Source: Myxococcales bacterium
Lineage (GTDB): Bacteria; Desulfobacterota; Binatia; HRBIN30
NCBI GenBank assembly: GCA_037445065.1
Contig: JBBILD010000011.1
Span: 64,001-128,000, forward strand
Reading direction: 5' to 3'
Length of the DNA stretch: 64,000 bases
The notes below the pieces were generated by a model. The model had not been told where the DNA came from, did no database searches, and worked only from the letters and a program-made list of their open reading frames with translations. A program made the position numbers and the translations under genes. The stretch's first letter is position 1; each line of letters starts with the position of its first letter. Shown piece after piece: positions 1 through 64,000 of the stretch.

Positions 1-57
1 CCTTCAGCCAGCGGGCCCTGAAACAGGGACGGCCAAAAGAGGCGCCAGATACCGATC

Positions 58-558
58 CTACGCTGCTTCCGAAGCCTTTTGGCGAGCGGCCGACTTCTTC
101 CGGCGTCGGGGCACGAAGGGAAGAATCTTATGCCGGCGTGCGGCGCGCAGTCGAACCCGACCGATCTTTGCCCGCTGCTCTGGAGGCTGGGCGAGGAGTT
201 CGTCCTTCCACTTCTTCAGGTTCCTGCGGAAATACTCGGCATCGATGTCGAGCACGCTGCAAATGGACTCGAACGAGAACACCCAGCTGTTGTCCTCGTC
301 CATGAACCACTCCTCCGCCTCTTGGAAGAGCCGGCGCGAGCGGGGGCGCGTAGCACCAGCGTACTTTTGGAAACAAGCCACTGCGTCTTCGAGAATTGCC
401 AGCATCAACCTGCGCTCGCCTTCCAGGACCCGTAGGTGACGATTCCGGGTGTAAAACTGCGAGGGCAGCAACACTTCCGGTTCCACAAGTCGGGACGAAC
501 CTCCCCGCGAACTGGTTCCGTCGTACTCTCTGGACTGCCGCAAGGGCGTGGACTCCAT
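58..558 (-). CDS. Conserved hypothetical protein (PEVLLPSQF...ERRLMLAILEDA...FSFESIC family) with a basic C-terminal tail
   Basis: 166-aa ORF with an AGGAGG-type RBS upstream. It resembles an uncharacterised family I recall as paralogous in Binatota (recollection, unverified). Confidence 0.75.
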   Translation of the reverse strand: MESTPLRQSREYDGTSSRGGSSRLVEPEVLLPSQFYTRNRHLRVLEGERRLMLAILEDAVACFQKYAGATRPRSRRLFQEAEEWFMDEDNSWVFSFESICSVLDIDAEYFRRNLKKWKDELLAQPPEQRAKIGRVRLRAARRHKILPFVPRRRKKSAARQKASEAA

Positions 559-605
559 TCGGCTCTTCCTCCTTCCGTACGGACCAAAATTGTTAGGCGT
601 TTTCC

Positions 606-622
606 TGCACGGCGAATGCCAA
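606..622 (-). promoter_or_regulatory. Putative sigma54 (-24/-12) promoter
   Basis: Minus strand reads TTGGCATTCGCCGTGCA, i.e. GG-N10-GC with TGGCA and TGCA, about 48 bp upstream of the ATG at 558. Confidence 0.6.
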
Positions 623-763
623 CCGCAACGCGCTTTCGAATCAAACGAGAATCCGAACTAGGTTTCGGCTTGGAGTTCGAGATGCCATCGTGCTGAAATT
701 CCTTTGTCCTGAAACAGTGCACCTAGACTGTTGTGAATTAAGACGATCCGGGGCGCTCGTGGC

Positions 764-1909
764 TCAAGGTAGGCCGAGAATTACGACGCAGGACACCGCG
801 CCTGGCCCGCCCACGTTATGAGCGAGGCCGAGTTCGGGGGAGCGCACCTGCCGTTCGCCGCATTCTCCGCGCAACTGGGTGACGCATTCATAGATCATGC
901 GCACACCGCTGGCGCCGATCGGGTGCCCAAAGGATTTGAGCCCACCGCTGGGGTTGATCGGGAGGTCGCCGTCAATACGGGTGCGGCCTTCCCGAACCCA
1001 TCCAGGGGCTTCTCCTTTGCGGCAGAAACCCAAGTCCTCCATGTTGGAAAGTTCCGTCCAGGTAAAGCAGTCATGCACTTCTGCAAAGTCAATGTCGCTC
1101 GGTTGTACACCGGCCATGGCGTAGGCTTGTTGCGCCGCCTGTTGGGTAGAGCGAAAGCCGAGGTAGTCGAAGGTCGGATCGAAGTACGGGCGCCCGGAGG
1201 TGACAGCCATTCCGAACCCTTTGACTAGGATAAAGTCTTTGCGAAAGCGCGGAGCGAGTTCGCGCTTGCAGAGGATGGCCGCCGCCGCCCCGTCGGTGGT
1301 GGGGCAGCAATCGAACAAGCCGAAGGGCCAGGCAATGATTGGCGCCTCGAGCACTCGCTGTTCGGTGATTTCCATGCGCAAATGTGCCTTCGGGTTTCGC
1401 GCGCCGTTGTAGTGGTTCTTCACTGCCACTTTGGCCAGCACGTCCCGCCCGACACCAAAGGTGTGCATGTACCGGTTGGCGGCGAGGGCGAAGAGGCCCG
1501 GTGCGGAGTTTCCCTTCGCGATCAGCGGGTGGCCGAGCCGGGGCAGACCGCGCCCAGGCCGATCTTTGAGCTTCTCGGCACCGAGGACCAAGACGATGTC
1601 GTACGTTCCCGAAGCGATGGCCAAACACGCGTTGCGAAACGCATCGGTGCCCGTCGCACAGTAGTTTTCGACGCGGGTGATGGGGCGGTCGTACAGGCGC
1701 AGCGCATCTGCCAGTGATACGGCTGCTTTGCCACCCGCGGGTCCCGGGAGGTAGGTGCCCAGGTAGGCGGCTTGGATTTCGGCCGGGTCAATGTTGGCAT
1801 CCGCGTAGGCGGAAAAGGCAGCGTCGCAGATCAAGTCTTCGTAGCTTTGCTCGAAGAGGTCGCCAAACTTTGTGCAGCCCACACCAATGACCGCAACCGT
1901 ATCTCGCAT
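764..1909 (-). CDS. SCP2/SCP-x-type thiolase (acetyl-CoA acetyltransferase)
   Basis: ENYCATG (catalytic Cys), EVHDCF, NPSGGL and GHPIGASG motifs. Confidence 0.9.
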   Translation of the reverse strand: MRDTVAVIGVGCTKFGDLFEQSYEDLICDAAFSAYADANIDPAEIQAAYLGTYLPGPAGGKAAVSLADALRLYDRPITRVENYCATGTDAFRNACLAIASGTYDIVLVLGAEKLKDRPGRGLPRLGHPLIAKGNSAPGLFALAANRYMHTFGVGRDVLAKVAVKNHYNGARNPKAHLRMEITEQRVLEAPIIAWPFGLFDCCPTTDGAAAAILCKRELAPRFRKDFILVKGFGMAVTSGRPYFDPTFDYLGFRSTQQAAQQAYAMAGVQPSDIDFAEVHDCFTWTELSNMEDLGFCRKGEAPGWVREGRTRIDGDLPINPSGGLKSFGHPIGASGVRMIYECVTQLRGECGERQVRSPELGLAHNVGGPGAVSCVVILGLP

Positions 1910-1939
1910 GGGTTCTCCCTCGCTGTCTCAGGTAACGTA

Positions 1940-3340
1940 TTACCGTGGCGGGCGAGCTTTCCAAAAATAGTTGTAGTTGCCGCCGCCTTCGTGCAAGCGC
2001 CGATAGGTGAGTACCATGGGCGCGCCGATCTGCACCTCTTCCTCGCAGAAATCGGTGACTTGCAAGTACAGGCGCCCGCCCCCGTCCAGGTCCAGGACCA
2101 CCATGGGCAAAGGATGCTCGACGTTGGCGATCAAGTGGTCAACCGTGAAGCTGAACACTGTGCCCCGACGGGCGAGCTTTACCTCCTCGAGTTGTTCTCG
2201 CGCTTTGCAGCGAATGCAGACGCGCGCCAACGGGTACTGCACCGTGCCGCAAGCCGTGCAGCGGCTCCCGTACAAGCGGACGTCCTGCTTAAGCTCTTTG
2301 AATTCCAAGATGTTCGTAATCGCTTCGCCGCTCTCTTCGCGGGGTAGAACCCGGTGATACTTGAGGTATTTCGCATACGACGGCAGTGGCAGGCGCGCGT
2401 TCACCCAGTCCTGCACGCGGCGGGTGGGGCGCTGGCGTTCGACCTGCTCGGTGGTTCGCAGTAAAACAGCGTCGGCACCTTCACCGAACGCTGCCACGAT
2501 GATCCATTGGCCCGCGCTAGCCTGTTCCAGTGCTTGGGCTAGGCCGAAAAACGGGTCCGCAGCTCCGATACTACCCACTTGGGCAGCCGGGGGCAGGAGA
2601 AGCTGGTTTCGTTCATCGAACCCCACGCGTTTTGCCACCTCAACAGCCGCGCGAGGTTCTGGTGCATGGAGCACGAACTTCCACACCTGGGTCGGGCTGA
2701 GGCCGTTACGTTCGAGGAGGACCCGAATCGCCTCCGTCATGTCCCGGGCGTAGCCGTAGGACTGGGAGAACTTGCCTGGAAAAGCGCGCACGAAGACGCT
2801 GTCTTCGGTGCGCCACAGGTAGGTAAACTCCTCGGCAACAGAGGCTGCGTCTGTAACTTGAGCGACCCCGCCGTCTGCTCCCACCATCAGCGCTGCGGCT
2901 CCGTCCCCAAGCAGCCCCTCGATCTCGGACTCCGGTTCGGCCACGCGTGCCTCGCCTGCTGCCACCAGCACACCCCGGTTGGCCCCGCTGTCTACCGCCT
3001 GTACCGCCGCAACCAAGGCAGCGAGGCCGGCGCGAGCGGAGCCGGCAAAGTCAGCGGTGCGAGCAAGGCGTGGGAGGTCACAAACTGTGGCAGCAAAGGC
3101 AGCGAGCTGTTTTTCCCGGTACGGAGCGCTCGTACTTGCAAAGAAAAATCCGTCTACCCTGGCAGTGCTGCTCTCCAAGCAGTGTTGCGCAGCCTCGATT
3201 GCCATGGTGAAGGCGTCCTCGTCGTAATTGGCTACGGCAATTTCGCCCGACCGGGCTTCCTGTCCCCAGGCTTCCGCGATTGCCGCTCGAGGTAAGCGCA
3301 GCCGCGGAAGGTACGCACTATATGCTGTGATGCTTGCCAT
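1940..3340 (-). CDS. HMG-CoA-synthase-like domain fused to a DUF35 (Zn-ribbon + OB-fold) domain
   Basis: N-terminal AYSAYLPRLRL...DEDAFTMAIEAA; C-terminal CTACG..YP...CIRC and OB-fold ending NYFWKARP. Start ATG at 3340 with an AGGTGG RBS. Confidence 0.85.
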   Translation of the reverse strand: MASITAYSAYLPRLRLPRAAIAEAWGQEARSGEIAVANYDEDAFTMAIEAAQHCLESSTARVDGFFFASTSAPYREKQLAAFAATVCDLPRLARTADFAGSARAGLAALVAAVQAVDSGANRGVLVAAGEARVAEPESEIEGLLGDGAAALMVGADGGVAQVTDAASVAEEFTYLWRTEDSVFVRAFPGKFSQSYGYARDMTEAIRVLLERNGLSPTQVWKFVLHAPEPRAAVEVAKRVGFDERNQLLLPPAAQVGSIGAADPFFGLAQALEQASAGQWIIVAAFGEGADAVLLRTTEQVERQRPTRRVQDWVNARLPLPSYAKYLKYHRVLPREESGEAITNILEFKELKQDVRLYGSRCTACGTVQYPLARVCIRCKAREQLEEVKLARRGTVFSFTVDHLIANVEHPLPMVVLDLDGGGRLYLQVTDFCEEEVQIGAPMVLTYRRLHEGGGNYNYFWKARPPR

Positions 3341-4832
3341 ACATCCACCTGCGAACTTGCCAGAAGAGAAGCGGGATCCCGAAAACGAACCAGAGCGAAC
3401 TCCCCGGGCGGGACCGCGGGTCAAGATTGCAACCTTCGCCACTCACACACACCCCTGCAGCGAAACAACGGGGTGTGGGAGTGTCCGATGGCCCTGGGGT
3501 TGGGGTTGTCGTGCGGGTTCGGGTAGGTGAGGGGGTGGGGGTCTCGGTCGGCGTGTCCGTTTGAGTTGGTGTGCGGGTGAAGGTGGCTGTGGTGGTAGCG
3601 GTTGCAGTGGGAGTCCGCGTCGGAGTCGCGGTGTTGGTGGGGGTAGCCGGAGGGAGGCTGCTGAGAAGGAAAGACAAGCTGTTCGCTCCGATCACAACCA
3701 GGTCCTCTTGGCCGTCACCGTCGAGTTCCCCTTGGCTGATCCGCGCCGCACCAGAAGGGGTGGTGCAGCGTCCAGAGGTCGGACTGTTCGCGAGGCAGAG
3801 GTTGGTGACTTCTTGGAACGAGCCGCCGCCGAGGTTTCTGAGGAACGCCACGGTCGCGTCGCCCGTGCTGAGGGTCGCGATATCGGGCAAGCCGTCCCGA
3901 AACCAGTCGAAGACTGCAAGACTGCGTCCGCGCAACAGTGGCGCGGACACTGCCGCGTTGCGCGGGGGCTGCCACTCGAGTTGTCCGTTCGTGGAAAAGC
4001 CAAACAGAACGACGGCAACTCGCCCGTCCACTGCCCCGCTTACGGTAGCGAGGTCTGTCACCCCGTTGCCATCCAAATCGGCGGCGACCAAATCAGTCGC
4101 CGACAAGCCTACGCTCTGGGTCCCAAAGAGAGAAAAGGATCGGGCGGGGAGCGGAAACGTGTCTTGGAGAAAGACAGACAGGTTGCCCGTGGCAGCGCTG
4201 ACAGCGGCGAGGTCTAGGCGGCCATCCTGGTTAAAATCGGCAGTGACCAGATCGCTGACCGGTCCGCCCGCTTCCATGGAAGAACCCAACTCAAAGGTTT
4301 CTTGCGTCCCGTAGAGCACCAAAATGGTGTTGTCGTTGCCGGTACCCACCACCAGATCGAGGCGCCCGTCTCGATCGAGGTCGCCCACCCGAACGGTGCG
4401 AGGATCCGTACCCGCAGACAACGCCGTGCCAGCCACCGCGAGGCTACCGTTCCCGTCGTTCGCCAGCAGCCAGACACCATTGCTTGCCGCAACAACCGCA
4501 TCCAGCCACCGGTCGCCGTTCCAATCAGCCAGGGCCAAACTGCGAGGGGCAGCGGGCACCGGGACTTGCGCAAAGCGAACAGCCCCCAGGCAGTCCCCGC
4601 TGGCAAAACGCTGGCGGTCGAGAAACGCGACCACGAGTTGGCTGGCTCGGTCGTCGGCAAGCACGAGGTCAACGGTCCCGTCTCGATTCAGATCTCCACT
4701 CGTCGCCGCAGCGATCGAGGCTGAGACCGGGACATCGCATGTCAAGAAGCGCGGTTCCTGCGCGCTTGCCGCGGTTGCTAGGAGGAAGGTGACTAAAGAG
4801 GTACCAAAGCGGAGCGAGGAAGCCGAAGTCAT
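3318..4832 (-). CDS. Secreted FG-GAP/VCBS repeat protein with a Thr/Pro linker and a Cys-containing C-terminal sorting-like tail
   Basis: Signal peptide (ATAASA-Q); repeats GDLNRDGTVDL, ADWNGDRWLD, GDLDRDGRLDL, ADFNQDGRLDL. ATGA overlap with the upstream stop. Confidence 0.85.
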   Translation of the reverse strand: MTSASSLRFGTSLVTFLLATAASAQEPRFLTCDVPVSASIAAATSGDLNRDGTVDLVLADDRASQLVVAFLDRQRFASGDCLGAVRFAQVPVPAAPRSLALADWNGDRWLDAVVAASNGVWLLANDGNGSLAVAGTALSAGTDPRTVRVGDLDRDGRLDLVVGTGNDNTILVLYGTQETFELGSSMEAGGPVSDLVTADFNQDGRLDLAAVSAATGNLSVFLQDTFPLPARSFSLFGTQSVGLSATDLVAADLDGNGVTDLATVSGAVDGRVAVVLFGFSTNGQLEWQPPRNAAVSAPLLRGRSLAVFDWFRDGLPDIATLSTGDATVAFLRNLGGGSFQEVTNLCLANSPTSGRCTTPSGAARISQGELDGDGQEDLVVIGANSLSFLLSSLPPATPTNTATPTRTPTATATTTATFTRTPTQTDTPTETPTPSPTRTRTTTPTPGPSDTPTPRCFAAGVCVSGEGCNLDPRSRPGSSLWFVFGIPLLFWQVRRWMYGKHHSI

Positions 4833-7690
4833 CGAGAAACCCTTTGCCGCCGCCCGCGCAGGTTGCGCAAGACCCAGAGTGGAAGCAATCCCAGCAGGAA
4901 ATCCCACCCGGATACGTCCTTGCGGCCACTCACCGTGCAGCCGCCCGAACTGAGATTGAGGGTGCCGGGCTTCAGAGTCTTCGTCGGGGAGCTCGTTGGT
5001 AAAGGGGTAAGGGTTCGCGTTCGGGTCGGCGTCGCTGTCGGGCTGCCACTGGGCGTAAATGACGGGGTCGGGGTGACCGTGGGTGTGAGGGTGTGGCTAG
5101 GCGTGAACGACTGGGTGGCGGTTGCGGTAGGAAGGGGGGTGGGCGTGTGGGGAGGCCGGCTGCTCACTAACACCGTGATGCCGCCGCCACTGCCGGCGCG
5201 GCCAGCGTTGGCAACCAAGACATCCGGGGCCGCGTCCCCGTCCAAGTCTGCCACGGCCAGCGCTACCGGCCGTTGCAAGCGGAGGGGGAAGGGAATGAGG
5301 CTGCGCGCGAAAGCCCCGTTTCGCTCGGCAGGAAAGAACACCAGCGTGTCGTTATTTGCGTCGGCTACGACAAGGTCCGTCATCGTATCGCGATTGAAAT
5401 CCATGGCAGCGATAGCGCTGGGAACCGCCGGCGCAGAACTTCCACTGGGCTGGGAGACGACCAGAGTCTGCGAAGCCGAGAGGAGGAGGGCTCCAGTGGA
5501 AGAAAGGCGCCCGAGCACCACTGTCATGGCGCCGCTGTTGCCAGGGCTAAAGGCGACAGTCGTGAGGGCGAGGTCGGGAACCGAGTCATCTGCCTCGAGT
5601 ACAGCACTCGCGAATGCAGAGGGTACCCCGTTGAGGAGCAATGGAGGCAGGGGACGAAATCCGCCCGTGCGTGGAGGGCAGGTTTCCCCGCTCGGGGTCG
5701 GAGGAAGAGCTAGCTGTTCGAACACCGTCACGTCAGAAGCTTGTTGGCTAAATGCCGCGATGTCGGGACGGCCGTCCCGATTGAAATCCGCCGTGACGAT
5801 TCCATCCGCACCGCGACCAAAGGCCAACGAGCAGGCAGGCTCGTAGGCGCGACGTTGTAGCCGGTTCCCCATCACTGCGGAGAAGGTCACAGCGCCGCTG
5901 TTCTGGCGGGCGACCAACAAATCCAACGCGCCATCTCGATCGAGGTCCACCGCATCCAAACCGGTTGCGTCCGTGCCCCTGAGCAAGGGGTTCTGGGCAC
6001 TCGGCAGCAGAGCGCCGCTGCCGTCGCCGTAAAACACGTGGAGGCCGTTCGCGGTTGTGACCGCCACGTCGAGTCGGCCATCCGCGTCGAGATCCACCAC
6101 CCGGAGGTTGCGAGGCGCACTCGGCAAAGGAACTTCGCCGAGGAGCGACCAGTTCACCACCTCGCAAGCGGTGGCAGCGCCTCGCTGCGGCCGAGTTTTC
6201 AGAACCAGCAAGCGGGGAGAGGCGGCGTCCGCACCAATCACCTCTAGGGTTCCGTCGCGATCGAGATCGCCTGTGCCGATCGCGACCACGCTGGCTGCGA
6301 GAGCCGGTTGGCCGGGGGAATCGGTCTCGCAGGAGGTAAAAGGCGCAGTCGGGATCGGAGTCGGCGTCGGTGTGGGTTGCGGAGTTGGCGTGAGGGACAT
6401 GGTCGGAGTCGTCGTCGCGGTGCCCGGGGTACCGCCGACCGGCGTGCCTGGCGAGGCTGTGGGGGTTTCCGTCGGGGGCTGGGGTTGGCCGGTGGTGTTG
6501 AGGATCACACGCGCTTGGTTTCCGTCCGGAGAAAGGGTGACAAGATCGGCTCGCTGATCTCCGTCGAGGTCTGCCAACAAGATCGTGGTCGCATCGCCAC
6601 CCAGCCCCCCCGCGGGAGCCTGGACTTGGAATCCGTTTTCATCCGGGAGCACCTCGAGGAACGGACTAGGGTCAAAACAAACCTCGCTCGGCTGCCTGCA
6701 AAGGATGGTAACTCCTACGCCACCGCTTGTATTCGAGGCTGCGAGGTCGAGTTTCCCATCGTTGTCCAAATCGCCTGCCGCCAAACCGATCGAGTCAACC
6801 TCGACAAAGTCCGTGGCTGCCGTCTCGAAGGAGTCACCGGTGCCGAACAGCAGCGAGACTTTTGCATCCACATCGATGCCGCTGACGGCGGCAAGGTCGT
6901 CGAGCGCCGAATCACGTCCGAAGTCGCCAGCAACGAGACCCGCGGGACGATCTCCAACGCTGAAGAGCTGCGGTGTTTGAAAGGTTCCGTCGCCTCTGCC
7001 CAACAATAGGACGACGCGGTTTCCGCCGGAGCTACTTACAGCGAGGTCCACAAAGGAATCGTTGTTGAAGTTACCGGCAACGATCGCGTAATTGTCGCGG
7101 GTGCCAGGGCCGGTGGAGATACTAGGGGTCGGAAAGTCATTGAACTGCCCGTTGCCGAGCCCTTTGAGCAAATGGATCGTGCTCGAACTCAGCACAGCCA
7201 AGTCGAGTCGGCGGTCGCCATCGAAGTCCGCCGCGACGAGACCGCGGGGAGACGGGTCGACCAGAAATCCATCCACGAAGTTTTCATCGGCTTCGAAGGA
7301 GAAATCCTCGACGGATTGGAGGAGGACCGAAACACTGCCGCTGGCTCGATTGGCGGTGATGAGATCCGGTCGCCTGTCGCGGTTCACGTCCGCGATAAGC
7401 ACGGCGACCGGCTCCCCAGCGGTATCCCCAAACTCCTGCAGTTCGAAGTTCCCGCGTCCGTCGTTGAGGAAAATCTCGACTTGGTCTTCGCCCGGCGACG
7501 TGACCACTAGGTCCGCGGCGCCATCTTCGTTGAGGTCTGCGATGGCCGCCGCTTGTGGACCCGGGTTGTCGCCCGCGTTCACATCCAGCGTAGAGAGCTG
7601 GCGAAAGGTAATTCGTGCGCTTACCGGATTGGCCACGCTCAGCCACAGCACAACGGCAACCCAGAACCCAGCACGGTGCGGCGGTCGCAT
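4829..7690 (-). CDS. Large secreted FG-GAP/VCBS repeat protein (two repeat blocks, two Thr/Pro linkers, MYXO-CTERM-like tail)
   Basis: Signal peptide (NPVSA-R); more than 10 DxNxDGxxD repeats; tail SSGGCTVSG...WDFLLGLLPLWVLRNLRGRRQR. Confidence 0.88.
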   Translation of the reverse strand: MRPPHRAGFWVAVVLWLSVANPVSARITFRQLSTLDVNAGDNPGPQAAAIADLNEDGAADLVVTSPGEDQVEIFLNDGRGNFELQEFGDTAGEPVAVLIADVNRDRRPDLITANRASGSVSVLLQSVEDFSFEADENFVDGFLVDPSPRGLVAADFDGDRRLDLAVLSSSTIHLLKGLGNGQFNDFPTPSISTGPGTRDNYAIVAGNFNNDSFVDLAVSSSGGNRVVLLLGRGDGTFQTPQLFSVGDRPAGLVAGDFGRDSALDDLAAVSGIDVDAKVSLLFGTGDSFETAATDFVEVDSIGLAAGDLDNDGKLDLAASNTSGGVGVTILCRQPSEVCFDPSPFLEVLPDENGFQVQAPAGGLGGDATTILLADLDGDQRADLVTLSPDGNQARVILNTTGQPQPPTETPTASPGTPVGGTPGTATTTPTMSLTPTPQPTPTPTPIPTAPFTSCETDSPGQPALAASVVAIGTGDLDRDGTLEVIGADAASPRLLVLKTRPQRGAATACEVVNWSLLGEVPLPSAPRNLRVVDLDADGRLDVAVTTANGLHVFYGDGSGALLPSAQNPLLRGTDATGLDAVDLDRDGALDLLVARQNSGAVTFSAVMGNRLQRRAYEPACSLAFGRGADGIVTADFNRDGRPDIAAFSQQASDVTVFEQLALPPTPSGETCPPRTGGFRPLPPLLLNGVPSAFASAVLEADDSVPDLALTTVAFSPGNSGAMTVVLGRLSSTGALLLSASQTLVVSQPSGSSAPAVPSAIAAMDFNRDTMTDLVVADANNDTLVFFPAERNGAFARSLIPFPLRLQRPVALAVADLDGDAAPDVLVANAGRAGSGGGITVLVSSRPPHTPTPLPTATATQSFTPSHTLTPTVTPTPSFTPSGSPTATPTRTRTLTPLPTSSPTKTLKPGTLNLSSGGCTVSGRKDVSGWDFLLGLLPLWVLRNLRGRRQRVSR

Positions 7691-7764
7691 GAATGGCGGC
7701 CTTATTCGCCGTTGCCTCCTGTTTTGTCAATGCGCGAAAAGACGGTGCTGCCGCAAATACAGCG

Positions 7765-7809
7765 AAAAAAACATGGGTGCTGCGTTCGCGGGGAACGCCA
7801 GCACCCATG
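7765..7809 (-). terminator. Rho-independent terminator of groEL
   Basis: Stem CATGGGTGCTG.../...CAGCACCCATG followed by 7 T on the minus strand, about 35 bp after the groEL stop. Confidence 0.8.
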
Positions 7810-7844
7810 CTTCGAGATGCGTGGATCGGAGACGGAGACTGGGG

Positions 7845-9482
<1,638 letters not shown>

Positions 9483-9773
9483 TCATTTCTCGATCACGGC
9501 GAGGATGTCTTCCTCACGCATGATCAGGTAGTTCTCGTCGTCTACTTCGATCTCACTTCCCGCGTACTTACCAAATAAAACGCGATCCCCGGGCTTTACC
9601 GAAAGGGGCGTGCGCTTGCCGTCTTCGTCCAACCGGCCAGGACCGACGGCCACGACCTTGCCTTCTTGCGGTTTCTCTTTCGCCGTGTCGGGGATGATAA
9701 TCCCGCCCTTTGATTTTTCCTCTTCTTCGATCCGCTGGACCAAGACGCGGTCTTGCAAGGGTCGAATCTTCAT
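9483..9773 (-). CDS. groES: Co-chaperonin GroES
   Basis: [10 protein letters not shown]...[16 protein letters not shown]...[22 protein letters not shown]. Confidence 0.99.
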
Positions 9774-9837
9774 AGTCCTCCTCCTTTCGGGTCTCGTCGT
9801 AGATGAGAAGATATCGGGTTCGAGAAAACCCGGCGGC

Positions 9838-9865
9838 AAGCTAACGGGCGGCAAAAATCTGTCAA
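9838..9865 (-). promoter_or_regulatory. Putative sigma70 promoter for groES-groEL
   Basis: TTGACA-N16-TAGCTT on the minus strand; the -35 hexamer overlaps the dnaA TGA stop. Confidence 0.6.
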
Positions 9866-11262
9866 GCCCGTTGTACGGGCGAGAGTCCTCCGCCGGCGCA
9901 AAGCTGCGCTTTGAGGTTCTGGATCACGCGGGCGAGTTCCGGATCCTGTTGCTGCCGTTGCTCAGCGCAGCGAACTGCGTAGAGGACGCTCGTATGATCC
10001 CGCCCTCCAAACTCTTGCGCAATCGCCGTTAGGGAAGCCCCTGCTACCGTGCGAGCCAAGAACATGGCAACCTGCCGGGCGATGCAAGCAATCCGGTCGC
10101 GTCGTTGCGAGCAAAGGTCTTCGACAGTGATCCCGTAATAATCGGCAACATGACGTTGGATCGTGGCCACGTCTGGAGGACTGGGTGCGACCGCCACCCC
10201 TGGCGCTCCCAAGGCTTCATCCAGCAAACTCGTGTCAATGGACCGGTTCAAGAAGGAGGCCAACGCCAAGACCCGGTTCAAGGCTCCTTCCAACTCCCGC
10301 ACGCTCGGTCCGGCACGCAGCGAGATGGCCTCGAGGAGTTCCACCGGCAGTTCGACTCCCCGTGCGGTGGCCTTGCTCTGCAGGATCAGGACGCGCATCT
10401 CGGGCGTCGGCGGACGCATGTCTGCGATCAGTCCGCCTTCGAACCGGCTCCGTAACCGCTGTTCCAAGCGGGCGATGTTTTTCGGGGGTTCATCCGAGGT
10501 CAGCACCACTTGCCGGCCTTCGTGATAGAGGGCCTCGAAGGTGTGGAAGAACTCCTCTTGCATGCGATCCTTACCCGCCAAGAACTGCACGTCGTCGAGG
10601 ATCAACGCATCCAGCCGCCGAAAACGATCGCGGAACTCGGGCATGCGGTCATTCTTGAGTGCCTGGATCAAGAGGTTGGTGAACGTCTCCGCGGACAGGC
10701 AGCCAATCCGCTGCCGCTTCGACTCGCGCAGCAGCTCATGGCCAATGGCGTTGACCAAATGGGTTTTTCCGACTCCTACGGAGCCCCAGAGGAACAGGGG
10801 ATTGAAGCGAGTCGCGCGGCCGTTTGTGGCCACCGCACGGGCCGCCTCGTATGCGACCTCGTTGGCGGCGCCCACGACGAAGCGCTCGAACGTGTAGCCG
10901 GGGATCAGGCGGCCGACCGCCGGTCCCCGTGGCGCCCGCTCCACCGTCGTCGCGCTCGCAGTCGGGGGCGCGGTCGGTGTTGGCTCGGTATGTCGCGCGT
11001 CACTCGATTGCCGACTCGGGCCCGGACTCACCACGACACGAATGACGGGAGGCGGACTGCCGGGCTGCCGCAGCGCAGAAGCGATGGCGCGCAGGAAATG
11101 CCGAGACACCCAGTCTTGAAAGAAACGGTTCGGCACTTCCAGGCGATAGCGCCCTTGCTCTTCAATGAGCCGCGTGGGCTTGATCCAGGTCTCGTAATTC
11201 CGCTCGCCGATCACCTCCTTCAGATGCGCCAGACTCCCACTCCGTTCCTCTTCCATCTGCAT
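9862..11262 (-). CDS. dnaA: Chromosomal replication initiator DnaA (possibly a second paralog)
   Basis: Domain [86 protein letters not shown] at 11262 with a GGAGG RBS. Confidence 0.95.
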
Positions 11263-11309
11263 GCGCGCCTCCGTGCTCTTCGAAGGTTTCCAGTCGGCCG
11301 GCGCAGCGC

Positions 11310-11386
11310 CTTTCCACACCTGGGGAAAATTGCCCATCTCCATGTCGGAGAAGAACTTTCCCGTTTTCCACACAAACACATCCACA
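11310..11386. promoter_or_regulatory. Cluster of DnaA boxes upstream of dnaA
   Basis: TTTTCCACA (11364-11372, exact TTWTNCACA), CTTTCCACA (11310-11318), TGGGGAAAA (11321-11329, reverse, 1 mismatch), ACATCCACA (11378-11386, 2 mismatches). Confidence 0.65.
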
Positions 11387-11673
11387 GCCTGACCCAACCA
11401 CACCCACCCCTACTGCGTTCCTCTTCCTCGGGGCGGTGCGCTACCGACGTTCCGTTGGTGATCATCCTACGACCAACGATGCCGTTGACGGCAAGGGCGC
11501 CTCAAGTAGTGGGTGCTGCCAGGGGAGTCAAGAATCCGCGGGCCGCTTGCGGATGTACTTGAAGTGACGAGAAGATTTTCACGCTCAATATATCGCCTCC
11601 CGATACGCGTTTTGGAGGGCTTCGGGAGCTGCTCCGGTAAGTGTGCGTGAGACAAGAGAATTTTGCGCGCGCA

Positions 11674-12870
11674 CTAGCGAGAAGTGGCGCCGTGCGCTTC
11701 GGCGAGCGCGATGGCGCGCTGTAAGTCGCCTGCGTTCAACGCGCCACGTACGAGCCGCCCGTTGATAAATAAGGTAGGCGTGGAGTTTACGCCCAGTTCT
11801 GCGCCGAGGCGGCTGTCGTCTTGCACACGCTGGCGCACTGCCGGGTCCTCGAGGCACGACTCGAAGCGGGGTACGTCGAGGCCGAGGTCGCGCGCCAAGC
11901 GAGAAAACAAGTCCCCATGGAGCTGGCGCTGGTGGGCAAACAGAAGGTCGTGGTACTCCCAGAATTTACCTTGCTGGCCGGCGCACTCGGCTGCAACTGC
12001 TGCACGACAAGCCATGGAATGAAACGGAGACGCCACTGCGGGGTTGCATTCTGAATTCAAAGGGAAATGCCGGAAGAGCACGCGCAAGCGGCGAGGTTCA
12101 CGCCGCCAAACTTCGTCCACGACTCGGTGAAAGTTTTTGCAATGCGCGCACTCGAAGTCGGAGAACTCTACGATCACTACGGGAGCATCTGGGCGGCCTC
12201 GCTGATTGCGGCCATCTAGAGGTACTGAGACCAGCGGCTGAGAAGTGAACCAATGAGAAAAGCGGGGGTCGCTTTGCAGGCTACCAGTGGGGTTCCGGCC
12301 CCGGCTGATCTCCCACCCGAGCGCCAGTGCAAGCACACCGAGCAGGGCAACTGCGGCTGCGAGCATGCCCCGGTCGAGCCCGCGGCTCTGTGCGAGCCCA
12401 CGCTGGTAGCTGGGAATCAGGCCCCGCCGTAGCCACCCGGCGGTAAGGAAGTTGAGGACCGCGACCACGTAGAGACCTGAGCACACGAGACACACGGTGT
12501 GCAGGAACCACAGGGCAACAACCGCCATGTAAACGGAGAACGCAAGGCCGCCCGTTGTGCCGAGTAAAAACGCGTTCGCGAGTGCACGCCGCCGCGCGGC
12601 GTGCTCCGTGCGCGCAACCAGCGCCGAGAGCACCACCAGGGCCCCGTAAAACACCAGTCCGAGGAGGGAGACAGAGATCCCCCAGAAGGAAGCCCACGGG
12701 CTAGTCAACACTACGTCGCAGTTGACGCTGCTGTTGATGTTGCAGAAGCTCGTGTACGAGGCGTTGCTACTCAGTTCGCGGTGGAGTCGCTCGGCAATGC
12801 CGCTCAGCACAAACCCGCAAGCGCTAATGCCACAAGCCAGCCACGCCCTCGCGCTCGGGGAAAACCTCAT
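11674..12870 (-). CDS. Vitamin K epoxide reductase (VKOR) - DsbA/thioredoxin fusion
   Basis: VKOR: FCNINSSVNCDVVLTSPWAS, VCLVC in a TM segment. DsbA: IVEFSDFECAHC, FRHFPL, GVNSTPTLFING. Confidence 0.9.
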   Translation of the reverse strand: MRFSPSARAWLACGISACGFVLSGIAERLHRELSSNASYTSFCNINSSVNCDVVLTSPWASFWGISVSLLGLVFYGALVVLSALVARTEHAARRRALANAFLLGTTGGLAFSVYMAVVALWFLHTVCLVCSGLYVVAVLNFLTAGWLRRGLIPSYQRGLAQSRGLDRGMLAAAVALLGVLALALGWEISRGRNPTGSLQSDPRFSHWFTSQPLVSVPLDGRNQRGRPDAPVVIVEFSDFECAHCKNFHRVVDEVWRREPRRLRVLFRHFPLNSECNPAVASPFHSMACRAAVAAECAGQQGKFWEYHDLLFAHQRQLHGDLFSRLARDLGLDVPRFESCLEDPAVRQRVQDDSRLGAELGVNSTPTLFINGRLVRGALNAGDLQRAIALAEAHGATSR

Positions 12871-12939
12871 TTTGCCATCCACCGCACCTTGGTTGTCGAA
12901 AGCGAACCTTGCACTCTTTCGCGACTCTGGTCTGCCCGG

Positions 12940-13827
12940 TCAAGACTGTTCCCCGCGGCGGCGCAGGACACGCAGGTACGCCCAGCCCTTGGGGAGCCGG
13001 TATTCGATCAGGGCGAGTGCCTGCCCCTCCCGGTCGGTCAGCAGCGCGGTTTCCCCGCTGCTTGCCGAGGGCAACCGGCGTAACAGCGCTAGATCTCCCC
13101 GCTCGGCGCGGGCCAGCTCAGCTGCGCTGAGCGGGAACTTCCTCAGATGGCGCAACGCCCGCTCGATCGGCACGAAGGGCAGGGCAGGTGCGGGACCTTC
13201 CAGTGCCGACAAGGGAACTGCCTGCGCGATCGAAAATGGGCCAAACCGCGTACGGCGCAATTCGAGGAGATGCGCGACCGTGCCCAGAGCTTCTCCGATC
13301 TCTTCAGCAAGGACGCGGACATACGTGCCTTTAGAGCAAGTGACGCAGAAACGGAGAGTGTCCGCCGCTTCTACTTCCAAAGCCTCGAATGTGACGTGGA
13401 TCCAGCGCGGCTCGCGCTCGACCGTGATGCCCTTGCGGGCCAGTTTGTAAAGAGGCGTGCCTTCGCGTTTCAGCGCGGAGTACATCGGCGGTATCTGCAA
13501 CCGCCTGCCACCCAGTTGCTCCCTGACAGCTTCTAGGCGCTGGCTCAGGCCTTCGGGAACGGGCTTTTCTGCAACCACCTGACCGGTGGGGTCGCCGGTG
13601 TCTGTTTGGACCCCGAGTCGGATTCGGCCTTCGTATTGCTTGTCCGCCGCGACTAACAGGCGAGCGATCTTGGTCGCTTCACCCAGGCAGAGGGGGAGGA
13701 CACCTGAAGCGAATGGGTCGAGGGTTCCCAGGTGACCTGCTTTTGTTTTGAGCGCGCGTTTTGCCAGATCGACTACGTCAGCCGAGGTCGGCCCCGGCGG
13801 CTTGTCGATCACGAGGATGCCTTCCAT
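12940..13827 (-). CDS. truB: tRNA pseudouridine(55) synthase
   Basis: IDKPPGPTS, KAGHLGTLDPFASGVL, PPMYSALK, CSKGTYVR. Confidence 0.97.
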   Translation of the reverse strand: MEGILVIDKPPGPTSADVVDLAKRALKTKAGHLGTLDPFASGVLPLCLGEATKIARLLVAADKQYEGRIRLGVQTDTGDPTGQVVAEKPVPEGLSQRLEAVREQLGGRRLQIPPMYSALKREGTPLYKLARKGITVEREPRWIHVTFEALEVEAADTLRFCVTCSKGTYVRVLAEEIGEALGTVAHLLELRRTRFGPFSIAQAVPLSALEGPAPALPFVPIERALRHLRKFPLSAAELARAERGDLALLRRLPSASSGETALLTDREGQALALIEYRLPKGWAYLRVLRRRGEQS

Positions 13828-13842
13828 AGCAATCAGCAACGA

Positions 13843-14199
13843 TCAGAACCCGCCGGCTGGTGGCTTCCCTCCGGCCTGTCGTGGCGAAGGGTCTAGAGGT
13901 TCGAAGCTCGGATCGAGCCGGAAGTCGAGCACTGGGACCTTGCGTAAGTGCAAGGTCTGGCCGAGCTTGGTGCGCAAGAACCCACCCGCACTGCGCAATC
14001 CGCGGAGGCAGCGCTCTTGAGCCTGCGCGTCGCCGATGCAGTGAACGTAAATCTTGGCGTGCGACAGATCGGCCGACAGCCGCACGGCGGAGATCGTGAC
14101 CATCCCGATGCGCGGGTCTTTCACCTCGCGGAGAAGTAGCTCCACGATGGCTTCGCGCAGCATCTCGCCGAGGCGCAAAGTACGGCGTTCCGATGACAT
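13843..14199 (-). CDS. rbfA: 30S ribosome-binding factor A
   Basis: VKDPRIGMVTIS...SADLSHAKIYV...LRKVPVLDF; position after infB. Confidence 0.96.
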   Translation of the reverse strand: MSSERRTLRLGEMLREAIVELLLREVKDPRIGMVTISAVRLSADLSHAKIYVHCIGDAQAQERCLRGLRSAGGFLRTKLGQTLHLRKVPVLDFRLDPSFEPLDPSPRQAGGKPPAGGF

Positions 14200-14214
14200 G
14201 GGTCTACCAGAACC

Positions 14215-14502
14215 TCAAACGTGGAGGATTTCGATTTCTTCTTCACCGAGCTGCGCCAAGTGCAACTCCTCAATAAAGCGAACCACCTGCCGCAGGGCTG
14301 CATCTACGTCGCTGGCATCCGTTCCCACCCGGCTAAAGCCGAGCACGGCGCGCTGCCAGAGGTCGTGCGCGTCGCATTCTGCCACCGAAACATTGAACGT
14401 GTTGCCGACTCGAGACTTGATTTTATTCAGAATGCCCCGCTTGCCTTTGAGGCTGTGATTTTCCGGCAGGTACAGGGTCAGTTTGAGGACGCCCACCACC
14501 AT
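14215..14502 (-). CDS. DUF503 (YlxP) family protein
   Basis: HSLKGKRGILNKIKSRVGNTFNVSVAE...DLWQRAVLG; typical infB-rbfA context. Confidence 0.9.
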   Translation of the reverse strand: MVVGVLKLTLYLPENHSLKGKRGILNKIKSRVGNTFNVSVAECDAHDLWQRAVLGFSRVGTDASDVDAALRQVVRFIEELHLAQLGEEEIEILHV

Positions 14503-14556
14503 CTGTTTACGCCTCGCTGGTTGGTGACGAGAACGAGATGAACCGCGCCCGGCGGA

Positions 14557-17388
14557 TCACGCCCGGCGTTCCACCGCGGCCGCTGGGCGGGGAGAGGTTC
14601 CGAGCCGGGCGGCAACTTCCTGAATCTCGAATACTTCGATCAAGTCGCCGACTTTGATGTCTTGAAAGTTCTCCAGCCCAATTCCGCACTCGTACCCGGC
14701 GGCGACTTCGCGAACGTCTTCCTTGAAACGGCGCAAGCTGGCAATCCGGCCGGTGTAGACCACAACGTGATCGCGGATCAGCCGAGCCTGGGCGTTGCGC
14801 AAGATTTTGCCTTCCGTGACCATACAACCGGCCACCGTCCCCGCACTCGGGATCCGAAAGACTTCTCGCACTTCCGCTTGCCCGAGTCGCTTTTCGACTT
14901 TCTCCGGTTCCAGTAGCCCTTCCATGGCGTCGCGGACGTCGTTGATGACGTCGTAAATCACGTTGTACAGCCGGATCTGCACGCCTTCGCGCTCTGCCGC
15001 CTCGCTGGCCTTGCTCTCGGGGCGAACGTTGAAGCCAATGACCACCGCCTGAGATGCGGAGGCCAGCATGACGTCGGTCTCGGTAATCCCCCCGACACTC
15101 GCGTGCAGGATCTTGAGGCCGACCTCAGGCGTCGAGAGGCGCGATAAGGCTTCGCACAGCGCTTCGACCGAGCCGTGAACGTCCGCTTTCAGCACCACGG
15201 CCAACTCGCGCACTTCGCCAGCGAGGGCACGGCGGTGGATATCTTCGAGAGTGACTTTTCCACCCTTCGAGGCGAGGCTTTCTTCTCGTTGTTTCTCCCG
15301 TAGCGATTCCGCGATTTGCCGAGCACGAGCCTCGTCTTGGACTACCACAAAATAGACTCCTGCCTCTGGAACACCATCCAGCCCGAGGATCTCTACTGGG
15401 GTCGAGGGGCCGGCTTCTTTAACCCGTTCTCCCCGGTCGTTGATCATTGCCCGCACGCGGCCGTAGTACGGCCCGCAGACAAAGGTGTCGCCCACCCGCA
15501 GCGTGCCCTCTTTGACCAGCACCGTGGCAACCGGCCCGCGGCCGCGTTCCAGTTTCGCTTCCACGATCGTGCCACGCGCGGCTTTGTTGGGGTTCGCTTT
15601 CAGTTCCAAAAGCTCCGCACGGAGCAAAATCATTTCCAATAACTCTTGGATGCCCTGGCCAGTCTTGGCCGAGACAGGGACCACGCTGGTATCCCCGCCC
15701 CACTCCTCAGGAGTGAGTCCAAGGCGCCCGAGTTCGGTTTTCACCCGCTCGACGTTGGCCTCGGGCTTGTCGATTTTGGTGATGGCGACGATGATGGGCA
15801 CGTCGGCCGCGCGGGCATGGTTGATGGCTTCCTCCGTCTGCGGCATGACGCCGTCATCCGCGGCCACGACGAGAACGACCAAGTCCGTTACTTTGGCTCC
15901 CCGTGCGCGCATGGCGGTAAACGCTTCGTGTCCGGGGGTATCTAAAAAGGTGATCTTTTGCCCGCCTACGTCCACTGAGTAGGCACCGATGTGCTGCGTG
16001 ATGCCACCGGCCTCCTGGGCTGTCACGTTCGTCTTGCGAATGGCGTCGAGCAGCGAGGTTTTCCCGTGGTCAACGTGGCCCATGACCGTCACGACCGGAG
16101 GTCGCGGGAGCAGGTCCTCTGGCCGGTCTGGTTGCGAAGCAGCTTCCTTCTCGAGTTCTTGCTCAGCATCGAAGACCACGTTTTCGAGGGTGAACCCGAA
16201 CTCACTGGCGGCAATCGCAGCCGTGTCAAAGTCGAGGGTATCCGGCGCCTTTGCCGGTGCTCCTAGTTCGAGCAGCTTGGCAACGAGTTCCTGGACCCGA
16301 ATGCTCATCAGCCGTGCCAGGTCCTGCACGGTGATCGCGCCGTGGATGCGCAACACGCGGCGAGCGGCTCGGGGAACCGTAATTTCGGTCTTGCGTATTT
16401 CGGCGCCCGGGGCCGGTTTTTTCTTCTTTGGGGTCTTGAACCGCCTGCGCTCGCTTTCCGGGCCTTCGCCTAAATCCGCCTTCTCAAAAACTTGTTTTTT
16501 GGACTTCTTGCGCGGTCGCTCCCCGACCGGAGGAGGAGGTGCCAAGGGGGGGAAGGCCGGGGCACCGCCATCCCGAGCCGTGACGCGGTCCCGCGCTCCG
16601 CGTTCCCGGTTCCCGGGAGCGCCGGGCAAGTCGCGCAAATTGATTTTTCCGAGGACCTTGGGCCCGCGCCGCGGAGCCTCCTCGGACGCAATGCCCGGTC
16701 CAGCCCCTGCCCCCGGTACTGCAGCTTCGTTTGATGGCGCGACCACTTCTCCCGCTCGGACTTCGAGTCGGGATCCTGCTTCTCCAGCGAGCCGCACTCC
16801 TGCGGGGGCGGCTTGCGGTGCTGCGGGTTGTGCAGGTGCCTTGCTGGTGGCTTCCGGTTCGGCTTCTGCGCCGGACGGGCGCGCCGCTTGCTCCGGCAAA
16901 ACAGGGGGAGCGGGCTCTGGGGCGAGGGTTGGGGCCTCGATTGGTGCTTCGACAAGCACACCAGTTTCCAGTCCCGGCAAGGGCTCGAGTGCGTCCGGAA
17001 GGGGCTCCGGACCGGAGAGTGGCGAAGCCACCGGGGCGGCAATGTCACCCGATGTCGGCGGAGAAGTGAGGGCGGGACGAGCGCTACCCGTGCTGGCTGG
17101 GCTTGATGCCTGCGCGGCAGAACGGCGCACGATGACGTTTGGCCGTACCCTGCGCTCTACCCGGGTTTGGCCCGCACTGTCCGTGACCACTCGTTCGTCT
17201 CCCACGATACTCGCAGTGCGGTCCGCCTGCCCGATCCCGAGTTCTTGCGCGATCTGCGCCGCTTCCGCCTCGTTCAGGGAGCTGGCCGCTTTCTTCTCAC
17301 CAATGCCCACACGCCGAGCGGCATCGATCACTTGTTTTACATCGACGCCCCAGTCCTGGGCAAAATCCCGCACGCGTTTTCCTGCCAT
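14557..17388 (-). CDS. infB: Translation initiation factor IF-2
   Basis: [40 protein letters not shown]-terminal GYECGIG. Confidence 0.99.
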
Positions 17389-17403
17389 AAGTGGATCCGT
17401 ACC

Positions 17404-17703
17404 TTAGCACATGCCTTTCGTAGCGCGATCGCTGGTCTCATAACTCAGCCGAATCTGCAACCTTTGCTCGCGGTTGAGAGCGTGGCGCAGCGAGGGAATG
17501 CGTCCCTTCCGCCGCAAAAACAGTTCCCAGCACTCCTCCCGTGGATGAATGTAAGCGCTGCGGCCCGTCGCCGCCCCAGTCTTGAGGATCGGACTTCCCT
17601 CTGCCGTGATGCCAAAGCGGATCATCTCGGCTTGCGGGCTGCGCCCGCCGCACCCTACGCACAGGCGGATCGGAATGTGTGGTGGTTTTCGAGGTGTACC
17701 CAT
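17404..17703 (-). CDS. ylxR: YlxR/DUF448 RNA-binding protein
   Basis: HIPIRLCVGCG...GRSAYIHP..EC; between nusA and infB. Confidence 0.88.
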   Translation of the reverse strand: MGTPRKPPHIPIRLCVGCGGRSPQAEMIRFGITAEGSPILKTGAATGRSAYIHPREECWELFLRRKGRIPSLRHALNREQRLQIRLSYETSDRATKGMC

Positions 17704-17715
17704 CCAATACTCGGC

Positions 17716-19080
17716 TCAGGAACTCGATGGTTCGGCAGAAGAATCGCCGGGAGCGCTACCTGCTTCGGCCTGCGACCCAGCGAGTGCGAGTGCCTCGGTC
17801 GAAGGACTCGGTTCCTCACTCGGCTGGTGTGCCTCCGCTTCCTTTTGCGCCACAAAGGCACGCGCTGCGTTGAGAATCTGGCGAGCCCGGGCGCGTCCAA
17901 TACCCTCGATCTCGGCCAAGGTTTCTTCGTCGAACTGGGCAAGTTCTTCCGGGCTCGCGATCCCTTCATCGAAGAGCCGGTCGGCGGTGGCGGCATCGAT
18001 ACCAGGGACCGCCATGAGTGCTTCGCGCGCATCTTGCGCTTCTTTTGCGGCCTCCGACTCGCTTTTGACGGTGAGGTCGTAGCCCGTGAGCTTGGCCGCA
18101 AGGCGAACGTTTTGTCCGCGACGCCCAATGGCCTGGGCAAGTTCTTCGTCCGGTACGACGATTTCCATTTTCCTTGCGTCCTCGTCCAGCACGATGCGGC
18201 TGACCTTGGCCGGGGCCAGGGCACGCCGGACGAATTCTACCGGGTGGGGATCCCAAGCGATCACGTCAATCCGTTCTCCGCGCAACTCTTGCGTAATGGA
18301 CTGCACACGGGTCCCACGCATGCCCACACACGCGCCGACCGGGTCCACGTCAGGGTCTTTGGAGGTAACGGCAACTTTTGCACGCGAGCCAGGTTCACGC
18401 GCCGCTGCTTTGATTTCCACGATTCCCTGGGACACCTCGGGCACTTCCTGTTCGAACAGTTTGATCAAAAAGCCCGGGTGCGTGCGAGAGAGGATGATTT
18501 CCGGACCTTGGCTGGCCATCTCCACACGGAGGATGTAGGCACGGATGTGATCGCCTGGCCGGTAGCGCTCGCGCGGAATCTGCTCTTCCTCGGGCAGGAT
18601 GGCCTCGGTGCGCCCGAGATTGACGACAATCTTGCGGCGGTCGGAGCGAGCAACGGTGCCAGAGTGAATTAGCTGTCCTTCCCGCGCTTTGAACTCGTTG
18701 TAAATGATTTGCTTCTCTAGGTCGCGGATGCGTTGGCCGAGCTGCTGGCGAACCATTTGCGCTGCGATGCGGGTGCGCTCCATCTCGATCCGCTCGAGCA
18801 ACTCGTCCCCGAGTTGCGCTTCCGGATCGAATTCTTCCCGCGCCTGCTGTAAGGAAATCTCTCGGTTCGGATCCTGTACTTGCTCGACCACTGTCAGCAC
18901 GCGGAATAGTTCCACTTCGCCGAGTTCGGGGTTGTATTTTGCCTCGAGCCGGTATCCTTCCGGGAGCCGTTTGCGCTCCGCCGCTAAGTAGGCCTGCTCC
19001 ACGGCTTCGATCACCAAGTCCCGAGCAATGCCCCGCTCGCGGCTTACCTGATCGATCATGCGGCTCAATTCCGTTGCCAT
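17716..19080 (-). CDS. nusA: Transcription factor NusA with C-terminal HhH repeats
   Basis: S1/KH domains: AREPGSRAKVAV, DPVGACVGMRGTRV, AIGRRGQNVRLAAKLTG. Confidence 0.98.
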   Translation of the reverse strand: MATELSRMIDQVSRERGIARDLVIEAVEQAYLAAERKRLPEGYRLEAKYNPELGEVELFRVLTVVEQVQDPNREISLQQAREEFDPEAQLGDELLERIEMERTRIAAQMVRQQLGQRIRDLEKQIIYNEFKAREGQLIHSGTVARSDRRKIVVNLGRTEAILPEEEQIPRERYRPGDHIRAYILRVEMASQGPEIILSRTHPGFLIKLFEQEVPEVSQGIVEIKAAAREPGSRAKVAVTSKDPDVDPVGACVGMRGTRVQSITQELRGERIDVIAWDPHPVEFVRRALAPAKVSRIVLDEDARKMEIVVPDEELAQAIGRRGQNVRLAAKLTGYDLTVKSESEAAKEAQDAREALMAVPGIDAATADRLFDEGIASPEELAQFDEETLAEIEGIGRARARQILNAARAFVAQKEAEAHQPSEEPSPSTEALALAGSQAEAGSAPGDSSAEPSSS

Positions 19081-19084
19081 GGCA

Positions 19085-19594
19085 TCACCTCTTTCCCTTG
19101 CCTTCGTGGGCGCGCATCCCTTCAGGCCAGGCCGGGTCGGACTCCAAGTTTGCCTGTGCGATTTGATCGAAGGGGATTTGCGTTTCGGTCTCTCCCTCCC
19201 GCACCGAGATGCTGCGCAGGTCTACGCCGGTCAGTTCCCCAGTGAAGGCTTTTCTCCCAGCGATCGGCACGCTCACTTTGACCCGTACCCGTGCCCCTAG
19301 GTAGCGGCGAAAATGCTCGGGTCGCCGTAGTCGGCGGTTGATCCCTGGGGACGACACTTCCAGCACGTACGCTCCCGGAACCACGTCGTGGACGTCGAGC
19401 AAATCGCTCAGTTGGCGGCTGATGACGGTGAGTTCGTCGAGCGTAACGCCGTGTCCCTCTCGCCGATCGACAAAAAGGCGCAGCACCATGCCGGATCGCT
19501 CGCGCCGGTACTCGATGTCAAAGATCTCGAGCCCCTCGCTCGCTGCCACAGGTTCGGCGATTTCCCACACGCGGGTTGTCACTTCTTCGTACAT
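19085..19594 (-). CDS. rimP: Ribosome maturation factor RimP
   Basis: LRLFVDR...ISRQLSDLLDV...YVLEVSSPGINRRL; start ATG at 19594. Confidence 0.96.
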   Translation of the reverse strand: MYEEVTTRVWEIAEPVAASEGLEIFDIEYRRERSGMVLRLFVDRREGHGVTLDELTVISRQLSDLLDVHDVVPGAYVLEVSSPGINRRLRRPEHFRRYLGARVRVKVSVPIAGRKAFTGELTGVDLRSISVREGETETQIPFDQIAQANLESDPAWPEGMRAHEGKGKR

Positions 19595-19610
19595 GGTCAA
19601 CTTTTCAAAC

Positions 19611-19638
19611 AAAAAAAGTGGGCATATCGGCCCACTTT
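19611..19638 (-). promoter_or_regulatory. rimP-leader type terminator-like hairpin
   Basis: AAAGTGGGC-cgatat-GCCCACTTT running into a T-tract, about 17 nt before the rimP ATG. Confidence 0.7.
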
Positions 19639-19788
19639 CTTGCGCGGCCAAATTCGTGCCGGAGTGCTTAGCACACCCCGGGCGAGCGCCGCAACGATTG
19701 CTTCGGGAAAGCACGCACCCAGTCGCGGTCGGAGGGCCGCGCCTTCTTTGTGGCTTCGAGTCCGCGGCGAAGTTCCGGTCTCTGGAAC

Positions 19789-20280
19789 TCAGGAGTTGCC
19801 GAGATCGGTGCGCTCGTGAAGGGTGGTTAGCTCCACAATCGTGTAAATCCGTAGCCCGCGCGGTGTCTGGACTTCGACCTCCTCGCCTGGAGCACGCCCC
19901 ATGAGTGCGCGACCGATCGGCGAGTGGATGGAAATTTTTCCTTGCGAGGCGTCCACTTCCTCGGGCATGACGATTTCGAACATGACGGTGTTCCCATCGT
20001 CCACGTCCCGTACCTTGATGACGCTACCATAACCCACCACGCCGCGCGGAACCGAAGACAAATCGTACAGGGAAAGTTGCCGAATCCGGGCTTCGAGTTG
20101 CGCAATCCGCGCTCGGACGTACTCCTGCCGGTGTTTGGCAGCGTCGTACTCCGCGTTTTCACTCAGATCGCCGTGGCTCGCCGCCTCTTGCAACTCTTTG
20201 GGAATCCTACGGGTCAGTTCGTATTGCAGATCGGCGAGTTCCTTTTTGAGTTTCTCGATAATCGGCAGTCCATTGGCCAT
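19789..20280 (-). CDS. greA: Transcription elongation factor GreA
   Basis: HGDLSENAEYDAAK, GKISIHSPIGRALMG. Confidence 0.95.
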   Translation of the reverse strand: MANGLPIIEKLKKELADLQYELTRRIPKELQEAASHGDLSENAEYDAAKHRQEYVRARIAQLEARIRQLSLYDLSSVPRGVVGYGSVIKVRDVDDGNTVMFEIVMPEEVDASQGKISIHSPIGRALMGRAPGEEVEVQTPRGLRIYTIVELTTLHERTDLGNS

Positions 20281-20282
20281 CG

Positions 20283-21482
20283 TTAAATCACCCCGTTTTT
20301 TTGGAGTTCCTGCAGGTCCTTGGCGCTGAGCCCAAGCCAGCTTTCATAAACTTCGCGGTTGTGCGCGCCAAGATGGGGGCCGAGCCATCGGATCGCCGCT
20401 GGAGTTCGCGAAAACTGCATGGGTGTTGCAGCCACCGGGACCTCTCCGAGCGTCTGGTGCTGGATCCACTGGATCCCACCGCGCTCGCGCAGATGCGGAT
20501 CGCGGAGCAAGTCGCTCATGGTGAGAACCGGGGCGCAGGGCAAATTGGCGCCCTCAGGCCCGAGCGTGGCGAGCACCTCTTGGACTGTGTGAGAGGCGAC
20601 CCAGTCTGCCACCACTTGGTGGACCTCGTCGTGACGTTCCAGGCGGGCTTGCGGGGTTTTGAAGCGCGGGTCGCGCCCAAGTTCTGGTCGCCCAATGGCG
20701 GTCATTAAGGCGCGGAACAGTGCGCTGTTGCCAACCGCAATGACCACCCAGCCGTCTTTGGCACGGAAGCAATCGTAAGGTGCGGTAAACGGGTGCCGGT
20801 TGCCCATCCTTTTCGGTTCTTGCCCGGTCATGCCAGTTATGGTGACCCAATTGTCGGTCATGCTGAGGATGGCCTCCATGTTCGACACGTCAACGAACTG
20901 GCCCTCCCCGGTCAGGCGGGCGGAAAACAGCGCGCAAACGACGCCAAAAGCCGCAAACAGCCCCCCGATGAAGTCTGCAAGCGCACCACCACCACGGGTC
21001 GGCGGCGCAGCGGCAAAGCCAGTCAGGCTCATCAAGCCCCCCATGGCTTGGGCGATGATGTCGTAAGAAGGTCGCTGGGCGTACGGTCCCGTTTGCCCAA
21101 AGCCAGAAAGGGCCGCGTATACGAGCTTGGGGTTTTCTTGGCGGAGCGAGTCGTAGCCGAGCCCCCAACGGCTCATCGTGCCTGGCGTGAAGTTTTCCAC
21201 CACCGCGTCCACCTTGGCAGCTAAGCGCCGCGCCAGTTCTTGCCCTTGGCTGGTACGGAGGTCCAAGGTGATGCACTTCTTGTTCCGGTTCAGCGCTAAG
21301 TGGGCGAGCGGCACTCCGTGGAGGGAGGGATAACCGTAGCGCCCGTCATCGCCGCGCCCCGGCAGTTCCACTTTGATGACTTCTGCTCCCAAATCGCCCA
21401 GCAACATGGTCGCGTAGGGGCCAGCCACCACACGGGTAAAATCCAAGATGCGAATGCCGCTCAGCGGACCGGATGGGCGCAT
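20283..21482 (-). CDS. Family III (CaiB/BaiF) CoA-transferase
   Basis: PLSGIRILDFTRVVAGP, LNRNKK, VENFTPG, catalytic Asp in LADFIGG. Confidence 0.93.
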   Translation of the reverse strand: MRPSGPLSGIRILDFTRVVAGPYATMLLGDLGAEVIKVELPGRGDDGRYGYPSLHGVPLAHLALNRNKKCITLDLRTSQGQELARRLAAKVDAVVENFTPGTMSRWGLGYDSLRQENPKLVYAALSGFGQTGPYAQRPSYDIIAQAMGGLMSLTGFAAAPPTRGGGALADFIGGLFAAFGVVCALFSARLTGEGQFVDVSNMEAILSMTDNWVTITGMTGQEPKRMGNRHPFTAPYDCFRAKDGWVVIAVGNSALFRALMTAIGRPELGRDPRFKTPQARLERHDEVHQVVADWVASHTVQEVLATLGPEGANLPCAPVLTMSDLLRDPHLRERGGIQWIQHQTLGEVPVAATPMQFSRTPAAIRWLGPHLGAHNREVYESWLGLSAKDLQELQKNGVI

Positions 21483-21485
21483 ACG

Positions 21486-21668
21486 TTATTTCTCGTCGCC
21501 CAGAAGTTGCTTTGCTTTTTCGTGCGTTTCGTCGCCCCGGTACTTGGATGCGCTGCCGGAGAGCCAGGACCAGGCCTGACTCCACGCCGTCTCGGAGTGA
21601 TGGAGATACCAGTACATGAGACCGACCCCAACGACGAAGCCCAGTAAGAAGCGCTTGAGGCTGTTCAT
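21486..21668 (-). CDS. Small single-TM hypothetical protein
   Basis: 60-aa ORF with a hydrophobic N-terminus, 3 bp before the next co-directional gene. Confidence 0.6.
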   Translation of the reverse strand: MNSLKRFLLGFVVGVGLMYWYLHHSETAWSQAWSWLSGSASKYRGDETHEKAKQLLGDEK

Positions 21669-21761
21669 ACGGTTATGGCTACGAGCAGCAACGCGCGCCT
21701 GTCAACGACTTTCTACCCGCGTTCGGTGGCCCTTACCGCGGCTTCAGGAGTCGTTCGTTCC

Positions 21762-22259
21762 TCACTGTGTTTCGCCTTTCTTCTCCCCTTCGGGCTCCTT
21801 CTTGGGCGCCGTGGGGGGAACGGGTGGCTCCTTCGGATCAACAAAAATGGTGATTTCATCGCGACCCCATCGGCCATCAACATCATCGATGCGGCAAGAG
21901 ACTTTGTACTCACCTGGGCGCTTGAAGACGTGTACAGGCTCGCGTTCTTTCGAGGTGGTAGCGTCGCCGAAGTCCCAGTGAAACCGGGGCTTCTTGAGTT
22001 CCTCGCCCTCCAAGTCGAGCGTGAACTTCACCTTGAGCGGGGCTTCTCCCATGTCGGGTTCTGCCTCGACCCAAAAGAGGATTTTGTTGAGTAGCTCCAG
22101 GTCCGCCTCGCTGATCGTCGGCAGAGGAGAGGGGGACTGCTTCGGGGTCTGCTCCACCGGGGGGGCAGGGGTAGGTTGGGCAGCCTTCCCTGCCACCCCG
22201 AGCCCACACACCATGCATCCGAACAGCCATCCGGCACTGAGTTTTGTCCGCCAGCGCAT
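21762..22259 (-). CDS. Exported PKD-domain protein
   Basis: Signal-like N-terminus; GEAPLKVKF...WDFGDATTS..REPVHVF..PGEYKV. ATG at 22259 with a GGAGG RBS. Confidence 0.85.
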   Translation of the reverse strand: MRWRTKLSAGWLFGCMVCGLGVAGKAAQPTPAPPVEQTPKQSPSPLPTISEADLELLNKILFWVEAEPDMGEAPLKVKFTLDLEGEELKKPRFHWDFGDATTSKEREPVHVFKRPGEYKVSCRIDDVDGRWGRDEITIFVDPKEPPVPPTAPKKEPEGEKKGETQ

Positions 22260-22365
22260 CCGCCTTTGACCTCCACAGTTTTGCGCGCGGCCTTTATCGG
22301 AAGGGCGTTGCTGGTACAAGGTACCGCCGCAGCGGGTACACGCCGATCGGGGAGTCTTCGCGCGC

Positions 22366-23397
22366 TCAGTGCTGCTGGCGAACCCGTTCTCCCGGTTTGT
22401 TCTTTGTGGGTGTTTCGTCCAGAAGGGCCAAGAGGCGCCGCGCTGCCTCGGTGGGAGTGAGGCGGTGGTCTCCGATGGCTGCCTCCAGTTCCGTGAGTAC
22501 TCGCTTCACATCGCTGCGCGCAAGAAAATGCGCCACCACGCCATCTTCGACGAGGTCCCAGAACCATTTGCGCCATTGCGCTTCGCGCTTGCGGCGTAGC
22601 TCGCTCGCCTGCGCCAAGGTGTCGTGGTGGCGGCAAATGATCTCCCACACCGTGTCCATGCCTTTGCCGGTGAAGCCGCTGACCGTAATCACCGGCGGCT
22701 CCCAGACCGAGGAACTATGGCGAAAGAGGCGCAGTGCACTGCGGTACTCGGCCGCCGCGCGCTCCGCCGCCTGTACGTTCTCTCCGTCCGCTTTGTTGAT
22801 GGCCAAGGCGTCCACCAACTCCAGAATTCCTTTTTTAATGCCCTGCAGTTCGTCGCCAGCACCAGCGAGCATCAGGACCAGAAAAAAGTCCACCATGGAC
22901 GCAACCGTGAACTCCGATTGCCCCACCCCCACGGTCTCGACCAGCACCACGTCGTAACCGGCAGCCTCGCACACTAGGATGGCCTCGCGGGTGCGCCGCG
23001 CGACGCCACCGAGTGAGCCCCCGGACGGACTGGGCCGTATGAAGGCCTGTGGTGCCACAGACAGCCGAGCCATTCGCGTCTTGTCGCCCAGGATGCTGCC
23101 GCCAGAGATTGCGCTCGACGGGTCCACCGCCAGCACAGCCACTTGCTTCCCTTGCGTGATCAAGTAGAGGCCGAAGGCTTCGATAAACGTGCTTTTGCCC
23201 ACGCCCGGGACCCCGCTGATCCCGATGCGGAAGGACTTGCCCGTAAACGGCAACAGCAGCTCGAGCAGTCGCTGCGCCTGCTCCTGATGGTCGGCACGCG
23301 TGCTTTCCACCAGGGTAATCGCTTTCGCGAGCGCTCGCCGATCTCCACTGCGAACGCCTTCAGCAAGCGCTTCGACGGTGGAGATGGTACGGCTCAC
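22366..23397 (-). CDS. meaB: Methylmalonyl-CoA mutase-associated GTPase MeaB
   Basis: [44 protein letters not shown]; overlaps the mutase stop. Confidence 0.96.
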
Positions 23398-25565
23398 GCG
23401 TGGGCAACCTTGGATGTGGGTTCTGTTGCTTGGCGCACCAGTTCGAGCACCTGGCGCGCCGCCTTAGGGATCGGGGTGCCTGGTCCGAAAATCGCCTTGA
23501 CACCGGCTTGGCGCAAAAAGGCGTAGTCCCGCGAGGGAATGATGCCACCGACGGTCACGATGATGTCGGAAGCGCCGAGCCGCTCGAGTTCCCGAATCAA
23601 CTGTGGCACCAGCGTCTTATGGCCGCCCGATTGGGTCGAGATCCCCACCACATGAACGTCGTTTTCCACCGCTTGGCGGGCCACTTCTTCTGGGGTTTGG
23701 AAGAGGGTACCGATGTCCACGTCGAAGCCCAAGTCCGCGAACGCAGTGGCAATCACCTTGGCCCCGCGATCGTGACCGTCTTGCCCCACCTTGGCGACCA
23801 GAATGCGCGGCCGCCGGCCGTGCTCGTCGGCAAACCGCCGCACCTCTTCGCGCAGTGCTTCCCACTCCGGGTCCTGCCCGTATTCGCGCGCGTAAATGCC
23901 GGATACGGAGCGGATTTCCGGCTGGTATCGGCCCCACACCTTCTCGAGAGCAGCCGAAATCTCTCCCACCGTGGCACGAGCACGGGCCGCCTCGATGGCC
24001 AGGGCGAGCAGGTTCCCCTCGCCGCTTTCCGCGCAACGAGTGAGCGCAGCCAGCGCTGCCTCTACTTTGGCGCTGTCGCGCTTCGCGCGGATCTCTTTGA
24101 GGCGGGCAATCTGCTTCTCCCGCACGGCGGTGTTGTCAATCTCGCGAATGTCAATTTCCGGTTCTTCCGGAAGCCGGTACTTGTTGACTCCGACGATGAT
24201 GTCCTCGCCGCGGTCAATGCGCGCCTGGCGGCGTGCGGCAGTTTCTTCGATGCGCAGCTTGGGCAGCCCCGCTTCGATTGCCTTCACCATGCCACCCATG
24301 GCTTCCACTTCCTCGATGATGTTCATCGCCTTGCGGGCCAAGGCGTGGGTGAGGGATTCCATGAAGTACGACCCGCCCCACGGGTCAATGACTTTGGGGA
24401 TCCCCGTTTCGAGCTGGAGGATGAGCTGGGTGTTGCGAGCGATGCGGGCCGCGGTATCGCTCGGCAGGGCGATCGCCTCGTCGTACGAGTTCGTGTGTAA
24501 GCTTTGCGTGCCTCCGAACACGGCCGCCATCGCCTCGATGGTGGTACGTACGATGTTATTGAACGGGTCCTGCTCCGTGAGGCTTGCCCCGGAAGTTTGG
24601 CAGTGAGTCCGCAACATGAGAGAGGTGCGCTTCTTCGGTCGGAAGTGACGCTTCATCAGGGTCGCCCACAGCAAGCGTGCGGCACGCAGCTTGGCCACCT
24701 CCATGTAGAAGTTCATGCCGATTGCGAAGAAAAACGACAGACGCCCGGCGAACTCGTCAATGTCCAACCCCTTGGACAGTGCCGCGCGCACGTACTCCAG
24801 CCCGTCGGCCAGGGTGAATCCCAACTCGAGGTCGCACGTGGCTCCGGCTTCCTGCATGTGGTAGCCGGAAATCGAGATCGAGTTGAACTTGGGCATTTCC
24901 TTGGCGGTGAACTCGATGATGTCTGCCACGATGCGCATCGAGGGCCCTGGCGGGTAGATGTACGTGTTGCGCACCATGAATTCCTTGAGAATGTCGTTTT
25001 GGATGGTGCCGGTCAGTTTCGAGCGGTGTACGCCTTGCTCTTCTCCGGCCACGATGAAGCTTGCCAGAACGGGCAGCACCGCACCGTTCATGGTCATGGA
25101 CACGGACATCCGGTCCAGCGGCACTCCGTCGAACAAGATCTTCATGTCCTCCACCGAGTCGATCGCGACCCCAGCTTTGCCGACGTCACCGACAACGCGG
25201 GGGTGATCGCTGTCATATCCGCGGTGGGTGGCCAAGTCGAAGGCCACCGAAAGCCCCATTTGCCCTTGCGCGAGGCAGGCGCGGTAGAACGCGTTCGACT
25301 CCTCGGCCGTGGAAAAGCCAGCGTACTGGCGGATGGTCCAAGGCTTCTCCGCGTACATGGTTGCGCGCGGGCCCCGGATGAAGGGGAAGTCGCCCGGGAT
25401 GGTGTCGAGAAAATCGAGCCCTTCTACGTCCGCCCGAGTGTACAGTGGCTTTACGTCAATCCCTTCGGGTGTATGCCAAACGAGTTCTTGCGGGTCGCGG
25501 CCCTTGCGCTCTTCGCGCGCAAGCTCCGCCCATCGCTCGAGATTCGCTTTGTCTTGTGCCGCCAT
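23394..25565 (-). CDS. scpA: B12-dependent methylmalonyl-CoA mutase (catalytic plus B12-binding domain)
   Basis: [47 protein letters not shown]. Confidence 0.96.
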
Positions 25566-25693
25566 CGGTTTCTCCTCGTCCTGCCCGGCTGCGGAGGGCA
25601 AGAGGGCAGAGTGGTATCTAGGCCGAGGCTTCTAGCAATCAGCGGGAAGCGAGCAAACACGCCCGCCCTCCCAACCGCTGCACGGAAGCGGGG

Positions 25694-25939
25694 TCAAGCC
25701 TTGCGTTCGAGCACTTCTCGCTCGCCGTAGAGCTTGCGTACCCGGATCGTACTTGGCGGCGCCACCGCCAAGCACAGTTCGCAAAGTGTGCACTCGTCCA
25801 GATTTTTCTCCACGATTTCGAGCCGCTCCTGGGCTCCGAGGGCGAAGATATTGACCGGGCACACTTCCACTAATTTCCGCGCCAGTTCCGGGTTCCCGGC
25901 CACCTCGGGAGCGACTTCGACGTCAATGAATAGTGCCAT
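25694..25939 (-). CDS. Small ferredoxin-like protein (one 4Fe-4S site)
   Basis: VCPVNIF and CTLCELC give only four Cys; AGGAGAGG RBS. Confidence 0.8.
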   Translation of the reverse strand: MALFIDVEVAPEVAGNPELARKLVEVCPVNIFALGAQERLEIVEKNLDECTLCELCLAVAPPSTIRVRKLYGEREVLERKA

Positions 25940-25967
25940 GGAGTGTCCTCTCCTGCAGGAGTTGCCG

Positions 25968-26867
25968 TCACATCCCGAGCCGCTGTTTCACGAGTGCGGG
26001 GATGTCCTCGATGCGCTCGGCAATGGAAATGCCTGCTGCCTGCATGCGCGCGATCTTTTCTGCCGTGGTGTCTGCCTTCCCCTCGACGATCGTGCCGGCA
26101 TGACCGAAACGCATCCCGGGCATCTCGTCCATAAAACGGCCCGCCATGAAGGCCACGATCGGCAAGCGGCTCTTCTTCTCCACGACGTATTGGGCCAGCT
26201 CGGCCTCCATTCGTCCTCCCGGCTCGCAGTAAATCACGATGGCGCGAGTTTCCGGGTCCGCCTCAAATAGGGGCATCAAGTCGGCATACGTGGAACCGAT
26301 GATTGCGTCCCCCCCGATCGAGACCGCAGTGGACTGCCCCAGGCCTGCCGCGCTCAGGGTATTGCACATTTCTGTCGTCATACCGCCCGAGCGCGACATC
26401 ACTCCCACGAAGCCCTTCTTGAAGGCCTTACGCGCATCCTCCGCTCGCCCGCCGAGACCTCCCATTTTCGCTTCGTCCGGAGAAAGAATTCCCAAACAGT
26501 TTGGCCCGATGATTCGCGCCCCGCGCTGGCGCGCCAGCTCCACCATTTGCGCTACCTCGTAGCGGGGGATCCGCTCGGTCACGATGACGATAAGCTTGAT
26601 GCCGGCGTCCAGCGCTTCGAACACCGCGTCGCGCGTGAAGGCTGGCGGCACCGCCACCACCGTGCCATCTACCCGCGTGCGTGAAGTGACCTGCCGGACC
26701 GTATCGTACACGGGAACCCCGTACACTTCGCGTCCCCCTCGCCCTGGGGTGACCCCGCCCACGATCTTCGAACCGTAATCGAGACACTCCCGGGTCATGT
26801 TTACCGCTTCGCGACCCGTGATGCCTTGAATAATGAACGTCGTGTCTTTGGTGATCAGGATGGACAT
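25968..26867 (-). CDS. Succinyl-CoA-synthetase alpha-like subunit (SucD-like)
   Basis: IQGITGRE, GGVTPG, IIGPNCLG, SRSGGMT, IGGD, phospho-His motif RFGHAGTI; ATG at 26867. Confidence 0.88.
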   Translation of the reverse strand: MSILITKDTTFIIQGITGREAVNMTRECLDYGSKIVGGVTPGRGGREVYGVPVYDTVRQVTSRTRVDGTVVAVPPAFTRDAVFEALDAGIKLIVIVTERIPRYEVAQMVELARQRGARIIGPNCLGILSPDEAKMGGLGGRAEDARKAFKKGFVGVMSRSGGMTTEMCNTLSAAGLGQSTAVSIGGDAIIGSTYADLMPLFEADPETRAIVIYCEPGGRMEAELAQYVVEKKSRLPIVAFMAGRFMDEMPGMRFGHAGTIVEGKADTTAEKIARMQAAGISIAERIEDIPALVKQRLGM

Positions 26868-26869
26868 CG

Positions 26870-28078
26870 TCAGCCCTCGCGCATTTTTGCGACGGCGCGG
26901 CCTGCAGCCTCGTACATCGAGACCGTGCGGTCGCAGTACTCCACTCCGTAGTCCCGCAAGATCTTGAATCCTTCGTTCTCCCAAGATCCGGGAATGCGGA
27001 AAATCGCGATCTTGTCCGCGGGCCGGAAACCCGACTCAATCACGCCTTTGATCACGCCGCGGGCCACGAGGTCTACCCGCGTGTTGGAGACCACGTTCAT
27101 CATCACCGCGATTTTCTTGACCCCGGGCTTCGACAAGATCAGCTTGGTCAGAGCACAGGTCTTGGCCACACTGGGATTGCCGCCGATCTCGCAGTAATTG
27201 GCGGGCCGCCCGCCGTGCTTGCGAATCGCGTCGAACAGGGTCAGCGACCCTCCGCCGGCGCCAATAATGAGGCCGAGGTCCCCGTCGAACTCTACCACGT
27301 TCCCTGCCACCCCGCGCGGGTCGGACGCGTCAATTTGCGCTCCTCGGACTTCGAACTCGGTCGGCGGGCGCGCTTGGCGCTTCTCCTCGGGAGAAATCCC
27401 GAGTTCTTCCAGTAAGGCACGTTGCGACTCCTTGGCGTCGTCCTCGAGGTCCACGTGCCCGTCGAGGCAAACGAAACGCCCATCTTCGAGTCGCGCCAGA
27501 GGGTTGATCTCGGCCAGGGTGAGGTGGTGCGCTTGGAAGCAACGCGCCAACTGTGCCGCGATGTGAGTGAGCCGCACTAGGTGCGTACCGCGAATCCCCA
27601 AGGAGGCAATCAGCTCCTTTGCCATGTAGTCCGAAAACGGTTGGATGGTCGAGAAGTGGCGCTTGGCGATATGCTCCGGGTGCTTTTCAGCGACTTCTTC
27701 CACGTCAATGCCACCCATGTCGCTGAACACCATGACCGGGAGCCGAGCAAAGCCATCCCAAGTCACTCCCAGGTAGTACTCCTGGGCGACCGGTGCGCGG
27801 CCTTCGACGAGTACACCCCGCGGGGTGTGGCCCTTGATCACGAGGCGCAAGATTTTCCCCGCCGCGTGCGCTGCCTCGCTGGGCGTTTCGGCGAACAAGA
27901 CGCCACCCGCTTTCATCCGGCCCCCGGTCAGCACTTGTGCCTTCAGCACCACCGGGCCGCCGATCTCCTCCGCAATTGCGGCGGCTGCTTCGGGTGACTC
28001 CGCTACCCGAGAGCCGGTCGGTAACGGGATGCCATACTTACCGAATAGCTTTTTCGCCTCGAACTCGTAGAAACGCAT
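26870..28078 (-). CDS. Succinyl-CoA-synthetase beta-like ATP-grasp subunit (SucC-like, divergent)
   Basis: MRFYEFEAKKLF, VLKAQVLTGGRMKAGGV, GGIDVEEVA, LAEINPL; atypical GAGGGSL and ANYCEIGGNP. Confidence 0.85.
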   Translation of the reverse strand: MRFYEFEAKKLFGKYGIPLPTGSRVAESPEAAAAIAEEIGGPVVLKAQVLTGGRMKAGGVLFAETPSEAAHAAGKILRLVIKGHTPRGVLVEGRAPVAQEYYLGVTWDGFARLPVMVFSDMGGIDVEEVAEKHPEHIAKRHFSTIQPFSDYMAKELIASLGIRGTHLVRLTHIAAQLARCFQAHHLTLAEINPLARLEDGRFVCLDGHVDLEDDAKESQRALLEELGISPEEKRQARPPTEFEVRGAQIDASDPRGVAGNVVEFDGDLGLIIGAGGGSLTLFDAIRKHGGRPANYCEIGGNPSVAKTCALTKLILSKPGVKKIAVMMNVVSNTRVDLVARGVIKGVIESGFRPADKIAIFRIPGSWENEGFKILRDYGVEYCDRTVSMYEAAGRAVAKMREG

Positions 28079-28245
28079 GCCCTCGCTCCTCGCCGTTGCG
28101 CCGGAAAGCGCCTCGCGCCTAGCCAACTCGCTCCTTTGCGTCAACGCGCGGGAGGCGGTGCCCGTCGCCCTCACTGGCTGGAGTCGTTTCCAGTGCGGTG
28201 GTAACTACGGGCGGAACCACGGTGAGCAACGGAAAGGACTGGACA

Positions 28246-29910
28246 ATGACTCGATCCCTCGAGCAGCCCTTCGAGCTGCAAGCGACACAGCAGATCATTG
28301 ACGCGAGCGCCGCGGTCGTGGATGCAGCTTTGGCCGCGGCACGCGAACGAACCGCGCGCGGTCAAGAGATCGACCGCGCGCAGCCTCACTGCGAGCGCCT
28401 TGCATACGCGGCAACCGAAGTGCGAGCCGCGCGGGATTTGCTGGCCTACGTTCAGCAAGCCGCCGCTGCCGGCGAACAGACGGCCATCCTCCAGGACATG
28501 GCCGCCCTGTTTGCTGCGGAAGTGGCGCAAAAGCTGGCGAGCCAGGTGGACGCTCATTGGCACGATTTTGGGGTGAGTAGCGAGCACTACCGCGCCACCT
28601 TGGAAGCGCCGGAAACCAAAGCGTTGTTGCGGGCTGCTCTCGAGGACGCACGTGTTTGTGCCATCGGCCGGCATGTCATTGCCACCCGTGGCGCCAATCA
28701 CTGCTGGCTGGACAGCGACCTCGCCGTGATGACCCGTGACTCGGTGCGGCAGTTTGCCGAAGCCGAGGTGCTTCCGATCGCAGAACGGATCCACCGCCAC
28801 GATGAGATCGTCCCCGACGACCTGATTCAAAAGATGGCTGAACTCGGCTTTTTCGGCATGTCGGTTCCCGAACAATACGGCGGAGGGGGCATGGGCAATC
28901 TGCCCATGATCCTGACCACCGAGGAACTCTCGCGCTGCTCCTTGGCTGCGGCAGGAAGTTTGATCACGCGACCAGAGATCCTCACCAAGGCGCTGCTCAA
29001 GGGTGGTACCGAGGAGCAGAAGAAGCGCTGGCTGCCGCCGATCGCGCGCGGCGAAATCATGGTGGCGATCTCTGTGACGGAGCCCGATACCGGTTCGGAC
29101 GTGGCCTCTATCAAGTGCCGCGCCGAAGAGGCCGAAGTGAATGGGCAGCGGGGATACGTGATCAATGGTGCGAAGGCCTGGTGTACGTTTGCCGGACGTG
29201 CCAATGTGCTCGCGCTGCTCGCCCGCACCGACCCCGATCCGCGAAAAGGGGCGCGCGGGCTGTCGCTGTTCATTGTTCCGAAAGATCCCTTTTACGGCCA
29301 CACGTTCGAAATGCGCCAGCCGTCGGGAGGGCTGTTGGTGGGTAAAGCGGATGCGACCCCGGGCTACCGCGGGATGCATTCTTTTACCTTGAGCTTCGAG
29401 AATTACTTCGTGCCAGCGGAAAACCTGGTGGGTGGCGAGGCCCAGAAGAACAAAGGCTTTTACTTGCAGATGGCCGGCTTTGCGGCGGGCCGGCTGCAAA
29501 CGGGTGGCCGCGCGACTGGTTTGGCGCAGGCTGCGCTGGAGCGCACCGCGGAGTACGCCAATGACCGCAAGCAGTTTGGCCGCCCGATCGGCGACTTTTT
29601 GCTCACCCAATACAAGCTCGGGCGCATGGCCACCCACATTATGGCGGCGCGCCAACTCACTTACGCAGCGGCGCGCAAGATGGACGAGGACGAATCTGCC
29701 GCCCTCGAGCCCGCCATGGCCAAGCTCCTCGCATCCGATGTGGCAGTGTGGGCCACGCAAGAAGGCCAGTTGCTACACGGTGGCTGGGGATACGCCGAAG
29801 AGTTTCCCATTTCGCGCTACGTGGTTGACGCGTTAGTGCTGCCGATTTTCGAGGGAGTCAAACCGATCCTGGAACTCAAGGTAATTGCCCGGCAGTTGCT
29901 TGCCGCCTAG
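28246..29910 (+). CDS. Acyl-CoA dehydrogenase with a long N-terminal extension (methylsuccinyl-CoA dehydrogenase Mcd-like)
   Basis: PEQYGGGG, TEELSR...GSLITRPEI, GGTEEQK..WLP, TEPDTGSD, GYRGM, IFEG; about 150-aa N-terminal extension as in Mcd. Confidence 0.8.
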   Translation: MTRSLEQPFELQATQQIIDASAAVVDAALAAARERTARGQEIDRAQPHCERLAYAATEVRAARDLLAYVQQAAAAGEQTAILQDMAALFAAEVAQKLASQVDAHWHDFGVSSEHYRATLEAPETKALLRAALEDARVCAIGRHVIATRGANHCWLDSDLAVMTRDSVRQFAEAEVLPIAERIHRHDEIVPDDLIQKMAELGFFGMSVPEQYGGGGMGNLPMILTTEELSRCSLAAAGSLITRPEILTKALLKGGTEEQKKRWLPPIARGEIMVAISVTEPDTGSDVASIKCRAEEAEVNGQRGYVINGAKAWCTFAGRANVLALLARTDPDPRKGARGLSLFIVPKDPFYGHTFEMRQPSGGLLVGKADATPGYRGMHSFTLSFENYFVPAENLVGGEAQKNKGFYLQMAGFAAGRLQTGGRATGLAQAALERTAEYANDRKQFGRPIGDFLLTQYKLGRMATHIMAARQLTYAAARKMDEDESAALEPAMAKLLASDVAVWATQEGQLLHGGWGYAEEFPISRYVVDALVLPIFEGVKPILELKVIARQLLAA

Positions 29911-29924
29911 GTGTGCGGCGGGGG

Positions 29925-31214
29925 TCACTCGATCCGGCTCACCCGGCCTCCATCATCGGCGACGAAGAGCACGGTGCGGTCAGGTGCGGCGGCACTGACC
30001 GCCACTCCGCCGCGGATCGCCGCGCCTACGGGGATCGTCTGCGTGCCGCCCACTTGTGGGCCTGCATCTTCGATGACGTACACGTTGCCGTCCATGCTTG
30101 CAGCCACGACCGAGCGGCCAGCGCTGTGCACGAGCACCCCCAGTGGCGCGTGGATCGCTCCCGGCAAGCTGTGACTCCAAACTACCGCACCGCTGCTGGT
30201 GTCAACCGAGTGCACCTCGCCCGTGGTGGTTGCGATGTAGAGCCGGTCTCCTGCCAACGCCGGCGCCGCGAGCACCTGGGGTTCTCCCCCGCCAGCTCCG
30301 ACGGGCAGAGCCACGTTGTAGCGGAGTTGGCCTGTGGCAGCGTCTACCTTGAACAGCCGCCCGTTGGTGTCGACCGCAAACACCGCTTCCCCGTCCGGTC
30401 CTCCCTCATCCGTTGCGATCACCGGCCCTCCGGCGACCGGGGCACTCGTGCTCACCGTCCACAGTAAGAATCCGTCGTTGCGGGTCATGCGCAAAGTGCG
30501 GTCCTCACCGGCCCACACCACGTTCCCACCCGCACTGACGGCAGGACTTGTCGTGAAGGGAGCGATGGCAGTGCCGAGGAAACGCAGGACGCCGTTGGGA
30601 CAAATCCCCACTTCGTTGCGCGCGAGCGTGCCGGCATAAATTGTTCCGTCGGTGGGGCTCAGAGACAGCGACCGCCCGACCGCGCCACCCACGTTGAAGG
30701 GAAAGAACCCGGGCTGCTTGGCCCCCGTTTGGTCGATGGCGAAGACGAAACCTGACTCCGAACCGAAAAACAGCGCTTCTTGCCCAGAACGAACACCAAC
30801 GAGAGCGGTGGTACGAACCGAGAGGGCGCCAGTGAAGTTGAAGCGGCTCGGGTCCAACCTGGCCAGCGTTCCAGTGTCCAGCGCGTAGAGCTGGCCGTCG
30901 GTGTTGCCAGCGTACAGCACGGCATCGAGCGGTTGGTCGCTTGGCTGCCCGTTGCCCAGTACGGGTTGTACGACAAACGGCGACGGCGGCGTCGTTTCAA
31001 ACTGGGCGACGATGGTCGCGTTCAAGCGAACCGGCGCGGCGGTGATGGCCCCTGTGTTCTGGCTGTCTCTTTGGTATTTGGGCCAGCTCGAGCGGGCCAG
31101 GGTTGCGGGGTTCTGAAAACTGCACCGCGTCCCCCCGCCGGAGTCGCAGCCGGTTAGGCAAATCACGACGGACAAGGTAGCGCTGGCGAGAGCACGGATG
31201 CTTGGTCGGTTCAT
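29925..31214 (-). CDS. PQQ-type beta-propeller lipoprotein
   Basis: Lipobox LTGC; WPKYQRDSQNTG; repeated DGxLYA/VD...G motifs. Confidence 0.82.
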   Translation of the reverse strand: MNRPSIRALASATLSVVICLTGCDSGGGTRCSFQNPATLARSSWPKYQRDSQNTGAITAAPVRLNATIVAQFETTPPSPFVVQPVLGNGQPSDQPLDAVLYAGNTDGQLYALDTGTLARLDPSRFNFTGALSVRTTALVGVRSGQEALFFGSESGFVFAIDQTGAKQPGFFPFNVGGAVGRSLSLSPTDGTIYAGTLARNEVGICPNGVLRFLGTAIAPFTTSPAVSAGGNVVWAGEDRTLRMTRNDGFLLWTVSTSAPVAGGPVIATDEGGPDGEAVFAVDTNGRLFKVDAATGQLRYNVALPVGAGGGEPQVLAAPALAGDRLYIATTTGEVHSVDTSSGAVVWSHSLPGAIHAPLGVLVHSAGRSVVAASMDGNVYVIEDAGPQVGGTQTIPVGAAIRGGVAVSAAAPDRTVLFVADDGGRVSRIE

Positions 31215-32707
31215 TGGGTTCCAACTCGGTACAGATACCCGTCATCCGCCCCCACCCAGATGGTGCCGTCGAAGTCAACCGCGGCGGAGGAACGAATGGC
31301 GGCGCTGGTAAGCTGCAGCGGAGGCCACGCCGGCAAGCCGGTACCGTTGTCGAGGGCGTAGAGGATCCCAGCGGTCGTGCCGAACACCAGGTACCCGTCG
31401 GAGGAGAGCGCTGGCGAAGACAGCACCACCCCCTCGACTGCCTGCTGAACATCGCCGAGCGGGGCATCTCGACCATCACCGCCGCGCACGGCAATGATCC
31501 GCCCATCCTTTGTAACCCCAAACAACACCGACTGCAGTGACGGTGGAGTCGCTGTCGGAGAGGCGGTTGCCGTGGGGCTCGGCGACGCCTGTGGAACCGG
31601 GGTTGTGTCTGGGACTGGGCTCGGGGTGGGGGTTGCGGTCGCAATGGAGAGCGTGACAGTTGGAGTGAGCGTGGGAGTTTCCGTCGGCAATAACTGGGCT
31701 CCGAGAGCGAGCGAGGCAGCAAAACTCGCCTCAGGGAAGACCCGGAGCCAGAGTGTCCCGGAGCCGTCGGGGGCGAGCGCACGGATGGTCCCATCGCTCG
31801 TGTTGGCGTAAAACGCAGTCGTACTCACCACAGGGGCCAGTGCGACCGGTGTATCGGGGTCGGTGCCGGGCCCCACCTTCGAACGCCAGCGCAAGACGCC
31901 GCCTTCGAGCGCGGCGAGAAGATGCCAGTGGCCGTCGCTCGAGGCAACCAGCACGCCGTTGCCGAGGGCCAAAGCGGGAGACGACAAAAAAGGGGTTGGA
32001 TAGGACCCAGACTGGGGGTAGCGCCAGAGTACGTCGCCGGCTGGGCTCACCGCCCACACGATGCCTTGCTCCGTATCGGAGCTCGCCGCGGTTCGCACCG
32101 CAGCGGGGATTATGACTTGCACCGGCCGCCCGGTCACACTGTGGACCACCAGCAAGGGAGGTGCGGAAAACCGCGCCTGCGCCACTTCTCCGTTGCGCGC
32201 TGGGTCGAAACACAACGTACAGGTGGGTCCTTCCGCCCGGTCCTCGACGGCATAGAGGCGACCTTGCTCGCTGCCAAAATACACGACCGTGGGGCCACCC
32301 GGCGGAGCAAAGAGCGTCGGCGAGGAGAGAACTTCTCCGAGCCCCGGGTTCTCGGCCGGGCAAGCCTCGCAGGTCTCCACTCGCCAGCGTACCTCGCCGC
32401 TCGCCGCCGCGGAGAGAAGCGTCCCCGCTCGGGAAGCTACGTAGACCACGCCGTCAATTCCGATGGCAGGCGAAGAAATGACGGGACTGAGAGGCTCGCG
32501 CGCGTCTACCGGGATCGCCAGAGGAGTGGCACGCGCTGCCGCTACGTTTCCAGAACCCTGTCCTGTGTGTGCGCTGTCGTGCCGGAAGCGAGGCCAAGCG
32601 GCTGAGGGGACCGTCGGCAGGCCAGAGTTCCCGGAGTTACATCCCAGCAAGGCAATCGCCAGAAAACCGAAGCAAATCCACGAGTGGCGCGTTGTGCGTA
32701 TTCTCAT
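31211..32707 (-). CDS. PQQ-type beta-propeller lipoprotein with an internal Thr/Pro insert
   Basis: Start MRIRTT at 32707; lipobox LLGC; WPRFRHDSAHTG; SSPAIGIDGVVYV; SSAAVDFDGTIWVGADDGYLY. Confidence 0.85.
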   Translation of the reverse strand: MRIRTTRHSWICFGFLAIALLGCNSGNSGLPTVPSAAWPRFRHDSAHTGQGSGNVAAARATPLAIPVDAREPLSPVISSPAIGIDGVVYVASRAGTLLSAAASGEVRWRVETCEACPAENPGLGEVLSSPTLFAPPGGPTVVYFGSEQGRLYAVEDRAEGPTCTLCFDPARNGEVAQARFSAPPLLVVHSVTGRPVQVIIPAAVRTAASSDTEQGIVWAVSPAGDVLWRYPQSGSYPTPFLSSPALALGNGVLVASSDGHWHLLAALEGGVLRWRSKVGPGTDPDTPVALAPVVSTTAFYANTSDGTIRALAPDGSGTLWLRVFPEASFAASLALGAQLLPTETPTLTPTVTLSIATATPTPSPVPDTTPVPQASPSPTATASPTATPPSLQSVLFGVTKDGRIIAVRGGDGRDAPLGDVQQAVEGVVLSSPALSSDGYLVFGTTAGILYALDNGTGLPAWPPLQLTSAAIRSSAAVDFDGTIWVGADDGYLYRVGTQ

Positions 32708-32724
32708 TTCCGCTGTACCGAACC

Positions 32725-33300
32725 TCACGGGCGCTGGGCAACGAGCCGTGCAAGATAGGCCGGGCCGTTGTCGTCGAGCAAGCCCTCCTCCTCTTCGAGT
32801 ACAAGAAAGTCTTCGAAGTAGCCGCGCAGTTCTCCCCGTTGGAGCAGGTGATTCGGGTTGCGTGGATGCCCGAGTGCCTGCTGATCCATCAAGTACGTTT
32901 CCACCAACACCAACCCTCCGCTGCGAACGGCCTCCTTCATGGCCGGGAACAACGAGCGCTGCAAGTAGCGAATGTTGAGAATGGTGCCGAAGGCGGCGGT
33001 AGGCAGAGAGTATTGTTCCAGGTCGGCTTGAACCACCTCGATGGGTAAGCGTTCTTCTCGTGCCCTTTCGGCGAGCTGGCGGAGCGCGGTGAAGGCAATG
33101 TCCACCACCACGCAGCGCAGTCCCCGCCGCGCCAGAAAGACTGCGTTGCGCCCGTTTCCTCCGGCGACATCGAGCACTGGCGGTTGGATGGCTTCCGCCC
33201 ATCGCACTACGAGTGCCGACGGTGGAGCCGTTTGAGAGGCGGGAGACTGCTCGCGATACCGGCGCTCCCACTTCTCGCGATCTTCTCGCACCTGCTTCAC
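32725..33300 (-). CDS. Class I SAM-dependent methyltransferase (TehB-like)
   Basis: REKWERRY, VLDVAGGNGRNAVFLARRG, YLQRSLF; GTG start overlaps the comF stop. Confidence 0.85.
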   Translation of the reverse strand: MKQVREDREKWERRYREQSPASQTAPPSALVVRWAEAIQPPVLDVAGGNGRNAVFLARRGLRCVVVDIAFTALRQLAERAREERLPIEVVQADLEQYSLPTAAFGTILNIRYLQRSLFPAMKEAVRSGGLVLVETYLMDQQALGHPRNPNHLLQRGELRGYFEDFLVLEEEEGLLDDNGPAYLARLVAQRP

Positions 33301-34028
33301 CCCAGCACGGCACGCGCGAGCACGACCGCGTCCACGGAGGTCGCCCCGGCGCGGCGCAGGGCGGCGCTGCAATGGTGCAGCGTCGCCCCGGTGGTCATCA
33401 CATCGTCGAGCAGCAGGACCCGCTTGCCGGCCACCGTAGCGCGGTACCGGCGCGGTACAGTGAAAGCTCGGCGTACGTTTTGCAGCCTCTGCTTGCGCGT
33501 CAGTTCGGCCTGAGGAGGGGTGGGGCGCAGGCGGCAAAGCGTAAAAGGGGCCAGGGGTGCACGGGGATACGCAACTCGTGCCAGCAACAGGGCCTGGTTG
33601 AAGCCGCGCCAGCGCAGTCTTTGCGGATGGAGGGGAACGGGAACGAGCAAGTCGTAACCGGCTGCGCTCACCTCGATCGTGTGCTGAAGCAAGAGGCCGA
33701 GCGGCTGGGCGAGGCTTGCAAGTCGCCCGTATTTGAAGCGCGAAAGCGCGTGCCCCAAGGGGTTAGCCTGCTCGGGGTGATACAGGAACGCGGCCCGCAC
33801 GCGGGCAAAGGCAGGCGGGCGCCGAGTGCAGCGAGCGCAACGCAGGGACGTCCCGGCGCTCGCGGGCAGCGGCAGGGCGCAAATGCTGCAGATTGGCGGC
33901 CTAGCCACGCGGGTCTGCTGTGCGCAGGCCGAACAGAGGGGAAGCGAATTGGGCAGGAGCACACCACAGGCGCAGCACACCGGCGGGTAGACAAAATCGA
34001 GCATCCTCTCCCACACTGCACCGAGCAT
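33297..34028 (-). CDS. comF: ComF family protein (double Zn-ribbon + phosphoribosyltransferase domain)
   Basis: Four CxxC pairs, VPVPLH..R..WRGFNQA, VLLLDDVMTTGATL. Confidence 0.93.
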   Translation of the reverse strand: MLGAVWERMLDFVYPPVCCACGVLLPNSLPLCSACAQQTRVARPPICSICALPLPASAGTSLRCARCTRRPPAFARVRAAFLYHPEQANPLGHALSRFKYGRLASLAQPLGLLLQHTIEVSAAGYDLLVPVPLHPQRLRWRGFNQALLLARVAYPRAPLAPFTLCRLRPTPPQAELTRKQRLQNVRRAFTVPRRYRATVAGKRVLLLDDVMTTGATLHHCSAALRRAGATSVDAVVLARAVLG

Positions 34029-34604
34029 GTCGGAAGCCTACTCAGCTTGTGCGAATCCGACAATCGCCCCCGCGGTCGGCCATAGGGGACGGGTGAGGCG
34101 CCAGCGAGACCGCACCGTTGTTTGCTACGGATCGGAGGGCCCGTTGTGTGTCGTGCTGTGCACGAAAAACCGGTATGGTTGTGCGTGAGGTTGCCCTGCA
34201 CGTGCCATGCGTGCGTGTGGAATGCGGCGGAGCGGGTTCGCTGCGGACGATTTGCGCGGATCCACACGGTTTTCAATCGCTCCGGCGTCACGAAATTCGT
34301 TGCGGAAAAGAAAAGCCGCGTTGCTCACGCGCAACCGAAGAATGCTGCGGCGCGCGGTCGTGGCTGGGCCGGCGCAGAAACGTGCAGCCACGCCGTGGCC
34401 CTTGGGGGCGGCTTGCCCGGTTGTGCGGATGCGCTCGAGAGGGCACCCGCGGGAGTCCGAAGGACAGCTCGGCGCAGCTCTCCCGAGCGACGTCGTTCCT
34501 TGCGCGTTCCCTGTTGGAGTCGGAGGTTCGAGAGCCAGTCTGTAGTCGGGATCCCGTGCTTACGGAAGCGGGCAAAGATGCCGCGCTCGCGTGTCTCCTG
34601 AAAG

Positions 34605-34625
34605 ACGCAGGCAGGTTGCCTGCGT
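34605..34625 (-). terminator. Hairpin at the stop of the spermidine-synthase-like gene
   Basis: ACGCAGGCA-ggt-TGCCTGCGT, perfect 9-bp stem with only a short T tail. Confidence 0.5.
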
Positions 34626-37600
34626 TAGGGTTCGCCGAGCGCCTTCAGTTCTTCCCGAGCCAGGGTGTAATCTGGGGCGAACAGAAACGCGGTGCGGAGT
34701 CGCTGCGCTGCTCCTTGCCGGTCTCCGATCAAGGTCAGTCGCCGGGCTTGTTGGTGCAGTTCGAGCACAACGTTGCGCTTGGCTTGTTCGGCGTTGCGCC
34801 GCGCCATTCCGCCGCGAGCGCGGTCGCCGAGCTTTTCGTATAGATCCGCCAGCGTTTCCCATTCTTGAGGGGAATCGGGATACCATTCCAGGTAGTCCCA
34901 CAAAAGACGCTCTGCGCTGGCGAGGTCACCGGACTGGTGCGCCGCCTGCGCCGCTTTGACTTTGAGTTCGTGGTTGCGCAACGCGTACGGAGAGGCAAGC
35001 AAGCGCTGGGCTTCGCCCCATGCTTGTTGGAAGCGTCCGAGCCCGAGCAGCGCCTCGAAGCGGATCCGTTGTGCCGGGAGATCGCCGGGCCAGGAAGCCA
35101 GCACCGTGTTGGCTGCATCGAGGGCCTGCGAAAAGTTCATTTGTTCGAGTTCCCACTCGGCAAGGGAGAGGGAAATCACGCGCGAGCGGGGCAAGAGTGT
35201 GCCGAGCATACGGAGTTGAGGAAGGAGGCGCGCGCGTGCCTCGCCTGGTTCTTTCGCCGTTGTCGCTTCCAGTGCCAGGGCGAGCGCTTCGTTCTCTGGT
35301 GCCTTTCCACTCGCTCGGGCCAGCTCGAGGAGCTGCCGGGCGATGGCGAGTTCGTTCTGTTGGAGATATGCGAGGCCCAGAGTCGCAAGCCTCGCCGGCT
35401 CGTCGCCGGTAAACGCGTTGCGCCAGAAGTTCACAATCTCCTCGGCCAGCGGGCGCAAAACCGCCCAGTTGTGGCCTAGCGCGCCAGTGTCGTAGAGGCT
35501 CCAAGGGGTGGAGAGTTCGACGAACATGTTGTCGTCGCTGTTGGGAACAGGCGCGCGTCTTGCCAGTGCTGCGGTTGCGTGGGGGCTCAAACGAAGCAAG
35601 CTCCAGAGGTCCGCGGTCGCGTGCACGCCGATGCGCTGCAGGTCCGCAGCGACGCTCGCAGGCTGCTCCTCGAAATTCGGCAGGCCTGCCGCAGTCAGCG
35701 GCTCCAGGCTCGACAAGAACAGCAAGTCGGGCGACCCAGGTTCGGTGTAGAATCCGTAAACGTAGGGAAACTCAACCTGCAATGCTCGTAAGATCGCCGC
35801 CACGGCTTCGGGCTGGATGCTATAGACCTGCACCCATTGGAGGAGCTTGCCTTGCGGGCTCAGGGCTTCGCGAGCTGAGCGGAAAAACTCGGCTGTGAAC
35901 AAATTGGCGGCCCCACTCATCCATGGGTTGGACGGTTCGGACACAATGAGGTCGTAGCTTCCTTTACGGGCGGCCAAGAACGAGCGAGCATCGTCGAGCA
36001 CCAGTCTCACGTTGGGCTGCTCCAAGGGGCGGTGATTCAGCGAGTCGAAAAAGTGCGATGCGGGCACCATGGCCGGTTCGATTTCGATCACGTCCACCTG
36101 CACATTGGGGTGCAATGCCAAGCTTCCTGCAGTGACCCCTGAGGCAAGCCCAATCACTGCCGCGCGCGTGGGCTTGCTCCCGAACAGGACACCAATGTGG
36201 CCTAGCAGCACCTGAGTCGGTAGGTCTCCGTGTGCGCTGGCGTCTGCTTTCCCGTCGACGCGTAACCCGAGTTCTCCGAGAACGCGGTGAACGGAGACGA
36301 GGCTATTCCACCCCTCACGGTAGAAGAGGAGTTCCGATCGTTTTGTGCCTTCTAGGGGCTGGGGCCCAACCCCGACATCGATCTCGTCGAGAGGGAAGCG
36401 GAACACGCCACGAGCAAGGTTCTGCGGATCCCAGGGCCACGGGATCGCCCACACCGCAACGGCAATGGCCAGCGCTATGCTCGAAAGAGCGCGGCGGAAA
36501 CGGAGGTCTGTGTCCAGGCACCAGCGGGTTATGAGCCCACTGGCAAGCGCGTTCATGGTGGCCAGCGCTAGGATCGTGCGCTGCAGCCCAATTGCAGGAA
36601 TTGCCCAAAAGCCGGTAACGAAGGCGCCCAAAGCCGAACCGAGCGTGTTGGTGAAATACAGCAGCCCCGTGGCTGCCGGGGCTGTCAGATGGCTGCTGAG
36701 GGCACGGACGAGTAGCGGAAACAAAGTGCCCAAGACGACCGTCAGGGCGAGCATGATCAGCATGGAGGCGGTCAGGACGCTCGCCACCACGCCGCTCGGG
36801 GAAAAGCCAAAGAACACGAAAATCCACGGCTGAAGATCCGGAAGGCGGTGCAACAACTGGCTGCTCGTAAGTCCAAAGATTGCCAGCGCTAGGAGCCCGG
36901 TTGCAAACGTTCGCAACGGGTTGACGAGCCGGTCGGCAAGACGGCGAATGAGAAGCGAACCGGCCGCGATCCCGAGCAAGAAGGCGGCGAGCATGGTGCC
37001 GAATGCGTAGGTGGAAGAGCCGACCGTCGGCGCAAGCGAGCGAGTCCAGGCAACTTCGTACGCGAGAGCGCAAAAGCCCACGCTCCCGTAGACTGTTGCG
37101 ACAAGCCAGGCCGGCACGGGCTTGGAAGGTTTGGTAGTGCGTGCGTTCCTGGGCGCCGCCGGCGAGGCGCCCACAGCCGGCGAAGGTTCTCCGGTGCGCT
37201 TCGCGCAGTACAACACGGCCAATGCGGCGATGGCCAGGTCGGTGGTGGCCGCGAGCAGGTTCGTGCGGGTCAACCCGAGAGAAGGAAACAGCACAAAGGT
37301 TGCAGCGAGGACTCCGGCGACGGCGCCTAAGGTATTGCTTCCGTACAGCAGTCCCACGCCTCGACCCACGCCATGCCCGCTTGCTCCGAGCACAGTGGCG
37401 ACCAGCACGGGTAACGTTGCGCCCATCAGCACGGTGGGCGGGGTGAGGAGAACCACCGCGAGTGCGAAGCGCGCCAGCGTCGCAGACCAGAAATCCCAGT
37501 CTGCAAACCACGCTTGCTGTGCAAGCGGCGCCAGAGAAAAAACTTTGGGTACGAGGAGCGCATACACGCCGACCCCAGCTTCCAGCAGTCCGTAGAGGAG

Positions 37601-37891
37601 CCAGCCGTTGCGGCCGCGGCGCGCCAACGAGCCTCCCCACAGGCCCCCGAGGCCGAGGCCCAGCATGTAGGCGACCAGGACCGTGCTCACGGCCCAGGTT
37701 GTGGATCCAAAGGCAAGCCGCAGCCAACGGGTCCAAGTGACTTCCAACGCAAGGCTCGCCGCACCGGACAAGAAGAGCAGCGCCGCGGCCCAACGAACCC
37801 GTGTTTCAGAGCTGAATTGCGCGGGCAGGGCCGGCCGCACTACTACTCCAACCGGCGTTGCGAGTCGTGGCTTGGGCCTCCGCCAACTCAT
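34625..37891 (-). CDS. Fused MFS-like membrane / spermidine-synthase-like domain protein with a C-terminal TPR-like region
   Basis: LFLSGAASLALEVTWTR, LMGATLP, LYGSNTLGA (duplicated TM halves); VIGLASGVT, IEIEP, DDARSFL, YDLIVSEPSNPW; helical C-terminus. Confidence 0.88.
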   Translation of the reverse strand: MSWRRPKPRLATPVGVVVRPALPAQFSSETRVRWAAALLFLSGAASLALEVTWTRWLRLAFGSTTWAVSTVLVAYMLGLGLGGLWGGSLARRGRNGWLLYGLLEAGVGVYALLVPKVFSLAPLAQQAWFADWDFWSATLARFALAVVLLTPPTVLMGATLPVLVATVLGASGHGVGRGVGLLYGSNTLGAVAGVLAATFVLFPSLGLTRTNLLAATTDLAIAALAVLYCAKRTGEPSPAVGASPAAPRNARTTKPSKPVPAWLVATVYGSVGFCALAYEVAWTRSLAPTVGSSTYAFGTMLAAFLLGIAAGSLLIRRLADRLVNPLRTFATGLLALAIFGLTSSQLLHRLPDLQPWIFVFFGFSPSGVVASVLTASMLIMLALTVVLGTLFPLLVRALSSHLTAPAATGLLYFTNTLGSALGAFVTGFWAIPAIGLQRTILALATMNALASGLITRWCLDTDLRFRRALSSIALAIAVAVWAIPWPWDPQNLARGVFRFPLDEIDVGVGPQPLEGTKRSELLFYREGWNSLVSVHRVLGELGLRVDGKADASAHGDLPTQVLLGHIGVLFGSKPTRAAVIGLASGVTAGSLALHPNVQVDVIEIEPAMVPASHFFDSLNHRPLEQPNVRLVLDDARSFLAARKGSYDLIVSEPSNPWMSGAANLFTAEFFRSAREALSPQGKLLQWVQVYSIQPEAVAAILRALQVEFPYVYGFYTEPGSPDLLFLSSLEPLTAAGLPNFEEQPASVAADLQRIGVHATADLWSLLRLSPHATAALARRAPVPNSDDNMFVELSTPWSLYDTGALGHNWAVLRPLAEEIVNFWRNAFTGDEPARLATLGLAYLQQNELAIARQLLELARASGKAPENEALALALEATTAKEPGEARARLLPQLRMLGTLLPRSRVISLSLAEWELEQMNFSQALDAANTVLASWPGDLPAQRIRFEALLGLGRFQQAWGEAQRLLASPYALRNHELKVKAAQAAHQSGDLASAERLLWDYLEWYPDSPQEWETLADLYEKLGDRARGGMARRNAEQAKRNVVLELHQQARRLTLIGDRQGAAQRLRTAFLFAPDYTLAREELKALGEP

Positions 37892-38007
37892 CGGGCGTCA
37901 GTGTATGGCCGCGCGGCCAAGAAAAGTCCACGCTGGTGCGCGCTCGAGACGCACATCTGGCTGCGGAGACGCCTTCGCAGCGCGAGCTGCTCTCCGAAAG
38001 AACCGGA

Positions 38008-39537
38008 TTACTGGCAGGCGAGCTTGAGGCTAATCACGACATCCCCGAGGTCTTGCCCCACTCCGGGGAGAGGCGTGGTAGCCACCAAGTGCAATCCCCC
38101 TAGCTGGCCACTGTTGAAATTGGCGCAACTTCCCGAAAGCGGCGCACCGGAAAGCGTGGGCCCGGCGAGGGTCGCCAAGCTAGGCGCCGGACTCGAACAA
38201 GTCTGACCGCTGGGGCAATTCGCATCCTCGATGCAGGAGCCGCTGCCCGAGCAGCCACCAGGAGTACTGATTGCGTCCTGCAATGACGCCGAGGCGGTGC
38301 CAGTCGTGAGCGGAACGAGCAGTGCTTGGGAAGAGGCGAGCCCAGCAGAGTCATCGCCAGTGCAAGGCTGTCCGTCCGCTCCCTCTCCGCCGCTAGTCAC
38401 CACCGTGATGCGCAGTATAGCGAGCGCGACACAATCGCCCGCCCCCGTGGCGTCGGACCAAGCTTCCCGCAAGGCAGCGATGGTGGTACCCGGAAAGTCG
38501 GTATCACCCCCGCCTGTGCCTGACACGGGAGAGCCAGGGCAAGCATCGCCGTTGCTGGCGAGGCGGTCTTGGCACAGGGACACATCGCGCGGCAAGTTGG
38601 TGAAGGGCGACGAGCAGGCACAAAAGCCAGCGACGCGCACGAGTTCCGCGCACAGGGTCTTTCCTCCCACAGTGACAGGTGGCAGGGAGCGGCTCGCCTC
38701 ACCGGCCAACAAAACGCCTTCGCCGAGGTTGCCGAATGGGTACCCGAGACCCTGCAGCGTACAAAAGCCCAGCCCCGCTGCGGCAGGAACGGAGGCTGCC
38801 GGCGCACTGCCCGGGCGGTCAACCCGCAATCCAACATCGCTCGCACTGGTATCTATGGCGCAGGCGGCTTGGTGGCAATGCGAACTGAGGCGGCACAAGT
38901 CGGGCCGGCAACCGAGGTCGGTCAGCGGATTGCACGACGGCGAAAGTGTGCAGTTGGTGGCCGCCGTGCTCACACTGGTTCCCGGCGGTTTGCTCGGGGC
39001 ACTCAAGGCTTCCCCCAACGCTGTCAAGAAGTCCCCTTGCATGGCAAGTTGCCCCCGGAGCGCGCGCTCGAAGGCGGTCGCGACTAACCAAACCTTGGCG
39101 AAATCCCAGTCATGGACTCCCGGTGCGAGCGACCCGCCGGGCAAAAAACCAAGCTGGCGCAAATCGCTGGCGGTACACTTCGGAGTCGGGGTTCCGGTGA
39201 ACGCATTCTGTAAGGCAACGAAGAACTTGTCTCGCTCACTCTTTCCGCCGAGCACCTGGGGCAGGTCGAAGATACGATTGAGGTCTTTTTGGCAGCGGTG
39301 TGCGGCGAGGACGAGAAAGCCCGTGCCGGGCTTGGTCAGGTTCTTGACCTGCTCGCGGCGGATGGCATCAGCACACTTTTTGAGTGCGCTGGCGACTTTT
39401 GATTGAAAGAGGGCCGTACGTTTTTCGATTTCGAGCTGGCACTTGTCGATGGCAGCGTGCGCTGCCACGGGCAGGCCAAGGAACACGATGCAAAGGGCGA
39501 GGCAGAAACATTTTGGTCTCAATCGGCTTCGGCTCAT
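38008..39537 (-). CDS. Secreted cysteine-rich hypothetical protein
   Basis: Signal peptide ending AHA; more than 20 Cys; ATG at 39537. Confidence 0.75.
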   Translation of the reverse strand: MSRSRLRPKCFCLALCIVFLGLPVAAHAAIDKCQLEIEKRTALFQSKVASALKKCADAIRREQVKNLTKPGTGFLVLAAHRCQKDLNRIFDLPQVLGGKSERDKFFVALQNAFTGTPTPKCTASDLRQLGFLPGGSLAPGVHDWDFAKVWLVATAFERALRGQLAMQGDFLTALGEALSAPSKPPGTSVSTAATNCTLSPSCNPLTDLGCRPDLCRLSSHCHQAACAIDTSASDVGLRVDRPGSAPAASVPAAAGLGFCTLQGLGYPFGNLGEGVLLAGEASRSLPPVTVGGKTLCAELVRVAGFCACSSPFTNLPRDVSLCQDRLASNGDACPGSPVSGTGGGDTDFPGTTIAALREAWSDATGAGDCVALAILRITVVTSGGEGADGQPCTGDDSAGLASSQALLVPLTTGTASASLQDAISTPGGCSGSGSCIEDANCPSGQTCSSPAPSLATLAGPTLSGAPLSGSCANFNSGQLGGLHLVATTPLPGVGQDLGDVVISLKLACQ

Positions 39538-39700
39538 GCGCGGTCTCTCCCGGCGCGGTTTGTCCACAGAATTTTTGGAACCGGACGTCACCTTGCCTGA
39601 GGCGATCGCAGGATGTCAAGCGTGATTCGGAGCCTCGCGGAACCCATACACCCGGGAGCGCTGGGATTGGGGAGTGGTCCGGGAAGTAGGATCGCGCGGC

Positions 39701-40177
39701 TCAACTACCGAGCGCGATCTCCTCGACAAGTTCGAACGGCCGGTCCACGAATTGCAGATCTGCCACCTCGCCGGAGGCCCGCACCGTCGTCCGCCCCGCC
39801 CCTTTGGTGGCAATGGAGAACGTACAGGTGATCACCTCGCTATCGGCAGGCATCGGGTCCAACGAACCGGCGAGAACGGTGCGCACTCGCCCTGGTTCGG
39901 GCTCGAGGAAATGCAATTGTTTACCCGCTCGCGCCCCGTCGCTCGCACAAGTTTTGAGACGCAGCACCTGCGTGTCGTAACGGATCTCGCCGATCAGGGT
40001 GACAATATCCCCGCCGCGGTTCAGTGCGCGTAAACTCACGCGCGCCTCGTCGCTGCCCGTGCGTTCACCGAACAAGCGCAGGTCTGCGTTGCGCGCGGGG
40101 TCCGGTCGGCCGAACTGCCACCACCAAGCTAGGCCCACGACGATTCCTACGGGAACGATCCAAAGCCAGCGCCGCAT
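39701..40177 (-). CDS. Membrane-anchored single cohesin-like domain protein
   Basis: N-terminal TM (WLWIVPVGIVVGLAWWW), then IRYDTQVLRLKTC...GRVRTVLAGSLDP...VITCTFSI, homologous to the repeats of the upstream gene; 4-bp gap. Confidence 0.75.
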   Translation of the reverse strand: MRRWLWIVPVGIVVGLAWWWQFGRPDPARNADLRLFGERTGSDEARVSLRALNRGGDIVTLIGEIRYDTQVLRLKTCASDGARAGKQLHFLEPEPGRVRTVLAGSLDPMPADSEVITCTFSIATKGAGRTTVRASGEVADLQFVDRPFELVEEIALGS

Positions 40178-40181
40178 GACC

Positions 40182-42434
40182 TCATTCGAGCACGACCTGA
40201 CCGCTGACGCCAGAGGCCTCGTACTCGGTGAATTGATCGTCCGCGAACGATGCTCTGCCGACCGACAGCGTAGCGGTGCCCTGCGCTTGGGCGCTGGTCG
40301 TGAAACGGCACTGAGCAATGCGACCTGCCGGGAAGGGGGTCAAATCCCCAGCCATCACCAGGCGCAGCTCACCCGGCTCTGGGTTCCGAGTTTGGATCTG
40401 GGTTTGGGGGCTGAGGGCTTCATCTTTCGTACACTCGACGAAAGTGAGCACGTTGCCGTCCTCGTAGCGCACGATCAAGGGCGCGAGGGTAACCAAGTTC
40501 CTACCTACTGGAGCCAACGAAATGTCCACGGTCACTTGGCCGCCCGAGGCAATCGCGTCCTGCAACGTCACGCCAGGCAGCCCCTCAACGAAACGCACAC
40601 TACCGTCTATTCCCGAGGCAGAGAAGTCGTTGAACTGGTCGTCAGCGAGCTCCGCCCGCTCGAACTCCAACGCTGCCGTGCCGGTGGCACTTGCCACGGC
40701 AGAGAAGGTGCACTCGACGATTGGGCCTTCGTTGAGGGGAACGAGGTCGCCGGCCAACACGAGTCGCACCGTATCTGCTGCCACCGGGCTCGCGGTCACT
40801 TCTTTGCCGCGGCTCACGCCTACCGAGCGCAAGCAACGCCGGAAGGTCAAGCGGGAAGAATCGAAGCGGAATTCGAGCGGAGCAACGGTAACGATCTGGC
40901 GGAAGTTGGGCACCAGCGAGATCGGTACGGTGACGTCGTTGCCTGGTGCGACACTGACCGCCCCCAACACGACTTGCGGCGGCGCCGGGCCAGAAATGGT
41001 GATCGTGCCGGAGCGGCCGGTTGCCGCGAATTCTCGCTCCGCGGCGTCCGCAAGCTGAGCTGAGACAAAAGCAACCGTGGTCTGTCCGCTGGCTGTCACC
41101 GCGATCCGGAACTGGCAGCGCAGGATTTCCCCGTCGGCGAACGGAACCAGGTCCCCAGCCAGGACCACGCGCAGCACCCCAGCCGACGGCGTGGCTGCGG
41201 CAGCAATCTTTCCTGCACTGACCGCTGGCGCCTTGTCGCAGCGTTCGAAACCGAGTTGGCTCGGGTCGTAACCGAGGATCAGGGGAGCCAGCGTGACGGT
41301 CGTGTTCCCGTTTTGTTGCAGGGAGATCGGCACAGTCACCACAGTACCCGCGGCGGCGGACACGTCGCCGACGGTGATCGCGGGCGGGGTCACTTCGGGC
41401 GTGGCCGTCGCCGTGGCGGTACTGGTGTGAGACGGTGTGCTGGAAGGAGTCGGGGTGGGTGTGACGGTCGGCACCTCGGTTTCGGTGGGGGTAGCCGTCT
41501 GAGTCGGGGTGTCGGTTGGCGTGGGGGAAACTTCCGGGGTGGCGGTCGGCGTATCGCTCGGGATCGGGGTGGCCGTCGGGGTGGCACTAGGAGGGGCAGT
41601 TGGAGTGGGGGAGAGCGTGCGGGTGAATGTCCGCGTGGGGCCGGGTTGCGTTGGCGTGTTGGTGGGCACCCGGGTGAAGGTGTAGGTCGGGGTTACAGTG
41701 GCCCCTTCCGTCGGTGTATGCGTGGGTGTGTTCGTGCGGGTGGGCGATTGTACCGGCGTGGCTGTGGCGATCGGAGCGATGAGTGCTGCTCGCACTGCCG
41801 CGTTCGCGCCAGCCTGGAGGAACGCATCATTGGCAGCGTCGGAGGCAGAACCACCGCTCACCGCACCGGGGATCTGGCGAATCACGCGATCGATCTCGAT
41901 CAGGTCTGGGGTCGCGTAGCTGCACAGGCGCGGGCCGGCAGTGGCAAGGACCAGCCGCACCATCGCTTCGCTGATCGGGTCCACGTCCACGGGAGAGCGA
42001 GTAGAGGTGACGAACGCGCGCAGTGGCCCCGCAACAACGAGAAAGCGGCACGTATCCTCGGTTGAGTTTGCCGGCAAGGGAAGCTCGTACTGGCCGAGCG
42101 AATTGGTACGAGTCTCGGCCATCACCGTCTCCACGCCATCCGGCCGCCGGAAAACGAGTTGCACGACATTTCCGGCCCCGACGGGTACGAAGGAGCCGGA
42201 AAGAGCCTGCGCACTCGAACCGGCGAGTTGGTACAGAAGTTCCCAACGGCTCCTCGCCAGTTGGCCATTTGGGCTACGCACCGTGCCGCTAACTTTGACG
42301 CCGGGCGGTGGAGGAGGGGGTGGCAAGGTAAACCCGACGCTTGAGTCGCCACCACAACCACCCAACCACGCGAGGCTCGCAATCACGATGGGCAAGGCCA
42401 GCCCGACTGATATTTTTCGCTCCCGTCTCACCAT
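40182..42434 (-). CDS. Lipoprotein: uncharacterised N-terminal domain + ~125-aa Thr/Pro linker + three cohesin-like repeats
   Basis: Lipobox LGGC; repeats VTVPISL...YD...[16 protein letters not shown]...G.I/V; ATG at 42434. Confidence 0.8.
40185..41378 (-). repeat. Three tandem ~130-aa cohesin-like protein repeats
   Basis: Repeats at about 41378-40992, 40973-40587 and 40571-40185 share VT[LV]APL, LRxV[LM]AGDL.P, two Cys and LAD/ADD..F..SG..G. Confidence 0.8.
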
Positions 42435-42641
42435 TCGATCCCCTCGGAAAATTGGCCGTTGGTACCCTCCCTGCGGTTCCATCGAGCGACAAACTGCTCA
42501 GCGCGCAGGCGCCAACGTGGCTACCACCCTGTCATGCCTTTCGTCAACCAGAAATCATCCCTCGAGCTATCGAACGAACTGCAAAGCTCGCTTTTCGCAA
42601 CAGCCGCCCATGGGAAGGCAGAAAGGACATTTTTCCCCGGC

Positions 42642-43175
42642 CTATTTACGGTTGCGGTGCCGCTGGGGGATGGGGGACGGCGCGAAAGTGGCCTCCTGGA
42701 CTTGAGATGCAAGTCTACGGTCAAAGATGGCAAGCCACCGCTTGGCTGGCTCACTGACCAATTTGGTTGAGGGCCACAACCAGGACGGTTTCTCACCGGA
42801 AATCGGCGGTGGTCCGAAACGCCGCTCGAGCGCCGCTTGCATCTCGTGAGCAGGGAGATCGTTCGCGTACACCAAGATCATCCATAAGCGGCCGTTCCAA
42901 AAGCGGAACTCCAGATCCACAGGACCAGGCAGGATATTGTCGTTCGCCTTCCACACAACGAACCGCCGGCCGCGTCCATCGCCCTTCGCGTCTGGCAGGG
43001 GTGGGAGTTCTTGGCTTCCAGGATACGCCTGGCGGAACTCTTCTAGACTCATACCGAGCTGTGCTTGGGCCCAACCAGTGGGTGCAGGTGTCTGCTGGGG
43101 GTCGGAATCCGCGAACGCTGGGCACGAACACAGCCACACTGCGGCGATGAACGAGAAAACTCGGCGACTGGGCAT
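42642..43175 (-). CDS. Secreted hypothetical protein
   Basis: Signal peptide (PAFA-D); GWAQAQLGMSLEEFRQAYP...FRFWNGRLWMI...LERRFGPP. Confidence 0.7.
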   Translation of the reverse strand: MPSRRVFSFIAAVWLCSCPAFADSDPQQTPAPTGWAQAQLGMSLEEFRQAYPGSQELPPLPDAKGDGRGRRFVVWKANDNILPGPVDLEFRFWNGRLWMILVYANDLPAHEMQAALERRFGPPPISGEKPSWLWPSTKLVSEPAKRWLAIFDRRLASQVQEATFAPSPIPQRHRNRK

Positions 43176-43226
43176 GCCGCCGAAGCAACCAAAGGAGCCA
43201 AGGATTGTCGAGGGCACCGCGGGCTT

Positions 43227-43580
43227 TTAGCCGCCGAGGGAGAGAGCGAACCAGGCGAACTTCGCGGACCAGGGAAGGAAGGACAGGAACAAATGGATGC
43301 CGGCAACGAACAACAAGGCGAGAGGAACGGACGCGTGCTGCTGGTAGCGGTGCAGCAGCAGGATGAAAGCGCAGGCGCATGCCTTGAACAGCAAGAGGCT
43401 GTTCATCACTCCCAACTGCTCGAACGAGGCGACCAGCAGAGGGTTTGCCTCCCGCCACCCGAGCCGCAGCCCTTGGTAGGTAGCCACGCCGTCGAACAAC
43501 TGTAAGGCGATGTTGAGGGCAAAGAGGTCCTGCACGTGTCTTTCCCCGAGCTTCGGCAGTGGGCCGGTCAGAGCCGTCAT
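43227..43580 (-). CDS. Small membrane protein (DUF5658-like)
   Basis: LQLFDGVATY.GL..G..EANPLL...LFK; ATGA overlap with the upstream CoA-transferase. Confidence 0.75.
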   Translation of the reverse strand: MTALTGPLPKLGERHVQDLFALNIALQLFDGVATYQGLRLGWREANPLLVASFEQLGVMNSLLLFKACACAFILLLHRYQQHASVPLALLFVAGIHLFLSFLPWSAKFAWFALSLGG

Positions 43581-44812
43581 GTCAGCACCCCGGCCTCTTT
43601 GAGTTGAGCGATGCGCTCGGGCGGATAACCGAGAATTTCTCGCAGCACCCGTTCGGTGTGCTCCCCCAAACACGGTGCCGGCCGCGACACCTGGCAAGGC
43701 GTTTCGCTCATCCTCCAAGGGATGCCAAGGTGCAGCTTGCGACCCACCTCGGGGTGGTCGAGTTCCACGAAAAAGCCGGACTCCCGCAAGTGGCGGTCCT
43801 GCGCGATGTCCCGACTGTCGTAACACGGGAAGCATGGGATTCCGGCTGCCTGGAGCTGTTCTGTGACCTCGCGCGGCGAGCGTTGGCGGGTCCAGGATTC
43901 CAGCACGGCTTCGATCTCGTCCTCGTTAGCTTTACGCCCGGCTACGGTCGCGAACTTAGGGTCGTGAGCGAGGTCCTCCCGCCCCATCGCCTGCGCCAGT
44001 GCTTTCCATTCCACGTCATTGCGCACGGCAATGGCAACCCAGCGTTGTTCTCCTGCGCAGCGGAAAATTCCGTGCGGAGCCATGCTTGGGTCGCGGTTGC
44101 CGCTACGTTCGGGTTGGGTCTGCTTCCAACCGTATTGGATGACTGCCTCGGGGATGACTGCAATCGTGGTTTCCCACTGCGATAGATCGATAAACTGGCC
44201 TTCGCCGGTTCGCTCGCGGTGCCAGAGAGCCGCGAGCACCGCCACCGCTGCGTGCAGGCCGGCGGTGGGATCTCCGTAAGAGATCCCCACGTGCATAGGC
44301 GGGGAGCCGCGGTAACCGGTCAGAGAAGAAAGGCCGGAAAGCGGAACCTGCGCGGGCCCATACGACACGTATTCGCGCTCGGGACCTGTACAGCCGTACC
44401 CGGACATGGAAATCATCACGATGTCCGGTCGGACTTTGCGCAACTCTTCGTAACCGAGGCCGAGCCGCTCCATGACTCCGAACGCGAAGTTTTCGCAAAC
44501 CACGTCCGAAACTCGCACGAGATCTTTCGCGACGGTGACGGCTTCCGGGTGCTTTAGGTTGAGCGCTAAGCTGAGCTTGCCTTGGTTGTACTGGTTGAAG
44601 TACCCGCTTCGGTTGAGTCCGGGCTGTCCCTCAGGCCACGGTGGCAGTAGGCGGGTCACGCACGGATGTTGCGCCGATTCGACCCGGATGACCTCGGCAC
44701 CCAAGTGGGCGAGCTGCAAGGTACAAAACGGGCCCGCCCACACCCACGTGAAGTCTGCCACGCGGATGCCACCGAGTGGCCGCTCGTCCAGGTTCGCACG
44801 CGTCTCATCCAT
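43577..44812 (-). CDS. Family III CoA-transferase, putative catalytic subunit
   Basis: PLGGIRVADFTWVWAGP, YNQGKLS, SYGDPTAG (Asp retained). Confidence 0.92.
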   Translation of the reverse strand: MDETRANLDERPLGGIRVADFTWVWAGPFCTLQLAHLGAEVIRVESAQHPCVTRLLPPWPEGQPGLNRSGYFNQYNQGKLSLALNLKHPEAVTVAKDLVRVSDVVCENFAFGVMERLGLGYEELRKVRPDIVMISMSGYGCTGPEREYVSYGPAQVPLSGLSSLTGYRGSPPMHVGISYGDPTAGLHAAVAVLAALWHRERTGEGQFIDLSQWETTIAVIPEAVIQYGWKQTQPERSGNRDPSMAPHGIFRCAGEQRWVAIAVRNDVEWKALAQAMGREDLAHDPKFATVAGRKANEDEIEAVLESWTRQRSPREVTEQLQAAGIPCFPCYDSRDIAQDRHLRESGFFVELDHPEVGRKLHLGIPWRMSETPCQVSRPAPCLGEHTERVLREILGYPPERIAQLKEAGVLT

Positions 44813-45977
44813 GGTTCGATCTTATCTCGGCAAAAACCTCGGCGTTATGCTCGCCCAGGCGAGGTGCTGGCCGGCGCAACTCCCAGCCCCCTTTTTGGAA
44901 ACGGTACGGCGCGCCTGGAATAATGGCCGCTTTGCACGACGGCTGGTGGAGGACAGCGAAAAATCCGCGCGTTTGCAGGTGCTCCGAGCGGAACAAGTCG
45001 CCCATGGTGGAGACCGGGGCCAGCGGGATCCGACGTGCCTGCCCCGCGCGGTACAATTCCTCGACCGACTGGGTTTGCGTCCACTCCGAAAGGAGCAGCT
45101 TGAGGGCGTCCCAGTTTTGGGCTCTGGCGATCCGATTGGAAAAGATTTCGAGCGCAGCCCAGTCGGGGTTCCCCATCAGCTCCACCAGCCGCTGCCACTG
45201 GTGCTCCTCCACACAACAGACAAAAATCCAACCATCGCGGCAGGGGAGAAAGTCGAGCGGCTGGATCGGTTTTTGGCCCAGGCGGGAGGCAATCAATCCC
45301 ATGTACGGGTAGTATTCGAAAGTGAGTTCCAAGATGGAAGCGACGCACTCCTGCATGGACACAGCGACGTGCTGTCCGCAGCCCTTGCGCCTGCGTGCAA
45401 ACAAGGCTCCCAAGGCCGCTACGGCTGCGTTCAATCCGGCTTGGAATTCGGCTTGGTTGCCGAAGGGCTTCAATGGCGGCAGGTCATCGCTGCCGGGACC
45501 GGCACCGTTCAGGTACGCCAATCCTCCTGCAGCCCAGGCCACCAGGTCTGTCGCCTGGTAGTGTGCATAAGGCCCTTGCAAGCCAAATGGAGTAATGGAC
45601 ACGAGGATCAAGCGCGGGTTTCCTTTGCGCAAGTCTGGCCAGGACAGGCCGCACCCTTCCATGAGAGACGGGTGAATGTTGTGCACGAGCAGGTCCGCGC
45701 CCTGAGCCAGCTCGTGCAGCCGCTCCTGGCCGGAAGCAGAGCGCAAGTCGAGAACCACACCGCGTTTGTTCGCGTTGAGATAAAGGAACAAGCCGCTTTG
45801 CTCCGGGTTGCATGCCTCGCCCGGGAATGGCCCGCGCCAGCGACACGGGTCACCTTCGGGAGGCTCGACTTTGATCACATCTGCCCCCAGGTCGGCGAGG
45901 AGCTTTGTTGCATAGGCCGCAGCGACCAGCGAACCACACTCCACGACGCGCAGGCCACTCAATGCGCCGCCAGCCAT
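44805..45977 (-). CDS. Family III CoA-transferase, partner subunit
   Basis: ALSGLRVVE, LYLNANKRG, SITPFG; the catalytic position reads NQAEFQAG; overlaps the next gene. Confidence 0.9.
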   Translation of the reverse strand: MAGGALSGLRVVECGSLVAAAYATKLLADLGADVIKVEPPEGDPCRWRGPFPGEACNPEQSGLFLYLNANKRGVVLDLRSASGQERLHELAQGADLLVHNIHPSLMEGCGLSWPDLRKGNPRLILVSITPFGLQGPYAHYQATDLVAWAAGGLAYLNGAGPGSDDLPPLKPFGNQAEFQAGLNAAVAALGALFARRRKGCGQHVAVSMQECVASILELTFEYYPYMGLIASRLGQKPIQPLDFLPCRDGWIFVCCVEEHQWQRLVELMGNPDWAALEIFSNRIARAQNWDALKLLLSEWTQTQSVEELYRAGQARRIPLAPVSTMGDLFRSEHLQTRGFFAVLHQPSCKAAIIPGAPYRFQKGGWELRRPAPRLGEHNAEVFAEIRSNHG

Positions 45978-46017
45978 AGCGCCCGCGGTTAGCACAGGGC
46001 GCTCGGGATCGCTAGCA

Positions 46018-46033
46018 ACGATGCCGGCATCGT
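46018..46033. promoter_or_regulatory. Perfect 16-bp palindrome in a divergent promoter region
   Basis: ACGATGCCGGCATCGT, 8 bp upstream of a TTGACA at 46042. Confidence 0.45.
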
Positions 46034-46103
46034 ATTGGCGCTTGACAATCGGCGCGGCAGCGAGTCAGTTAAGCGGGCGACGAATACGCGGAAAGGAAGC
46101 TAC

Positions 46104-46865
46104 ATGAACGTGGGTTGCAGCAGGCGAGGGGTTGGCTGCGCGGGTCTGGCGCGACGGGTGTTTACCTGTCTGGTGGGATACTCGATCGGCGCGGCGCTGA
46201 TCGCAGGCTGTGGGAGCGATGGATCCTCCGCGGTAACCGTGATTCGAGTCCCGACCCCGGGCGCCGGCGTGATCACTGGGATCGTGCAAGCTCCGAACGG
46301 TGTGATTGCTGCTCCCCGCATTTGGGAACCGAGGTTTGCTTGGAGTTTGTGGTCGAGCATGGCCGAAGCGCTGCAGGGAGTGCGGCCGGTTGGCGCAGGA
46401 GTGAGCGTGTCGCTCAGCATGTTGGACAGTGCCGATTTTGCCGACGGCACCATTGACGCCGCACTCCCGCTGGTCGTAGACGTCGTGACCGAGGCGGACG
46501 GCCGTTACACGATCATGGATCCGGCCGCGGATGACGTAACTTCTTGCCGCAAGATGGTCACTGCTGGCACGGGCACGGCCGTGATGCGTTCTTTTGTGTA
46601 CGGGCGGGAGATTCCGATTGACTCGTCGAGCGAGGCGCTGGTGCGGGTGGTGCTGGATTACGTCGCTGGCTCGACCTCACAACTCTGTGACTTCGACACG
46701 GCGGAATTGGTGCGCTTGCAGCGGAAGGTGGCCGATGTTGTGTTTGCGGCGCGCGGCAATTCTGTGGAAGAGTTGAACCAACGCGCTTACGATCTCGCCC
46801 GCACGAATCGCTCCTTGCGTGCGGCGCTGGAAGAGGCGGCGCACACGTCCTCCGAAACGAACTGA
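46104..46865 (+). CDS. Hypothetical lipoprotein, paralogous to the N-terminal domain of the cohesin-repeat lipoprotein
   Basis: Lipobox IAGC; G.V.[AS]PNG, PVGAG, CR, SEA[LM]VR.VL, LC, RAAL shared with 40182..42434; AAGGA RBS. Confidence 0.75.
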   Translation: MNVGCSRRGVGCAGLARRVFTCLVGYSIGAALIAGCGSDGSSAVTVIRVPTPGAGVITGIVQAPNGVIAAPRIWEPRFAWSLWSSMAEALQGVRPVGAGVSVSLSMLDSADFADGTIDAALPLVVDVVTEADGRYTIMDPAADDVTSCRKMVTAGTGTAVMRSFVYGREIPIDSSSEALVRVVLDYVAGSTSQLCDFDTAELVRLQRKVADVVFAARGNSVEELNQRAYDLARTNRSLRAALEEAAHTSSETN

Positions 46866-46932
46866 GTGTTCCAGCGTCGTACGGCGGAAGGCCCCGGGTA
46901 GGGCACCTGTCGCCCCGCGGCTTCGGCGTTCC

Positions 46933-47205
46933 TTAGGCTTGCAGTTGCAAGCGAGAGCGAAGGTCCGCCGGCAGAACGCTGAGAAGCTCACCCACTTCTT
47001 GCGGTTCCGGCTTGAAGTGCCAGGCCGCCATGAAATCGGTGTGCGAGAACTCACTCCCTGGCCAGCGGGCAAACACGACCCATTTGTCCGTTTCACGGCG
47101 CAAAAGATGCACTTCTTGCTTGTCCGTGACCCCGATGGCTGCCCGTTCGCTCGGGGTCATCGCGAAGAGCACGTAGTCACTGAACTTGGTCGTGACAAAG
47201 AACAT
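46933..47205 (-). CDS. Small hypothetical protein
   Basis: 90-aa ORF with a strong AGGAGG RBS, 12 bp downstream of a co-directional gene. Confidence 0.65.
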   Translation of the reverse strand: MFFVTTKFSDYVLFAMTPSERAAIGVTDKQEVHLLRRETDKWVVFARWPGSEFSHTDFMAAWHFKPEPQEVGELLSVLPADLRSRLQLQA

Positions 47206-47217
47206 GACCGCCTCCTC

Positions 47218-47937
47218 CTAACGCGAGAGGTTCGGGCACACACCTAAGGCCCCGTGTCGCACGGCAGCCGAGTAGCTCAGGATCTGCATTCCGTTTTCGC
47301 TGAAGCCGCCCACGTTGAGGATGCCGCGGTCCACGGTCCGCGAACTGGACCAGTCCCATTGCGCGGAAAGTAAGCGTTCCTTGCGCAACAGCCAAAACAC
47401 CAAAAGATCGTACACGATTTCTACGGCACGCCGGCGCCGCACGCTCCACCCGTCTTGCGTCCACGGCGAGGCCCACTCATCTAAGACCTTCGTTTGCTCA
47501 TCGTAGGTGCGGTTGAATGTGCGAGACAGGGGCTTGCGGGTCACCACCGCCCATCCCACGGTGGGCGTTTCGGTTCGCGCCAACGGTTCGAGTAGGATCC
47601 CCCATTCTTCTTTGAGCTGGTAACCAACTTTTTCTAGAAAGCGCCGATCGAACGCTTGTGGATAACGTTCGATCATGGCGGCAATGGTGAGAGGTTTGCC
47701 GTCCATCTGGCGAATACGCGGCACCAAGAGCATGTCACCACGGGCGATGGCGTCGAGCGGCTTCGGCAGGTCCCCGCCTTTTTCGGCTGCCTTTTGCGCA
47801 AGCCGGAATTCCTCGCTGGAAAACGGTAAATCTTGCGGTATCTCGGCGGCGCCTGGAAACACGCTCTGGAGTTCTTCGGGGGCAATGAACTGCTCGCCGA
47901 GGACAAGGCGCAATGATTCCAGCCGAGTGAATTTCAT
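47218..47937 (-). CDS. Hypothetical protein, possible C-type-lectin/FGE-like fold
   Basis: 239-aa protein-like ORF; C-terminus ERLL..WDWSSS...NVGGFSENG...LGVCP. Confidence 0.7.
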   Translation of the reverse strand: MKFTRLESLRLVLGEQFIAPEELQSVFPGAAEIPQDLPFSSEEFRLAQKAAEKGGDLPKPLDAIARGDMLLVPRIRQMDGKPLTIAAMIERYPQAFDRRFLEKVGYQLKEEWGILLEPLARTETPTVGWAVVTRKPLSRTFNRTYDEQTKVLDEWASPWTQDGWSVRRRRAVEIVYDLLVFWLLRKERLLSAQWDWSSSRTVDRGILNVGGFSENGMQILSYSAAVRHGALGVCPNLSR

Positions 47938-47988
47938 TGGCGCCGTATAGCAAAGTGCGGTTACGGCTCAACCAAAGGGGGACTCGCC

Positions 47989-49188
47989 TTGCTTGCGGTG
48001 CCACCCGGGTCGTATAAACCGCCTGCTTTGTGGGCGGAGCGAAAAGATCTCGAGCAATGGGAGGATCGCTGGCTTGCGCCGTGGGCAGTGCGTACCGCGG
48101 CCTCGCGCGGTCGGCAGGTCCTGGAACAGGAGCACGCGTTTCGCCTCGCATTTCAGCGCGATCGCGATCGGATCATTCACTCCACTGCCTTTCGCAGGTT
48201 GGAGTACAAGACGCAGGTGTTCGTCAACCACGAGGGCGATTACTACCGGACGCGCCTTACCCACACGATGGAAGCAGCGCAGATTGCTCGCACCTTGGCG
48301 CAGGCGCTGCGCTTGAATCAGGACTTGGCTGAGGCCATCGCCCTCGCTCACGACTTAGGCCATACGCCCTTCGGCCATGCTGGTGAGCGGGTGCTGCATG
48401 AATTGATGAAACCGTACGGGGGCTTCGAGCACAACGCGCAGAGTTTGCGCATCGTGGAATTGCTCGAAGAGCGCTACCCGCAGTTTCGCGGTCTCAATCT
48501 CACGTGGGAGGTCCGAGAGGGGATTGTCAAGCACTCGCTTCCGTACGACAAGCCGCTGGCCGAGCGGTTCGACCCCGGTCAGGCCCCGTCGCTGGAGGCG
48601 CAGTTGGTAGATTACGCCGACGAGATCGCGTACAACACCCACGATATTGATGACGGGCTCAAGTCCGGCTTGCTTTCGCCAGAGCAACTCCATGAGGTCG
48701 CCCTGTGGCGCGAGGTGTTCGACGAGGTGCGCCGAGAACATCCTGCGGCGGGTTTCCGCATCTGGCGGTATCAGGCCCAGCGGCGGCTGATTGATCTTCT
48801 AGTTACAGATCTCATCGCGGCCGTGAGCCGCCGGATCGAGGAGGAGAGAATCACCTCGCTCGAGGACGTGCGCGACTACAAGAAACCCTTAGTTGCCTTC
48901 AGTGTGGAGCTGGAGGAGCGCCGCCAGCAGCTCAAGCGCTTTCTGATGGACAATTTGTACCGGCATTACTTGGTCAACCGCATGATGGTCAAAGCCCAGC
49001 GGGTTGTCGCGGAACTGTTTCACGCATACCGCAGCGAGCCCGGGCTTCTGCCGCCGCACATTTTGCGGCGGCGAGAGGAAGAGGGGGAAACCCTGGAGCG
49101 AATCGTGTGCGACTACATCGCAGGGATGACCGACCGCTTTGCGCTGCAAGAACATCGCAAATTGTTCGACCCTCAAGAACGCGTCTGA
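47989..49188 (+). CDS. dgt: dGTP triphosphohydrolase (HD superfamily)
   Basis: FQRDRDRIIHSTAFRRLEYKTQVF, RTRLTH, AHDLGHTPFGHAGE, DYIAGMTDRFA; exact start uncertain. Confidence 0.95.
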   Translation: MLAVPPGSYKPPALWAERKDLEQWEDRWLAPWAVRTAASRGRQVLEQEHAFRLAFQRDRDRIIHSTAFRRLEYKTQVFVNHEGDYYRTRLTHTMEAAQIARTLAQALRLNQDLAEAIALAHDLGHTPFGHAGERVLHELMKPYGGFEHNAQSLRIVELLEERYPQFRGLNLTWEVREGIVKHSLPYDKPLAERFDPGQAPSLEAQLVDYADEIAYNTHDIDDGLKSGLLSPEQLHEVALWREVFDEVRREHPAAGFRIWRYQAQRRLIDLLVTDLIAAVSRRIEEERITSLEDVRDYKKPLVAFSVELEERRQQLKRFLMDNLYRHYLVNRMMVKAQRVVAELFHAYRSEPGLLPPHILRRREEEGETLERIVCDYIAGMTDRFALQEHRKLFDPQERV

Positions 49189-49265
49189 GCAAACCGGGGC
49201 GCGTAGCCTACAGCAACGGCGACTCCGCCCCGGCGAATGCTTCGCTGGGGCAGGCTGGAACAGCG

Positions 49266-49667
49266 TCACTGCGCATCCAACAGTCGCGCCTCGCCACGGG
49301 CGTTGTAATTGACCAGGGGTCGCTCGTCGTTCGCACTGAGGATGGCAACGATTCCCTCGTGCACGTTGTGAGACCACAGTTGCTGCCACTCGTTGGCCAG
49401 TTTGAGGCGATCGAGTCGCGGCACCTTCCGCCATGCTTCCGGATCCACGGCGATTAGGAGAATTCTTCCTTGGCGGCGGACCGAACGGACACCCACCACT
49501 TGGCGTAACTGGGGATCAGCCTGCAGCCGGGCGACGATCTCTTCGGGAGAAATCCAGTGGCCGGGTGCCTGACGGGCGGGGAGGCCCAGCAGCAGAACGA
49601 AAGCGAGCAGCAGCCAACCCGCGGCCTGGCCTCCGATGCGGGCCGCGGGCTGGCGCTTAAGCCTCAC
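49266..49667 (-). CDS. Small exported hypothetical protein
   Basis: GTG start overlapping the upstream stop (GTGA); hydrophobic WLLLAFVLLLG then HWISPEEIVARL. Confidence 0.6.
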   Translation of the reverse strand: MRLKRQPAARIGGQAAGWLLLAFVLLLGLPARQAPGHWISPEEIVARLQADPQLRQVVGVRSVRRQGRILLIAVDPEAWRKVPRLDRLKLANEWQQLWSHNVHEGIVAILSANDERPLVNYNARGEARLLDAQ

Positions 49668-52600
49668 GGGTTGGGTGCGGGCGTCGGAGCCGGGGTCGGA
49701 AACTGGATGCGATTCCACGGTAAATGCTCCACGCCTGGCTTTTTGAGTTCCTCTTCGCGCTGCCGTACTCGTTCCCGATCGTCCATGACGCGCGGGCTCT
49801 TGCGATCGTCTGCCACCGCGCGCGCCGGCAGCAGTTGGTCGAGCAGGCGCGCCCACCAGGAACGCGCAGGCGCCTCAGCCGGGGCAGTAGCGACCATGAT
49901 CGAAGGTGCCCCAGAACTCACCGTTGCTGCACCAGCGCTGCACGAAGGGGGCAACGCCGGACAAGTGGGCTCGCCCGTTCCTGGAGAGAGGGTGATGCCG
50001 TCGTATTCTCCGTTGCCGTCGTGGTCGGCGAAAATCGGGTTCGTGAAACCCCACGGTAACAAGTTCCCAGCAATGGCGTTAACGGCGGGATCGAGCGGAG
50101 GAGGACCGGTGAGGGGCAAGTTTTGGCTGGCTTCGACGATGTAATAACTGTCCTCAGTCACGGTGTCCGTATAGGTCGCATTGAAGCGCACCACATTGGC
50201 GTTGGTTTGTTCGAACGGGTTGGAGGGGTTGTTGGCGACCGCCGGGGTGGTGGTGGAGTTGAAGCAAGCGAGCACGCAACCGTTCTTGATAATCCGCACT
50301 TCTTCCACCGGGATCCACGGTGCCGCTTGTACCTGAATGTGCAGGTTGATGCTGCTCGCTGACGGACCCACCGTGTCGCCCATTTCCACCGTGGGCCCGC
50401 CATTGTCCGCGGTCACAGTAACGAACGGTCCGCTCGATACGGTCATCTGGCCGTCCAACACTGCTTGGTTGAATTGCTTCACGTCGAGCGCGCCACTGGT
50501 CGGCAAGTCCCCCGCCTTCACGAACGTGCGCGAAAAGCCAGGCAGTTCTTCCACGATCCGGTGGCTATCGGAGACGCCGGTCCCCCAAACGAAATGGCGG
50601 GCACTGTTCTTTCCGACTTCGATGGCTTGGTTCAGCAGGCTCAGCCAGTCACGGCGCACAAGTTTCAGGTCCGAGATCGTCCCCCGGGTCGCGCCGTTGT
50701 GGATTTCCATGACATCGAAATCGATGTTCCGTGTGCCGTTCGGGTTCTCGAAGCCGCTGCCACACCCCTGGGTCGCACACAACGTCGGCCGCGGCACGAC
50801 ATTCAAGTCGAGCAGCACCTGGTTGCAGCCATTTGCGGCGCCAGGAATCGAGCCGCTGTCGCAACCGCACAGACCACCGCCGGTGCACTGCGCGTGAGTG
50901 GTGCATGAAGTGCCATCGTTCGTGCCCCCGAAACACTTGCTGTTGGAGCATTTTACGGGATACTCCTGGCAAGTATCGATGGCGCCCGGGGGATTGAAGC
51001 CAATGTTGTCGAACATGCCGATGTTGACCACCCCACCCAACCCGGCACGAGGATGGTTGAGCTGGACGACTTGCTCCCCCAGGTCCACACACGGTGCGCC
51101 GCCGCAGTCCGAGTTCGAGGAGCAGGGCTGGCCCTTTTTCGAGCCACTGGCACATTGAAAATCGGACTGTGCACGGAGGCGGTCGTAAATCACATTGGCG
51201 CTGACCACTTCGTCTTCGATCGAGCCGGACCGTCGCAAATTCGGGTTGAAGATGGACGGCCAAGCGTTGATGTGGCCCCACCCGTTCGCTGTAAAAGGCT
51301 GGTGGGGGACAGACGTGGTCACCTCCGTTCCGACGATCGAGGCCACGAACGGCTCCATCTTGAGCTTTTTGATGATCGGCGCGTAGTCCGTGTTGATGTC
51401 GTGGTCGGTGGAGACCATGACCTCGAGACCTTCTCCGGCGTAGCTCCGCACCCGCGCCTCGAGCGGTGCAGACGAATCCAAGCTGCGCCCTGAGTGGATG
51501 TGGAAATCGGCTGAAACGAAGCCGGCGGTATCCACCACTCGCTTGATGGTTTGGATGCCGAGGTCGGTTGTGGCCCCACTGGTGATCGTTACCGATGAGA
51601 CTTGCTGGGCCGTGTATTCGAGGCCGCGGGAAATCGTGACCGTGTATGTCCCTGGTTTCACGTCCACAACGGCCTTTCCTTTGGCGTCCGTGTAAATCAC
51701 GTGCATCTGTCCGCCACCTTTTTGCACGCCCGGGAAGGAGACGGCCTTCAGGTCAGTGGTGTCTGCGCGGCACAGGTAGCCAGGGTCGCAATCAGAATCC
51801 GCGTTGCAAAGATGGCCACGGCACTTACCGTCGCTTGCACAAACGGTTCCTGTCGGACAACCACTGCTGCACGGAACCGGCACCTTGTTCGTGCAAAGGC
51901 GGAAACAAGTGTTGCCGCTGCCGCAAGTGCTGTCGTTTGTGCAGGAAGTCGCAAAGTTGTTCGAACACATGCCGGACCGCGTATCGAACTCGAAGGCGGC
52001 GAACTCGCGCTTCATGTCCGGCGACGGGCTCAGCGAGACTTTTGCCGGGATTCCGGTGTTGCTGTCCGCATCCCGGACTTCGATTTTCAGCCTGCCCGGC
52101 TTGGTAAGTGGAATGGGCGGAATCGCGGTGTTTTGGCCCGCGGTGACCGTGAACGGAGGCGTGACGATGTCGTTTTGTCCGGGCACACTGACCAGCGCCA
52201 CGTAGTCCCCTTCGGGCAACTGAATCTTGCTGAAGCTACTCTTGGTGCGCACTGAAGAAATCGGCGCGTTGTCCAGGAGCGCCCACTGCGGACCCAGCCC
52301 AGCGAAAGTGGTCCCACCCACTCGTACAAAGGTGACGGTTCCTTCCACCGGCGAGGCGGGTTGGAATTTCCCAGACACCGTGCCGAGCGACGAGGCAAGC
52401 GGAGTTTGGTTCAGGATGCTCTCCAGGTTGCGCTTGTCGCCCACGACGCTTGCCACGTCGTTTCGTTCGCCGAGGATAAGGCGGCGCTCGAAGGTCCGCG
52501 ACGCGTTGTTCGCAAGTGGCGGAGGGCTCACGTTGGGAAAGATCGTGCCGGTGAGAAAGGCCGATTGCAGGCTTTGCATGACAAAGCCAAAAGCGACCTG

Positions 52601-53551
52601 GGTGATGGTCCCGCCAGCGGCGGGCCCGTTGGAATCGTCGAACCCCTCGCCAGGAATATACCCGTACGCGATTCCCCCCACTTTCTTGTTCCGCGCCATA
52701 ACCCCGTCTTTCTGGTCCAGATTCCCAGGGGTGGCAAAGAAGGGGGCTTGGGTGAGTGCAGCCACGATGGCACCAGCGTTACTGAGGTCCAAAATAGGAT
52801 GTGTAAAGCCGCGGCCTTTATCCGGAGCGAACGGCACCAGGCCGCGCCCGCCCCATAGCAGCACGTCGAAAATCGGTATGGACTTGGGGCTCCCAGTCAG
52901 GTTCCACACCTCGGTGCGGAGGAAGAGCGTGCGCGGGTTGGCTTTGCAGGCCTTGTAGGTGGTGCGCACGCGGATCGTCGGGTTGGTGCGAGTCGAGCAG
53001 AGCGCACTCGGGGAGTCGCACAGCCCGAGCATGATCCCGTACACGGTAATCGCTGCGCAGTCTTCCTCGCTCGAGGGCAGGGGGCAATTTGGGTTCGAGC
53101 TGCCGACGGTCGCGCACGGGTTGTTCCCACTGGGCACGCCCCAAGGAACCTCGTCCCCTTTCCGGAACAAAAACACGTTTGCCAAGCTCAGGCCGCCGAC
53201 GTTGAAGCTCTGCGGCAATTGATCGTTGTGCTTGCCTTTGATGCCTAGGTCGAGCAGGGTACCGCCGGTTTCGACGGCGTTGGAGGAGGTTAGGTCCACC
53301 GTTGCGCTGCCACCGACTGCCGGGATGGTTTCCGTGTCAATGTTGTCAATGATGGCGACCACTTTGCCGTTGGTCAGGGCCCAGTCGCCAATGCCGCCGG
53401 CGCTATCCGATCCGCCGATGAGCAACGCATTCGCGTTTGTGGGAGTGATCTGTTCTGCCTTGCACGGGCCGCACACTGCCACTGCCGGCTGGCTAGCCAG
53501 CAGCACTGCCACAAACCCAGCGAGCACCAAGCCCGGTTGTGTCCTGCTCAT
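49664..53551 (-). CDS. Large secreted PHP-domain metallohydrolase (CehA/McbA-like) with Cys-rich inserts
   Basis: Signal peptide; GGIGDWALTNG, SRGLEY, ADFHIHSGRSLDS, VSTDHD, GTEVTT, GHINAWP, NHPR, VSDSH, FTNPIFAD. Confidence 0.85.
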   Translation of the reverse strand: MSRTQPGLVLAGFVAVLLASQPAVAVCGPCKAEQITPTNANALLIGGSDSAGGIGDWALTNGKVVAIIDNIDTETIPAVGGSATVDLTSSNAVETGGTLLDLGIKGKHNDQLPQSFNVGGLSLANVFLFRKGDEVPWGVPSGNNPCATVGSSNPNCPLPSSEEDCAAITVYGIMLGLCDSPSALCSTRTNPTIRVRTTYKACKANPRTLFLRTEVWNLTGSPKSIPIFDVLLWGGRGLVPFAPDKGRGFTHPILDLSNAGAIVAALTQAPFFATPGNLDQKDGVMARNKKVGGIAYGYIPGEGFDDSNGPAAGGTITQVAFGFVMQSLQSAFLTGTIFPNVSPPPLANNASRTFERRLILGERNDVASVVGDKRNLESILNQTPLASSLGTVSGKFQPASPVEGTVTFVRVGGTTFAGLGPQWALLDNAPISSVRTKSSFSKIQLPEGDYVALVSVPGQNDIVTPPFTVTAGQNTAIPPIPLTKPGRLKIEVRDADSNTGIPAKVSLSPSPDMKREFAAFEFDTRSGMCSNNFATSCTNDSTCGSGNTCFRLCTNKVPVPCSSGCPTGTVCASDGKCRGHLCNADSDCDPGYLCRADTTDLKAVSFPGVQKGGGQMHVIYTDAKGKAVVDVKPGTYTVTISRGLEYTAQQVSSVTITSGATTDLGIQTIKRVVDTAGFVSADFHIHSGRSLDSSAPLEARVRSYAGEGLEVMVSTDHDINTDYAPIIKKLKMEPFVASIVGTEVTTSVPHQPFTANGWGHINAWPSIFNPNLRRSGSIEDEVVSANVIYDRLRAQSDFQCASGSKKGQPCSSNSDCGGAPCVDLGEQVVQLNHPRAGLGGVVNIGMFDNIGFNPPGAIDTCQEYPVKCSNSKCFGGTNDGTSCTTHAQCTGGGLCGCDSGSIPGAANGCNQVLLDLNVVPRPTLCATQGCGSGFENPNGTRNIDFDVMEIHNGATRGTISDLKLVRRDWLSLLNQAIEVGKNSARHFVWGTGVSDSHRIVEELPGFSRTFVKAGDLPTSGALDVKQFNQAVLDGQMTVSSGPFVTVTADNGGPTVEMGDTVGPSASSINLHIQVQAAPWIPVEEVRIIKNGCVLACFNSTTTPAVANNPSNPFEQTNANVVRFNATYTDTVTEDSYYIVEASQNLPLTGPPPLDPAVNAIAGNLLPWGFTNPIFADHDGNGEYDGITLSPGTGEPTCPALPPSCSAGAATVSSGAPSIMVATAPAEAPARSWWARLLDQLLPARAVADDRKSPRVMDDRERVRQREEELKKPGVEHLPWNRIQFPTPAPTPAPNP

Positions 53552-53681
53552 GACTCCCTCCTTTGCCCGCAGGCGATCCGCACGGTTCGATCGCCTTGCT
53601 TTCACTCTTTTGTCTCGCGGTTGTCAATCCGGGTCGTGAACTCTGTTGCAGCTTTGGGCCCTGTTGCTAGCTATCGTAGTT

Positions 53682-54596
53682 GTGACGGAGCAGGACGCGA
53701 AAGCGGAGACTCTGCCCGCTGCTCACCGAGCGGGGTTTGTTGCCATTGTCGGGCGGCCCAATGTGGGCAAGTCAACGCTACTCAACCAGCTCCTTGGGCA
53801 GAAGGTGGCCATTGTGAGTCCGAAGCCGCAAACCACCCGCGGGCGCATTTTGGGGGTTCTGACCAGACCTGGCGTCCAGCTCGCCTTCTTGGACACCCCC
53901 GGTTTGCACGAGGGCCGCGGCCTCCTGAACCAACGCATGGTGCGGCGTGCGCGCGAGGCGATGGAAGAGGCCGACGTCGTTCTCTGGATGTTGGATGCGG
54001 TGGACGGCGTTACCGCAGAGGACGAAGCGTTAGCGAGAGAGTTGGCAGCGCTCGGTCCTCGCCTTTGCATTGCGCTGAACAAGATCGACAAGCTCAAGAA
54101 AAACGATTTGCTGCCCATTCTGGCGCGCCTGGACCAGTTGCTGCCAGGCATTGATGTGGTGCCGATCAGCGCTAGCGAGAGGCTCAACTTTGCCGAGCTA
54201 TTGTGCGAACTCGAGCGGCGCTTGCCCGAGAGCCCGCCGTTGTACGAGGCGGACCAGTTCACCGATCAGACGGAGAGAGCCTTGGTGGCAGAGATGGTGC
54301 GCGAGCAAGTGATTCTGCAAACCCACCACGAGGTCCCCTACGCGGTGGCAGTGACGGTTGATCGCTTCGAAGACAAGGAAAACGTTACCGTGATTCACGC
54401 TACGATTCACGTCGAGCGCGAGTCGCAAAAGCCGATTTTGATCGGGCACAAGGGGTCGAAGATCAAAGCCATTGGCCAGGCGGCGCGCAGGGAGATCGAA
54501 GCATTGCTCGGCCGCAGGGTGTACCTGGAGCTGTTTGTACGCGTGCAAGAGGGCTGGACAAAAGACGAGCGCCGCTTGCGCGAGTTTGGTCTCTGA
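53682..54596 (+). CDS. era: GTPase Era
   Basis: GFVAIVGRPNVGKSTL, KPQTTR, DTPG, NKID, EVPY, KH motif IGHKGSKIKAIG; start approximate. Confidence 0.97.
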   Translation: MTEQDAKAETLPAAHRAGFVAIVGRPNVGKSTLLNQLLGQKVAIVSPKPQTTRGRILGVLTRPGVQLAFLDTPGLHEGRGLLNQRMVRRAREAMEEADVVLWMLDAVDGVTAEDEALARELAALGPRLCIALNKIDKLKKNDLLPILARLDQLLPGIDVVPISASERLNFAELLCELERRLPESPPLYEADQFTDQTERALVAEMVREQVILQTHHEVPYAVAVTVDRFEDKENVTVIHATIHVERESQKPILIGHKGSKIKAIGQAARREIEALLGRRVYLELFVRVQEGWTKDERRLREFGL

Positions 54597-54618
54597 GCCC
54601 ACCTGCCCGCGGGCAGCG

Positions 54619-56199
54619 TCAAGAGTCGGCAGCGAGCCGCTGCACGGCCAGAGTGCGGAGCGCCGCTTTTTCGATTTTGCCGGTGCCGGTGCGCGGAAGG
54701 TCTCCGTCGGTCACCAGCAACACGTGCCGTGGTACCTTGTAGCTCGCCATCCGTTCCCGGCAGTGGTTAATGATCTCCTCCGGCGTTGCTGAGGCACCCG
54801 CGCGCAGCACGACAAAGGCAACGATGTTTTCGCCACGAACCGGGTGCGGCACGCCGACGACGCAGGCTGTGGCCACCGCAGGGTGAGTTGCCAAAACTTC
54901 TTCGACTTCTTGAGCGGCGACGTTGACACCCGCGGTCTTGATGACGTCTTTGAGCCGGCCCTCAAAGTGCAAGCGGCCTGCTTCATCAATGCGCCCGAGA
55001 TCGCCGGTGTGAAAGTAGCCCGCGGCGTCGAACGCCTCGCTGCGCGCTACCTTATAATATCCTTCCATCAGCGTGGGTCCGCGCACACAGATTTCACCGG
55101 TTTGGCCGGCGGGTAGGGGATCTCCGGTGCCCGGGTCGGCAATCAAGATTTCGGTTCCCGGTAAGGGGCGGCCGGCCGTCTGGGTGCGGATCTCTTCCGG
55201 ATCGTCCCAGTGGGCACACGCGACACAGGTGGCGGTTTCGCTGAGTCCGTACATGCCCGCGGCAAAGTGCGGGTGGACGAGCAGGCGTTCGGCGAGAGGA
55301 TGAGCAGAGCCCTTTCGCAAGGCTAGCTTGCGCCGGGGGAAGTCCGGGTGGTCCAGGAGCGGGCCAGCTTGGTGCCAGCCGGCCATGATCGTGCACCGTT
55401 CGCGTTCGAGTAAGGCAAGGGCTTCGCCGGCATCGAATCGCTCGTGCAAGACGACTCTGGCCCCGCCGGCCCAGGACGCAAGCAGGCCGAGCACAAAGCC
55501 GCCCGTCCAAAACAGGGGCATGTGTCCCCACCAACAGTCCGTTGCCTCGATCCCCAGCGCCCGAGCGATACGCTGCGCGGAGAGTACAAGCGCTGCGTGA
55601 CAGTGTACGACAGCTTTCGGAAGTGCTGTGGTTCCCGAAGTGAAAAAGATCACAGCGCGATCTGCCTCGGAGGCCACATCCCGCAGGGCGCAGAGGGTTG
55701 CGTCCCACTCGTTACCGGCGGACTCCTGACTCCCTTCCTCGCGGAGGTACCTCACCCCGCGCAGGGCGGGAAGTTGGGGTAGAAACAGGGGCTCGTCGGT
55801 CGTGACTCCGAGGCGAGGATCTATGCTGCTCAGGGTGGCGCGATAGTCGTGCTTCAAGAAGTTCGGAACCGCGTAGAGCCACTGCACATCCGCATGGCGT
55901 AGGGCGTACTCGATTTCTGCTCGCTTCCAGAGTGTAGACAGGGGCACGAGAACGCCACCCAACTCCCACACCGCGAAGGCGTGCACGATCCAGTCGATCC
56001 GATTGGGGCATAAAAGCCCAACGTGCGCCCCACGCGTCACTCCCTGCGCGAGGAGACGGCGGGCGGTCGCACGCACTGCCTGAATGAGCTCGGCCCCGGA
56101 AAGACGGGCCTGTACTTGTGCCCCGCTGGCCTCAGCGATCATTTCGCGCTCGCCGAACCGTTGGCAGGTCTGCTCGAAAAACTGGCTGAGGGTCGGCAT
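54619..56199 (-). CDS. AMP-forming acyl-CoA synthetase
   Basis: FFTSGTTALPK, YGLSET, FHTGDLG, GRLKDVIK, PRTGTGK. Confidence 0.92.
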   Translation of the reverse strand: MPTLSQFFEQTCQRFGEREMIAEASGAQVQARLSGAELIQAVRATARRLLAQGVTRGAHVGLLCPNRIDWIVHAFAVWELGGVLVPLSTLWKRAEIEYALRHADVQWLYAVPNFLKHDYRATLSSIDPRLGVTTDEPLFLPQLPALRGVRYLREEGSQESAGNEWDATLCALRDVASEADRAVIFFTSGTTALPKAVVHCHAALVLSAQRIARALGIEATDCWWGHMPLFWTGGFVLGLLASWAGGARVVLHERFDAGEALALLERERCTIMAGWHQAGPLLDHPDFPRRKLALRKGSAHPLAERLLVHPHFAAGMYGLSETATCVACAHWDDPEEIRTQTAGRPLPGTEILIADPGTGDPLPAGQTGEICVRGPTLMEGYYKVARSEAFDAAGYFHTGDLGRIDEAGRLHFEGRLKDVIKTAGVNVAAQEVEEVLATHPAVATACVVGVPHPVRGENIVAFVVLRAGASATPEEIINHCRERMASYKVPRHVLLVTDGDLPRTGTGKIEKAALRTLAVQRLAADS

Positions 56200-56214
56200 G
56201 TTGTTGGGCGGCGC

Positions 56215-57414
56215 TCAGCCGCAAACCCCAGCCGAGCGTAGCTCCTCGATCTGAGCGGCTGTTTTCCCCAGTTCTCTGAGGCACTCCTCGGTGTGCTGCC
56301 CCAACTCGGGGGGAGGGATGCGAAGCGAGCCCGGCGTCTCGCTCATCTGGAAGATCACGTTCATCGTCCGGAAGGGCCCGAGGCGGGGGTGGCGCCATTC
56401 TGCCACCGAGCCCAGGACTTTGAGTTGCTCGAGTTCGAACAACTCTTTGAGGCTGTTCACTTTGCAGGCCGGTACATCGTTGGCGTGGCAAAGAGCAATC
56501 CAGTGTGCGCACGTATTGGTGCGAAAGATCTCCTGCAGTACGGAAACCACTTCTTCGCGGTGCTGGCAGCGCGCGGTGTTGGTGGCAAAACGCGGGTCGG
56601 CAAGCAGATCTTCGCGGCCGAGCGCAATGCACAAGCGTTTGAAAAAGGCGTTGGTCAAGCAAGCAAGGATGAAGTAACCGTCCTGGGCCTCGAAAGCTTG
56701 GTAGGGGACCAGATCGGGGTGCCCGTTGCCGAACTTCGGGTAGTCGTACCCGGTGTTGAGGTAGGCGGTGGAAATGTCTGCCAGTAGGGAGATCACGGCG
56801 TCGAGCATGGACAAGTCGATTTTCTGGCCGAGTCCAGTTTTCTCGCGATGGAAGAGGGCGAGAGCGATCGCGTAAGCGCAGTAAATGCCGGAGGAAATAT
56901 CGGCCACTGGGCCGGCTGCCTTGGCGGGCGGGCCACCGGGGAATCCAGTGAGCCCCATCATGCCTCCTGTTGCTTGCAGAACGAGGTCCATCCCGGGTTG
57001 TTGCGCCATCGGCCCGCGGTTTCCGAACGCAGTGATGGAAGCGTAGATTAGGCGCGGGTTGCGGGCGCGCAATTCCTCGTACCCGAGGCCGAGCCGCTCC
57101 ATCACCCCGGGGCGAAAGTTCTCCACCAACACGTCGGCCTGTTGCACCATCTCGCGAATCAGTTCTGCACCGAGCGGGTGTTTGATGTCTACCGCGACCG
57201 AGCGCTTGTTGCGGTTCAAGCCCCAGAAGTTGTAGCTACCGATCTTGGGGTCCGCCCCGCGTGCGTAACGGATGCTGTCACCGCGGCCAGGCTTCTCGAT
57301 TTTCCACACATCGGCACCCATGTCTCCGAGCAGCGTGGTGCACCACGGCCCGGCCGCCTGGTGGCTGAGATCAATGACCCGAATCCCTCGCAAAGGTCCG
57401 CGATTCTCACTCAT
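56215..57414 (-). CDS. Family III CoA-transferase
   Basis: PLRGIRVIDLS..AAGP, LNRNKRS, ENFRPG, PVADISSG. Confidence 0.93.
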   Translation of the reverse strand: MSENRGPLRGIRVIDLSHQAAGPWCTTLLGDMGADVWKIEKPGRGDSIRYARGADPKIGSYNFWGLNRNKRSVAVDIKHPLGAELIREMVQQADVLVENFRPGVMERLGLGYEELRARNPRLIYASITAFGNRGPMAQQPGMDLVLQATGGMMGLTGFPGGPPAKAAGPVADISSGIYCAYAIALALFHREKTGLGQKIDLSMLDAVISLLADISTAYLNTGYDYPKFGNGHPDLVPYQAFEAQDGYFILACLTNAFFKRLCIALGREDLLADPRFATNTARCQHREEVVSVLQEIFRTNTCAHWIALCHANDVPACKVNSLKELFELEQLKVLGSVAEWRHPRLGPFRTMNVIFQMSETPGSLRIPPPELGQHTEECLRELGKTAAQIEELRSAGVCG

Positions 57415-57423
57415 GTTGGTTCC

Positions 57424-59028
57424 TCACTGTGCGAATTTCGAATCTCCCGGCCGGTGGCCTTGCTCGTGGCTGCTCACCGGTGCTTGAGCGAAACGAGCCC
57501 GCAACGCCCCTAGATCCACCTTGTTGGTCGCGTTGCGCGGTAAGCGCGCCACAAACTCGATGCGCCGGGGTTTTTTGAAGCCCGCAAGCCGCGTGGCGGC
57601 AAAGGAAAGGAGATCCTGGTCGGTCACGCGCGCTCCCGGCCGGCGGACGACCACGGCCGTGACTTGCTCGCCCCACTTCGGATGCGGCGTGCCGATGACC
57701 GCGACCTCCGCCACCCCAGGATGTTCGCGCAACACCTCCTCCACCTCGGCGGGCGACACGTTCTCGCCCCCGGAAATGATCAGGTTTTTCAACCGCCCGG
57801 TCATGTACAAGAACCCGTGCTCGTCTTGCATCCCCAGGTCTCCGGTATGCAACCAAGCGCCGCGGATCGCAGCCCGCGTGGCGGCGCGGTCGCGCCAGTA
57901 GCCGAGCATCACCGTTGGCCCACCGACCACGATCTCTCCTTCTTCTCGCGCTTGCGCGAACGAACCGTCGGCGCGGCGCACGCGCACAACCAGGTGCGGG
58001 TTTGTGCGCCCCACTGTACCGGGGAAATCGAAGACCTCGGTCCCGCGACTCATGGTCACGCCGTCGGTGGCCTCGGACTGGCCGTACGCCTCGATGACTT
58101 CGGCAAACGGGAATAACTCGCGCAGAGCACGCTTGTCCGCCATCGGCGTAGTCGTGCCGCCCACGGTGACCTTGCGTACCCGCTGTTGGATGCTCTCTGG
58201 CAAAGAGCCGAGCGTCACCACGTCGTGGACCATGCCGCCGATGAGCGTGAGGTCGGTGATCCCGTATCTCTCCACGGCCTCGAGCAGTTCCTCCACCCGA
58301 AAGCGCTCGAACAGCACGACAGGGGCACCCATCAGCAGGCGGCAGAGAACATGTGAAACGAACACCGGAGTGTGGCTGATCTGGCTGAGCGCTGCCCCGA
58401 CCTCGCGCCCGTTGTCTCCGCGCGCTTGCGAACAAGCCAACGTTGCCCACTGCAGGTTTTCGTGTGAGAGCAGCACTCCTTTGGGGGCACCGGTCGTGCC
58501 AGAGGTATAGGCCAAAATGGCAGCGCTACGCGGTGCACTCTGCCACTCAGGCTTCTGGCTCGTGGTGGGCTCGGTCACGCTGCGCAGCGGCCCATCGGCG
58601 GACTCAGAGCCGAGCAAGACCTTCTGCTCCCAGGCTGCCGCGACCTCGCAAGCGGTTTCTTCGAGCGATTCTCCCATTACCAGCACCGACGCTTGCGAAT
58701 GGTCGAGAAGGCGCAGGATCTCGCTCGCCGTCGAACGGGGAGAAAGGGGCGTGGCGACTGCACCCAGATGCCACGCGGCGTAGTGTAACGCCACGGCTAG
58801 GGGGCTGTTGGCCGTGCAAAAGGCGACTCGCTCTCCGGTTTGAACTCCGATTTGTGCCAATTGCGCGGCTAGGTGCTGGCTCGCTGCCGCTAGCTCGGCG
58901 TAAGTCCAGGAGCGCTCGCGATACCAGAGCGCCGGCGTTGCGCCACGTCGCTCTGCCTGCAGCAGCAGATGGTCCACGTGCGTGATCCTCGGGACACGAG
59001 GGCGAACCGCTACACTCTTTCCAGGCAT
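57424..59028 (-). CDS. AMP-forming acyl-CoA synthetase
   Basis: YTSGTTGAPKG, YGQSE, WLHTGDLG, SGGENV, PRNATNK. Confidence 0.92.
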   Translation of the reverse strand: MPGKSVAVRPRVPRITHVDHLLLQAERRGATPALWYRERSWTYAELAAASQHLAAQLAQIGVQTGERVAFCTANSPLAVALHYAAWHLGAVATPLSPRSTASEILRLLDHSQASVLVMGESLEETACEVAAAWEQKVLLGSESADGPLRSVTEPTTSQKPEWQSAPRSAAILAYTSGTTGAPKGVLLSHENLQWATLACSQARGDNGREVGAALSQISHTPVFVSHVLCRLLMGAPVVLFERFRVEELLEAVERYGITDLTLIGGMVHDVVTLGSLPESIQQRVRKVTVGGTTTPMADKRALRELFPFAEVIEAYGQSEATDGVTMSRGTEVFDFPGTVGRTNPHLVVRVRRADGSFAQAREEGEIVVGGPTVMLGYWRDRAATRAAIRGAWLHTGDLGMQDEHGFLYMTGRLKNLIISGGENVSPAEVEEVLREHPGVAEVAVIGTPHPKWGEQVTAVVVRRPGARVTDQDLLSFAATRLAGFKKPRRIEFVARLPRNATNKVDLGALRARFAQAPVSSHEQGHRPGDSKFAQ

Positions 59029-59036
59029 CGCCAAGC

Positions 59037-59065
59037 AACTAACGGTCGTTCATTTCTCCTGTCAA
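59037..59065 (-). promoter_or_regulatory. Putative promoter (-35 TTGACA) with an overlapping imperfect palindrome
   Basis: TTGACA at 59060-59065 (minus); AATGAACGACCGTTAGTT at 59037-59054 (6 of 9 pairs symmetric). Confidence 0.45.
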
Positions 59066-59177
59066 GCGACCGCGGAAACGATCATTCTCCAGCGACCGCG
59101 CGGCCGAGGCCAAAGGCGGCGATGGACTCGGGGCGCGGCGGCGTTGCGCGAGCCCCGTGAGTCCGTCCCCCCCGTTG

Positions 59178-60137
59178 TCATCCGGCCGAGCGGTGTAGCG
59201 AGAGTCCGAGCTCGACTCGTTCCGCGGCGGTACAGGCTGGGTCGGCACGCTTGCCTCCCAGAGCTTCGAGCAAAGGGCGCAAGCCCTTGCCGTTGGCCAA
59301 CTGGATGGCCAGCCCTGGGCGCGCATTGAGTTCGAGGATGCAGGGACCGAGGTGGGGGTCAATGACGATGTCCACGCCCAGATAGCCCAGCGGCACGGCG
59401 TCGAAACAACGCGCGGAGATGTCGAGAAGCTCGCCCCAACAGGGCACGCGTAGCTCGCGGAGCGGGGCGCCAGTGTCGGGATGTTGTTCGATGGCCCGCC
59501 CCTCCCAGACCGCGTGTCTGGCGCAGCCGGAAGAAAAATCCACTCCCACGCCGATGCCGCCAAGGTGCAAATTGGCGCGCCCGTCGGACTGCCGTGTCGG
59601 CAGGCGCACCATCGCCAGGATCGGAACTCCGTGTACCACCACGATGCGCACGTCGGGCACTCCCGCAACGCAAAACGCCTCGAAGTCCGGGTGGCACTGC
59701 AAGCGGTGCTCGACAAACACTTCGTCGGTGGTCTGCGTGAGCGAAAAGGCGCCGGCCAGAATGTCCGCCGCGTGGGCGAGCAGATCCTGCTCGCTCACCC
59801 GTTTGCCGCTCGGACGCAGCCACTGCTCTTGCTCGCGTTGTACGACGACCACGATGCCCTCGCCGCCAGCGCCACGTGCTGGTTTGAGCACGAAGTCGTC
59901 GAACTGCCGCAGGCGCTCCCCTAGGTCTCGTAATTGGGAGAAGTGGGCGCAGGCCGCGTACGTGCGTGCCACAGGGAGTCGCCGCTCCTCCAAGGCACGT
60001 TTGGTGGCGAGTTTGTTGTCCACCAAGGCGACGAGCTGCGGTGGGTTGAAGGGAATCATGTAGTCGTGGTTGCGACGGTTGAGTCCGAGCGCTTCGCGGT
60101 GCAGCCGTTGGAGGCGCTGAACCAGGTGCTGGATCAT
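59178..60137 (-). CDS. Alpha-L-glutamate-ligase-like ATP-grasp protein (ATPgrasp_ST type)
   Basis: LGLNRRN, LVDNKLATK, FVLKPARGAGGEGI, GVPDVRI, MVRLPT.QSDGRANLHLGG, LELNARPGLAIQLAN; ATGA overlap. Confidence 0.92.
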   Translation of the reverse strand: MIQHLVQRLQRLHREALGLNRRNHDYMIPFNPPQLVALVDNKLATKRALEERRLPVARTYAACAHFSQLRDLGERLRQFDDFVLKPARGAGGEGIVVVVQREQEQWLRPSGKRVSEQDLLAHAADILAGAFSLTQTTDEVFVEHRLQCHPDFEAFCVAGVPDVRIVVVHGVPILAMVRLPTRQSDGRANLHLGGIGVGVDFSSGCARHAVWEGRAIEQHPDTGAPLRELRVPCWGELLDISARCFDAVPLGYLGVDIVIDPHLGPCILELNARPGLAIQLANGKGLRPLLEALGGKRADPACTAAERVELGLSLHRSAG

Positions 60138-62326
60138 GCCCCTTTTCCCTCCTCGGTGAGCGGCCAGAAACGCACGTACTCGAGGAGTCGCAGGCCGCGC
60201 CACTTGCCGAGCACGATGTCCACGCCCACGGACAGCAAGAGGATTTCTGGGAAGGCGAGGAGCAGAGACTGCAGCCCTCCCCATTCTATGGCGGTGTGAC
60301 ACGCAGCCGCCATGAGCAAGGTGTTGGCAGTGAGTCGCAGGGCAGTGCGAGTGCCGAACTGCGCGCGCGACGAGGCAAAATGCTCGATCATGTTGGACAT
60401 GATGACCATGGGAAAAATGCTGACGTTGAGCAAAGCGCCAATGCCGAAGGAAGCTCCGAGCACGGCGAGGCCAGCCATGATTCCGGCCACGATCGTGATC
60501 AGGATGGCTAGACGCGAGACCAACTGCAGCCGTACCCTCTGCAGAACGGGGCGAAGCGCAGCACCGCTGCCAACGATCGTCACGAAGATCAGGATACCCC
60601 AGGCAAGCCCCGTGGTCAGGAACGCCAGCGAAACGATGACCGGCGCAAACGTCCCAAAGGTCTCGATCCCCACCACGATGCGAACCAGCACCACGAGAGC
60701 GGCAATCACGGGCAGGACCAGGATGAAGGTCAGGGCTTGCAAGGGAACTTGCGCTACCACCGCACGCGACCAAGCCGCTACCACCCAGCGCCGCCAAGGC
60801 TGCAGGGAGTCGATCAGGAAGGCGTCTACCGAGGTGGGCTTCAATGCCCACTTGCGCGCTTCGCTGGCGAACGGAAGTCCGTCGAGCAAGTTTGCGCGGA
60901 CCAGCGACCAGAGCACCGGTAACTTGACCGGGCGATCGAGCAAAACGATTTCCCCGGCGTCGAGCAATCTGTACAACACCGCGCCGAGAACAGTGCCCAC
61001 TGGGCGCGCAAACTCGCCGGCAATCACCACCCGCGCGTCTTGCATTTTTACGCCGACCTCGCCGAGCACCAGAGAGGCAAAAAGCCCGGAGTCGTCGCCA
61101 GTGTGCAGGACAAGTACGTGCGCGGCTTGGACCAAATTGAGGTTGTTCGACAGGAGCCGCTGTAAGTATTGCTGGCGGAAGTACCTCGGCGCTTGCGGGA
61201 CGTTAAACACGACCACGTTCACGTCCGCGTTCGTTGCTTCTCCAAAGATCCGCTCGATGGTTTGCGCAGCGGGGTCCTGGTCCGTGATGATCACCACGGA
61301 GGCCACCGGGTCGGCTACGTAGCTCGACAGAGTGCGCGCTAGAGGTCGCGGGGGAGCGACAAACTCGCGCGCCTTCCCCCCTGACGGACTGGCAGATTCG
61401 AGGCGGGTTCGCTGGATGAGAAAGCCGTAGTCGAACTCCGTTCCTGCAGAGGAAACAATCAGAGGCAGGTCGCCCCGATAGATCGCGAAGTAGCGGTTAG
61501 GCAGCCAGGCGAAATGCCCTCCACTGGGATCGAGCGGTACCCATGTGTCGCCAACCTTGGCCTCGACCCAGGCAATGGTGGCCCGCTTCTTGGCCGCGTC
61601 TTCCAGACGCAGCCCGCCAATGATGTCGGCGGGAATCCCGCTGGCCCGCAGTAAGGCGGCGAGCAAGCGAGCGCGGCCGGTCATCGTCCCTTTTCCCCGG
61701 CGCAGCACGCTGAGCGCGTCTTCCCGCGTCCCCCCACTCGAGGCTTGAATCGAATTTGCAGTGAATTGAAAGAGAGCCCACAGTACCTCGCGCATGGATT
61801 TGGCGCCCTCGGTGAGTTCGCGTGCCAGTTTGCGCACGCCTGGATCCTGGCTCTGGATGAGCGAGGAGTCAGGCCAGTCTGGCCCCGTGGCCTCTCCCGT
61901 TCGTGGAGGAGGTGGTTGTTCCGGAACGTCGGCAATCGTATCGCGCACAGTTGCATCCCATTCGAGGACGATCTCGGGAGCTTGCGAGCCCGGCTCGCGT
62001 ACGTAAACGCCCAGCATGTTCGGCCCGACAGGCGACTCGGAGAGGCGGAAGCCGGGTGTTTGGTTGCGGCGGCTCAGGATCTGCTGATGATCATTTGACA
62101 GCGGCAAAAAAACCTTGAAGGATCCGCTGGACAAATCCGGACTGGGGCGAAGGTAAAATCGTACCCGCCAGTAGGTGGTGGTCGGATTTTGCGGGCGTTC
62201 CTGTTGCGGAATGGCGAGTTCGGGCCCAGCGTAGAGTTCGGCGCTTGTGGTGGGTGTCGAAACGGCGGTCATGGCGCCCGCGTTGGCAGACCATAGGAGG
62301 CAAGCCAGCAGCAGGCGCAGGACCAT
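60134..62326 (-). CDS. Inactive transglutaminase fused to a 7TM domain
   Basis: LLAALLRASGIPA, AWVEA...WVPLDP; 7TM part R..VGIETFGTFAPV, SIFPMVI..IE, FPE...LGKWRGLRLLEYVRF; signal peptide at 62326. Confidence 0.88.
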   Translation of the reverse strand: MVLRLLLACLLWSANAGAMTAVSTPTTSAELYAGPELAIPQQERPQNPTTTYWRVRFYLRPSPDLSSGSFKVFLPLSNDHQQILSRRNQTPGFRLSESPVGPNMLGVYVREPGSQAPEIVLEWDATVRDTIADVPEQPPPPRTGEATGPDWPDSSLIQSQDPGVRKLARELTEGAKSMREVLWALFQFTANSIQASSGGTREDALSVLRRGKGTMTGRARLLAALLRASGIPADIIGGLRLEDAAKKRATIAWVEAKVGDTWVPLDPSGGHFAWLPNRYFAIYRGDLPLIVSSAGTEFDYGFLIQRTRLESASPSGGKAREFVAPPRPLARTLSSYVADPVASVVIITDQDPAAQTIERIFGEATNADVNVVVFNVPQAPRYFRQQYLQRLLSNNLNLVQAAHVLVLHTGDDSGLFASLVLGEVGVKMQDARVVIAGEFARPVGTVLGAVLYRLLDAGEIVLLDRPVKLPVLWSLVRANLLDGLPFASEARKWALKPTSVDAFLIDSLQPWRRWVVAAWSRAVVAQVPLQALTFILVLPVIAALVVLVRIVVGIETFGTFAPVIVSLAFLTTGLAWGILIFVTIVGSGAALRPVLQRVRLQLVSRLAILITIVAGIMAGLAVLGASFGIGALLNVSIFPMVIMSNMIEHFASSRAQFGTRTALRLTANTLLMAAACHTAIEWGGLQSLLLAFPEILLLSVGVDIVLGKWRGLRLLEYVRFWPLTEEGKGA

Positions 62327-62460
62327 GGATGGCAAGTGTCTACCAGGAGCTACCTGTACGGGCAATGGCGTAGGCGTTGGCAAGTGTGGCTTGGTTGTCT
62401 CGGTCCGGTGGGCATGCTTAAGCCAAGACCCACACCAGAAAACCGGTGGAGGCAAGGACC

Positions 62461-63615
62461 ATGAGCGGTAGCGTGGGTTACGAGCAGGAAGAAGTGGTGG
62501 CCACGGTACGGCGTTTTGTGGAGCGCGAAGTCATGCCGGTGGCGAGCGCGCTCGAGCATCGAAACGAGTATCCGTCCGCGTTGGTCGAGCGGATGCGGGA
62601 GTTGGGCTTGTTTGGAGCGACGATCCCTCCCGAGTACGGGGGTCTCGGCCTCGACGTGACCACCTATGCGCGGATCGTGGAGGAGCTGGCCCGGGGTTGG
62701 ATGAGCCTGAGTGGGGTGCTGAACACTCATCTCATGGTCGCCTACTTGATTCGCGTGCACGGAACAGACGCGCAACGCTCCCACTACTTGCCGGCGATGG
62801 CGCGAGGCGAGCACCGCGGGGCATTGTGCCTGACCGAGCCGCACGCCGGAAGCGACGTGCAGCGCATCCGCACCACCGCGGTACGGCGCGGGGACACCTA
62901 CGTGCTGAACGGTAGCAAGATGTTCATCACCAACGCGCGGACCGCAACGGTCTACGCAATTGCCGCGAAAACCGACCCCAAGGCCGATCCGCCGTACCGC
63001 GGGATTAGCTTGTTCCTGGGCGAAAAAGGCCCGGGTCTCACGGTAAGCCGGGACATCGACAAGCTCGGGTACAAGGGGATCGAGACCTGCGAAGTGCACC
63101 TGGAAGACTACCACGTTCCGGCGGATCGCTTGCTCGGCGGAGAGGAAGGAAAAGGGTTCTTGCAGGTCATGAGCGGCCTCGAGGTCGGGCGTGTGAACAT
63201 CGCTGCTCGCGCTGTGGGCGTGGCTACGGCTGCGTTCGAACAGGCGATCCGGTACGCACAACAGCGGGAAACCTTCGGCCGCCCGATTGCCCAGCACCAA
63301 GCAATCCAACTGAAGCTGGCTGACATGGCAACCAAAATCGAAGCGGCGCGGCTTCTCACCTATCGTGCGGCGGAGAAGAAAGATCGGGGGGAACGTGCTG
63401 ACCTGGAGGCCGGCATGGCAAAGCTGTTTGCGTCCGAAACGTGCCTCGAGGTCGCCACCGAAGCCATGCGCATCTTGGGCGGCTACGGGTACACGGCCGA
63501 GTTCCCAATTGAACGCTACTTCCGTGACGCGCCACTCATGATCATCGGTGAAGGGACCAACGAGATTCAGCGCCTGGTCATCGCTCGCCAACTGCTCGAA
63601 AAGTACAAGCTTTAA
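62461..63615 (+). CDS. Acyl-CoA dehydrogenase
   Basis: IPPEYGGLG, LTEPHAGSD, NGSKMFITN, KLGYKG, GMAKLFASE, IGEGTNEIQR. Confidence 0.94.
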   Translation: MSGSVGYEQEEVVATVRRFVEREVMPVASALEHRNEYPSALVERMRELGLFGATIPPEYGGLGLDVTTYARIVEELARGWMSLSGVLNTHLMVAYLIRVHGTDAQRSHYLPAMARGEHRGALCLTEPHAGSDVQRIRTTAVRRGDTYVLNGSKMFITNARTATVYAIAAKTDPKADPPYRGISLFLGEKGPGLTVSRDIDKLGYKGIETCEVHLEDYHVPADRLLGGEEGKGFLQVMSGLEVGRVNIAARAVGVATAAFEQAIRYAQQRETFGRPIAQHQAIQLKLADMATKIEAARLLTYRAAEKKDRGERADLEAGMAKLFASETCLEVATEAMRILGGYGYTAEFPIERYFRDAPLMIIGEGTNEIQRLVIARQLLEKYKL

Positions 63616-63801
63616 CCAGCGCTCCTGCGTGCTCGTTTTTGCCTTGGGCACGCTCCGGATGCATGCGCTCGGCAGGGCGCCCTTGTGCCCAAAACGAATC
63701 AGGGGATCAGCCGGCGCACCGGGCTTGTTGCTCGCACGGGCACCGAGGCGTAGCTCGCTCCTGGGGCTAGCGTGTGCCGAGCGTCACTTGTGGCCGGCGG
63801 C

Positions 63802-63999
63802 TCAAGCTGGCGTGTCGAGCCCGAAGAGTCGTTGGGCATTGGCTCCCAGGATGCGTTCGCGAGCCTCCGGCAGGTGTTCGGTGACGAGCAAGACCTTGGC
63901 CAGCGCCACCGCCTGCGGGTAAAAAGGCCAGTCGCTGCCAAAGAGCAAGCGCTCGCTGCCTAAGGTTTTATGGATCTCGTAAATGCTGGTGACGCCTTG
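63802..63999 (-). CDS. Amidohydrolase-2 family protein, C-terminal part (truncated by the window edge; absent from the ORF track)
   Basis: Manual translation: ...LGSERLLFGSDWPFYPQ...ERILGANAQRLFGLDTPA*. Confidence 0.85.
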   Translation of the reverse strand, partial: QGVTSIYEIHKTLGSERLLFGSDWPFYPQAVALAKVLLVTEHLPEARERILGANAQRLFGLDTPA

Positions 64000-64000
64000 C

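Follow-up and report, generated by a model that had tools for sequence, protein, structure and literature searches.

Two adjacent genes in the window (the whole 64,000-nucleotide stretch of DNA that was analysed), from an uncultured Binatia bacterium, encode four cohesin domains: three of them are in gene 1, on a Thr/Pro-rich stalk with a predicted lipid anchor, and the fourth, in gene 2, is predicted to be membrane-anchored. Here, class A denotes cohesins of the gene 1/gene 2 type and class B a second class, carried on MYXO-CTERM-type scaffolds. We lean, at slightly better than even confidence, towards the view that the class-A scaffold and the gene 2 cohesin dock secreted, Cys-rich proteins whose dockerin tags belong to a small insert-type class. 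The predicted contact is calcium-dependent, and the locus would be an accessory branch of a larger two-class system in which class-B cohesins, located elsewhere on MYXO-CTERM-type scaffolds, would be the main partners of the approximately 49 main-type tags. The features of the locus are collected in Table 1.

Table 1. Positions of the genes and domains of the locus within the window
Feature	Position	Strand	Basis or size
Gene 1, lipoprotein scaffoldin (predicted anchor): N-domain, Thr/Pro stalk and three class-A cohesins	40182..42434	-	750 aa; PF00963 89.7 bits, 3 stretches
Predicted lipoprotein signal peptide, end = LGG-C27	42354..42434	-	sequence
N-domain: transthyretin-like beta-sandwich and helical subdomain	41769..42356	-	model pLDDT 84.9
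Thr/Pro-rich stalk	41388..41768	-	T or P at 77/131 residues
Cohesin 1 (Cys399, Cys440)	40989..41387	-	PF00963 46.4 bits; phmmer to 1g1k/2vn5 E 5e-4 to 6e-4; complex model
Cohesin 2 (Cys534, Cys575)	40584..40982	-	PF00963 about 25.4-25.7 bits
Cohesin 3 (Cys668, Cys709)	40185..40580	-	PF00963 about 29.5-30.3 bits
Gene 2: predicted N-terminal membrane anchor (~40121-40168) and one diverged cohesin (~39713-40081)	39701..40177	-	158 aa; nine-strand model pLDDT 83.2
Conserved gene on the downstream side, for a secreted Cys-rich protein that lacks a dockerin	38008..39591	-	homologues (25%) at the downstream position in relatives
Conserved upstream neighbour of unknown function	42642..43217	-	homologues near locus in G023, G076, G005, L082
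Stand-alone lipoprotein paralogue of the N-domain	46035..46865	+	80.6 bits to N-domain profile; 32% identity

The three repeats of gene 1 (residues 350-482, 485-617 and 619-750; pairwise identity 41-43%) all exceed the curated cut-off of the Pfam Cohesin family PF00963 (24.1 bits). Gene 2, whose ATG at 40177 lies 4 bases past the gene 1 stop codon (40184-40182), gave no Pfam match, PF00963 included; its domain shares 26-30% identity with the gene 1 repeats (HHalign 98.5%), and its model shows nine strands behind the anchor helix, with cohesin entries filling all listed structural matches down to rank 24 (best 2jh2, E 6.4e-8) and collagen-binding adhesin domains appearing from rank 25 on. A generic Ig/CBM sandwich was hence rejected for the repeats, as the top of the gene 2 structural matches consists of cohesins throughout. 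In each of the four copies two Cys lie exactly 41 residues apart (77/118 in gene 2), and the pair, predicted to form a beta4-beta7 disulfide, is kept in 40/40 non-redundant homologous domains. These results agree with the earlier note, which had described four cohesin-like copies with two equivalent Cys each, the last of them diverged and encoded 4 bp further on. Its description of gene 2 as a TM anchor plus cohesin holds for the cohesin by fold; the N-terminus is only moderately hydrophobic (best 19-residue mean hydropathy 1.48; modelled helix 7-22), and the anchor is therefore a prediction.

The remainder of gene 1 likewise has the architecture proposed before, i.e., an LGGC lipoprotein with an N-domain, a Thr/Pro stalk and three repeats. 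The lipobox Cys27 behind the signal peptide, part of a Cys-Gly pair invariant in 15/15 aligned N-domains, predicts a bacterial lipoprotein; the N-domain spans approximately residues 27-222 (~195 aa), and 47 Thr and 30 Pro make up most of the 131-residue stalk. The top Foldseek match of the N-domain model was Geobacter sulfurreducens PgcA (9i0d, E 9.3e-3), and VIA structural alignment gave Z 10.0 (rmsd 4.1, 126 aligned residues, identity 13%) to this entry and Z 7.3 to the wild-type chain 9i0e. 9i0d was the only listed match spanning both N-domain subdomains, and the plain beta-sandwich 3e8v ties with it (Z 9.2). The N-domain profile found no match among PDB sequences, and an Atlas search returned hypothetical proteins (best 0.89). 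We consider the N-domain to be moderately similar, at the level of the model, to the non-haem (secretion) domain of PgcA. The matched PgcA region, 58-244, lies inside the stretch called the secretion domain (58-252; PMC10570954, PMC11520253). PgcA and gene 1 both start with a lipobox and a non-haem domain of ~195 aa, followed by Pro/Thr linkers and, tethered at the C-terminal end, three modules, which are monohaem domains in PgcA but cohesins in gene 1. A haem motif was absent from all 81 N-domain proteins longer than 330 aa among the best 150 of 803 matches; of these 81, 43 carry 1-6 cohesins and 16 the cargo domain known from the insert-type dockerin protein, with 3 carrying both. The N-domain proteins thus show a domain swap, with cohesins in some and the cargo domain itself in others, the latter including C13:15154 of the same genome.

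Across the genome, we found 53 strong dockerin-like modules in 52 ORFs (49 of the main type, 3 of the insert type; best E of reversed decoys 8) and at least 15 cohesin domains in 11 ORFs (best decoy E 0.17). The abundance of GDCNGDG..TIDEL modules, which the earlier note had mentioned for Binatota, was thus confirmed in this genome. The C-terminal domains of C4:28478, C4:27772, C4:32708 and C15:153 resemble cohesins by eye, gained no support from HHalign against single sequences and were left out of the count. The dockerin modules consist of two calcium-loop/helix segments (modelled fold pLDDT 88, contacts from helices 1 and 3); those of the main type have two copies of a D-x-N/D-x-D-G loop, position 12 being Glu in 45/46 modules for one loop and in 46/46 for the other, and the modelled contact position is Val or Ile in 46/46 main-type modules and Ala in 6/7 insert-type ones. 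Against the PF00404 cut-off of 22.9, the insert-type module of contig C46 scores 21.3; the dockerins of the two Cys-bearing classes mostly stay below it, Pfam mostly reporting EF-hand pieces, and seven other modules of the genome exceed it on their own. No glycoside hydrolase family was detected in the 53 tagged ORFs scanned; GH9 gave no match in the genome with a working control, GH48 gave none there, though the control genomes likewise gave no signal, and both GH5 proteins of the genome are without a dockerin match. The cargo of the system is predicted to be proteases, cytochromes and adhesin-like proteins rather than cellulases, in line with the non-cellulosomal role suggested earlier. The insert-type dockerin protein that neighbours scaffolds has a signal-peptide-like start and no second anchor and therefore looks like soluble cargo; an Atlas search with its Cys-rich cargo domain (~300 aa) gave no usable match.

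The earlier note had also proposed modelling repeat-dockerin pairs, and the one pair that was run, cohesin 1 with the insert-type dockerin of C46, scored 0.87 versus 0.01 for the best of 3 controls, the runs agreeing in 100% of contacts with a partner pLDDT of at least 87. The mark applied to such models was reached by 116/157 solved pairs and 2/215 mismatched pairs, a calibration only roughly applicable here, and since solved look-alike complexes exist, passing it shows likeness and not binding. The modelled contacts (cohesin residues 31-35, 61-67, 73-80 and 111-119; dockerin helices 1 and 3) fall on the canonical 8-3-6-5 sheet, the canonical interface comprising cohesin strands 3, 5, 6 and 8 and dockerin helices 1 and 3 in the available part of PMC5429695. 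Contact residues T32, R73, V75 and A113 are kept in 34, 30, 37 and 28 of 40 domains, respectively, and are invariant in 5/5 gene 2 homologues. Over all 26 contact residues conservation is weak (0.61 vs 0.54, permutation p 0.08); a sharper contrast (0.62 vs 0.42) is seen when only the outward-facing residues of both sheets are compared, the sheets having been assigned by hand without coordinates. The model suggests that cohesin 1 may offer a dockerin-compatible face to the insert-type dockerin.

As stated previously, neither a dockerin nor a glycoside hydrolase was found in the window, the latter search covering long ORFs only. The insert-type dockerin gene of this genome lies on another contig (C46:79-2280), away from the scaffold locus. 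Contigs of other strains (X2 38594-41292, X5 39301-39741) bridge the junction of gene 2 and the downstream gene without insertion, so the locus layout is not an assembly artefact; given these contigs and the lack of overlap of C46 with the window, a misassembly that removed a dockerin gene was rejected. Fourteen scaffold loci of relatives were examined, 13 of them informative (G180 stops at a contig edge); as the loci come from kin, they do not count as independent events. In 13/13 the next gene considered after the scaffold encodes a dockerin, of the insert type in 10, and in each of the 3 others the scaffold includes class-B cohesins; in 9/13 the two are separated by a single-cohesin gene, which bears out the conserved two-gene synteny asked about in the earlier note. 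HHalign links the C-terminal domain of the downstream Cys-rich protein to the cargo domain of the insert-type dockerin protein (89%) and to C13:15154 (97.9%). The product of the upstream neighbour matched nothing in Pfam or NCBIfam, and promoter and terminator scans stayed at chance level.

The earlier note had taken the locus for a docking platform of the GDCNGDG-type modules, which was not supported in that form. A general platform binding the ~49 main-type (GDCNGDG..TIDEL) dockerins and displaying proteases, cytochromes and propeller proteins would fit the observations that no complete cohesin array found in this assembly is larger than that of gene 1, that there are about three tags per socket in the genome, that classes A and B are homologous (HHalign 98.4%) with a strand-6 Arg common to both, and that some scaffolds mix the classes and P0013 has a main-type dockerin fused to two class-A cohesins. 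However, all 19 genomes sampled from the order have main-type modules and class-B cohesins, against 12/52 with class A scoring at least 95 bits. The class-A matches that a separate scan gave in G000, G023, G005 and G076 are circular, as their sequences were in the alignment. Moreover, G041 and G092 possess insert-type dockerins and at least 41 main-type tags with no class-A match at E 1e-14 in either, main-type genes adjoin class-B scaffolds in 6/7 regions fetched (picked from adjacent matches), and the dockerin neighbouring the scaffolds is usually of the insert type. A strict insert-type scan (E 1e-22) was positive in 8/52 genomes and, missing diverged insert types at 32-57 bits, is no co-occurrence test. 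We thus regard a general platform as unlikely, and because the ~50 main-type tags are accompanied throughout the order by class-B cohesins on MYXO-CTERM-type scaffolds, the locus is probably an accessory, class-specific branch of a larger system. Among class-B scaffolds outside the window, the MYXO-CTERM model TIGR03901 (cut-off 20) scored 21.3 on C22:1-414 and 18.5, i.e., below, on its G023 orthologue, and did not match C21:55272.

It is less probable still that the repeats use the cohesin fold as a rigid spacer or adhesin that binds no dockerin, the paired calcium-loop modules being stand-alone stabilising or adhesive tags. The non-significant overall conservation of the interface and the collagen-binding adhesins among the fold matches would agree with this, as would the separation of scaffold and dockerin gene in this genome and the unpaired insert-type gene of G041, with no cohesin within the 18 kb fetched; the presence of such domains, as the accessible text of PMC9012536 points out, does not reveal their role. 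On the other hand, the dockerin gene after every informative scaffold, the outward Val kept in most homologous domains and a canonical model interface far above the controls speak for docking, as does the joint expansion of dockerin and cohesin types in one order, outside which they occur in 2 and 3 of 132 genomes. The sockets might instead bind dockerins anchored to adjacent cells or within the matrix, and the system would then act in cell-cell adhesion or kin recognition and not display cargo on its own cell, which we rate the most improbable: long stalks, a cohesin number of 1-6 and patchy presence among close kin would suit a variable adhesion trait, partial texts propose a partnership role for cohesin/dockerin proteins in ANME-SRB consortia (PMC10553843) and describe the kin receptor TraA as anchored by MYXO-CTERM (PMC11980579), but the neighbouring dockerin protein looks like soluble cargo and an inner-membrane cohesin could not reach another cell.

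If the locus indeed docks insert-type proteins, the sockets of its two genes may act at different places. The host has secretins and T2SS genes and therefore two membranes, and an uncleaved N-terminal anchor in such a cell would place the gene 2 cohesin in the periplasm and not on the surface; hence it probably keeps cargo at the inner membrane, on the periplasmic side. With a PgcA-like N-domain and a T2SS present, the odds slightly favour export of gene 1 to the outer surface. Our best guess for the docked Cys-rich cargo is a non-enzymatic surface coat or adhesin. More speculatively, and with clear doubt, a disulfide-stabilised, two-code cohesin-dockerin system for the Gram-negative envelope might organise much of the exported proteome in one Binatia order, class-B sockets on MYXO-CTERM scaffolds displaying ~50 proteases, multihaem/copper proteins and adhesins, and PgcA-like class-A lipoprotein scaffolds with an inner-membrane socket staging and displaying a separate Cys-rich coat protein.

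The system resembles cellulosomal scaffoldins and type I pairs (C. cellulolyticum 1g1k/2vn5; C. acetobutylicum CohA2 6kgf; C. thermocellum OlpA/OlpC 3ul4/4dh2) in the nine-strand fold of its cohesins and their tandem array after a Pro/Thr linker, in having a single cohesin on an anchor of its own and dockerins with two calcium loops, in the predicted use of strands 8-3-6-5 for binding and, it appears, in possessing adaptor-like proteins and more than one class of specificity. Cellulosomal scaffoldins anchor by SLH or sortase, whereas the Binatia anchors are a lipobox, signal anchor or MYXO-CTERM tail; furthermore, both Binatia modules have invariant Cys pairs, the host has two membranes, and gene 1 ends in a cohesin, not a dockerin. 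The best structural matches of gene 2, the cohesins of C. perfringens X82 glycoside hydrolases (2jh2, 2vo8, 2w1n) and of Archaeoglobus fulgidus (2xdh), are compact and used outside cellulose degradation. They occur as one module per protein, on enzymes or small archaeal proteins, in contrast to the dedicated multi-cohesin scaffolds and ~50 tagged proteins per genome described here. Cellulosomes are recognised in the consulted portion of PMC11557425 by dockerin-bearing glycoside hydrolases; this genome has a multi-cohesin scaffoldin (three cohesins in gene 1, 1-6 in relatives), and its scans gave neither glycoside hydrolases among the tagged proteins nor a GH9 match. In ANME and syntrophic SRB, the latter being Desulfobacterota, scaffoldin-like proteins that have up to five cohesins and cargo other than CAZymes are known from genomes and expression only; the ANME scaffolds carry a dockerin and the named cargo is ABC substrate-binding and S-layer proteins, and a lipoprotein-anchored array, disulfide-type modules and a two-class code are not among the features given in the partial texts (PMC9012536, PMC10553843). 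The amylosome and mucinolysome also turn cohesin-dockerin assembly to non-cellulose substrates but are, in the available part of PMC12632915, CAZyme complexes of Gram-positive gut bacteria. We found no paper on cohesins or dockerins of Binatota/Binatia or HRBIN30, although the supplements of Binatota genome papers, outside our search, could list such domains.

For the question of what role cohesins and dockerins play outside cellulose degraders, this Binatia lineage offers a testable case: each genome has dozens of tags that are nearly identical, and there are scaffolds dedicated to them, proteins resembling adaptors and two candidate classes of specificity, all made of small domains. If the binding is true, cellulosome-style assembly would reach a two-membrane bacterium with non-carbohydrate cargo, an MtrC/MtrF-like cytochrome included, and designer complexes could be built with the modules as compact connector pairs, which are probably stabilised by disulfides and possibly orthogonal.

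Gene 1 and gene 2, on contig C11 of a 3.79 Mb host genome (completeness 97.7%), correspond in layout to the description in the earlier note. Past its signal peptide, the gene 1 lipoprotein consists of an N-domain of ~195 aa, a stalk in which 77 of 131 residues are Thr or Pro, and three repeats with 41-43% pairwise identity. Gene 2 (158 aa) starts 4 bases past the gene 1 stop and joins a hydrophobic N-terminus to a fourth copy, 26-30% identical to the gene 1 repeats. That note had also taken the repeats for cohesins, and in profile searches all three gene 1 repeats indeed exceeded the PF00963 cut-off; a PDB sequence search placed only the C. cellulolyticum scaffoldin cohesin (1g1k, 2vn5; two of the four matches listed) below E 0.001. 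Gene 2 gave no match in a Pfam scan, and its identity as a cohesin comes from its nine-strand model (pLDDT 83.2; above 80 in 2 of 5 models), for which ranks 1-24 among the structure-search matches listed were cohesin entries throughout. Every one of the four copies has a Cys pair spaced 41 residues apart, kept whole in 40/40 non-redundant domains. Since the gene 2 cysteines sit in strands 4 and 7 of the model, which are adjacent in cohesin topology, a disulfide is likely there. The window also encodes a VKOR-DsbA fusion, consistent with disulfide formation in the many Cys-rich exported proteins.

Dockerin-like modules proved as abundant in the genome as had been anticipated: a profile derived from modules of this genome (best E of reversed decoys, 8) gave 59 matches in 57 ORFs, including 53 strong modules in 52 ORFs, 49 of main type and three of insert type, the latter with an additional Cys-bearing loop. 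By a crude rule, 38 of the 52 strong tagged ORFs have a signal-peptide-like start. The tags mostly fall under the PF00404 cut-off and are therefore dockerin-like by motif and model, not by profile. Seven more canonical dockerins, several exceeding that cut-off, lie on long Thr/Pro proteins and are a possible third class. A Pfam scan covering 51 strong tagged ORFs out of the 52 plus two weak ones (53 in all) identified peptidases (trypsin, M10, M28), a multihaem protein resembling MtrC/MtrF, a di-haem peroxidase, a P460-like protein, MbnP and propellers (FG-GAP/ASPIC, BNR, NHL and others), with many ORFs lacking a Pfam family. The multihaem cytochrome is a candidate docked extracellular electron-transfer protein, and the peroxidase and MbnP are possibly a docked copper-handling set. 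None of the 53 carried a glycoside hydrolase domain, one tagged propeller having an oligogalacturonate lyase match below threshold; the genome gave no GH9 match and has two GH5 proteins, both without a dockerin match, and a GH48 search came back blank, which is uninformative as to presence. Because no dockerin-bearing hydrolases were found, the window system is not a cellulosome, as the earlier note had supposed; it probably works like a cellulosomal anchoring scaffoldin. ANME and SRB are reported to have non-cellulosomal multi-cohesin proteins (PMC9012536, PMC10553843), and our literature search found no publication on Binatia cohesins.

Coordinates of the features discussed (G000, host genome; C, its contigs unless another genome is named; L, loci)
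Feature	Location	Strand	Remarks
Gene 1	window 42434-40182	minus	750 aa; signal peptide ending LGGC27
Helix in gene 1 N-domain	window 42279-42326		residues about 37-52; low-confidence prediction; ends in nearly invariant A-x-A-L
VKOR-DsbA fusion	window 11677-12939
PQQ-like propeller lipoproteins	window 29925-33313		two, in tandem
Secreted Cys-rich protein	window 49664-53605		1313 aa; weak PHP-domain match
Cys-rich beta-domain family	G000 C13:15154-17055 (L119); window 38008-39591; C46, C15, C19, C36, C39, C42, C11
Two dockerin genes, then class-B scaffold	G000 C11:142766-146864 + C22:1-414 (L021, L019, L085, L088)		scaffold starts C11:145793, overlaps C22 by 127 bases; MYXO-CTERM tail there
Dockerin-cohesin-dockerin propeller protein, then two-cohesin protein	G000 C21:55272-59491 (L070, L063)
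Dockerin + MtrC/MtrF-like cytochrome	G000 C7:151986-154454 (L055)		one protein
Di-haem peroxidase (CCP_MauG)	G000 C2:58097-59476 (L060)		dockerin tag
MbnP protein	G000 C10:7508-9523 (L061)		dockerin tag
More canonical dockerins	G000 C5:50568, C8:37826, C14:75084, C17:54490, C18:1585, C25:36950, C29:26357
Dispersed intergenic repeat	G000 C46:164-441, many other contigs		50-250 bases; dozens of copies
Tandem lipoprotein scaffolds, then insert-type dockerin gene	G076 C18:802700-810500 (L078)		3 + 4 class-A-like cohesins

The repeat-dockerin pairing suggested earlier was modelled with cohesin 1 and the insert-type dockerin of C46, giving 0.87 (best control 0.01), 100% contact agreement between runs and a partner pLDDT of at least 87; the pass mark was reached by 116/157 solved and 2/215 mismatched pairs, counts that apply only roughly to the alignments used. 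Contacts involve cohesin strands 3, 5, 6 and 8 and, on the dockerin side, helices 1 and 3, the geometry described for solved complexes (PMC5429695); since such complexes are already solved, the pass speaks for likeness, not binding. Residues T32, R73, V75 and A113 are well conserved, and conservation of the whole interface is suggestive only (p 0.08). Among 14 scaffold loci of relatives, 13 were informative, and all 13 have a dockerin gene downstream of the scaffold, of insert type in 10; the remaining three scaffolds include class-B cohesins. The two-gene synteny recurs, with a single-cohesin gene between scaffold and dockerin gene in 9 of the 13, and in two relatives a lipobox-like start replaces its transmembrane stretch. 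In the host the partner orthologue lies on C46 (C-terminal part 57-70% identical to the relatives' gene), and contigs of other strains confirm its absence from the window locus. Against strict pairing counts the relative G041, which keeps the insert-type partner gene with no scaffold nearby. Another relative, G076, has two tandem scaffolds, and in two few-contig assemblies (L077 in G023, L080 in G005) frameshifts, through sequencing error or decay, interrupt the scaffold frames.

Cohesin domains in the genome number at least 15, spread over 11 ORFs; the window's four constitute class A, and most others form the homologous class B. Identical tandem cohesins in the class-B scaffold of C11/C22 break the assembly. 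This scaffold, probably the main one of the order, ends in a MYXO-CTERM tail, a tag that in Myxococcus sends proteins to the surface (PMC11980579), and its arrangement behind two dockerin genes was found in 6 of 7 regions chosen from adjacent matches. With profiles made mostly from host sequences, main-type tags occurred in 19/19 genomes of the order (16 with at least 41) vs 2/132 others among 151 genomes of the class, and class-B cohesins in 19/19 vs 3/132. Class A, in contrast, reached at least 95 bits in 12 of 52 order genomes, a sample that may overlap the relatives' scaffold loci, so that the two counts are kept apart. Hence, the window locus is not the universal platform. On C21, a two-cohesin protein has a sorting-signal-like tail that does not score as MYXO-CTERM.

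The N-domain model (pLDDT 84.9) best matched the non-haem domain of PgcA (Foldseek E 9.3e-3; Z 10.0, rmsd 4.1, 126 aligned), a match level with a plain beta-sandwich and weaker against the wild-type PgcA chain. PgcA is described as a lipoprotein that combines this domain with Pro/Thr linkers and three modules on tethers, and it exits the periplasm (PMC10570954, PMC11520253); gene 1 is alike in its lipobox, linker and three modules. PgcA is cleaved inside the equivalent domain, and the A-x-A-L motif of gene 1 resembles a processing site. Given this PgcA-like architecture, the exit of PgcA from the periplasm and the presence of T2SS genes (GspC, D, E, F), surface display of gene 1 is plausible by analogy, and the gene 2 socket, with its predicted anchor uncleaved, would face the periplasm. 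A Cys-rich secreted beta-domain family of at least 12 proteins, without a match in Pfam or Atlas, comes either on dockerins or as fusions with the lipoprotein N-domain. Among the best 150 of 803 N-domain matches are 81 long proteins, 43 of which carry 1-6 cohesins, whereas in 16 this Cys-rich cargo domain is itself attached directly. This exchange of cohesins and cargo behind one N-domain suggests that scaffold plus dockerin-cargo stands in for a covalent anchor-cargo fusion.
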